Shown: in pieces, positions 1 to 64,000 of the stretch
How positions within the stretch are numbered: position 1 is the first letter of the stretch
How the letters are laid out: the number at the start of each line of letters is the position of its first letter
Source: the human T2T-CHM13v2.0 reference genome, Homo sapiens
Length of the DNA stretch: 64,000 nucleotides
Reading direction: 5' to 3' (one strand)
NCBI RefSeq assembly: GCF_009914755.1
Contig: NC_060932.1
The notes under the pieces: model-generated
Databases searched by the model: none
What the model saw: only the letters and a program-made list of their open reading frames with translations
What the model was told of the DNA's origin: nothing
Translations under genes and position numbers: made by a program

Positions 1-24
1 TAAATATATATATCAATGCTATAA

Positions 25-100
25 TTTCCCCCATTAACAGATGAGGAAACTGAAGTCATGGAGAGATGAAATAGCTTGTCAAATATCCCACAGCTGTGTT
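25..100 (+). mobile_element. MIR fragment
   Basis: MIR core cccattaacagatgaggaaactgaag...cacagct. Confidence 0.7.
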
Positions 101-3100
101 GAATTCATCTCATTAACAAATCAGTTTTATTAATCACCTTAGAGGTTGCCTCTGGAATGAAATGATGAACAACGTGCATGAAGCAATTATTTTCATTACC
201 ATATCTGATGAAAATAATTGTTTAATTGTTTCTACTTGTTGAACAATTATTTATTGAGTACATAGTACATGCACCACTGCACAATGTACAGAAACTATAT
301 AGTGTACAAAATAGGCAAATGTTTGACTTCATAAAGTTTATGTTCTCGTGAGAATTCTGTAAGGATATTAATACTTGAAAGTGATCTTGTTTTAAGCTTT
401 TTTAGGGCTGGCACTATGTCTTTTGTCTCTGTATTCCTGACTTCCAGGTCAGTTCATGATAGATATTAGAGAGTACATGAATAAAGGAGAGAAAAAGTAA
501 TGAAATGCAACATACAATGTTCCTTTATTTTTGTTTTTTATTTGAAACTCTTTCCTGAAGAGTAACATACACTTATATAGAGAACATTTGGTATTGTAGA
601 AATTATGCAAAATATAATTATCACTACATTTTCAAGTTGTAAATAAAAATAAATATATTATTTGGGAATAGGAAATAGTTATGTTATTGAAAAGGGAAGA
701 AAATGTGGCACAACATTTCAAAGCTTTTATCTATAAAGTGCTTTATATGATGGGCAGTGGCTAATTAAGATTTTCAGATTAATGGGTAAATAAAACCTAT
801 CTTAGTCTCTTCTTTTTAGCTGAATTGGGATCACAATTATAGAGCACTAAAAGAGAAAAATCTAAGTTTCTCAAACCTCACATATAGGGCCAAGGACTTA
901 CAGAGGCATATATCTTTCAAATAGCACGTAAACTAGAAACTTCAGGGAAAAATGCATTGCAGTCATTTCATTTATTAAAATAAGAATAACAAATAATTTT
1001 TACTTTATTGGTTTATCTTCAGTATATGATACTTAGATATGTAGCCCTTGACCTAGTAGGAATCAAAATAGAGGTGGTTCCACTTCAAGAATTTGTAATA
1101 ATCCCTTCACTTTAACACATGAATGTGTTCAGTATTGGCAAAAGAACACGTTGCTACCAAAACTGAAACAAGATCCTTGAAACAGAAAGGATGTTGCCAT
1201 GGAAAAATGAAGTAACACTCAGTGCAGCTGTGATGCATTCATGAATAGGATATTTTTTTAAAAGATCATTTGTGTTTGGTGTGGCTCAGAGGGTCCCAAC
1301 CAGATGGTTTCCATGAACATGATCTGACCCCCAGCTTGAGGACTTCTTACTGGCAGATTACTTCATTTTCTTTCCCTTGGATTGTCAGATCCTTACATTA
1401 ATTCAGAATTTACTGCTGCAGATTTATATTCAGTAATATAAATCACTCAACATTTTACATTAAAACCACAATTTTATACATACAGTTTAACAGTTATTTT
1501 AAAAGTGTAAAAAGATTTATGTGATAGCTTTAGTATATATAATAGATAAAACATAATAATTTTGAGTAATTTTAATTATATGATTCTTATCATTAAAGGA
1601 ACTCTCACAACATATATTTTAGAAAGTTTATTTTAGAGTTGTTATGTATCTGATGCTACTATACTGTTGATTCTGTTTATGTTGCTCACATTGTTTACAC
1701 TTGATGAAATAATTGATTTTTAAATTAGTGAAATTAATGTTTTTGATTTTGGAAATTTTGGCATGATTTGAATTTTTTCCTAAGGATATGTATGCATGTG
1801 GTTGTGTATGGTAGCATACTAAACTAATTACCTCACAATATTGAAAGCATTTTTCAAGGTAGTATCAATACCTACATGAAGTGTTAAATACTGACACTTC
1901 ATATTTTGACCTTTTAACCTGAATTAATAAAGGCTATGCTCTTAATGTGCCATTTTAAATTGTGCAACTGAAAATTACTAATGAATTATGTTAAATATTT
2001 TAAAGCATAATTCTAAGTTACCTGAGACAATATAGACTTCTATTTCAGAATAAACTACATCATGATCTTAAATCAATAAACTACTTAACACACATGTACT
2101 TTATCTAATCTGCAGTATAAGATTTTAGAACTAAAATGAGCTCATGCTTCACAAACCAATGCGTTTATTTTTGCAAAATTTTACCTGTATTTTTCATCAC
2201 TGAATTCATCAGTTTGGCCATGCCCCAAAATGTGAAGCAAAGACAAACAGGTTTGTTTATTTATAGGTTGACAAATTATTTATCCTATCAAGGAATTCCA
2301 AACCTGTTAAATATAATCATGTTCTCACCAGAATAGTATATTAGGCCCAAGAGAAGAGATGTTGCTATTATCTTTTAAAAATGTAGTCTTTTTGCTAACA
2401 TAGTTTCTTTGAATATCCAAGAATGTATGAATTAAAAAAATTATTTTGTATCACACCTCCAGATAACATATTTTTATGTGAAATATTTTGTAGGAAATCA
2501 ACCAATCATAGTTTGTATTTTCTCAATAACTTAAGTATCGTAGGCTGTTGGAGCAATTTGATAATGAGATACACAGTATTACTTTATAAGCACCGCTAAG
2601 ACAAATAGACTTTACATTGCTTCTGAATTAAGAAGTCACGATGAATTCAGTTTTGGGGTTGGGCTTACTTTGTCTCCTTATCTTAACCTCTGAGGTCCTG
2701 GCAACTTAATGTAACTCTACTGGGGATAGGAGAACATTAAGATAATACATGAAATTACAATTTAGGTAATTTGAAGAATGAAAAAAGCAAGAAATAATGC
2801 TCTGATTTTTAAGTCTTCTGATTTTTCCTATTATGATGTATTTATGTATAATAAATCTGATACATGTATGTATACTTGAATCATTGTATATAAAAGTGAA
2901 AGTATGTGATATAAACATGTTCTTTAATGGTTGTCTAGTGTTATAAATTGAATGTTTTAAACAATGTTTTCTTATATTCTAGTCTGTAAAGTAAAAATGG
3001 AAGGACTAAATTCACGTAAAAATAGCCCTTTTTAAAAAAAGTAACAGCAATAAAATGCTAGGTAGTTCTAGGCCTTATCTGGTGTTAACAAAATTTTCTA

Positions 3101-3409
3101 ATAAACTGCAAAAGAAAGAGTGTTTTCTGATCTTCTTTTGCCAGCACACTTTCTAACTCAATCTTGTGTCTTGGAAAAGACTGTGGAAGGGCAGATCATC
3201 TCTTGTCACTAGGCATTTTGTATCAAGTTTATAACAAGAGTAAACAATACCTTTTCAAGTTTTTAAAATATTCATTAGTGAAAATAAGTCATAAAGACAT
3301 AAATATGGAACATTTACTTTTTTTGGTTGTTTATTCTGGCGAAGATGTTAGGTGTTTGAAGGCATATTTAGTCTAATCCGAATATTTTAATTCTGCTTTT
3401 CTTTTCTAG

Positions 3410-3644
3410 CTTGAAGTACAATCTTGTTGTGTGTTTATTCCAAATGATAGCCTGCCTTCCCCAAGTACAATTGTATCTGGTGACATTCCTGGAACAGTAA
3501 GAAGTTGGTACCATGGACAAACCAGCATGCCGGGAACACTTGTCCTCTGTTTGCCTCAAATAAAGATTATTAGTGCTGGGCACAAGTATATGGAACCTCT
3601 GCAGGAGATTCCATTTGTTATCCCACGACCCATCCTTGAAGAAG
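3410..3644 (+). CDS. VPS13B: VPS13B internal coding exon (235 bp, phase 0 to 1; probably exon 23)
   Basis: Acceptor ttcttttctag|CTT and donor GAAG|gtatat. Translates LEVQSCCVFIPNDSLPSPSTIVSGDIPGTVRSWYHGQTSMPGTLVLCLPQIKIISAGHKYMEPLQEIPFVIPRPILEE, recognised as VPS13B; the frame joins the next exon (G+GT=Gly). Confidence 0.97.
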
Positions 3645-4934
3645 GTATATGTTAACATTTTTTTCCTATGGTTAATGTTTTATATGGACATTTTTAGATT
3701 TGTTGGTGTTTTTAAATGTGTCAGTGTATAAGCAAATCAGTCTTCTCATTGAAAGATTTTTCCTGACCAAAGTAAGTGAACTAAGTGATGCCATTTATTG
3801 CCTTCCATACCTTTTAATCTTAGTCATATATTCACATATGTTATCTGTAAAAGATCATATGCAATATAATATAATCATTAAAATGTAAACATAGGAAAAA
3901 TTAACTTGGGAAGAAAATTGCTTTTGGATATTATCATTAGGCTGAACTAAGAATGATAAGTAGATTGATCTTAATTTAAGTTACTTGATTTATGAATGAA
4001 TGTATTTTAAATATATAAATAATTGCGTGAATATATTATTTAGCAAGCATAATGTATTTTTAGATTCCTCATTTGTTTATACAAAGTAATTATATGATGA
4101 TTAGAGTCATGATCCTTTCTCCAATATATATATACTTAATTTCTCATATTGCTGTGTTTTCAGTTATGAATTCATAACCTTTTGAACTTTGGCATATTCA
4201 TTTCAAACAAAATGTGAACCTGGAAAGATTTTGAGTCATAAAGTAATCTGAATATATATTATAATAACAAGGCTCAAATTTTTGACAGTGCTAAACAGGT
4301 CAACACCTTGTTCATATTATTATGGTGTAAGTGTATGAATCCTGATATCACTGAAATTTCTACATACTGTCACTGAAAAGCAGACATAGCCTGTGTAATT
4401 TTTGATCTCTACTTTGATGTTGATTTCTCTCTCCTTTTCTCTATACTGAAATTTCTATTGAAATCTACTTTTCTTATATTCATTAAAAGAAAACATGATT
4501 TCACTGAGAGACATTTTTGGTCCTTAATAACATGAATACTATTATCATACAATTATAGAATTTTAAGGTTAAAGGGAATGTTTTTAGAGTATATGGTCTT
4601 TTTGTGACTGGTTTCTTTCATTTAATATTTTTAAGATTGATTCATGTTGTAGCAGTCTTTGTTGTTTTTATGGCTGAATAGTATTCCATCTTATGGATAT
4701 ATCAAATTTTTTTGATTCATTCATCAGTTGATGGACAGTTGAAGTTGTTTTCACTTTTTGGCTTTTATGAGAAATCCTGGTATAAACATTCCTTTACAGG
4801 ATTTTTGTGTGGATTTGTTTTAATTTCTTTTAGCTATATGCCGAGGAGTAAAATTGTTGTGTCGTATAGTAACTATGTTTGAGCTTCTCAGGAATTGCCA
4901 GACTGTCATCCAAACTGTCTGCACCATTTTATAA

Positions 4935-5406
<472 letters not shown>

Positions 5407-5671
5407 AAATTAAAGTGTTTTTAAGAACTGTGTTGGTCAGGCAGAGAGTAAATAGATTGATTTAATACATCATTTAATATACTAAATACACATCTTAATA
5501 TTTATAAAACTGAAGCTTACATTATGAAACTGGTGTTTATTTTTACTATAAAAATAGTAAAAGTGGTGTGAAGTGGAATCTCATTGTGGTTTTGGTTTGC
5601 ATTTCCCTAATGACTAATAATGTTGAACTTATTTTCGTGCTGGTTGGCCATTTGTATATCTTCTTTAATAT

Positions 5672-5958
5672 TTTATTTCTTTTTATTTATTTATTTTTTT
5701 GGATCAGGTTTCATTCTTGCTGAGGCTGAAGTGCAGTGGTGCAATCACGGCTCACTGCCGCCTTGACCGCCGGAGCTCAATTGATCCTCCCACCTCCTGA
5801 GTAGCTGGGACTACAGGCACACACTACCATGCCTGTCTAATTTTTTAATTTTTGTAGAGGTGGGGTTTCACCATGTTTCACAGGTTGGTATCGAACTCCT
5901 GGGCTGCCTCAGCTTCCAAAAGCACTGGGATTATAGGTATTAGTCACCCTGCCCAACC
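5672..5958 (-). mobile_element. AluJ-like element with internal deletions
   Basis: T-rich tail, gtgcagtggtgcaatcacggctcactgc, aactcctgggct. Confidence 0.85.
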
Positions 5959-6289
5959 TAATATTTTCTTCTATTCAAATCTTTTGCCTACTTTTTAGTT
6001 GTATTTTTAGTAGAGTCAGGGTTTCACCATATTGGCCAGGCTGGTCTCGAACTCCTGACCTTGTGACTTCTTACAGTTGAGTTGTAAGAGTTCTTTATTA
6101 TATTCTAGATACTATACCCTTACACATGATTTGCAAGTATTTTCTCCTGTTCTATACATTGTCTTTTCACTTCCTTGATGGCTTTCTTTGTCATATAAAC
6201 ATTTGTAATATGAAATTTTTATAATATGAATATTTATATTATAAATTTATATAATATAAATTGATATTATAAATTTTGTAGTATAAACA

Positions 6290-6480
6290 TTTGGCAAGAC
6301 TTCATCTCTACAAAAAATTTAAAAATTACCCGGTTGTGGTGGCTTGAGCCTATAGTCCTAGCTCCATGGGAGGTTGAGGTGGGAGGATTGCTGGAGTCCA
6401 GGAGTTCCAGGATGCAGCAAGCTATGATCGCACCACTGCACTCCAGCCTAGGCAACAGAGCAAGACCCTGACTCTGTAAA
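6290..6480 (+). mobile_element. Alu right-arm fragment (FRAM/AluJ-like)
   Basis: gaggttgaggtgggaggattgct...ccactgcactccagcctaggcaacagagcaagacc. Confidence 0.85.
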
Positions 6481-6883
6481 TTAATTAACTAAGTATATAT
6501 AATACATGATATATAATATGTAATATATACTTTTTTTAATAATTATAAATTGTATAAATATATGTAAATATAAACATAATCTAAAAAGTTTTCCTGTGCT
6601 ATGTTGGAAATTATTTTCTCACTATTCTTTTTTTTAATATTAGAAATTAACACCATTTCCACAAAGTATGTTTTAGTTTTAGAAATATTAAGATGCATAT
6701 TTAATTTATTTAATGATGTAGTAAATCAGTCTATTTACTCTCCATCTGAACAATACAGTTCTTAAAACACTTTAATCCTTCTCTCCAGATTGAGGTTATT
6801 GTCATAAATTTTCTTTTATTTTTAAAACTTGATATCATTATTTTGTAATATAATTGCTTAGATTTGGCATATATAGAATAAGG

Positions 6884-7100
6884 CAGAGGTTGGAAAACTT
6901 TCTCAACAAAGTGCCAGATAGTAAATATTTTGTTTCATTAGCTATATGGTTTCTGTTTTCACTACCCAACCATGCTTTATAGTGCAGAGACAGCCATAGA
7001 CAATATGTCAATACATTGGTATGACTGTGTTCCAATAAAACTTTATTTACAGAATCTGGTGGTTGGCTGCATTTGGCCATGAGCCACATTTGCCTACCTA
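6884..7100. mobile_element. MER58A-like hAT-Charlie DNA transposon relic
   Basis: cagaggttggaaaact...ccagatagtaaatatttt...ccaataaaactttatttaca...tttggcc. Confidence 0.75.
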
Positions 7101-9125
7101 TATGCTAGTGCTTTAGTAGTCATTCCTTTTCACAGCTTAGCCCTTCCTTCTTTCTCAGTTCATTTACTTCTGCCTAAAGTACATCCTTTAGAAGCTGTTT
7201 TTGTGATGGCCTGATGTTAGCAAACTCTCAATTTTGTTTCTTTGCCTTTTTTTTTGAAAGATATTTTCTGGGTATATAAATCCTTGTTTATAGTTATTTT
7301 CTCCCAGCTCATTAAAGATACTGTTGTGCTGACTCTTGCTTTTCATTGGCCTTTTAGGAGGTACAATGTCATTTCATGTTTCCTTGGAAGTCGTTTGTCC
7401 TTTTCCTCTGGGTTCTTTAAGGATCTTCTCAGTCTTTGTGTTTTAAAGTTTTAATATTCGAATCTTATGAGTCCTGCAAGTTTTCTGGCATAATCTATTC
7501 AGATATTGCCTTTACTTTTTTTCTTTCCATACATATGTTGGACTTTTTTGATTTTTTACTGTATTTTCCATGTTGTTTCTTCACTCTTTGATATTTTTTC
7601 TCTTTGATTTGCTGACCTGCATTCCAGTTAATTTCTTTAATCTAGTTCATTAATTTTCTTTTCAATTGTGTCTAATATTTTGTTAAAGTTGTTCTTTGAA
7701 TTTTTCAATGTCAACTGTATGAAAGTCTAACATACAGAAAATGGTACAACGCTAAGTATACAACTGGATACATTTTTGTCAGATAAATCCATACATGTTA
7801 CTAGTACCTGAATAGAGATCAAGAATATTCCCAGTACTCAGAAGATCTTCTCTTGGAGGCAAATTGTGTTTAACATCTAAAACCGCAAATTAGTTTTCCT
7901 GTTTTTGAACTTCATAGCACTTATTGAATAGCACTTTTATTGAATTTAAAATTTTACATAGGATATTCTTTTTATCTTGATTCTATTTAAAACTCTTTAT
8001 TAATATTTTCAAGGCTTCCTTTTATCTCTTTCTGCATGAAACTTTTAACTTATGTGATTGCCTAATTCCTGCTGACTCTTGCCTACTATACCTAATATTC
8101 CTTGTTTATACTTTTCTTTTCTGTGCTACTTATTTTCCTTAGAAATTTCTCTGTAGAAATGTTTTGAAGCCTGGCCTGAAAGATTCCTCCTATACAGGCT
8201 TGAATTTACTTCCAACATGTTGGTGGCACTATGAGTTCAGAACCATTTGAAACTAAATTCTTGATAAAAGGTTTTTATGCCACTTAGATAATAAAAATTT
8301 AAGCTACAGCCTTGTGGTTGTGGGTTTTCCCCCCACCCATCTATTGAAGGTTTCATTTTCTGGCAGCGTTTGTGAGAGGATCATATAAAGAAGGGAAGAG
8401 CAGAAAACTTTATTTCTAGTTTACCTGTACATGAATATTCTAGCCATTTGCATGCCAGCTTTATCTTTTATTATTTTCTGCACTGTGAGTTAGCTTCAGG
8501 CTTTATCTTCAGTCAGACTTAACTTGACTTCAGTTCAGTGGTAAACACGGATGCTCAATTTTAACCAACTTTGAAGTGCCTCGGGCATTTACTTTGCATA
8601 CCTCTGTGTTTCTGGTTTCCCTCAGCCCCTGGCTTTAATTATCTTTACTCTTTTTGGAAATTCATTAATAAGTTTAAGAAGATATCATTTGGTGTGTGTG
8701 TGCATGCATGTGTATATGTGTAAAACATTATATAAATTTTATAGTATGTGTCACATATTGTTAAAATACAGTATAGTCATTTTTATTTTTTTAGGAGAGG
8801 GATCATTCAACATATTTATCGTGTTGCTGTAAATAGAATTCCTCAGTTATGTTTTTTAAAGATGATGTGACACTATTATACTCTGTCTTTTCAAATGATT
8901 TTATAAAAGGACCGATATATAGTGCCCATCATTCTTTATACCTTCAATACTCATTTAAAATCTCTCTTATTTCTACAAAACTCCTGCCAACATCTACTGC
9001 TTGTCTTTTTCATATTAAAAAATTATTTTATTTTCATCTTGTTTTTCAAATACATCAAGAATGACTTAGGAACTGCGGAAGTCTCCATCTTTAAAGCATA
9101 AGGTGCTATTATATTCTCAGGTGGT

Positions 9126-9132
9126 TTTATTT

Positions 9133-9167
<35 letters not shown>

Positions 9168-9169
9168 TT
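9126..9169. repeat. (TTTA)n microsatellite
   Basis: About 10 tandem TTTA units read directly. Confidence 0.9.
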
Positions 9170-10817
9170 GCAAGAACTGAGATGGCAACTTAATTTATTT
9201 TGAACTTAAAAAAAATCACATACCAGATGGAGAGGGCTTGAATCAAATTGAAATTTCCAGTCTATTTTTCATACTCCCTAAGAGAATATAGAGTGACTGC
9301 ATAATCAACATTGAAACATGAAGTAGAAACAACTTTTTAACCACATGGTTATTCTCATTGACCAAACCTACTCTGAGGAAAAGAGATTATTTCAAGATAT
9401 TTAAATTCTCTTTTGGTCTTAAAAAACTATAGAAATTAACTTCTTATGAATAACCAGAAATCTATCCCTTTTTCTGCATTTAAAATGGTGTTTATAAAAA
9501 TATTATAAGCCTTTGATGCATACGTGTTAAAAGTAATTTACTCTTTGTCTTTACACATGTACCCAGATAGAAAACTGATTTGGAGGTTTACTTACTCATT
9601 TCCAGTTTTCACACAGCCCTTCTGGTTTCAGTGTCATGCCTGTATTCTCTTTTTCAATCTTTCTTGAGTATTGGGACTGATGGCATGAATTAGACTGCTC
9701 TTTTATAGCTTCCTTCTCTGGTCCTCAGTCATTTGCTATTTACACACATTCCAGCTTTAAAAAATTTGTGATATATTTCATCTTCAGTCATTTCCTCTCT
9801 TGTTCTTATTAGTCCTTTTTGATTTATAATGCTTTTTCCATTTCATTGTCATTTTGTTGGTTTCAAAATGTAGATAACTTTCAATCATTTATGTTCAAGC
9901 AGATACAGGATGTCTGAATCCATTCCACCTCCTATTATACCCCTTTCCATTCTACTTCTCTGATACTATTGTTTTATGTTTAGCTCATTTTTGTTCAGTA
10001 AATGTTTCTTAGTAAGTATAGAGGATGGATTGGGGGTAATTGGATAAAGTAGGAAACCTGGAGTCAAGATTAGTTAAATATTCCAGATAGCCATTATAGC
10101 TTAGAAGAAATGATTGTCAGAACCAGGGCAGTGGTAATAGATACTGGGACAGAATAGAGAGAAATATTTAAAAGGTTGACAAAAACTGTCCAAACTTAAT
10201 GACTGGATTAGTTATGGATAGGGAAGGAGAGAAAAAAATCTGTAGAATAACTCCGTGGTTCTTAGCTTAGATGTCAATATACATTATTTACATAGTTAAT
10301 ATTATGGTTAGGAACAAAGAAAGAGGGCCAGTTTTTGGTGTGCATGGTGGGATGGATGAATTTAGTTTGGTCCATATGGTGAAGTATCCATGGGACATTT
10401 AAGTAAATAAATCTGATGAGCTGCTGCATATATGGATCTAGAGCTCTAAAGAGGGATCATAGAGACACAAAATGACCACAGGGAAAACATGAAAAAAGAT
10501 AGGATTATCCGAAGTCATTTATAGAGTGACAAATGAAGTGGGATCTGCATATAACAAGGCAGGGAACGTAATGTTATGGGATGAGAAAGGAAGGAATAAT
10601 TTGTGATGGAAGCTACCAATAGAAGGTCAGGTAAGTAAGGAAAACTGTGAGGAAAAACTGTGAGGCACTAGTCTTATGGCTTAAGACGTAAGATTGGATC
10701 ATGTATAAATGATTAGATCATTTATAAATGTAGCCAATAAGATAAGGACTAAAAACTATAAGGTTTCACAATTTTAGGTAACTGGTTTCTTTTATCACAG
10801 TATTTTCAGAAGAATGA

Positions 10818-11107
10818 TTTTTTTTTTTCTTTGAGATGGAGTCTCACACTGTCACCAGGCTGGAGTGAAGTGGCACGCTCACTAACTGCAACTTCTGCCT
10901 CTTGGGTTCAAGCAATTCTCCTGCCTCAGCCTCTTGAATAGCTGAGACTGTAGGTTCGTGCCACCATGCCCAGCTAATTTTTGTATTTTTAGTAGAGACG
11001 GGGTTTCATCATGTTGGCCAGGATGATCTTGATTTCTTGACCTCGTGATCCACCCCTCTTGGCCTCCCAAAGTGCTGGGATTACAGGCATAAGCCAACGT
11101 GCCCAGC
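10818..11107 (-). mobile_element. AluS (Sc-like) with TSD aagaatgatttt
   Basis: Full dimeric Alu; aagaatgatttt on both flanks. Confidence 0.93.
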
Positions 11108-11440
11108 AAGAATGATTTTAATGACAGTCAGTGATGGTGGCTTGAGAACTGAAAAGGAAATGAAGAACTAATTTAATAAATAATTTGTTTAAAAATATTA
11201 TTTGAGAAATGACAGGAGAAAAAGGATGGTTCCTGAATGTATATATACCTTGATATTGTTTGGGTGCAGGAAACAGAAACCAAGTCAGGATAACTAAAGC
11301 AAAAATGAAACTTAATGATTCATTGTCTATATTCTATTATAGAAAACAACTTTGACTTTTAGTTAAAATTTTAATATTACTCCCACCATCTGACTCTGGT
11401 GGTTATGAAGACCATATGTTCAATTAAAAATTTCTTTTCT

Positions 11441-11741
<301 letters not shown>

Positions 11742-12339
11742 TTATCTTTTTTTTACTTGTCCTCATAACCCCTGAGAAATTATTTTTCTCTATCTTTAGA
11801 ATTGCTTGTTTATCATTCTGGGATTCCAAATTTCTATTAAATTTGCAATTCTTTGAAACCAATTATTTAGATTCATGATGGAATAGACCAAAAAGAACAC
11901 ATTCGTATGTAACTAAGATTATATACTCAAACCTTTTATTTTTTATGGAAATATTTTGGTATATTGCATCTGTTAATATCTGACTTTATAAGCAGAAAAT
12001 ATGGTACAAAATTTAATAATTTAAAAAATTACTCAGGATTATCATTGTGAATGCAACCAGAATAATAAATGAGACCTCTTTATTTATACCTTCAAATTTT
12101 TTTAGTATACTGAGGAATGTAAAAATGACATAAATTTGATTCCAGTACACCTTGAAACATAATCTACAACTTTACAGGTAAGGGAGTTAGTTGGCACAGC
12201 ATTCTAAGGGTGTCTGTTTTTTTCTTTTAATTCCTAAAACCTAGGCTGATACTTCCTTCAACCATCTGTCCTCTCTATCCCACTCAATCCTCCAGCCTTT
12301 TTTTGTATTTCTTTATTTTCCTAAATTTCCCTTATTTGT

Positions 12340-13500
12340 CCCATTCATTCAACAAATACATATTGAGCACCTACCATGTGGCAGTCACATAGAGAATACA
12401 GATTTGAACAAGACAGATATGGTGCTTGCTTGTTGATATCTTACAAGCTATTGGGAAGAGTAGTGCAATAAATAGTCCTTGGTTGAATCTTATGTATTGC
12501 TGGCTATTGATATCTTTTCCTAGGGTAACTAAAGATTAAATGAGATATACATTACTTTGAACAGTGTCTGGTAAGTGCTCGGTAAAAACCATTATGGTTC
12601 TCAACATCCATGTAGGATTTCCAAATTCCATGGCCTGGTTTTCAATCTTTGCTGTTTCCCAGATACATTTTCTTTCCTTGGTCTCTTCTGCTGCCATGTT
12701 CCTGGAACCCTGTATGGAACTCTATCTCCGTAATAGGCTTATAACTCTTCACTTCCTTTAATTCACTTATAGAATCCACTCACAAAGAAGTATTAAAGAA
12801 TGAAGTAGAGTTTGCTGAAGATGTCCTACCATAGGGAAGAGGTGGTACTGGTGTACCCTGTATCAAACGGTGTTTAAAGTGGCTGTTAGTCTCTTAGACA
12901 TGTTTGTACAACACAGTGCTTATTTGGCCCTTTTCTCTTCCTCTTTAATCTCTTGACCAAAGTAATTTGAAATTCCTCTCCTTTTGTCATGCAGAGTAAT
13001 TTAGTTATTTTTGCGTGCAATCCTTTTGATGGCTTCCTTTCAGTCTTAGGGTACATTTAAAAGTCCTTAACATGACCAAGACCCCATACGAATTGGCCCT
13101 GCCCACCTCTCCAGTTGTATTTTCTGCTACACTCCCTGCTGCTTGCTTTGCCCACCTCCAGCCCTAGTAACCTTTCTGTGTTCTTGGAATAAGCACAGCG
13201 CTGTCCTATCACAGTGCCTTAGCATATGCTACAAACATGACTTCATCCTTCCCAATCTGTCCTCTAGGCATCTTTCTCCTTCTCCTCCTTCAGGCTTCAG
13301 GGCATTTCATTTATCAGGTCCCTCCAACTCTGTGCTGTCTTTGTACTCCAGTCATCACTTTTACAAACTTTATCCTAATTTTAACTATTTTTCTTCAGTA
13401 TCTGATTCCCCTACTAGGGTGAAAAGAGCAGGAGCCATACCTCTCTTGTTCGTTGCTGTATTACCATTATTTAGCACAACACATGCCACAAAAGGGGAGC
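12340..13500. mobile_element. L2 and MIR fragments
   Basis: cattcattcaacaaatacatattgagcacctaccatgtg (L2 3' end), aaagattaaatgagatata...gtgtctggtaagtgctc (MIR), L2-like text at ~13020-13500. Confidence 0.6.
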
Positions 13501-15199
13501 TCACTGTACATTCTCAGGCCACATGAAATTTTCAAGTTATTCATGGTAAATCGTGGTTGGTTACTCTAAGGGAGGAAGAACTTAAGAAATTAAAAAGTTA
13601 CCTTCTAACTTATCTTAAGATCCATAAACAATTGAAAAATAATTCCTGGTCTTTACGAAATGAAAAAAAGGGGGGAAAAAGCATTACATAGATGATTAAT
13701 AGGATGAACAAAAAGTTCTCTGTAGATTTGAGGCTCTGTCTATGCTGAACTTGGACTTCTAAAGTTCAAAATGAGGAACTGTTTGCTGAAATGTGTCATC
13801 TGATTTCAATTGCTGTGGAAAGGGAGAGATGATCTCTAATATAGCCAGCTCCAATCTGTGTAGGGTGTTTGGGTCAAAATCAACATCTTGAGTTTCATTA
13901 GGGAGCACTTGCAGTGAGCCTTGCAGATGTAATTTGCTACATCCAGCCAACACCTCTGAGCAGATGGATTTCTACACTGTGCCTAAGAGAGGTTTGTTTT
14001 TTCTTCTTTGAATGAGTTGCCTGTGACTTTTATAAAATATTTTGACAGAAATGGAATATTGAGATCATTTATAAATTAAAACTTTGCTGTTGTTGGATTT
14101 AGTGAGTTTTAATAGAAACTGATGTGAAAATTATTTAGCATCTATGAAAAACACAGGGGCTGCTTTTCTATGTAATTCTTGTTCACCTTAGTGGTTTATA
14201 TGTATTGTTCTATTTTAGGTTTTTTAAGTCATAGTTTTATAATCATAATTTCCACTTGTTCTGAAAGATGGTGATGTACTGTTACAATTATTTTCTTTCC
14301 AGTTTCACTTAGTGTGTTTGACTTTAATCCTCAAACCGTGTATGCAAATAGGATTCCTTGGGGAGAAAAGGAAGCTCAGAAACTAACTTCCAATTTGTTT
14401 TTGATGATGTTGTTTTTAAATAAATTTGTTGGGAACAATCGTGTATGTATTACTAGTAAAATTAAGCTGTTGCACTACCTAAATGTACTTAATATAATTG
14501 CTGTAGACATTATTCTTCTCTAAGTAGCTCACATTCAGCCTTCTTTATCATTTATTTAGTTAAGGGTTCTATAGCTTTTAAAGGCTGAAAAGGAAACTTA
14601 CCCTATTTATTCCTTGCTTATCAATTTTGCATTTCCCAATCTCCTCCCTCTCCCCACCACACTTATTTTAAAAACCAAACCAATATGGCAGCCCTAATAT
14701 GCTGTCATATTTTTCCTGATCACATTTTTAGACTATTTTTTTAAAGCAGTTTGAGTTTCATAGCAAAATTGAGAGGAGGAGACAGAAATAGTTCATATAT
14801 CCCCTGCTCCTAAACCTGCGCAGCCTCTCCAATTCAGTACATTTGTTATAACTGATGAACCTACAGGGATACGTAATTGTCACCCAAAATCTGCAGTTTA
14901 CTAGAGGACTCACTCTGGGTGTTTTGCATTCTGTGGACTTGGAGAAATATATAATGACATGTATCTGTCATCGTAGTATCATGCATAATATTTTTACTGC
15001 CCCCAAAACCTTCTGTGCTCAACATACTCATTTCTCAGCCCTTGCAAACACTGATATTTTCCCTGTCTCCATAGCTTTGCCTTTTTAAGAATGTCATATA
15101 ATTGGCATCAAACAGTATATAACTTTTTCATATGGGATTCTTTGACATAGTAATATGCATTTTTGCTTCTTCCATGTCTTTCCATGGCTTGATAGCTTT

Positions 15200-15475
15200 T
15201 ATTTTTTTGAGACAGGGTCTCATTCTGTCACCCAGGCTAGAGTGTAGTGGCACAATCATAGCTCACTGCAGCCTCAAACTCCTGTTCTCAAGTAATCCTC
15301 CTGAGGAGGACTATTTGCCACCTCACCTGGCTAAATTTTTTTGTTTTTAAATTTTTGTAGAGACAGGGTCTTGCTGTGTTGCAAAGGGTGGTCTCTAACT
15401 CCTGGTCTTAGGTGATCCTCCCACCTTGGCCTCCTAAAACACTGGGATTACAGGTGTGAGCAGCTGCACCTGGCT
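15200..15475 (-). mobile_element. AluJ
   Basis: gagacagggtctcattctgtcacccaggct, atcatagctcactgcagcctc; TSD-like tgatagct on both sides. Confidence 0.88.
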
Positions 15476-16256
15476 GATAGCTCATTTCTGTTGTGCTAAT
15501 ATTTAATTGTCTGGATGTACTAGAGTTTATCCATTCATGTGTAAATAGGCATCTTGGTTGCTTCCAAGTGTTGGCAATTTTAAATAAAGCCGCTATATAC
15601 CTCCATCTGCAGGTTTTTGTGTGAACCTATGTTTTTGGCTTCTTTCGATAAATACTAAGGTACATGCATGACTGCCAGATCGTATGGTAAAAATGTTTAG
15701 TTCGGTAATATACCACCAGACTGTCTTCAAAGTGGCCATACAATTTTGCATTCCCACCAACAATGAGTGGGAATCCCTGTTGTTCCACATACTCACTAGC
15801 ATTTGGTGTTCTGAATTTTGGCCATTCTGATAGGTATGTAGTGGTATCTAAATGCTGTTTAAATTTAGTTTCCTGATGACATGTTCTGTGAAGCATCTTT
15901 TTATACGCTTATTTGCCATCTGTATGTCTTTGATTGAGGGGTCTGTTAAGGTCTTTGGCCCATTTTTAAAAATAGGCTTTTTAAATTGTTGAGTTTTCTT
16001 TGTATATTTTGGATAACAGTCCCCTATCAGATGTTTTGTCAGATATTTTCTCCCAGTTTTGCTTTTCTTTTTGTTCTCTTGAGTGTTTTTGTTTGCAGAA
16101 ATTTTTAATTTTAGTAAAGTCCAGCTTATCAGTTCTTTCTTTAATGGATCAAGCATTTGGTGTTAGGTGTAAAAAGTCATCAAAAAGTCAGGGTTATCTA
16201 GATTTCCTCCTGTTATCTTTTAGGAGTTTTATAGTTTTGTGTTTTGCATTAGGTCT

Positions 16257-16500
16257 TGTATTAGTTTGTTCTTGCATTGCTATAAAGAAATACCTGAGAC
16301 TGGGTAATTTATAAAGAAAAGAGGTTTAATTTGCTCACAGTTCTGCAGGCTGTACAGGAAGCGTGGTGGCATCTGCTTGGCTTCTGGGGAGGCCTCAGGA
16401 AACTTACAATTATGGCAGAAGACAAAGGGAGAGCCAGCACTTCACATGGCTGGAGCAAGAGGAAGAGAGGGAGGGTTGGGGAGGTTTCACACACTTAAAC
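16257..16500. mobile_element. MSTA/THE1-type MaLR LTR fragment
   Basis: tgtattagtttgttcttgcattgctataaagaaatacctgagactgggtaatttataaagaaaagaggtttaa. Confidence 0.88.
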
Positions 16501-17177
16501 AGCCAGCTCTTACTGAAGTATAATTTATATAATGTAACATTAAATTTATTAAGATGTATAACCATCATCATAATAAAGTTTTAGAACATTTCCATTATCC
16601 CAAAAGTTTTCTTGTGTCCATTTGTAGTTGATCCCTGCTCCTACCTACAGCCCTAGGCAACCCTGATCTGCTTTCTGTCCCTATAAATTTGCCTTTTCTG
16701 GACATTTTAATACACTGGAATCATACAATATATAGTCTTTTGCATCTGGCTTCTTTCACTTGGTGTAACATTTTGGTGTTCTTCCATGATGTAGCATATA
16801 TCAGTAGTGTTCCTTTTTATTGCTGAGGAGCATTCCATTGTATGATTATGCTACATTTTATCAATTCACCAGTTGATATGTACTTCTACTTTTTGCCTAC
16901 AGTGAATAATGCTGTTATGTACATTTAGGTACATGTATTTGTATGGACAGATGTTGTAACTGATCATTGATAGAGTCTTTAGAGTGGAATTTTTGGGTTG
17001 AATGGTAAATTTATGTTGAACAGTTCAAGAAACTCCCAAATCACTTTCTAAGTGGTTATACCGTTTTACATTCTTGTGATCGATTTGTTAGGGTTAGCGT
17101 AGCTGTGGGTTTTTCAGAGATGCCCATCATCATTTTGAGAATGATCCATTTTATTCCTAGTTTACTGAGACCTTGAA

Positions 17178-17473
<296 letters not shown>

Positions 17474-17983
17474 ATTTTATTGAAACCTTTTAAAAAATCA
17501 TGAATTGCTTGTTGATTTTATGAAATAGTTTTTTGAATATATTGACATCATGTGGTTTCTATACTTTATGCTGTTACTATTGTGTATTAAACAATTCTAT
17601 ATAATTCTTATGTATAATTAATAATCATGTGAACCTAGTATTTCTCAAATGTATCCCATTTGGTCATAGGGTGTTATCCTCTTTATATGGTGCTGGATAT
17701 GATTTGCTAAATTTTTAAAGGATTTCTGTATCCATGCTTATTGAGGGGTTTTAGTCTGTAGATTTCTTGTAGTGACTTTGTCTGCTTTTCATATCAAGTT
17801 AATGCTAGCCTCAAAGAATGAGTTGGGAAGTCTTTCATTCTGTCCTGTTTTTGTAAGTGTGTATTAGGGATTGACATTCTTTCCTTAAATGTTTGATACA
17901 GTTTACCAGTGAAGCCATGTGGAATTGGTAGAACTTTTTTGATGGAAAGTTTTTAAATTAATAATTTAATTTCTTTGTTATAG

Positions 17984-18337
<354 letters not shown>

Positions 18338-18923
18338 AGTAATTTGTATCTTTCTAGACAGTTATGTATTCATCTTGAGTTATCTAATTTGTTGGCATAA
18401 AGCTGTTCTTAACATTCCCTTTTAATCTCTTTTATTTTTGGTGAGTTAATAGTGATATTCTCTCATTCCTCATTCTGGTAATTGTGACTTATCCCTTTTT
18501 TCTGGGTTAAGCTAAAGGATTGTCAGTTTGATAATCTGTTAGAAATAATTTTTAATTTCGTTGATTTTTTTCTATCTTTTTTTTCATTTCATTGATTTCA
18601 GCTCCAATCTTTACTATTTTCTTTTTTTAATAGCTTTGTGTTTAGTTTTATCTTATTATTTCTCATCTTAACGCTAAAACTTAGATTATTGATTTGAGAA
18701 ATTTATTCCTGTATGATGTGGGCATTTAATGCTATAAATGTCTTTTTAACCACTACTGAAGCTGCATCCCAGAAATTGTGATATGTTTACATTTTTTATT
18801 TTCTTTAAAGTGTTCTGTTATTTTCCTTATGATTTCTTCTTTGGGCCCTGGGTTATTTAGAAATATGTTGTTTAACTTCCAAATATTTTACAATTTCATA
18901 GATTTCTTTTTGTTGCTGATTTC

Positions 18924-20107
<1,184 letters not shown>

Positions 20108-20401
20108 TCATTCTTTTAAATTTATTAAGACTTTTTTTAACGTCTAGCATATGGTCTGTTTGGGAGATTGTTGCGTAGGCACTTGAACGTGTATTCTGCA
20201 ATTCTTGGCTGCAGCATTCTATTAATATATATGCCAGTTACGTTGAGTTGGTTGATAATCCTGTTCATTTCTTCTATCACCTTATTGAGTTTCTGTCTAA
20301 TTATTCTATCAATTATGGAGAGCAGGGTATTGAAATCTTCAAGTGTTATTTTTTAGTTGTCTATTTTAGCATTTAAATTCTGTCAGTTTTTGGTTCATGT
20401 A

Positions 20402-20778
20402 CAGTCATGAGTCACTTAACAATATGTTCTGAGAAATGCATCATTATGCAATTTCCTTGTTGTGCAAACATCATAGAATATACATATACAAAGCTAGATA
20501 ACATAGCCTACTCTACATTTAGGCTATAGCCCATCTGTGGTATAACATATTGCTCTTAGGCTACAAACCTGTACAGAATGGAACTGTACTGAATACTGTA
20601 GGCAATTGTAAGTTTTGGTAAGTATTAATTGTTAATAATGGTAAGTATTTTTTATTTTATCTCAAACATATCTAAACATAGAAAAGGCACAATAGAAGTA
20701 TGGTATTAGAATCATATGGGACCACCATTGTGTATGCAGTCTGTCATTAAGTGAAACATTGTTATGTAGCTCATGATG
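20402..20778. mobile_element. Tigger3-like (TcMar) DNA transposon relic
   Basis: TA followed by cagtcatgagtcacttaac...ttctgagaaatgcatc; degenerate opposite terminus near 20750-20778. Confidence 0.75.
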
Positions 20779-23082
20779 TATTTTGAGATTCTGTTGTTAG
20801 ATGTATATGTACCTATAGTTGTTAGGTTTTACTAAAAAGTTGACCCTGTTTATTATTATGCAATATCTGTCTCTGTAATATTTCTTGTCTTAAATCAGTT
20901 TTTATCTGTTATTAATTATAGCTACTTCAGCTTTCTTATGGTTGTGGTTTAATAGTATACCTTTTTCCAGCTTTTTACTTTAAACTTACTTTTGGTTTTG
21001 AATGAAAGTGTTTCTAGTTTAAACAGTATTTTGTTAATCTTGCTATTTAATGCAGTCTGACAATCTCTGATTTTTAAATGGGGCTTTTAACATTTCCATT
21101 TAGTGTAATAATAATATATTTGAACTCACTTGGTAATTTGCTATTTGTTGTCTGTTGTTCCTGTCTTTTTTGTTACTCTGTTCCCCTTTTACTACTTTAT
21201 GTGCTTTATATCTGTATTTTAGTGTACCATTTAATTTTCTCTATTCATTTTTGTACTATGTATATTTTTAATGGTGGCTCTCGGAGCTGTATTATGATTT
21301 GAATTTACATTCTACCTCAGTTAAACTCCTAAATTAATTCTGGTAAATTATGGAAAATTTGTTCTAATTTATATCTAATCTTTATCCCCCTTATTGACAC
21401 ATATATCTACATATAATATAACCCAATGTTACAGTTACAGTGTTATAATTATTGTTGTATATATTCAGTAGCATTTTCAAGTACTTAAGAGAAGAAATGA
21501 TGAATACTATATCTGTAGAGTCTTTCATATAACCCACATATTTGTCATACCCAGTGCTCTTCATTTCTTTCTGTACATTGGAGTTAACACCTGAAAGATT
21601 GCAGGACAAGGTATTTCTGGTAAGGAAGGTCTGCCACCATTGAATAATCTGAGTGCCTGTTTACGAGAGAACATCTTTGTTTCACTTTTAGTTTTGAAGG
21701 ATAGTTTTGCTGGGTATAAAATTATTGGTTGACTGTTTTGTTTTTTTTTTCTTCCTTGGTAGTGTTATCAGTTTCCACTGATAGTGTTGCTGAGTGTGGA
21801 CATTGTTCACCACTCCAAATCAAGTGACCTCTCTTTGATCATGGCAGCAATGCCACCAGTCCTCATAGTTGTGCTAGTGGAACCTCCTCTGTGGTAGAGA
21901 TAGAAATGACTTCATGCAAGAACATCACAGATTCTCACTCTTCGTATCCTAAGTTCAACAGTTCTTCAAGCATAAATGCTTTTCTCATTCTTTCAATCCC
22001 AGAGTGCTGAAATGGTTGTGTTTTTTGTTAAATGTTGTATCAACTGTATCTAGCTTTGCAGTTTATTTTTGGAAAGAGGATTTTAAAAAACCTCCTTATT
22101 TGGCCATAACTGCAAGTCTAACCCAAATCCTCTTCTTTTCTCAAGCTACTTCATGTATTACTAGTTTTTTTTTTTTAAATATTTAGCCTGGAAATGATTG
22201 CATTTCACTATCTCCTTAGATTGGCCCCATTACGAGTAAGGAAATGCAATGCATTATGACCTATGCAGAAAGAATTACTGGTGACTGCTTTATACTTAAG
22301 ACAACTGTGAGTGTGGTAGACAGTTTGTGCAATAAATAGCACAAATGTGTGATTACATACTCTCTCAGATTTTCATTTTCATGAAATGAAGTTCAGCTTT
22401 GAATCATTCCAACTCTTTGACATCTGAGCTTTTCTTCTTACATTCCTGACAATATTTAGGAAAATTACTTGTGACTTTCATTAATGATCTTGCAAGCTTT
22501 TCTAACTTATTTAATGTCTTTGCATTCCTTATAGTAGCTAGATAAATTTTTTTTTTACCGATTTCTTTAAGGTTATCTAATTGTTTTCCCTACTTAACAG
22601 GCAACATTCATATTACTTTAATGGAAGTCAGTGAAAGCATTGACAATTTCTCATCCAGACCCATCACATTCCTAATAAAGAGCCTTTGCAATTCTCCTAG
22701 AATGTTTCTCTTCCAAATAGTCCCACAGCTCACTCTCTGAAGAATTACACTTTTTCAGAAAGGCCTTACTGGAGTATCCTATTTTAAAATGACACCACCA
22801 TCAGCTAGTGTCCCATTACTCTGCTAATTGTTCTCCAGAGCTTTTATCAACATTGACATAAACTAAATATCAGTTAATAGTTGGTTATCTTTCTTTCTAC
22901 CACTAGAATGCAAGCTCTATGAAAACAATGAGTACGTATTGCTCAGTGCTCTGTCCCTAGATCCTAGAATGAGGTCACATAATTTTAGCTCAGAATATTG
23001 GTTCAACAAAAGAATCTGCCTTACTAGAAGCAATCTTTATACTGCTGCCAATGCTTAAGACCCAGCCGTTTTTACTCATTCA

Positions 23083-23205
23083 TTCCCCTCCCTCCCTTCC
23101 TTCCTTCCTTTCTTCCTTCCTTCCTTCCAACTTCCTTCCTTCCTTTCCTAACTCTCCCTTCCTCCCTCCCTTTCTCCCTCCCTCCCTCCCTCCATCTCTT
23201 CCTTT
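23083..23205. repeat. (CCTT)n/(CCCT)n polypyrimidine tract
   Basis: Read directly. Confidence 0.9.
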
Positions 23206-23656
23206 TGTGTACTGTATGCTATGCACTGTGTTTTTAGAGAACTTGCTTATAAACTCTTTATTTTCTCCATGGTGGCATGTAAGAATATCAAGATATCTTT
23301 TCATCTTGTCCAATCAAGATAACAAACTTTTTGGTTGTCAAATCGATTAGAACTTTTTTTTTATTCTTGACATCATTGGTTGATTCCTTCTTAAATACCT
23401 TTCTAACTTCTGGATAACCACTCTCTTTTGGTTTTCTGTGGATCTTGGCCATTCTTTCTGAACGTTCTTCATGGGCTGTTTTTCCCTTTCCTCTACCTTT
23501 CTCTTAAATACAGGTATTCTTCCTATGTACAGCTTTCCTAAACTTTAGCTATCATCTTTCACTGATAGTTTACAGATCTCTAAGATTTTCACATACCTGA
23601 CTTCTTTGTTCCTTTCTTATATGCCCAGATACCCATTTTAGCTATACCTATATTAA

Positions 23657-24023
23657 TGTTAAGGATTGAATATTTGTGTTCCCTCAAATTCATATGTTGA
23701 GCCCTTAACATCCAATGTGATGTTTATGAGGTGGGGCATTTAGGAGGTAATTAGGTTTCTGTGACATCATGAGGTTGGAGCCAGTGGGATTAGTACCTTA
23801 AGATGAAGAGGAAGAAATACCAGAGCTTCCTCTCTCTTGGTCGTGTGAGAACACGGCAAGAAGGTTATCTAATTGTTTTCCAGCCTCAAAGAGTGTTCTT
23901 ACCAGGAACCAGATCTGCCAGCACCTTGATACTAGAACTCCCAGAGCTCTTAGAGATGGATGTCTATTGTTTAAGCCACTAGTCTATGGTATTGTGTTAT
24001 AACAGCCTATGCTGACCAAGACA
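23657..24023 (+). mobile_element. MaLR solo LTR (MLT1A/MST-type)
   Basis: tgttaaggattgaatatttgtgttccctcaaattcatatgttga ... gtctatggtattgtgttataacagcc...accaagaca. Confidence 0.85.
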
Positions 24024-24631
24024 GCTATCCATTCCATGGCACTGATGTTACCGATAGGATCTTGTCTTATAGAGAGTAGTAGGAGTCTTCAATACCAATT
24101 TACCCTAAGTCACACACTGTTATAATATTCACATTTTTAGCAAAACTATAGGGTAACTACTAATACCTTTGTTGTTGGAAGGGCAATGCTATTCTTTTCA
24201 GTCCCTTCTTCTTTTAAAAGCAGTGATTATTCTAGTTTTGCATTGTTTACAATTGAAATAATGTTTTAGAGAATCTTAGAGTATTATATTTCTTTATGAA
24301 TAATGAAATGTTGACAAACAAGTCACGATTAATCCAGTAGTGACTTTCAGAAGTAAATAATAGTTTTATTAGTAACATAGATTTCTATATGTAAAATGTT
24401 TTTCACAAATTTGAAATCAATTATCTCTTAATACTATTATCATTATTATTACATTTTGTACATGCAGTTCATTTCACATTTCCTAACACAAAACAGTATT
24501 CCAAACGTAGAATTTTAGTTACAGAGCAAATAAAACTGAAGGTTGCTCATTTTCATTTCCTTTCTTTCTATGCCTTTCAACTGTCTTCCTCTTCTATGAA
24601 GATGGACTAGATATCATTTATAATGTCTTGA

Positions 24632-25003
<372 letters not shown>

Positions 25004-27714
25004 TAACTGTCTTTAAATAAGTTAAATGCTAACTAGTTTGGAGTAATAAACACTCTCAGCAATTTTGGCCTATTTATGTTTGTAGTACATCTTTCTCTCG
25101 AGTGTTATACTCACAATAGGTGGTAGAATGTTCCTGGTTATACTGGTTCATATTTGAAATACAGACCTGCCTGAGTCATACTGGTTTTTTGAATGTAAGA
25201 GAAAAAACTGGGAGAAGAGGAAGGCATTTTTGTTGTTGTTTCTTTTGACAAACATTCAGTGACTAAGGTAATGAAAACAAAGAAAACTGAGGAAAGTATC
25301 TCCAGTATTGACCAGCATTCTTTCCACATTTGCTAAATAGATATTTGTAAGGTGATTCAAACTGGCCTCAAGTACATACACTTTTTCCTGTAGTGTAGTA
25401 GAGTGTTTTTTGAAAGGAAAAGACTGATTATCTTTCCAGAATATTGATTCCTACCCAAAAAGATTCAGGGTCATAAATTATATTTCTGTGATAAGGATTT
25501 GTATAAATAGTCATTGTTCACTAACCGCAACATTGACAAAAACGTTTTTTATGTCTATATTATTAAAATTATTTTTGTGTCATGTAAACCATAATCTTTT
25601 GATTATAGCATGGTATGATATCAGCAACATGTGATACAATATAAAGAAATCCCCTGTAATTTTCTTTTTAAGTTTCACTCATTTGTAAGTTTAATATGTT
25701 CCTTTGGGGACCTCCTCCCTGCTCCACCCCTTGGCGTTGACACATGTAACGCATAGTCTCACTGGTTGTTCTTTATTTATTCATTTTGTCCCAAAGCTTT
25801 CTGTCATATTCACTTTCTTTCACATTATTTGGTCTGAATTACATCAGTGTTTGGTCATCATTTTCTTGAGAATTGTTTTGTTTGTATTCTTTTCTCTAAT
25901 GATAATATAGAGGGGTAACAAATTCACATACAAAGAGATTCTCAATCTTCCTGCCTTGTTCTTTTTTTCTTATTCTTTAGACATTTTGCTTGAAAATTTT
26001 TTAATTCTGCCGGCAATATTTTCTCTAAAATGAAAGACTTAGATTATAGCATTACAACTTTCCAAGTAAAATAAAAATCTTAATCTTGAAGGTCAGCCCA
26101 GATTGATAGAAAGCTATATGAAGTTCTCAGAATAGTATGTGGTTCTGGCCAGTCATGGATGTCTGAACATATTTTATGGAGTGCCCAGAACATTATTTTG
26201 CCAGTATTATAAGTAGATAAGGTGTTTTCATTCTGGTGTGTGTGTGTGAAAGGAATACTTGTGCAGTTAATGTGTTTTGTGAATTTTTCTCACAGTGGGA
26301 AATTGTGGAATTTTTGTCATTGCATGTTAAAATTTCATCTTCTAGGTATAGTGTGCTTTTTAAAACAATCTGTATGCTAAATAAATGGACATGAAGTGTA
26401 GTACCTTGAAAGGTTTTTTTTTTTTTTTTAGGAGTTAGGGTATGATATGCTCAATTTCAATTTCCTAATCTGATTCCAAAGAAGACGCAGAAATATAACT
26501 GTGATAGTACCAATGTTATTTGGGATTTTTAAAAATTTAACAAATTTTAATCTGGTGCCCTTCCATCCAGCATAACCACCATTTAGCATTTCTTGGATAC
26601 AATAGGATTTGAAAAAATATATATAGCTCACTACCAGCTTTAAAATATATAATCCGAACTCAGTCCAAAATATTTTAAGACAAATTTGGCAGAGCCTTTA
26701 TTTTTTAAATAGCATGGAATTTGATGTAGGTTTTAAAATAATTTTAGAATTAGTTACAGATGATTTAGTTTGTCATTCTTCCTAGGGGGAAAAATATTTT
26801 AAATCTTAAGACAGACAAAGTACCATAGTGCTGACCACATATTATTATGCAGTTATCATTGTTTCCAGTCAAGTTATTGTGAACTATGTTGCTAGGTTTA
26901 TTTTATTATGCAAGTCTCACTTTCAAAGTTTCTAATTTTATAATAATTTTATTAACTATATTTGGTCAAGACATTTTTAATGTTCAAACTTATAAGAATG
27001 TATCTTCTGGTACCTACTGAATATTGAATATATATTTAGACTCCTCTAAAATATTTGTAGTATGATCTACCTAGTAATTCACTTGGTATTTTTTCTTCAG
27101 TGAAAAAACAAGGGAAGACCATGAGTGCAGTGTGATCTCTGATCTCATCTCTGCCTGGGCACATCCATCACCCATAGGGGAAAAAATATATATGAAGGAA
27201 ATATAACTAAGTGTTAATATTATTTATTATTGGGGGTGGCAAAATAGAAGGTAAATTATGAATGGTTTTGATATTTTCTTCTTTATATGTTTCCCAATTT
27301 ATCTGCAGTATGGCATCTATTACCTCTCTAATTAGAAAATAAATGTCCTCAATTTGTTCTAAAATAATTGAATTACTAAAAATGATGTTCATGTTATACT
27401 CTCTGTACTGACAAGCACTAGTAGAATTGTAAAGTCCAAAATACAAATGATATAAAATTGATATCACCATAATAAATGTTTAAAAATATTCTAATACTAA
27501 ATGGACTTTTTAAGAGTTCAAAAATTACTTTTCTATATTTACAAGAAATAAATGGCTTTATCTCAAATGTTTATATTAATAAATTAATTTTACCTGAGAT
27601 AAGTCAGTAAAAGCTCAAAGTATAAAAAGGGAATTTTGCTTTTAATCCTGAAATTTATGAATGCCAATTTTTTATCAAGTGCATTTTATTTAAAAATAAC
27701 TCAAATGTAAGAAT

Positions 27715-27860
27715 AATCTAGGGAACATATCAAAATTCATGCTGGGTCGTACCATCAGAGATTTTGATTAAGAAGGTCTAAAGTCCTAGGAACCTGTGTT
27801 TTAAACCAGCATCCCACATGAATTCTGAGGCAGGTGATCCAACAGACCATATTAGATTGT
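27715..27860. mobile_element. MER5A-like fragment
   Basis: ctaggaacctgtgttttaaaccagcatcccacatgaattctgaggcagg. Confidence 0.55.
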
Positions 27861-27932
27861 TTATTCTTTTCCTGTCTCATTCCATGGCAAGATCTATGGT
27901 CATTTTCAGTACCATAGATAAAATCAGGATTC

Positions 27933-28066
27933 AAGTTGAATCTGTTCCTCTACATTCTATCAGGCAGAGCTGCCATAACAAAGTACCATAAACTGGGTGG
28001 CTTAAAGCAACAGAAACATATTGTCTCAAAGTTCTTGGAGGCTACAGTCCAAAATCAAGGTATCAG
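27933..28066 (-). repeat. Inverted copy of 31035-31168 (MLT1 3' end plus flank)
   Basis: 130/134 identical to the reverse complement; also shown by the shared peptide in ORFs 27936(+) and 31007(-). Confidence 0.95.
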
Positions 28067-28421
28067 ATCACATTTATGTAATGTGATCTGTTTTCTCTGG
28101 CCTCCAGGGTTTGCATACGTCCCCAACAGTTTCACAATACAACCAACTAGGGTAAGGGAAGAAGAAGTTAGAACTTTTATTTTTATTTTTATCCCATATA
28201 TTTAATTTCTGTTAATGTACGGTTTATAGTGTATATAATTACTGACAGAATTTTCAGTAGCATGTAAATTGTTTAGCACCGTGGTCTCAGGAATACTATA
28301 TTCACTTTTTATGATGCAGTATTAGTCATAAATGTTAAATGTTTTACATTTTACTATCAAGTGAAAATTAATTGTCTTTTTGTTTGTGTGCTTCCCTATT
28401 CCCTTTTATCCCCTATATCAG

Positions 28422-28642
28422 GTGATGCTTTTCCTTGGACGATCAGCTTGCATAATTTCAGCATATATACCCTTCTTGGAAAACAAGTGACACTTTGCCT
28501 AGTGGAACCTATGGGTTGCACCTCCACTCTAGCTGTCACGTCTCAAAAACTGCTTGCTACGGGACCTGATACACGACATTCATTTGTTGTCTGTCTCCAT
28601 GTTGACCTAGAGTCACTAGAGATAAAATGCTCTAATCCCCAG
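28422..28642 (+). CDS. VPS13B: VPS13B internal coding exon (221 bp, phase 1 to 0; probably exon 24)
   Basis: Acceptor ccctatatcag|GTGATGCT and donor CCCCAG|gttggt. Encodes (G)DAFPWTISLHNFSIYTLLGKQVTLCLVEPMGCTSTLAVTSQKLLATGPDTRHSFVVCLHVDLESLEIKCSNPQ. Confidence 0.96.
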
Positions 28643-29011
28643 GTTGGTACATTTGATTTATGAAAGGAAATTTAAAGTAATGTGATTTAAAAGCAACTGT
28701 TATCCATTTTGTTGAAGGGTTTCTCTTCTCTTGAGTATCCTAAATTATTTTTAACTTGGCCATCAAGATCAGGGTGGTTAGATTAAGAATTGCTTTGAAG
28801 CTCTCTCAAGTTGTGTAATTTAAACTCTTCTGAAAATGTAGTGGTGGCAGTACAAATGTATCTTTTGGCTGATGGAATGAAATCAGTTGCAGATGTAATG
28901 TTTTTAAACACTGAAGAACTATTTTACTGTCAGACTGGAAGAGTCTGTTGAACTGATCGAGTGTAATTTTCATTCAGATTCTCACTCAGAACTTCTTTGC
29001 TTATCATGCAA

Positions 29012-29297
29012 TTTTTTTATTATTATACTTTAACTTCTAGGATACATGTGCACAACGTGCAGATTTGTCACATATGTATACATGTGCCTTGTTGGCGTGC
29101 TGCACCCGTTAACTCATCATTTACATTAGGTATATCTCCTAATGCTATCCCCCGACCCCCCAGCCCACGACAGGCCTGAGTGTGTGATGTTCCCCACCCT
29201 GTGTCCAAGTGTTCTCATTGTTCAATTCCCACCTGTGAGTGAGAACATGCAGTGTTTGGTTTTCTGTCCTTGCAATAATTTGCTCAGAATGATGGTT
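29012..29297 (-). mobile_element. L1PA 3' end fragment (PA4-PA5-like)
   Basis: tattatactttaacttctaggatacatgtgcacaacgtgcag ... gagtgagaacatgc. Confidence 0.92.
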
Positions 29298-29577
29298 AGT
29301 CTATTTGAGGGTAAATAAACAAGGGTTAAATTGTATGCAACTAATTATTTGTGCAAACCCAGGTGATGTGAATTCATATTAAACTGTAAAATTACAAGAT
29401 ACAGCATGATTGGTCTATGACACCTGAAATCTTTTTCTTTTTAAAAATATTATTTTTAAAAAGAAATATTAAAAAAAATTTAAATATTATTTTTTAAAAA
29501 CATTATTTGTTATATTTGTTATATTAATTGTTATAAGCCAATTTTTAAGAGTACTTTTTTAAGTAGGTTCAAGTTAG

Positions 29578-29737
29578 TTGAGCTTGATGGCACATGCCTA
29601 TAGTCCCAGCTACTCAGGAGGCTGAGGCAGGAGGATCCTTGAGCCCAGAAGTTAGAGGCTGTAGTGTGCTATGATTGCACCCAGGAATAGCCACTGCACT
29701 CCAGCCTGGGCAATAAAGCAAGACTCTTTCTCTTAAA
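29578..29737 (+). mobile_element. FAM (fossil Alu monomer)
   Basis: Monomer retaining the extra 7SL-derived segment gaatagccactgcactccagcctgggc. Confidence 0.75.
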
Positions 29738-29755
29738 ATTTTTTGTTTTGTTTTA

Positions 29756-29909
29756 ATTCACTTTTTATGAAGCAGTATTAATCATAAATGTTAAATGTTT
29801 TACATTTTATTATCACGTGACAATTAACTGTATTTTTGTTTGTGTGCTTCCCTACTCCATTTCCTCCCCTATATCAAGTGATACTTCTCTTTGGACTATC
29901 AGCTTGCAT
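29756..29909 (+). pseudogene. Decayed copy of the acceptor region and first 32 nt of the 221-bp VPS13B exon
   Basis: Ungapped alignment to 28300-28453 with ~16 mismatches in 154 bp. Confidence 0.92.
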
Positions 29910-30162
29910 TCCATATTTTATAGAGCGTCTTTTTTGAAACCATCCTCATCCTTTCTTTTCTTCTTGCCTCCTTCTCCCTACTATATACTATACTGTTTGA
30001 TTTAACTTTTATATTTGAAAAGATTAGACCTAATAATATATTGGTAAGAGTCTTATTATAAAAATGCATTTAATTGGAATTATGACAAGGCAGCTTTATT
30101 AAAAGAACACTGTCATAAAAACTTAAGAACTCATCTTCCACTACAGTAAACATTATTTCATG

Positions 30163-30477
30163 TTTTCTTTCTTTCCTTTTTTTTTTTTTTTTTTGACACA
30201 GGGTCTTACTTGGTCCCCCAGGCTGAAGTGCAGTGGTGCAATCACAGCTCATGCAGCCTCAAACTCCTAGGTTCAAGCAGTCATCCCATTTGAACCTTCT
30301 GAGTAGCTGGGACTATAGACACATGCCACCATGACCAGCTAATTTATTTCATTTTTATTTTTTTGTAGAACAGGGTCTCGCTTTGTTGTCTGGGATGATC
30401 TTGAACTCCTGGCTTCAAGCGATCCTTCTGCTTCAGCCTCTCAAAGTGCCGGGATTACATGGTGTGAGCACCATGCC
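30163..30477 (-). mobile_element. AluJ
   Basis: Poly-T, gtgcagtggtgcaatcacagctc, aactcctggcttcaagcgatcc. Confidence 0.88.
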
Positions 30478-30676
30478 ATAAGGTCATTTATTTTAGAATC
30501 AGTAGTGAATACTTTTGAATGACACTAAATATTTCAGTTTAATGGCTATTTGCCTTTCTATTATACCCATAGTGATATAGAAGAAAATAATTATGAAATG
30601 ACTATCTTCTTTGAGATTACTCTTTGAGTGCTGCTGCTAATGGTTGCTTTAAAGTGTTTTTAAAAGGAAAGGAAAC

Positions 30677-31145
30677 TGTTATGGATTGAATTGTGTCCCC
30701 GCAAAAATATATGTTGAAGTTCTAACCTTGTGTATCTCAGATATAACCTTATTTGGTTATAGGTTTGTAACAGAAGTAAGTTAAAATGAAGTCATTAGGA
30801 TGACCCAATGTGACTGGTATCCTTATAAAATAGAAAAATTTGGACATAGACACATACAAAGGGAAGATGATGTAAAGATACACATGGAGATTGTCATGTG
30901 AACATGGAAGCAAAGATTGAACTAGTGGAGCTGTAAGCCAAGGAGCACCCAAGATGGATAGTTCCCACCAGAAGAAGCTAGGCAGAGAGCCAAGGAAGGA
31001 TTGTACTCAGAATCTCAGAGGTTGCATGGCCCTACTGATACCTTGATTTTGGACTGTAGCCTCCAAGAACTTTGAGACAATATGTTTCTGTTGTTTTAAG
31101 CCACCGAGTTTATGGTACTTTGTTATGGCGGCTCTGCCTGATAGA
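30677..31145 (+). mobile_element. MLT1 (MLT1B/C-like) solo LTR
   Basis: tgttatggattgaattgtgtcccc ... ttttaagccaccgagtttatggtactttgttatggc. Confidence 0.88.
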
Positions 31146-32711
31146 ATGTAGAGGAACAGATTCAGCTTCTTTAGACACTTTATCACAGAAGTTGTTAAAA
31201 AGGAAAACATAAGATATCTCTTAGCATGGCAGTATAAGCTCCCTCAGCCTATCTTTCCTACTGATTATTCCTATATACTCTAGGAAAAATTCAAAAACAA
31301 ACAATTGACTACCCCCACATAAATGCATGTTCTCAACTTGTTTTAAAATAATTGAATTGCAAAATGACTTTAAGGCAGCTTTTAGAAATTTTTATGAGGT
31401 GCAAAGGAAAGCATACTAAATGAAAAGGCAATAAATCTCAATTGAGGAATAAAAAGTATAAAAAGAGTCAAATGGAATTTTAGAACTAAAAAATACAGTA
31501 CCTGAAGGAAGAAAACCATATTATGTGGGCTTAAAGGTAGCTTGGAGATGATAGAAGAAAGAGTTACTAAACTTGAACATAGATCAGTAGAAATTACTGA
31601 ATTTGAAAAAGAAAGGAAAAAAGTTTTTTTAAAAAGTGAACAGAGCTTCAATGATTGTAGAATAGAAAAGTCGAATATTGTGTACTACTTGGAGTTTCAG
31701 AAGGAGAGGATAAAAGGATTGGGATAGAAAAAAAAAAAAAGAGGAAATAACTACAGAAAACTTTGCAAATTTGGGGAAAGAGATAGTCTTTACGCATCCA
31801 AGAAGTTCACCTAATCCCAAACAGGATAAACCCAAAGTAACAAACATTTGGACACATTGTGATTAAAATATTGAAAACGAAAAATAAATTTTTTAAAATT
31901 TTGACAATTTTGACAGCAGATATAGGAAAAGACACATTCCATATAAGCAAATAATGATTTGAATTAGAGTAGATTTCTCATTAGAAACCACAGGAGACAG
32001 AAGACATTGGAACAATATTTTGGAAGTGCTAACATAAAAGAACTGTTAACCTAGTGAAGATACCCCACAGAAATGAAAGAGAAATAAACCCATTTTTAGA
32101 TGAAGAAAAGCTAAGAAAGTTTGTCACCAGCTGCTCTATTCTACAAGAAATGCTAAAGGAAATTCTGCAGGATGAAGGAAAATGATACTGGATGAAAAAT
32201 TAGATCTTTAGGAATGAAGGAAAACCAACAGAAGGGATAAATGGCTGGGTAAATATATTTTTTAAAAAACTACTTAAAAATATGTGTGACTCTTGAAATC
32301 AAAAAGCATAACATTGTCTGCTGGTTTTTTCAGTGTATGTAGATGTAGCATACAAGACAACTATAGCATTAAGGCTAGTGGAAGATGGAGTAAAAGAATC
32401 TATGGTTGCCAAGTTTCTACATATCATATGAAGTGGTACAATATAAACTCTTAAGTAGACCGAAAGTTTTGGTGCATATGTTTTACTCTCTTAGGACAAC
32501 TAATAAGAAAATGCAAAAATACAAAAGGATAAAGCCAAAAAGTCAATAGAGAAATTAAAATTAAATACTAAAAAATATTCAAAGAAGCCAAAAGAAGATG
32601 GGAAAAAGTAACAAAGGAACAAAAAATGGAGGGTAAAACAGTACAAAAAATAAAATGCTGGAGCTAAGCCAGCTATATTAATAATTACATGAAATATTTA
32701 TGGTCTCAATT

Positions 32712-32885
32712 AGGAATCTGCAAACTAATGCCCATAGGCCAAATTTGCCCACACTCCTTTTTTACATATTGTCTATGGTTTCTGCCATGCTACACCTGCA
32801 GAATTGAATAACGGAACAGTATGGCCCACAAAGCCTAGAGTATTTACTCTCTGGCCCTTCACAGAGAAAGTTCACAAATTATTGG
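32712..32885. mobile_element. MER58-like DNA transposon relic nested in L1M
   Basis: tggcccacaaagcctagagtatttactctctggcccttcacaga. Confidence 0.65.
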
Positions 32886-35192
32886 TGAAACACTCCAAGT
32901 AAAAGGCAAAGATCTACAGTGGGAAGTAAAGCAAGATGCTACCGTATAATACCTAAGATTGTATTTTACTTAAATATAAAGAAACGTTATAAATAGATGC
33001 ATAGTAAAAGATACACCATACAAACAGTCAGCATAAAAAGGCTGGACTTACTTATTTTAATCTTAGATAGAACAAATAAAAAGTGTGTTACCATAGATAG
33101 AGTGACATGAAACAAAAATTAACAGAATTAAGGGAAAAAGATAGAGAATTCTAGAATCGTAGTAGGAAATTTTTATAACACCTCTTTCAGCAATGGATAA
33201 AACAACTGGATTAAAAATAAATAATTGAAGATATAGAAGATATGAAAATACTATGCACTCACCTTGATCTAATTGGCATTTATAGAACAGTATATCCAAC
33301 AACCGTAGAATGTGCTTTTTTACAGATATACATGGTCTCATTTTTAAGAGGATCAAAAATCACATGAAAGTATTATTTGACCACAGTCAAATTAGAAATT
33401 AATAATAATAAAATAGCTAGAAAAACTTTAAATATGTGGACATTAAACAACATGCTTCTAAATAATTTATGGAACAAAGACATAATTATTTGGGAAATTA
33501 GAAAATATTGAATGACACTAAAAAAAAAACTGGATAAGCTAAGGCAATGTTTAGAGGGAAATATAACTTTAAAGACATATTAGAAAGGAAGAAAGATCTT
33601 AAATCAGCCATTTAAGGTTCAATTTTAGAAAGCTAAGAAAAGAACAAGAGAAACCCAAAGTAAGTAAAAAGAAGAAGATAATAAAGATATGAGCAGAGAT
33701 GAATGGAACAGTTAACAAAAAAGTGAGCAAGAGATAGAAAATTAATAAACTGATTCTTTTAAAAGATCAACAAAATTGACAGTTCCTTAGCTAGACTGAA
33801 ATAATAGAGAGGGAGAAAAAAATGCAAACTACTAATATCATGAATAAAGGGGAGCTGATAACATTAAAAGCATAATAAGAAAATAATGAACAACTTTATG
33901 CCAACAAATGCAACAACTTAGATGAAATGGAAATTTTCATTGGAAAAGAATTCCATCAAAGTTGACACAAGAAGAAAAGAGCAAAACCAAATAGCTCTAT
34001 ATCTTTTAAGAAAATTGAATGTGATGTCAAAAACTTTCCCATGGAGAAAACTTCCAATCTAGATGGATGAATTCTATCAAATATTCTGGAAAAAATAACA
34101 TAAATTTTTCACAAATGTTTTCCCAGAAATGAAGCCTGAAGCATCCCTGCCCAACTGGTTTTATGAAGCTAGCATAACTCTAATAACAAAACTTCAAAAA
34201 GACTTTACAAAAGAAGGAAACTAGGTATTAATATCCCTCATGAAAATGATATATAAGTTCTTAACCAAATGTTAACAAATCAAAGATAACAATATCTAAA
34301 AGGCATAATATATATATTATACGTAATGGCCAACTAGGAATTATCTTAAAAATGCAAGTTTGGTTTAACATTCAAAAATCATTCAATATAATTTACCATA
34401 ATAACAAAACAAAGGAGAAAAATCATATGATCATCTCAATAAATTCAAGTGAGACATTTGACAGAATTCAACATGCATTCATGATGAAAAGTCTCAGCAA
34501 ATTACAAGTAGGAGGTAACATTCTCAAACTGATAGAGATCATATAAGGGAAAACAATGGTAAATATCATACGTAATGGTAAAATATTGAATTGTTTCCCA
34601 CTAAGATCAGGAAAAAGTCCAGGATTTCTGCTTTCAATTCTATTCTGTATCATACTAGAGTTCCTAACCATTACAATAAACCAAGAAGAATTAATAAAAG
34701 ATATAAAGATAAGAAATGAAGAAGTAAAACTGTTTGCATGTAACATATTTTATAGAAAACCCCAAAGGAGTCTAATAAACTATTACTAAAACTAACAAAA
34801 CTCACCAAGCTTTTATGAGACAAAGTTAATGTATTAAAACCATTTGTATTTTTATGTACTAGCAGCAAACAACCGGAAAATGGAATGAAATCAACTTCAC
34901 TCTTTACTAACATCCAAGAAACATAAATGAATAAATCTAACAAAAGATATCTAAGACCTCTATCCTGAAAACCATAAAGCGTTGCTGAGAAAACTTAACA
35001 CCTGAAAGAAGTAAAGAGATATATCTCCTCATAGTTTGGAAGACTCAAATTGTTGATGGCTTATTGATCTTGATATTGGGCGTAATCAAGTTTAAAAAAA
35101 TACTTTTTGAATGACACATTGAGATAGCAGAAAGCCCGACATTTGGAGAAGGTGTTTACAAGACATTCTTCAAACAATGGACTGTTATCCAA

Positions 35193-35496
35193 TTTTTTTT
35201 TTTTTTTTTTTTTGTGGAGACAGAGTCTCCCTCTGTTGCCCAGGGTGGAGTGCAGTGATGTGATCTCGGCTCACTGCAACCTCCTCCTCGCAGGTTCAAG
35301 CGATTCTCCTGCCTTAGCTTCCTGAGTAGCTGGGATCACAGGTGTGTGCCACCACACCTGGCTAATTTTTGTATTTTTGTAGAGACAGGGTTTCACCTGT
35401 TGACCAGGCTGGTCTCAAACTCCCAATTTCAAGCAATCCACCTGCCTCGGCCTCCCAAAGTGCTGGGATTACAGGCATGAGCCACTGCACCCGGAC
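35193..35496 (-). mobile_element. AluS (Sx/Sz-like) nested in L1M
   Basis: Full antisense Alu with a long T tail. Confidence 0.92.
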
Positions 35497-38400
35497 TAAA
35501 AATTTTTTCTACTCAATAACATGAAGATGAACAATAAATGATAAACATAAAGACAAATAATGGGGAAAAGACTTGAGCAGATACTTCACAAAATACTTAT
35601 TTGAATAGTCAATAAGCATATGAAAATATGCCCAATATCATTATCAGGGGAAAAACGTCATGAAGAAATAGAAATACACACCTATTAGACTGGCTAAAAT
35701 AAATGATAGACTCAATATGTGGACCAACTGGAACTCATCATACACCGCTTGTGAGAATGTAAAAATGATGTAACAACATTGGAAACCCCTTGACAATTTC
35801 TGAAAAAGTTCAGCACACACTTATCATACAACCCAGCGATTTCTCCCTATGTATTTCCTCTGAGAAACAAAAATATATATCCACAAAAGGTCTTTTACAC
35901 AGATGTATATAGCAGCTTTATTTGTATAGCCCCAAACTGGACACAACTCACATGTTTATCATCAGGTGAATTAGTAAAAAAATTATGGCCTACTCATACC
36001 AAGGTAATACTAATCAGCCATTAAAGGGCTGAATTATTGATAAAATGCAAAATCATTGACGAATCTTGAAATCATTATGCTGACTGAAAGAAGCCAAGTG
36101 GAAAAAGAGTTCTTACTCCATAATTCCATTTACATAAAATGTTAAAATATGCAGATTACTATTAATATATAGTGATAGAAAGTAGGTTACTTGTTGCCTG
36201 GAAGTAGAACAGCGAGAGAGAATAAAGAGGGGGTGATAGGAAGAGGACATATTACAAAGGGATATGAAGATATTTTTGGAAGATACAGAACTGTTGTTTT
36301 TCTAAAGTCATAGTTTATACTTAGTGGTAGCTCAGTGTCTCTCTAAAGCTACATATAATAGACAGCCCCCTGCTACTTGGAGTTATCTACCAAAGTTCTT
36401 ATAATTTAGGAAAGATAATTGTAGCTGTGAGAGGATAGTCCTACTCCACATGTTCTAGTTATCCATAGCTGTCCTAGCTAACACAAAAAATATTCTTAGA
36501 CTCCACTATTATTCATATTTTTAAAATTTTCTTTACTTTGAGATACTTAATAGTTTTGTGATTTTTATGGTGTTACTAAATGTAATACTTTGGCTCAAAA
36601 CTAGAGTACTTGGTATATTCTCTAGCTATCCACATTGTTTGGAGCTAAGCTCAGATTTTGTTGTTGTTTAAATGTAAACCAGCTCTAAGCAAAGTCATCA
36701 GCTAGATGGGGCTTGTGTTTGGCCTTGTATTTCCTTCCTATGTCTGTTCCTTCCCTGTTGTCCTTTCTTCAGTTATCTGGCTTCCAGAGTCACCTGGTTC
36801 CCAGTGCCACCTTTCTCCTGTTCTCCTGATGCCAAGAACCTTTTTTTCTAGAATTACTCCAAGGATGAATGAACCTTATGCACTGAGAGTTCATTTTTAC
36901 TCGAAATGTAGTAACTCTTATCTCTTTATGTAATTCTACTTTATAAATCCCATAAAATCCTTGGAGTTACTCAATAAATCCTCATAAACAAAATTGTGTT
37001 AAACTGTCACCACCTGGTGTAACCAACATTGATCACAAGGTTGTTGGGAAGTCTGAAATATTTATGAAAATATTTTGTAAACACTGAAATGTTATATGAA
37101 TATCATTTTATTAGTGTAGACTGACTCTGATTAAAATGTGAGACCATCTTTGCAAATTGGTATGAACATCCCTGGTGAAATGTAGCAACATTCCTGAAGA
37201 GATGTGAAACCACAAAATAACAGCACTGAAGAATCTATATAAACTAAAAGACTTGGAGAGGGATTAATACTCTTTGATATCTTCAAGTGAGAGATTAACC
37301 TAAATTTTAATGACAAAACATGAGACTCTAAATAAACCTCTTTGTTTTGAGTGATTGCTTTAGCTTATGCTTCCAGACTCTCTTTGGATGCTTTCAAAAT
37401 TCCAAAGGATGGCTTGATTTTTTTTTTTTTTCCATATGCAGTAAGCAAATTCTTATTGAGCGCTACGTGTAAGGCAGACATGAAGATGAATAAAACAAAC
37501 ACGCAAAGAACGCCATATCTACATACCTCATAATCCAACTATTGAAAGCCACAAGTAAAGAACAAATATTGAATATATCACAAGAAAATACATGTATGAT
37601 ACCTTACGTTCAGGGGAACCAAGATTTGATTAACAGCTTACTTCTCGTAAGAAACCACGAAGGCCAGAAGAACATCTTTAAATTAGGAAAATAAAAAATA
37701 AAACGTTGCAATCAATTTAGAAGTTCTTAATTAAGCAAAAATAACTTTTATAAATGAAAACTAAAGAAAAACATTTTCAGAGAAAAGACTCTATCACCAG
37801 TAGGAACTGCATACAGGAAGTACTAAGGAACATTTTTCATGCTGAAAGGAAATGACACCAGATGGCTGAGCATCTCTTCAAATGTTTATTGGCCATTGAG
37901 TTTGCTCATTCGTGAATTGACAGTTTACATTAATTTATATTTTTCTAATTACTAATAAGATTGAGCTTTTTTCACATGTTTATTTTCCAGTGAATTTGCT
38001 CTTTTGTGATTTGTTAATTCATATCATTTAGCCAGTCTTCTATTAAATTCATTTTTCTTAGCAATTTGTAAAAGCTTTCTTTAGGCTCTATAAATACAAA
38101 CCCCATAACTGTAATGCAGTTCATTTGCTTTTAAACTTTTTGACATCTTCTGCCAGAAATTTAATCTTTCATGGTCAAAGATACCTATATATTCCTTTTT
38201 ATTTTCTGGGTATCCTGTCTTAAAAGGAGTATCATGGACCCCTAAAATGCACGCAGACATACACATGACCTAAAAATGTCTTTTACTGTTTTTTCTTTTA
38301 AAATTAATGTCTCAGAATTTCTTTCTTGTGCTTTCTCATTTATCCATCTGTTTTTGTTGTTTGCTTTTTGTTTTTAAAATATATTTGTTGTAAGGAAGAG

Positions 38401-38987
38401 GAGCAAATCAATACTTCTTGTCCTTTTTATACCATTGGCTAAAAGCCGTGAGCCAATTCTCAGAATATTATATAGACCCATTAAGATTGCATACTGAGGT
38501 ATACTGTCAGAAGGTTTGTGAGCTTTTGACTGTAGCCAGTGTGTACGTTTCTTGATTACATTTTATGGAAATAATTCCTACTTAAATACCTTTCTTTGAC
38601 TTATCCATTAGGATGACATCAGAATTGTGACCCTTGTACACTATTGAATCTATTTCATTGTTGCCTAGATAGAGTACCTTCATGTAGTTAATGTACTTTA
38701 AAAATAGAGAAGGCTATGTATGTAAGGTAGGCTGAGAGCAAATTTATTACTGTATCAGACATTACTGTCTGTCTATGTTATTCCTGGAACTTTCATTGCC
38801 ATTCAGTGTTCTTAGACACTGTGTATATTTATCTGGGTTGAATATTTGGTGCTTTCGTGACTAGAAGAGATTTCTGTTATCCATTCCCTTCATCTTAACT
38901 ATGTGACCAAAGTTACCCTGTTTCCTTTAATGTCTTTAGACACCAGTATCTCAGACCCTAAATACTATGCTTATTCCAAAGTTAAAT

Positions 38988-39115
38988 GAGCCTGTCCTGT
39001 AATCCCAGCGACTTGGTAGGCTAAGGTGGGAGGATCACTTGAGCTCAGGAGTTTGAGACCACTTGAGCAACATAACAACATGCTGTCTTTATTTAAAAAA
39101 AAAAAAGAAAAAAGA
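38988..39115 (+). mobile_element. FLAM/Alu left monomer
   Basis: cctgtaatcccagc...gggaggatcacttgagctcaggagtttgagacc plus A-tail. Confidence 0.8.
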
Positions 39116-39418
39116 AGCCCATAGAATCTTTTTTTTTTTTAATGTGATGAAACTTCTGTTTACCTTTGGCCAACAAACTGATACATTGTTTTCTTATAGG
39201 CATTCACAGGAACATAACACTTTCTTAGCATTTTGGGGTTTATATATGTGGAACTGAGAAAGAACAGATTTATGCCAGTTTTCTATTCATTTATTTATCG
39301 TTTTTATTGCTGTTATGTTGATCAGTTTGCTGTATAAGAACACAGGCTTTGAGTTTAGACAAAACTGGATTTGTATCCTTGCACCACTCACCCATTTTTT
39401 ATTTCTCTGAGCTCTTGA

Positions 39419-39792
<374 letters not shown>

Positions 39793-40454
39793 TAAACTGG
39801 ACAAGTGTAATCTTTTATGTGAAAAGTTGTTTTTGTGTAAAAAAAAAAAAAACAAGTTTCTGAAACTGAGTTTTAATGATTAGTAACAACCTACATGCCA
39901 AATGAAATAGTTTTTCTAAGATTGTATTAACTTAGAGCTCTCTGCATTGTTCAACCCAGATCACTAAATTGATTGGTGAAATTCCGTTTCTCCTTGATTT
40001 CTGTTGACATTGTATATCCATGTTTTTTCTTCTTCCTCTCTACCTTTAGTGATTCTATTCTGACGCTATCTCCTGATACTCTGCAAAATGGGCCCTTCCT
40101 CTCTAGCCACCTAGGGACTCTTCATCAGCCCTGTATCTTGTCTTGATCATCCCCTGCGCTTGGCTTTTGTTCATTCTGTATTTCTGAGTAGAATGACTTT
40201 GTACTCATCTAAATCCTGTCTCTCCTTCAGGAATATACCTTGAGGCTTTTCTCAGCCTCTCCAGTGAAATTGAATCTTTTTTATGAACAGCTATAGATTA
40301 AATGAAAAAAGTGTGTGAATAAATTTTTTAAACATAATGTTACATATTTATATTCAGTCAGCATTCAATACACAAGACATTGTTGATATTCAGACACCTT
40401 CATACAGAACTCATGTAAAGCCACCTCACATGGTATTTATTTTTTAGGGATTTT

Positions 40455-41125
40455 TAAAAAATGTTTTATTGAGGTTTACTTAACATACAATAAACTGCAT
40501 GTTTAAATTAGCTAATTTGTTAAGATTTGGCATACATACACACATGAAACTACGCCCACAATCTAACATCTTCAAGTTTCTTTATGTTCTTATGCAGTCC
40601 TCCCTCCCATTCCTCCCCATCACAGGTACCATTGTTTCTGTCATTATAGACTAATTTTTGTTTGTTTTTCTTAGCCTAGCTTCTTTCATTCTGCATAATT
40701 ATTTTCAGATTAATTCACATTGTTGCATGCATCAATAGTTTATTTCTTTTTATGGCTAAACAGCATCCTGTCATGTGAATGTACTTCAATTTGTTAACTA
40801 CCTGTCAATGTATATTTGGGATTTTCTCCAATTTTTGCCTATTACAAATAATGCTGCCATGAACATTTGTGTACACATCTTTGTATGGACATAGGCTTCA
40901 TTTTTCTTAGGAAACTACTTAGGAGTGGAATAGCTGGATCATATACGGTAGGTATATGCTCTTTTTAAAAACTGTCAAATCGTATTCTAAATTTTACATT
41001 CCTACCAGCAGAAAATGAGAGCGTTAGTTACTCTACATCCTTACTAATACTTGATGTAGTTAGGCTTTTTAATTTTAGACATTCTAAACATGGGAAGTGG
41101 TAGTTCATTGTGGCTTTACTTGGCA
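40455..41125 (-). mobile_element. L1M (MC/MD-type) 3' fragment
   Basis: ttttattgaggtttacttaacatacaataaactgca ... ctattacaaataatgctgccatgaacatttgtg. Confidence 0.7.
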
Positions 41126-42603
41126 TAGTGTTTTAGCACAACTTGAAGGATAAAAGTTGAACATTTATCCTACATGTTTTTGCCTTATTTCTTTAAACCT
41201 CTGAATTTGGAAAGTCTGAGTTCTGTTAGCAACTTTCTTCTTTGAAAATAAAAATACGTTTAAAGTGTGTGTCATGGTTTGCATGGCACTTTAAACACAC
41301 AGTGTACTCGTTGCCATTCAGGCACAGTATTTTCTAACACTTAAAGGAATCAGAAGTAGTGACAATAAAAGCAGCATCATTTCTCTTAAATAAATACCCT
41401 TAGAAATACTTAGAACCTGTTTTGGCTTTTTGTTATTGTTGTTTGCACTCTCTTTATTTATCAGTTCTAATTATTTAAGAAAAAGCAAAATAATCTTTTT
41501 AAAAACTGGTTTGCAACAAAGTTGTTTCTCTATAGAGAGAAACATTCATAATTATGAAGGACAAAAGAATTTGAACAAATATTTTTCTAAGACCTTTTTA
41601 ATAAGATTTTTAGCTACTAGATTACTTTTAAACAAAAATAGCTGTAACCTGAGATTTGAAACTTCATTACACAAAAAACAGGAGAAAATTGTACACCCAA
41701 GTACTGTTTTATATCAAATGAGGATTGACAATAGTGTTTTTATGCATCTGTTCTGCCCACATAAGAAGCCAGCTTCATCATCTGGATGTGTCCTGGGGCT
41801 GAAACTTTTTATAAATACGAGAATTTCACTTTTTTAAAATGGCAAGCAGAATATGGTGTCCAGCTGTGGATTTGCTTACATATTGTGCTTGCATTTTTTC
41901 TTCCTGGGCTTGTTTTATACAGTATATGGCACTACGTTGTCATACAAATTTCATGATTAATGCTTATTTATGAAATCTTGTGTAAATATCTTAGGACTCA
42001 GTCAAACAATGTGCAAATTAAACAGTTTTTTCTCCGAATATTGGAATGACATCTCCTTTGGTAATAGTAGATTGGATATGTTCTTTATCTATTAAAAAAA
42101 AGTCTCATATGTAACATTTGCCTTTTACTGTTCAATGTTATATCATTCTTTTTAAATTTGTTTTGTGGGACAAGAAATCCAGTTTCAAGAAATCACAGAG
42201 AAAATTAGATGTGGAAATTAAGATGGTAGTTATTTCATATTATGCTAAATAATTACATTTACTAGAACGCCTTTGTTTTTTAATTTTGATTCTGTCCTCT
42301 GGTTGAGAGGCATTTGTATGTGTTCTATTGTTCACATATTGAAATCAATCTACTGTTTGCTAATAAGCTGTGCTTACATTACTGTGGTTTTAATCCACAG
42401 GAATGCTAGGTTGATGAAAATATCACAGAGTGAGTATGAAGCAAATTTCAAGTGTAAGTTAAAGTGATCAGTGATGCATTGGTAGAGTTTGTTTTATAAA
42501 TTTTATTTCTCTGGAATAGTTAATTTTCTCATATTATTATTTTAGTGGATTGAAACTGGAAGTTGAAAGACTTGTTTTCTTTTCTTTTTTCTTATGCTCT
42601 CAG

Positions 42604-42807
42604 GTCCAGCTCTTCTATGAACTAACTGATATCATGAATAAGGTCTGGAACAAGATTCAGAAGAGAGGCAATCTCAACCTATCTCCAACCTCTCCAGAGA
42701 CCATGGCAGGGCCTGTTCCTACTTCTCCAGTTAGAAGCAGTATAGGCACAGCTCCTCCAGATACCAGCACATGCAGCCCATCTGCTGACATTGGGACTAC
42801 TACTGAG
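42604..42807 (+). CDS. VPS13B: VPS13B internal coding exon (204 bp, symmetric phase 0; probably exon 25)
   Basis: Long polypyrimidine tract ending ctctcag|GTCCAG; donor ACTGAG|gtaagt. Encodes VQLFYELTDIMNKVWNKIQKRGNLNLSPTSPETMAGPVPTSPVRSSIGTAPPDTSTCSPSADIGTTTE. Confidence 0.97.
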
Positions 42808-43199
42808 GTAAGTGTTTTTGAAAATCCTGTTACAAAATGAAGGTTAATATATAACACAGATTTCCAGATCATGGTTTAAAATGAAGATAACCTCACTACT
42901 GTGAAAACTGATAGATTCTGAAGGTTCAAGAGGAGCTGTGGCAGCAGTGACTGTCTATTCCTTTTAGCTACAAGAATTTCTGTTTTTAATCACTTTTAGC
43001 AGCTTATGGGGTAGTTCAGGATAGTGCAGGTTCTGTGAAATGGTGAAAACTGAGACACAGTAAAGGTATGTTTCCTCGGAAGTATGGAAATGTAGAAACT
43101 GAGTGAAAAAGAGACTCATGCTTCCCCTTTCCCTACCTCTGTTCCGCTACACCTTTTTTGAACCAGGTGACTATTATTATCTAGTCACCTGGTTTAGAT

Positions 43200-43975
43200 T
43201 AGTGGTTTTCAACCCTATCAGACCCAATGCCCTCTCCTCTTCCTCCCAATTATAAAAGCTTTTCTTTTTATTTTTAACGTCCTAACCTAGCATGCCAGTA
43301 CCTCTTTTGTATAAGAAATATTTTATAATGCCTCCTTTACTATCCTGATATGAAAATAAAAATATAACCAGAAATGAAAATGAAAAATAATGTAACTTAC
43401 ATATACATATAATTTCAAAAATATATAATGTCTTAAATAAAAGGAAAGTAATTTAAGATACAGTATTATGTACTTCAATATATAAATGCCTGGGCATGAC
43501 TACATTAGAAGACATAACGGAATAGTCACATGCAATTACTGTGAATATGATGGCTGCAAATAGACTTGTACAGGTCTGTATTTAGTACCACAAGTGGTAT
43601 TGCTGTTGGTGACATGATTTTCTAAACTAGTGACAAACTCTTGGTAAAGTTTCAAACACAACACAGTTCAATCTTTCATTATAGTAGTTGAATTTTGGAA
43701 CTTCTAGTGTATATTGAAATCATGCAAAAATGAAGAAAAAAGTGTTTAGATTTGAAACATTTTATAAACAGGATTTTTATCTATGTGAATATGTATGAGA
43801 CAGTCTTCATTTTTCAGGACTGCCCTATTCTACACAGGATCTCTTGAACCCCTAACTCCTAACCTTTAAATCCCAATAATGATACACAAACATTGAGTCA
43901 ACAAAAAATACCCCCATTCATTTCTAAAACATTGCTTAGAGAACAGAACTTTCCCCAACGAGAGCAACTGTTCTA
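43200..43975. mobile_element. Probable hAT-Charlie DNA transposon relic
   Basis: Start agtggttttcaacc and end cgagagcaactg resemble Charlie-type termini; interior not identified. Confidence 0.45.
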
Positions 43976-45819
43976 TAGTAGATGGAGGTAGAAGTTAACG
44001 TTTTTTTGTTTCTGCATAAAGACACCATTTCCTCTGGGAATAAAGCTATTGGCAAAATACAGAATGGGATAAGAATCAAGTAAACGGGATGTTAATGTCT
44101 TTCATCTTACAAATCAGTAAAAGCAAACAAACTCAGTTAAAAGGGCAAATTTCAGCTGCTATAAAGCATTTAACACTTTAGAGTACATCTATTTAACCCC
44201 CTGTACAAGCAACTTTTCTATCTTGCCCATTCCAAATCTTAAGAATCACAGTAACCTAGGTGATAAGATTATTCTTTCTCTTTTTTCTTTTTTCTTCCCA
44301 AATGAGGAAGCGATAGGAAGTCTAGAAATGAGCCTGTATCAAGTTAATGGGACGTATCGTTTCTAGAGTAAAAGCAGTGAATTCTTTCTTGAAGAGTTCC
44401 AATATTATTAGCATAAAAAATCTTTTAGAATTCCTGCAGTAAAAAAAGCTATTTAACTTTATTGAATACAGCAGTTTCCACACTTACTTAACCAAAAGTT
44501 CATCTTTCTCAGTCTGCCTATTAACACTTTACAAAATATATTTTGTGAAATCCTTTGGTAGAGTAATCAAAGTTTAAGGTAATCAGTTGCTAGACAAAGA
44601 TAATACAAGTGAAAATGATAAATACAGTTAAATCTTAGAGACATTTTAGTGGCTGAAAGGAGAGTGTTCCATTAAACAGTTGTTTTCTAAGTACTGTGTG
44701 TACAGGAATGTCTAGAAAAACATGACATCCATTTTGGAGTGCTCACTCAACTCTTTTGGAAATGTGTTTTTTTGAAAGAAACATTTAAAAGACATTTCAA
44801 GTCCAGGAAAGACAGGGCTCACATGAAATGGTGACAGCTTTTGGTCATACATCTAGAGACTGCCGTTCATGCAAGGTATAGTGTGAATCCTACACTCTAG
44901 CATTGTGCAGTGTACAAACAACACAAAAGGACATGATGGCCCTGATGTGAAATGTAATAAAAATAAAATAAAATAAAAACATGCCCTACATTTATAGAGG
45001 AAGGATTAATAAATTCATTCTAAGAGGTCTGTGGCTATTTTGTGGAGAAAATAATATTTGAGATGATGGATATTTAAAAATGAGTAAGACATGAATAACA
45101 ATTTTGTTTTACTAGATGTATAATAATACATACTAGAAGAATAGTATCTTCATCAGCCAAAGTGAAGAAGTTAAGAAAGGGGAAAATTTTGCTAAATTGC
45201 TTAAAAAGAATTAATTCTGATTTTAATAATACCCTTATATGACTGAAATTCATTTCAAATTAGAAAGTTGAGGATTTTTTCTGATTGGGTTATAAAGACA
45301 AGTAATGAAAATGCTCATAGTAGATTTGTTTGTTTTGTACTATCTATAGATTTAATCTGATCTGTATCAGATTTGAAAGATCTGAAAATGACAAAATTTT
45401 CAAAATGTACCCTCTTCTCTTATTTATATAGTGTGGTCAAGAAAAGAGGTGATTACTACTAGTCCAATATCAATTTGAAATCCACTTAGGAAGATTATTT
45501 GCTGAGAAGTACCTTAAAACAATTTAGCTGATTTGTTTTTCATAAAGGGCAGGAAGATTTTTATGAAGATGGTTATTCACTATTGAAGCTACTGAATGAA
45601 AACAATGACTATGTTTTCTTATGTCATCATTTACTGGCTAATTTTGAAAGAGGTAAATTTAAACCCAGATGCACACATAGTTAATCTTAATCTACCTGTA
45701 AATATTTTTTGAGAGCAAGAATAGAAATTAAACATGAAATATTCGATAGACAAACACCTCCTTATAGGTTGCAAGGTAAAGTTAGATCAATGCCTTAAAA
45801 TTGATCATCATATCATAAC

Positions 45820-45870
45820 CATCTGGGTGACAGAGTGAGACTGTGTCCTGTCTCAAAAAAAAAAAAAAAA
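45820..45870 (+). mobile_element. Alu 3' terminal fragment
   Basis: ctgggtgacagagtgagactgtgtcctgtctc followed by A16. Confidence 0.8.
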
Positions 45871-47231
45871 GAGATAATGCTTGTAAAATACTTAGTTTAG
45901 TGAGTACTCCAAAAGGGAAAGCTAATGTAAATCTCCTTCATAAAATTTTTGCATTAGGCCTTGAGTACACGCAAATTTCTATATACACAGGGTACCATTT
46001 AAACATTTTCAATTTAGTGAGTCTTCATTTTATGTTCCCAGCTCTTGTAAAGTCAGGAACAACACTAGGATTTACTCACAACAGAGCAGGCAAGTTGACA
46101 GTCAGTGATATGCTTCATGTAACTTGTTAACAGATTTTTGAAACCCTACTAGGGTTAACTAATTATGTCATTTCAATTCAACTTTTAATTTTCTCCTTAG
46201 CCCTAGGCAGAAGATTCTGCCACACTAATCAAATGCTTGCTGTACCATAGTAGCCCTATGCTGTTATTTGTTATATCATTTTGTTATAACAAGAGAGGAA
46301 GGAGCTATAATTATAAAATTATTTCAGTGTAACAATGTTATTTAAATTCATTAACACCTTATTAATAAGGCAATAAAAAATATTAAGAACATATTTATGA
46401 AAGATGAATTATAACTCAGAGCTTGCTAACGAGTGCGCTGAAACACCATGAGATGTGTCACAGCTATGCTGAGACATGGATTACCTTGGCCTTTAGAGTC
46501 TTTGGATGGGACTAGGGTGAATGAAGCTTTCAATGCTGTGGAGATTTTTCTGCTTACCACAGATACAAATAACATTTCCTACATATGCAATGATATGAAA
46601 AAGGTTGGGAAGTACTACTATAACTATCCACAACACATATATTCTATATTTAAATCTGTATACAGATAGTTATGTTGTTGACATGATAGTGTGGCTAATA
46701 GAAAATATTCTTATAATCAACAGATTATCAGGACAATGATTATTACTAGGAGGAGAGAAGGACTTCTAGAGCTTTCCAGGAATGCTATGTTCAAAGAAGC
46801 ATAAAGGCTTTTGAATAGATTAAAACAAACAAAAAAGTATTTATATAGTCTCCTCTTCATATTGTTCATTCTTTTATTTCTTAACATTTTAAAATAATTG
46901 GTTTATAGTCCTTTTAGATTTCTTAACTCCATTTATTGGAGATGCTAAGTTTTTGTTATATCTGCTGACTCTCCCTTTTTCTGGTTCATTTTCTCATGTG
47001 GTTTGTAATATCTTATTGTGAACTCATCTTCAACAGTTTAATTTTTCTGTGTGATTCCTATGAGCCCTCTGTTGCAGAATTGTCCCTACAGAGCATTTTG
47101 ACTGCTTTTGCCAGGGTGCTAGAGATTTCAGGGAACCTTGGGCAGTTTTTAGGTTTCTTTATCAACAAGGGTTTGTCTTATCATATAAGTAGTATGCACG
47201 ACGTCCCACACAAGCAAATAATAGCATTTAG

Positions 47232-47522
<291 letters not shown>

Positions 47523-48431
47523 TGAATGATTTTATCATGCCACCACTTTCACCTCTTCTCTGTCCTAGGAATCTGAAAAACATCCATGGCATTTCTTAGC
47601 CTGCTGAAGCCTAGTGTCTAGTGTATCTTTTGCTTAAAAAGCAGCTCTGTTTGCCTCCAGGCTTTATGCAAAGAACTCCCCAGTTCAGACTCTACACTAT
47701 GTCTGCAGTCCCTGAATGAGTGTTTAAACACCATTGCTCAACCCCTCGACCCTTATCTGAGTTTGATACTTCTACATACTCCCAAGGACTGTTTCCACTT
47801 GTTACCCTGACTTTGTGTTTCCTCTTCGTTTCTGACACCATAGTATTTGTCTTTATTTCAAGTTTTGCTATCGTATTAGAAAAAGATGGTAGTCTGAAAT
47901 TGGAGTTTATGAGAATTTAGTAAAAGGTCAAAGATGTTAACTGGGAAGGGAAATCTCAGTTAACAGGAGATGATTGAGTATGCTGGAGCAGTTGGTGACA
48001 CCAGTAGGCTTAAAGGGCAGGAGAGAGAGTTTATCAGAACAGGGAATAAATACCCAGACTTCATTCTCCACTTCCTCTGTCTCCTGCCACTGTTTCTCAT
48101 TGACCGAAACCAAGAAAAAAAAAAAAAAAACAGAGGACCAGGAAATCCATTCATATTGTTCACATAGATTAACTTCCCAAGCACAGAGGGTAGTGAAGGG
48201 TAGAGAGTAGATCTAGAGGGCCAAAGAAAAGATATGTAGCACTTTTCGGTATTAAATTCACCTGGCATTTTATCCAGAATATCTGTGCTGTGGTAGTACA
48301 AATGGTAAATGTTCATTTCAGCTTAGTCTCCATATTGTTAGTATTAAAATTTCTTACTAAGAACTAGTCTTTTTAATCTCACTCTCCTTGTACATATTAA
48401 CTTCTCAATCCTATCAATTAACTTCTTTGGT

Positions 48432-48928
48432 GATTTTTTTAAATTGTGGTAAAAAAATATACATGGTAAAATTTACCATTTTAACCATTTTAAAATGTAC
48501 AATTTAGTGGCATTAGGCACACTCACAGTGCGTAGCATAACCACTATCTATTTCTAGAAATTTTCATCATCCCAGACAGAATCTCTATCCCCATCGAACA
48601 ACTCTATCTTCTCCTCTCCCTCCATCCATGGTAACCTCTATTCTACTTTCTGTCTCTATCGATTTGCCTATTCTAGGTACTTCATATAAGAAGAATCGTA
48701 TGGTATTTGTCCTTTTGTGTCTGGCTTATTCTACTTTGTGTAATATATTTAAGGCTCATTCCTTTCTTTGTGTGTATCAGAATTCCACTCCTTTTTATGG
48801 CTGAGTAATATTTCATTGTATGTATATAACACATTTAATTTATCTGTTTCTTTGTTGCTGGACATCTGGGTTATTTCTACCCTTTTGTCTGTTGTGGATA
48901 ATGCTGCTTTGAACACTGGTGCACAAGG
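48432..48928 (-). mobile_element. L1MA/MB 3' end
   Basis: aaaatttaccattttaaccattttaaaatgtacaatttagtggcatt ... ctctattctactttctgtctctat. Confidence 0.82.
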
Positions 48929-49748
48929 GTTGATGAATTTTTAATGAAATAGTTTTGCCTTGAAGTAATTGTATGCATGTTATATGACTTGCACCTGAAA
49001 AACCATTTTAAAACTCATGTAGTACTAGAAATAGTATTTAATTTTTTAACTGTTGAATATGTTGATAACTGATGTATTTGGTTTAAAATGCAGAGGGAGG
49101 GGAAAGAAAGTAAATTGAAGTATTTTTAAAGATACTTTATTCGGTGCTGATTTTCTGATTTAGAAGAGCACATTTCTGTCATCTTAATATCATTTGCTTA
49201 GTACTATCCTGAATGGTCCAGAATTATAGTAGCACTTAATATTATCCCTTACTGTGTTCAAGTATATTTCAAAATTTTGGCAGAAAATATGGGTCCCAAA
49301 GAGGAAAAAAGGGAAAATTCGAGTAGTCTGTTTAGTTTCTATAGTAACCCTTCAAACAAAAAAAGAATGTTAGTAATTGCTTTTCTCTAAGGTGTATGTT
49401 TTTTTTTTCCTCCTGGGGAAAACTAGCTAAACTGTCTACTACTTTCCTACTCTTTGTTGTTATGAAGTCTCTCTTTTCTCCTTTTCTCAGTCTTAACAAT
49501 TGGCTTCCTCTGACTTTGGTGTAATAGTTTTGTGGAACTTGATAAGTGAGCAAAGATCTTTGTCTTAATTCTGTCAACTTACAGTTGTATTTTCGAAAAA
49601 GATTGTCAGACGGATACTTTAGACCAGCATTTTTATTTTATATACTAGAAAATTGAAACCCAGAGAATTAAAATTTGTGTTACTGTGTAGGGACTGGGCT
49701 GACTGATATTAGCTTGATTCTAAGTTAGTGGAACCTCTGGAAGAGACT

Positions 49749-54012
<4,264 letters not shown>

Positions 54013-54489
54013 TTTGAAATTATTATATACGTAATTTATCTCCTTTATTCTCTTAATGTGACTAATTATATCGATTGATTTTCACATGTTCAACTGACCA
54101 TGCATTTCTAGAAAAATCCCAGTTTAGTTGTGATAGATATTGCTAGATTGAGGTTGCTAATTGTTTAGGATTTTGGTATCTATAGTCATGAGTGATACTG
54201 ACCATTTTTACCATTTTAAGTATATAATTCTGTTGAATTCTATATTTTTTTCTTATAATAGCCTTGTCATCTTTTGGTATTAGATTAGAAGTTTATACTC
54301 TCTTTATAAATGAGTTAGCAAGTGTTCCCTCTTGTCCTACTCTCTAGAAAACTGTTTTCATTTGAAATTTCTCCTAATCACTGTATATTTCCATGTTAAA
54401 AAAGTAATCTTAATTGAAAAGGTACTTGGCTATAACACATATCTGATCTAAATTTGAAAGTCTTAGTTTAGATGTCATTTAGAAAATTA

Positions 54490-54869
<380 letters not shown>

Positions 54870-55134
54870 CTAATTTAATAATTTTAAAGAGAACACAGAG
54901 AAGCATCTTGATCCTTTTTCCATCTCCAACACTGATATAGCTTTGTTCCTAGAAATTAAACTTCATACTATGTATTGATAAAATAATACTTAATGATAAG
55001 ATAAATATTTCTATCCCACTCCAGTGGCCCAATTTATGTCAAGTAAAACTAATGAACATATAGATGCTAAACACATGTAATGTGTTTTTGTTACTGTACG
55101 ATCATGATTTTATATTACTATAAGTTTTTTGGCT

Positions 55135-55720
55135 TAATTTTTTTGTTGTGGTACAATATACACAACATAAAATGTACTGTTTTTACCATTTTATGTATAC
55201 AGTTCTGTGGTATTAAGTACATTCACATTGTTATACAACCTTCACAACAGTCTCCAGTATTTTTTCATCTTCCCCAACTGAAATTCTGTATCCGTTAAAA
55301 AATAACTCACCATCTTAATATTAAATCTTCCAATGTATGAACACTGGATGTCTTTCCATTTATTTGTGTCATCTTAATTTTTTTTAAAGATATTTCATAG
55401 TTTTCATTATGTCTTTTACTTCCTCAGTTATGTTTATTCTTAAGCATTTTATTATTTTAGATGCTATTGTAAAGGGAATTATTCTGTTAATTTCTTTATT
55501 GTTTGCTTTTAATGCATAGAAACACAACTGATTTGTGTATGTTGGTGTTGTATCCCACAACTTTGTGGAATTCATTGATTAGTTCTAAAAGTTTTCTTGG
55601 AATCTTTAGTTTTATACATATATGATCATGTCATGTGCTAAAAGACATAATTTTACTTTTTCCTTTCCAATTTGGTTGCCTTTTATTTCATTTTGTCTCC
55701 TAATTTCTCTGGTGAGGACT
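55135..55720 (-). mobile_element. L1M fragments (3' end joined to an ORF2 piece)
   Basis: cataaaatgtactgtttttaccatttt; ORF 55384(-) IPFTIASKIIKCLRIN is ORF2-like. Confidence 0.75.
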
Positions 55721-56875
55721 TTAGTAGTTTTTGAATAAATTTTCCAATTTATTTTGAAAATATTAGACAATATTTTGAAGTTTACCATAATTATCTCTTT
55801 TTATAATTTTCTTCTCAAGGGAAACCTCTAACATTCTTTTGGCTGTAAGTAAATTCTGTACAGATAGCCAAAGACATATTGACAAACTGGCCCTTTATTG
55901 CTTTTACTTTTTCCATGTTAGTTGTACTTTTTATACTGTTTTTTTTTTCTATCTTAAATATTTGTTAAGTCAAACACTATAGATTACAAATAAAATGATT
56001 CAGACTGGGAGACTTCCACTGACACAGAAGTAAAGATGTCAAATAGTGATTATATTGTTTCAGTGCCATACTGGATGTGAAATATAAACTTTCCATCACC
56101 ATTCATCACTCATTATCTTTATTAAAGGATAACCCCAATTTATCTTAAGTATGGTTCAAAGTAGGTTCTAAACATAGTCTTCTTCATAATATAGATGTTG
56201 AATAATTTTGGAATACTAACTCACATTATGATTAATTTAAATCACATTTATTGTGGTACATGGCATAGACATGCATATGTTCATTAAGTCACTACACATA
56301 TTTTTATGTAAATACGTAAAACTATATTTACAATATGAGTTTGTATTTTCAGTTTGTTTTTTGTCCTTAATCATTTTAAACATAATTATTTTCTTTTATT
56401 TTTTATCAGATCTGGTATCTGAACTTCTTTAGAGTTGAATCTGACCACTTGTTGTTTTCTTAAATCTTGTTCATGTTGGATTGTTTTCTTTGGCACTGTG
56501 TAATTTAGTGTTGGGTGATTCTCATCAATGGAACTTCTTCTATGAAGCCCTTACATGGTGGTTGAGGGCCTGTCCTCTGACAAAGACATTTTATGTGTTT
56601 GCTTCTCTAAGGGACTTCAGCAGCTGCCTCTAGCCTGGGACCCCTATACTGTTAATCTTACAGCTAGAAGTTTTTTGAAACATTTAGGCAGTATGAAATC
56701 AAGTCCTTAAACCTACTTGCACTTTAGAGTTGTTTTTAAAAATTTTCTGGGGTAACTTTGTTGCCCTACTTAGGCTGAGATAGATATTGCTTTTTTATTG
56801 GGTTTATTCTGTTGTTTTTTGAATTTCTTAAATTTTATTCTTAGCTTATTAATATTCAGTATTTTCTTTAAAATT

Positions 56876-56959
56876 GATTGATGAAAAGGCGGTTGAGGCG
56901 TCTGGTGAGTAGTGCATGGCTAGGAATAGCCCTGTGGTGATTTGGAGGATCAGGCAGGC
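56876..56959 (-). pseudogene. NUMT: 84-bp fragment of mitochondrial CYTB (codons 39-66)
   Basis: Reverse complement gcctgcctgatcctccaaatcaccacagggctattcctagccatgcactactcaccagacgcctcaaccgccttttcatcaatc encodes [28 protein letters not shown], matching human cytochrome b as recalled. Confidence 0.95.
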
Positions 56960-57375
56960 AAACCTAAGTTATTAAGACATAGTCCTTTATCATTTGAGGA
57001 ATTTATAATATTAGTGATGGGGCATGGATGTGCGTATAAACATAATTCCAAAGTGGGCTGGGAAATTTAGCCCATAGTTGGATTACCGTTACTCACAGAC
57101 AACTTTGTATTATAGAAGGGAGAGCAAAATTTGGGAATACAGCCACCTGTTTCTGCCACACTCACTGTTGCATTGGTTTTAAAGATAAATAAAACTTTAT
57201 ATTTTATGAAGAACATACTGCACTGTACTTCAGCTAGGTGAAGTTGTCAAATTTTTGTTGAGGTCAGTGGTCTAGAAAGTGGAACATTATATAATTATAC
57301 CCATTAAAATTTTTATGCTATTTTGCTTATAGGACAATACAACAATAAAAACTGCCATTAAAAGCACTAACATTA

Positions 57376-57694
<319 letters not shown>

Positions 57695-58054
57695 TCATGA
57701 CAAGTAAACAAAGCAAACACATACATACGTACACAAGTACACACACATCCTTCCCTTACAGGATACTTTCATAACCTGTATGTCTTTGGGAAACTGTTAT
57801 AACAACATAAAATCATATTTTGGATCTCTGGGTTTTCAGTAGTTTCAATAAATGTGATTTTAAAGGATTATATTCTGTTGACAAAATTAAATTCCTCTGA
57901 GTTGTGATTTTAGGCAAATTATTTAGTGTTTTTTTCATTTTAACTTTTTCTGTGTATATAAAATGTTTTTGGTAACGTCTTCCTTAATCACAGCAGTAGT
58001 ATAGGAAGTAATTTCAAAGCTGTAGAATAATCTAAAATTCTGAGTGAATACTAG

Positions 58055-58432
58055 AATATTTATTTACAAATAATTTATTTGTAATATATATAAATATATA
58101 TATTTATGTAATATAAAAATATATTTATATATTTAATATATAAATATATATATTTATGTAATATAAAAATATATTTATATATTTAATATATAAATACATG
58201 TATTTATATATTTAATATATATAAATACATGTATTTATATATACATATATGTATGTATTTATGTATCATATATGTATATATTTATATATACATAAAAATG
58301 CATATATACATAAAATAATATGTATATATTTATATACACATAAAATACATATATACATAAAATAATATGTATATATTTTATATTTAAATATAAAAATATA
58401 TTTATGTAATATAAAAAATTATTACAAATATT
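58055..58432. repeat. AT-rich (TA)n-derived low-complexity tract with internal tandem duplications
   Basis: Almost purely A/T; a ~50-bp unit occurs twice at ~58085-58184. Confidence 0.9.
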
Positions 58433-59398
58433 TACTCTACCTAAAGTAAGAATTGATATATTAACTACTCAATGTTTGGAAGCTTAGGGTCATGGCAAAG
58501 TGTGACAAGCATTGTTTATTGATTCAAGAATTAAAATTGCTTTATTATCAGCGTTGTTAAAAAAATTAAGCATGAAGTGGTTCCTTTTTTAATGTCCAGT
58601 AACTGTTGAACATACATTGATAATTGAAAAGTGAATATTGGACTGAGAGGTTGTTTGGCATCAACTTCAGAGTTGTTGACAGAGTTTGCTGTAGTAGCAA
58701 AACTCTTGTCAGTTTTTCAGTTATTCAAGTGCAATTAACCTATGCAGTAATCTACCTCAAATTATTATGCAAACAACCGTTTAGATAGTATATTTAGTTT
58801 GAATTTACTCAATTGCTATTTTTAAAATTTCTTGTAATTGTTTTAAAACTCCTGAAAATACTTATGTCATTTCATATTTTTCCTTAAATGGTTTTGTTCT
58901 TAACATTTAGAGAGAAACTTTTATTCAGAATGTAGAAATCATAACATTTAAACTATCATCTTATTTGAATATCTATGAAAAAAATAAATATATCAAAACA
59001 GGTTAGAAAAATGAAGGTTATTGTTTAGCCATCACATACCATTCAACACAATATTTTGTGTATGAAGCCTTTCCTATTTCAAAATATTCATATAAAAATG
59101 TCTTTAAATTATTGGCTACTTGATTTTTAAAAGCTCAGATAGTTTTATCATGTAAATATAAGCTAATAATCTGAGGTTAGCTTACATTTCTTGTGTTACT
59201 TGTATTAATTATGTATCTGGGGAACACTTTGAAATTGCAGGTTTGATTTTTTTAAATTACAATTTGCATTCAAAAACAATCATTAAAATTTTTAAACATT
59301 TTACTATTAAAACATTGTTTTTCTTGCTTAGTTGGGTCAAAACTATTGAATATAGAGAACTTACTGTAAATGAATCTAGTTTAAGAAAACACATTCTA

Positions 59399-59575
59399 GG
59401 GAAAGCATTAGGAGATATACCTAATGTAAATGATGAGTTAATGGGTGCAGCACACCAACATGGCACATGTATACATATGTAACAAACCTGCATGTTGTGC
59501 ACAAGTACCCTAGAACTTAAAGTATAATAATAAAAAAAACAATAAAAAAGAAAATAAGCTCATGAAAATAAAAAA
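59399..59575 (+). mobile_element. Short L1PA 3' end with 16-bp TSD aagaaaacacattcta
   Basis: gcattaggagatatacctaatgtaaa...cctagaacttaaagtataat; TSD at 59383-59398 and 59576-59591. Confidence 0.95.
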
Positions 59576-61459
59576 AAGAAAACACATTCTAACAATTGTT
59601 TGTATTAAATGGAAATATTTGTTTATATGATCCTTAGATGATTTATACTTTAAACTATGAGTAATTCTTTTCATGCTGACATGTTGATGGGGAGCACTGT
59701 ACTTTTGTGCACATATAGCTGCAGCTTCCTGTGTTTCAGTCTGAGTCATGGTAAAGTGGGAAATATGAGTTTGAAGCTTAAGTACTGAGCTTAAAACACT
59801 TAATCATTTTTTCCCACTCTTGCATTGAAATAGTGGGAGCAAAGGTAGTTGAGACCACAGCAGGCCACTTGTTACTGTTGACTTAAGTACAAACAGTGGT
59901 CGAAGTGTTTAGCCCTTTGGGAAGTTTTGTAATTGAACAAGAATGCAGGAGTTATTTTGATAAGATAGAGTAGCAATGGGGCCAAAACTATGATCATCCT
60001 TAAGCTCTGAAGCAGGCCAAGGATGAAGGGATATAAAGTGTTTGCTCTTCCAAATAAACAAAGATAAATTCACCTAGGAAAATAAACTTAGCATTTGGTC
60101 AATTTGCAACAAAATGGTAAAAGAATTGAACTGTTTATTTTAGAACTTGGCCTAAGGATGTATGGGAAAATAGTTCAGCATCTCCATTTCCGGCCTGATT
60201 TTCACAACAGATTTGGAAACAGAGCAGAAAATTAATGCACAAACATGTTTAACAATACCAAACAAAATGCTGTAAATCCAAAATGAAAACTGAAACTGCA
60301 TGAGGAAGTACAGCAAAGCTTTTACTGAGGAGTGCTTACTAAATTTGCAGCCACAGTTTTCTTAGCATTCTTACCAAGTATACCAAGTAGTGTTAAAAAT
60401 TGAAGTCTTAGTGATTCGAGATGTTATTTTCTCTCAGTTCTCCATCCTTGGAATATGATATTCTTCTGTCTGTTGGAAGGAGGGTTTAATTTAAGCATAC
60501 TTCTACTCTATAAACCTATACATAAAGAAAGGCTATATATATTGCCTTTTATTTAATAAGCATCCTTATCTGGAATTAGTTTATGCTTTTTATTAGATGT
60601 TGTGTTGCATTAGACAGCTAACCAAAAACCTGATTTTTTTATAGCTTCTCAAGTTGTAGGAATTTCTGTTGTAGCAGATTTAGAACTACTTATTTTGTAA
60701 AAGCATTTATATGAAAACTGCACAAACAGTGAGATATTTGCTTTGCTTGGTGTATTTGGGACAAAGAGTAACTATACTGTCTTCAGGTTTAACTCTATAA
60801 TTTTCTCTAATAGTAAATCCCAGAACACTGTTACTTTGCTATGCTTGGTGCCTAAGTGTTCTTGCAGTAAACACTTGCCTGTCATTCTATGAAAATCTTC
60901 CCCATTGGGCCTCCTTCTGAGGTTGCAGGGAAATTGAATTTTCTTCTGACTGAAAGATGTTATAAAACAATGAGGTTAAAATAAAAGCCTCATGTAGGAG
61001 CTGAATATACCTGTGTTTAGATGGCATGTCTGTGGTAATGAGAGCTGGGACTTTGGTTTGTTTTGTACAGGATTTTAATTATCATTCCTGCTTTTAAGTG
61101 TTTAGAGATTAGTGGCTTCTGCTCTGACAACCTGTCTATAAAAAATGGAATACTGACCATATTATATTGTCTTTGTTTAAATTTTAAGGGGTATTTTGTT
61201 CTGACAGTTAACTACTGGTTATGACTCGTTAGCACAGGAAATTAATATTTTTGTTTGAGACATTCAAAGCAATAAACTATTGGAGGTTGAGGATATACGG
61301 CAAAACAAAACGTGTCTGAAGTTAGAAAGATGAGAAAATGAGAATTCTATAAGAATGTGAGTGAAAAATTTCTTAAGCATTAGTTCAACTTGATAATGAT
61401 AATTATAACTACAATTTATGAACTATTTTCTATGTGTATATTCTTCATTCACATTCATA

Positions 61460-61600
61460 TTTCTATTTAATCTTAACTGTATGAGATAAATATCACTATA
61501 ATAACCATTTTACAGAGGAGTGTACAGTTAAACTACTTGCCTCAAATCACTTGACTGGCATCTGACTTCGTTAACCCAGTACACCATACTGCCTGCCAGA
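61460..61600 (+). mobile_element. MIR fragment
   Basis: ccattttacagaggag...gttaaactacttgcctcaaatcac. Confidence 0.55.
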
Positions 61601-62192
61601 CTAAGCTTAACTAAGTATCTGTAACTGATATGTAAATATATATACATCTTTTAAACAAATAAGAATGTTATATTGTGTTTGATCAGTTTTCAGAGTATAT
61701 GGGTTTAAGCTCGCAAGTTTTGTTTGCAAGGTTTAAACGGACAGCAAAGTTTGGGATTTTAGAAACCCAATACTTCATAGCTAATCCTAAAAGAACTCAA
61801 CATATCAATGATTGCAGCATCTCTTCTGCATTTGAGACTGAAGCTGTTCAACTTTAAATAAAAGGGTTTATTTTATTCTGGCCTGCTAAAAGCTGCTGAA
61901 AAGACCAAAAACAAACAAACAAGACTTTGACAGCAAGTTCGTTAGCACTGACTTTAGGACCTTATACATATTCAGAGTTCAGTATGTATTTGTTGAATCG
62001 GATAAGCTTATGCTCTATTCCACTAAGAAAGCTTTAACCATATAAGACACTTAAAAAAATCTATTGTCAAATCTACTAATTTTTAATGTCTCCTTAATTA
62101 ACATGCAAGGCATGATTAATATTTTGCTGTTTCTTAAACTGATAATCACTTTGCTATAGTTATTCTAGATTCCATTATAAATACTCTATAGA

Positions 62193-62402
62193 AGGGGTAG
62201 ACAAATATTTTTCTGTAAAGGGCTGGTTAGTAAATACCTTTGGACTTTGTGGATTGTAGCTTCTCTGTAGCAACTACTCAACTCTGCTGAAAAGAAGTCA
62301 TATGCAGTCAGTACATGAACGGATTTGGCTGTGATCTAGTAAAAATTTATTCCCCAATACAGACAGATTAGCCCCTTCACTGTAGCTTGCAGACTCTACT
62401 CT
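62193..62402. mobile_element. MER58A-like relic
   Basis: tttttctgtaaagggctggttagtaaata...gcaactactcaactctgc. Confidence 0.7.
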
Positions 62403-62684
62403 ATAGGAACATACTCATTGGTTTAATCTTAACCTTTTCTAGATCTTAACTACTTTTAGAGGAAGCTGGAAACATGCATGTGCTTTCTAACAATAAAAAT
62501 CATTTGAGAAGTGTATGTTTATACATTAGCATTATGTATTGGTATTAACATTTATATGATTATCATTTGCATGTAAGATGTGAAAAAGTTACAAATAATA
62601 ATTTCTGATTTTAATTTATAATTTGTATTTTCTGTTATTTTTGTTTATGTTACAAAGTAAGATTTTTTTTTCTCCTCATCCCAG

Positions 62685-63314
<630 letters not shown>

Positions 63315-63712
63315 TAAACGCTATTTTGGAAGAAATATTAAATGTAATTTATTATTGTCATTTATAATTAAATAATTATTATTAGCTCTAATTCAAGTAA
63401 TTTCTAGTTGCAGTGCTAAAATGTTGAATCTTATTAACATTAAAGGTTTACGTGTACATATTTTCCTTGACTTTGTAATACATAAATTTTGTCCTGTTTG
63501 TATTAAAATTCATCTAAAAGACCATGAGGAATTTTCCTCAATGGTCATATTGATACATTATAGTATTGTCACTAAAAGTATTGGGAAAATCCTTGACTGA
63601 TATCAAATATAACACTCCAGACATTAACTGGGCTTTCCCCTTTCTTGAAATAAATGTCTTATCTTAATAAACAGGCCTATGCTGATTTGCTTATTATTCT
63701 AGAAGCTTTTGT

Positions 63713-63787
63713 GATCTCAGCGCCTCTGTACATATCCAGCATGCATTTGTCAATGTGAAATGTAAAATAGAAAGTTTTAATATTAAT
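63713..63787 (+). pseudogene. Decayed tandem partial copy of the 115-bp VPS13B exon
   Basis: 60/75 ungapped identity to 63856-63930; DLSASVHIQHAFVNVKCKIESFNIN versus DLSASIDVQDVYTKVKCKIESFNID. Confidence 0.88.
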
Positions 63788-63829
63788 TGTGAAGACTGTG
63801 TTGATATTACTGCTTGTTTCTTATTGCAG

Positions 63830-63944
63830 AGGTTTGTATGGTCAGTGAACTAGAAGATCTCAGTGCTTCCATAGATGTCCAGGATGTATATACCAAAGTG
63901 AAATGTAAAATAGAGAGTTTCAATATTGATCACTATAGAAGCAG
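63830..63944 (+). CDS. VPS13B: VPS13B internal coding exon (115 bp, phase 1 to 2; probably exon 27)
   Basis: Acceptor ttcttattgcag|AG (G+AG=Glu) and donor GCAG|gtaaat. Encodes EVCMVSELEDLSASIDVQDVYTKVKCKIESFNIDHYRS. Confidence 0.95.
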
Positions 63945-64000
63945 GTAAATAATGAATAATGAATATAAGAAAATCTGTATTTTTCTTTGAACAAAGTTAC

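What the first reader, a model, noticed from the sequence alone, without database searches (positions are those of the whole stretch)
27933..31168. 134-bp near-perfect inverted repeat looping out a VPS13B exon
Seen: 27933-28066 is the reverse complement of 31035-31168 with only 4 differences. In the + strand pre-mRNA three are G-U wobbles (27936:31165, 27971:31130, 28007:31094) and one is G-G. The copy includes flank beyond the MLT1 end, so it is a duplication rather than a second LTR insertion, and 97% identity is far higher than expected between independent MLT1 copies. The arms enclose the frame-shifting 221-bp exon, with the 5' arm 355 nt before its acceptor. Inference: a ~3-kb stem-loop that could promote back-splicing (221-nt circRNA), exon skipping with NMD, ADAR editing or a micro-inversion. 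The wobble bias rests on only three sites and may be chance.
Basis: partly seen in the sequence, partly recalled or inferred. Interest (0 to 1): 0.72.

Follow-up and report, generated by a model that had tools for sequence, protein, structure and literature searches.

The report
Small inverted duplication flanking VPS13B exon
A 134-base piece of an old retroelement and its flank was copied backwards into the intron just upstream of a VPS13B exon; the two copies can pair into a strong RNA stem around that exon, but no effect on the gene's products was found.

Summary
Bases 27933-28066 are the reverse complement of 31035-31168, matching at 130 of 134 positions with no gaps.

It is a locus-specific inverted duplication, not a second LTR insertion. 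In the whole assembly only these two copies share the first ~25-40 bases. The 38 other scored copies reach 83-92% identity and start at arm position 26-41. The right arm runs on into a complete old LTR, so the left arm is the derived copy. It lies beside an 11-bp-stem palindrome and is bracketed by a 5-nt direct repeat, which suggests a microhomology-mediated templated insertion.

In the pre-mRNA the arms form the closest and most perfect pairing across the exon (-248 kcal/mol; kept in the 3.3-kb MFE).

One of these lists 14 VPS13B circRNAs; 5 contain this exon and 3 use one of its splice sites. Exon skipping, ADAR editing and inversion could not be tested.

Verdict: a real, probably neutral rearrangement scar, and an ordinary member of a known class (intronic reverse-complementary pairs). 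Interest is low to moderate.

The parts
27933..28066 (+). Left arm: the derived, inverted copy. About 25-40 nt of unique flank followed by roughly the first 95-110 nt of an LTR. It stops abruptly at 28066.
   Evidence: 130/134 match to the right arm; the 38 other genomic copies match only from arm position 26-41 onward; the sequence on both sides of the arm is unique in the genome.
31035..31168 (-). Right arm: the source copy, continuous with the LTR body on the - strand.
   Evidence: the sequence runs on into the LTR body; 30670-31034 (-) matches 39 other dispersed copies at 69-76% identity.
30672..31143 (-). Old solitary LTR; the ends are approximate. I call it MLT1/MaLR-type from recall only, because no repeat library was available.
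   Evidence: family similarity begins at arm position 26-41, which is window 31143-31128; matches end at query 325-365, mostly 355-363, which is window ~30680-30672.
28422..28642 (+). The 221-nt coding exon of VPS13B enclosed by the arms (hg19 chr8:100479642-100479862).
   Evidence: Hub annotation; one open frame of 73 codons; the hg19 mapping follows from spliced-length arithmetic (221+204=425; 128+235+221=584; 128+235+221+204=788).
28064..28090 (.). Perfect palindrome with an 11-bp stem and 5-nt loop, overlapping the last 3 nt of the left arm.
   Evidence: 16 perfect hairpins with stem >=11 in the 64-kb window; 10 of them lie in a TA-rich tract at 58.2 kb and only 6 elsewhere.
27928..27942 (.). 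Perfect palindrome (7-bp stem, 1-nt centre) across the other junction of the left arm. It includes the mismatch position 27936.
27923..27927 (+). 5-nt direct repeat ATCAG, repeated at 28062-28066. Together the two copies bracket a 139-nt insertion unit, 27928-28066.
   Evidence: Read. Removing 27928-28066 leaves the 11-bp-stem palindrome intact, because the flank supplies the same CAG.
28300..28453 (+). Source of a second small local duplication: the last 122 nt of the intron plus the first 32 nt of the exon.
   Evidence: only two copies in the genome.
29756..29909 (+). Direct copy of 28300-28453, inside the loop. 90% identical (16/154 differences), with the acceptor AG changed to AA at 29876-29877.
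29571..29738 (+). Alu-like right-monomer fragment. It pairs (71%) with the inverted Alu at 30189-30345, inside the same downstream intron.
   Evidence: sub-threshold SRP and Alu-derived miRNA matches only.
30180..30477 (-). Alu element in the downstream intron, between the exon and the right arm.

Best explanation
This is a local inverted duplication. About 134 bp, made of the 5' end of an old solitary LTR plus ~25-40 bp of its flank, was copied from ~3 kb downstream. It was inserted in reverse orientation 355 nt upstream of a VPS13B exon.

The most likely mechanism is a microhomology-mediated template switch or templated break repair at the foot of a small palindrome that was already there. 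Divergence of 3% puts the event roughly 7-30 My ago, using mutation rates I recall rather than measured.

In the pre-mRNA the two arms are predicted to form a 134-bp, almost perfect duplex that loops out the exon and 2.7 kb of intron. This duplex is probably an ADAR substrate. At most it causes low-level back-splicing or skipping. The element most likely has no selected function.

Shown: the repeat itself, its restriction to two copies, which arm is source and which is copy, the predicted duplex, and the absence of the single-exon circle from two catalogues. Inferred: the mechanism of origin, the age, editing, and neutrality.
For: - The repeat and its mismatches.
- Only two genomic copies carry arm positions 1-25. 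The 38 other scored hits start at position 26-41 with 83-92% identity (40 scored of 2197 first-look candidates).
- The right arm is continuous with an LTR body that has 39 other copies at 69-76%. The left arm is flanked by genome-unique sequence. So the left arm is the copy.
- Junction features: an 11-bp-stem palindrome at 28064-28090 and a 7-bp one at 27928-27942; such hairpins are rare in the window. A 5-nt ATCAG direct repeat brackets 27928-28066 (read).
- Three differences were polarised with 8 other copies. Two changes fall on the right arm and one on the left, as expected for drift after duplication.
- A second small local duplication in the same 3 kb (28300-28453 to 29756-29909, 90%, two copies genome-wide) is significantly more diverged (Fisher p = 0.018). 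This suggests the region has collected templated copies repeatedly.
- RNA level: cofold -248.4 kcal/mol against -22.6 and -29.2 for the arms alone; 130 of 134 pairs kept in the MFE of 27900-31200. Of 20 inverted matches between the two flanking introns, this is the nearest to the splice sites by far (356 and 2393 nt). The two higher-scoring Alu pairs lie >=16.7 kb upstream.
- No single-exon circle in Zheng 2016 (0 of 14 VPS13B circRNAs) or in the held Maass 2017 tables.
- Liang and Wilusz 2014 (PMC4201285; abstract and section 12 read) report that ZKSCAN1 exons of 400 nt or less circularised poorly or not at all. This fits a 221-nt exon not circularising on its own.
Against: - Neutrality is assumed, not shown. 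No RNA-seq, editing, PARIS or population data could be consulted.
- The catalogues are shallow for VPS13B (2-17 reads per circle), and small circles are under-sampled, so a rare 221-nt circle is not excluded.
- Three of the 14 catalogued VPS13B circles do use this exon's acceptor or donor for back-splicing. The neighbourhood is therefore back-splice competent, and the arms could influence those events.
- The template-switch model rests on post-hoc reading of two junctions, with no outgroup to show the empty site. Other parses of the junctions are possible.
- Gene conversion between the arms could make the duplication older than 3% divergence suggests.
Confidence: 0.72

Rival explanations
1. 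The arms are a working cis-element for back-splicing. They bring the exon's donor and acceptor together and produce a 221-nt single-exon circRNA.
For: 134 nt of near-perfect complementarity in the two flanking introns, with no competing partner for either arm in the window. Inverted repeats of 30-40 nt are sufficient in minigenes (PMC4201285 abstract). This exon's acceptor and donor are used for back-splicing in 3 of 14 catalogued VPS13B circles.
Against: The 221-nt circle is absent from Zheng 2016 and from the held Maass 2017 tables. It is also not among the VPS13B circles in the ADAR-regulated lists of PMC8938519. Guo 2014 supplements hold no VPS13B entry. Short exons circularise poorly (PMC4201285 section 12). 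The right arm is 2.4 kb from the donor.
Confidence: 0.1
2. The stem loops out the exon and promotes its skipping (3644>42604). This shifts the frame and gives NMD, so the insertion tunes VPS13B dosage in a lineage-specific way.
For: The stem is predicted to dominate the local fold. The exon is 221 nt, so skipping it shifts the frame. Opposite-orientation intronic Alus flanking an exon have been linked to alternative splicing (Lev-Maor 2008, PMC2533698; only the search listing was seen, and the content is recalled).
Against: No data on skipping could be consulted. The exon is present in the selected RefSeq transcript. The upstream intron can be spliced before the right arm, 3.1 kb downstream, is even transcribed. 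Loss of VPS13B function is pathogenic, so a strong skipping effect would be selected against.
Confidence: 0.08
3. The arms are a substrate for, or a relic of, inversion of the 3-kb segment. This would be either homologous recombination between the arms or a staggered-break inversion that duplicated its breakpoints.
For: Inverted, 97% identical arms 3 kb apart. VPS13B is known for intragenic rearrangements (recalled).
Against: The enclosed exon is in the correct orientation and is used, so the segment is not inverted in this assembly. The longest uninterrupted identity between the arms is 59 bp (from the mismatch positions), which is short for homologous recombination (threshold recalled). My search of VPS13B inversion literature found nothing at this locus.
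Confidence: 0.03
4. The arms are two independent insertions of the same LTR family in opposite orientation, or an assembly artefact.
For: Part of each arm belongs to a dispersed repeat family.
Against: The arms share ~25-40 nt that no other scored copy matches. They are 97% identical, against 83-92% for the best other copies. The left copy is only ~100 nt of an LTR of ~470 nt. The four substitutions, polarised to both arms, are not what a collapsed or mis-joined assembly would give.
Confidence: 0.01

Closest known systems
Reverse-complementary matches (RCMs), usually inverted Alu pairs, in introns flanking circularised exons
   Same: Complementary sequences lie in the two introns flanking an exon. 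They are longer than the 30-40 nt that suffices in minigenes (PMC4201285). There is no competing within-intron partner.
   Different: The pair is not Alu-derived. It comes from a one-off local duplication, so it is far more perfect (97%) than typical Alu pairs (70-85% in this window). The expected product, a circle of the enclosed exon, was not found in the catalogues I could check.
Long, nearly perfect inverted duplicated sequences in pre-mRNAs (Barak et al. 2020, PMC7006430; passages read)
   Same: An intronic, near-perfect inverted duplicate that would fold into dsRNA. That paper reports such structures are tolerated in pre-mRNA, and that some of the few expressed ones are heavily edited.
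   Different: That study's 'long' class is >300 bp at >96% identity (197 in human RefSeq transcripts). This one is 134 bp, and VPS13B is not in the supplement as held.
Templated insertions and microhomology-mediated template switching (FoSTeS/MMBIR, polymerase-theta-type repair); recalled, not read here
   Same: A short copy of nearby sequence is inserted in inverted orientation. There is a 5-nt direct repeat at the borders and short palindromes at both junctions. A second ~150-bp local copy lies in the same 3 kb.
   Different: The mechanism is inferred from one assembly only. No empty site or outgroup was available, and the insert is longer than typical end-joining filler.
hsa_circ_0005984 and the other catalogued VPS13B circRNAs
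   Same: They contain this exon (5 of 14 in Zheng 2016) or use its splice sites in the back-splice (3 of 14).
   Different: They are multi-exon circles. Their back-splice partners lie outside the loop, so the 134-nt pair is not positioned to drive them.

Membership tests
circRNA-driving intronic reverse-complementary pair | Complementary sequences located in the two introns that flank the circularised exon(s) | tested here: met
   Left arm in the upstream intron, right arm in the downstream intron.
circRNA-driving intronic reverse-complementary pair | Pairing across the exon is not out-competed by partners within the same intron | tested here: met
   Neither arm has any other match in the 64-kb window. 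130 of 134 pairs are kept in the 3.3-kb MFE.
circRNA-driving intronic reverse-complementary pair | An observed back-splice junction joining the donor and acceptor of the enclosed exon | tested here: not met
   chr8:100479641-100479862 is absent from Zheng 2016 files 2 and 3 and from the held Maass 2017 tables. The catalogues are shallow and file 2 was cut when stored, so a rare circle is not excluded.
Independent solitary LTR insertion | An element with its own ends and its own flanks, diverged from other copies as the family is | tested here: not met
   The left copy is ~100 nt of a ~470-nt LTR and carries the flank of the right copy. Identity is 97%, against 83-92% for the best other copies.
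Local small-scale inverted duplication / templated insertion | The copy includes non-repeat flank of the source and exists only at these two places in the genome | tested here: met
   only self and the right arm cover positions 1-134. All 38 other scored hits begin at position 26-41.
Local small-scale inverted duplication / templated insertion | An empty orthologous site in an outgroup that shows the pre-insertion sequence | not testable with these tools
   No primate or other eukaryote genomes are held. The genome search states that the assembly has no relatives here.
ADAR-edited intronic dsRNA | An intramolecular duplex of about 100 bp or more in a transcribed region | tested here: met
   133 predicted pairs, -248.4 kcal/mol, on the sense strand of the VPS13B pre-mRNA. 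This is a prediction only.
ADAR-edited intronic dsRNA | Clustered A-to-G mismatches in RNA reads over the arms | not testable with these tools
   No RNA-seq or editing database is available. VPS13B is not in the held supplement of PMC7006430.
Inversion substrate for homologous recombination | Inverted arms with long uninterrupted identity, and an observed inverted allele | tested here: inconclusive
   The arms are inverted and 97% identical, but the longest perfect tract is 59 bp. No second assembly or population data is available, and no report turned up in the literature search.

The most novel reading that the evidence does not exclude
The 139-bp insertion is a primate-lineage cis-element with a real effect on VPS13B. 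Either it loops out a frame-shifting exon, lowering dosage through skipping plus NMD and biasing which multi-exon circles form. Or it mediates rare 3-kb inversions or deletions that produce Cohen-syndrome alleles invisible to exome sequencing. Separately, the two junction palindromes, the 5-nt border repeat and a second ~150-bp local copy would mark this intron as a recurrent site of palindrome-triggered template switching.
Probability: 0.1. Interest if true: 0.6.

Novelty: new member of a known kind. Interest (0 to 1): 0.27.

Why it matters
If the stem had an effect, it would be a clean, non-Alu natural test of how a near-perfect long-range duplex around a short, frame-shifting exon steers splicing in a disease gene (Cohen syndrome). 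It would also be a candidate site for cryptic structural alleles. As it stands, it is a well-delimited example of a small inverted templated duplication with readable junctions. That is useful for studying template-switch mutagenesis, but it is not surprising to a specialist. The prediction that made it interesting, a 221-nt circRNA, has no support in the catalogues I could reach.

Tried and rejected
- **Other copies in the window:** a sensitive blastn of the LTR region against the window found only the left arm.
- **Larger hidden duplication:** a sensitive self-comparison of 25000-34000 found only the three local pairs and one Alu pair. The different offsets (1456 and 3984 nt) and orientations argue against one tandem event.
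- **Mutually exclusive exon pair (exon 28/28b idea):** rejected. The downstream copy holds only 32 nt of exon and has AA in place of the acceptor AG. PMC9188546 only names exon 28b.
- **Known RNA families:** Rfam at E<=1 over 27000-32000 gave 4 sub-threshold, Alu-derived matches and none on the arms.
- **Literature:**
  - VPS13B + circRNA: 22 papers held the terms; I opened three, and none concerns this exon alone.
  - VPS13B + exon 28b.
  - VPS13B + exon skipping / deep intronic.
  - hg19/hg38 coordinate prefixes. One of the two hits, the only one opened, was an unrelated chr7 gene.
  - VPS13B + inversion / breakpoint: nothing at this locus.
- **Supplements:** Guo 2014 has no VPS13B entry. 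Salzman 2013 gives gene-level counts only. PMC8938519 lists two VPS13B circles elsewhere in the gene. Jeck 2013 is not held.
- **Whole-gene background survey:** only the first 200 kb could be fetched.
- **Wobble bias as a sign of selection:** rejected (p = 0.125). Two of the three polarised changes are coding-strand A>G, a class recalled to be in excess in transcribed DNA.
Full report
**The observation**

Arms 27933-28066 and 31035-31168 are 134 nt long, with 4 mismatches, no gaps and 2968 nt between them (blastn E = 1.3e-59). In the + strand RNA the four non-Watson-Crick positions are:
- U:G at 27936:31165
- U:G at 27971:31130
- G:G at 27995:31106
- G:U at 28007:31094

The left arm ends 355 nt before the acceptor of the 221-nt exon (28422-28642). 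The right arm starts 2392 nt after its donor. The exon has a single open frame, and its length is not a multiple of three.

As a background, I surveyed 264 kb of VPS13B: this window plus the first 200 kb of the gene. Only 3 inverted pairs have at least 80 nt, at least 90% identity and a spacer of at most 10 kb. This is the only one at 95% or more.

**What it is**

The window's own assembly could be searched. With the left arm as query, 40 of 2197 first-look candidates were scored:
- the arm itself;
- the right arm, at 97% over positions 1-134;
- 38 other copies at 83-92% identity, every one of which begins at arm position 26-41.

So the last ~95-110 nt of the arm belong to a dispersed repeat. 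The first ~25-40 nt are sequence that only these two places share.

The - strand continuation of the right arm (30670-31034) matches 39 other copies at 69-76%. Those matches end at query position 325-365, mostly around 355-363. The right arm is therefore the 5' end of a complete old LTR of roughly 470 nt. I call it MLT1/MaLR-type from recall only, because no repeat library was available.

The left arm stops abruptly inside the LTR. It is flanked on both sides by sequence that is unique in the genome. The right arm is therefore the source and the left arm is a derived, inverted partial copy.

**Junctions and likely origin**

Three short perfect palindromes lie within 251 nt around the left arm, and none around the right arm. 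One has an 11-bp stem (28064-28090) and overlaps the last three bases of the arm. One has a 7-bp stem (27928-27942) and spans the other junction, including the mismatch at 27936.

Perfect hairpins with stems of 11 or more are rare here. There are 16 in 64 kb, and 10 of them sit in a TA-rich tract near 58.2 kb.

Reading, a 5-nt direct repeat (ATCAG) lies at 27923-27927 and 28062-28066. It brackets a 139-nt unit. Removing 27928-28066 leaves the 11-bp-stem palindrome intact.

My inference is that a palindrome already present stalled replication or broke. The nascent strand then switched by 5-nt microhomology to the LTR 3 kb away, copied ~134 nt of the opposite strand, and returned. This reading is post hoc and comes from one assembly. 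An outgroup empty site would decide it.

**Age and drift**

Four differences in 134 nt give a Jukes-Cantor distance of 0.030; the 95% range from the count is 0.008-0.081. With recalled rates of 0.5-2.2e-9 per site per year, this is roughly 7-30 My.

Using 8 other family copies, three differences could be polarised:
- 27971 and 27995 keep the ancestral base in the left arm, so the right arm changed.
- 28007 changed in the left arm.

Changes on both arms are what drift after duplication predicts. Two of the three are coding-strand A-to-G. All three transitions give G:U rather than A:C in the sense RNA, but p = 0.125, so there is no evidence of selection for pairing.

**Other local copies**

The loop contains a second small duplication. 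The segment 28300-28453 (intron end plus the first 32 nt of the exon) recurs in direct orientation at 29756-29909. It is 90% identical and there are only two copies in the genome. In the copy the acceptor AG has become AA. It is significantly more diverged than the inverted pair (Fisher p = 0.018), so it is probably older.

A 49-nt direct pair at 84% identity (27337-27385 and 31321-31367) lies outside the arms. The genome search of its left copy returned only itself. I found no larger hidden duplication.

**RNA consequences (predicted)**

The two arms cofold at -248.4 kcal/mol on the sense strand, against -22.6 and -29.2 kcal/mol for each arm alone. The minimum-free-energy fold of 27900-31200 keeps 130 of the 134 arm pairs.

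There are 20 inverted matches between the upstream intron and the downstream intron. This one is third by score. The two above it are Alu pairs whose upstream arm lies at least 16.7 kb from the acceptor. This pair is 356 and 2393 nt from the splice sites.

Two Alu-type elements inside the downstream intron pair with each other. Rfam finds nothing on the arms.

A duplex of this length and quality in a transcribed intron is the kind of structure reported to be tolerated in pre-mRNA, and some of the expressed ones are heavily edited (PMC7006430, passages read). It is below that study's 300-bp class, and VPS13B is not in its held supplement.

**Test of the main functional prediction**

Spliced-length arithmetic fixes the exon at hg19 chr8:100479642-100479862:
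- 221+204 = 425
- 128+235+221 = 584
- 128+235+221+204 = 788

The 128-nt upstream exon was verified in the assembly.

Zheng 2016 (PMC4823868, supplementary files searched) lists 14 VPS13B circRNAs, with 2-17 reads in total each. Five contain this exon, and three use its acceptor or donor in the back-splice:
- 100479641-100494030 (6 reads)
- 100479641-100533238 (2 reads)
- 100443764-100479862 (4 reads)

None is the single-exon circle. File 2 was cut when stored, but file 3 ('All circRNAs', not flagged as cut) also lacks it.

Other sources:
- Maass 2017 (PMC5660143, held tables) lists hsa_circ_0005984, the 788-nt four-exon circle. It has no junction at this exon.
- PMC8938519 lists VPS13B circles elsewhere in the gene.
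- Guo 2014 has no VPS13B entry.
- Salzman 2013 gives gene-level counts only.

Liang and Wilusz 2014 (PMC4201285, abstract and section 12) show that 30-40-nt repeats can suffice. They also show that ZKSCAN1 exons of 400 nt or less circularised poorly or not at all. This offers a reason why a 221-nt exon would not circularise alone.

The catalogues are shallow for this gene and small circles are under-sampled. This counts as evidence against a strong effect, not proof of absence.

**What could not be tested**

Exon skipping with NMD, ADAR editing, duplex-capture reads, inversion alleles and primate dating all need data that are not held here. My searches for any printed description of this repeat or of events at this locus found nothing (follow-ups 9-11, 19, 35, 57, 58). 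Supplements I could not open, and database-only resources (circAtlas, circBase, REDIportal), may hold relevant entries.

**Verdict**

This is a real, non-random, two-copy inverted duplication with readable junctions. It forms the dominant predicted long-range duplex around a frame-shifting VPS13B exon. It resembles a circRNA-promoting intronic pair, but it fails the one membership test that could be run, namely an observed back-splice of the enclosed exon. I therefore file it as a local inverted duplication, probably neutral and probably edited. It is a new member of a known kind, of low to moderate interest.

Noticed in passing
window 29756-29909 (source 28300-28453): A direct 154-nt copy of the exon's acceptor region: polypyrimidine tract plus the first 32 nt of the exon. 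It lies 1456 nt downstream, is 90% identical, and there are only two copies in the genome. The acceptor AG is AA at 29876-29877, so a single A>G change there would recreate the acceptor dinucleotide deep in the intron.
   Followed up: partly
window 27337-27385 and 31321-31367: A 49-nt direct pair at 84% identity (1 gap), lying outside both arms of the inverted repeat. The genome search of the left copy returned only itself. Origin unexplained.
   Followed up: partly
L029:2291-3045 (G000:C8:100270291-100271045, a VPS13B intron ~294 kb upstream of the window): A ~755-bp near-palindrome. Two inverted copies of the same sequence, ~350 nt each, are about 93% identical with a spacer of ~60 nt. The sequence looks like an L1 3' end by eye, from recall and untested. 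It would form a longer hairpin than the one studied here.
   Followed up: partly
window 29571-29738 and 30189-30345: An inverted Alu-type pair (71% over ~169 nt), wholly inside the downstream intron and between the exon and the right arm. If it pairs, it would shorten the effective loop of the 134-nt stem.
   Followed up: no
window 58185-58376: A TA-rich tract full of perfect palindromes (stems of 11-26 nt). It accounts for 10 of the 16 perfect hairpins with stem >=11 in the window.
   Followed up: no
window -7456..-7329, 3410-3644, 28422-28642, 42604-42807: The catalogued circRNA hsa_circ_0005984 (hg19 chr8:100443764-100494030, 788 nt spliced) is made of these four exons. The acceptor of the 128-nt upstream exon is the back-splice acceptor in 5 of the 14 VPS13B circles in Zheng 2016.
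   Followed up: partly
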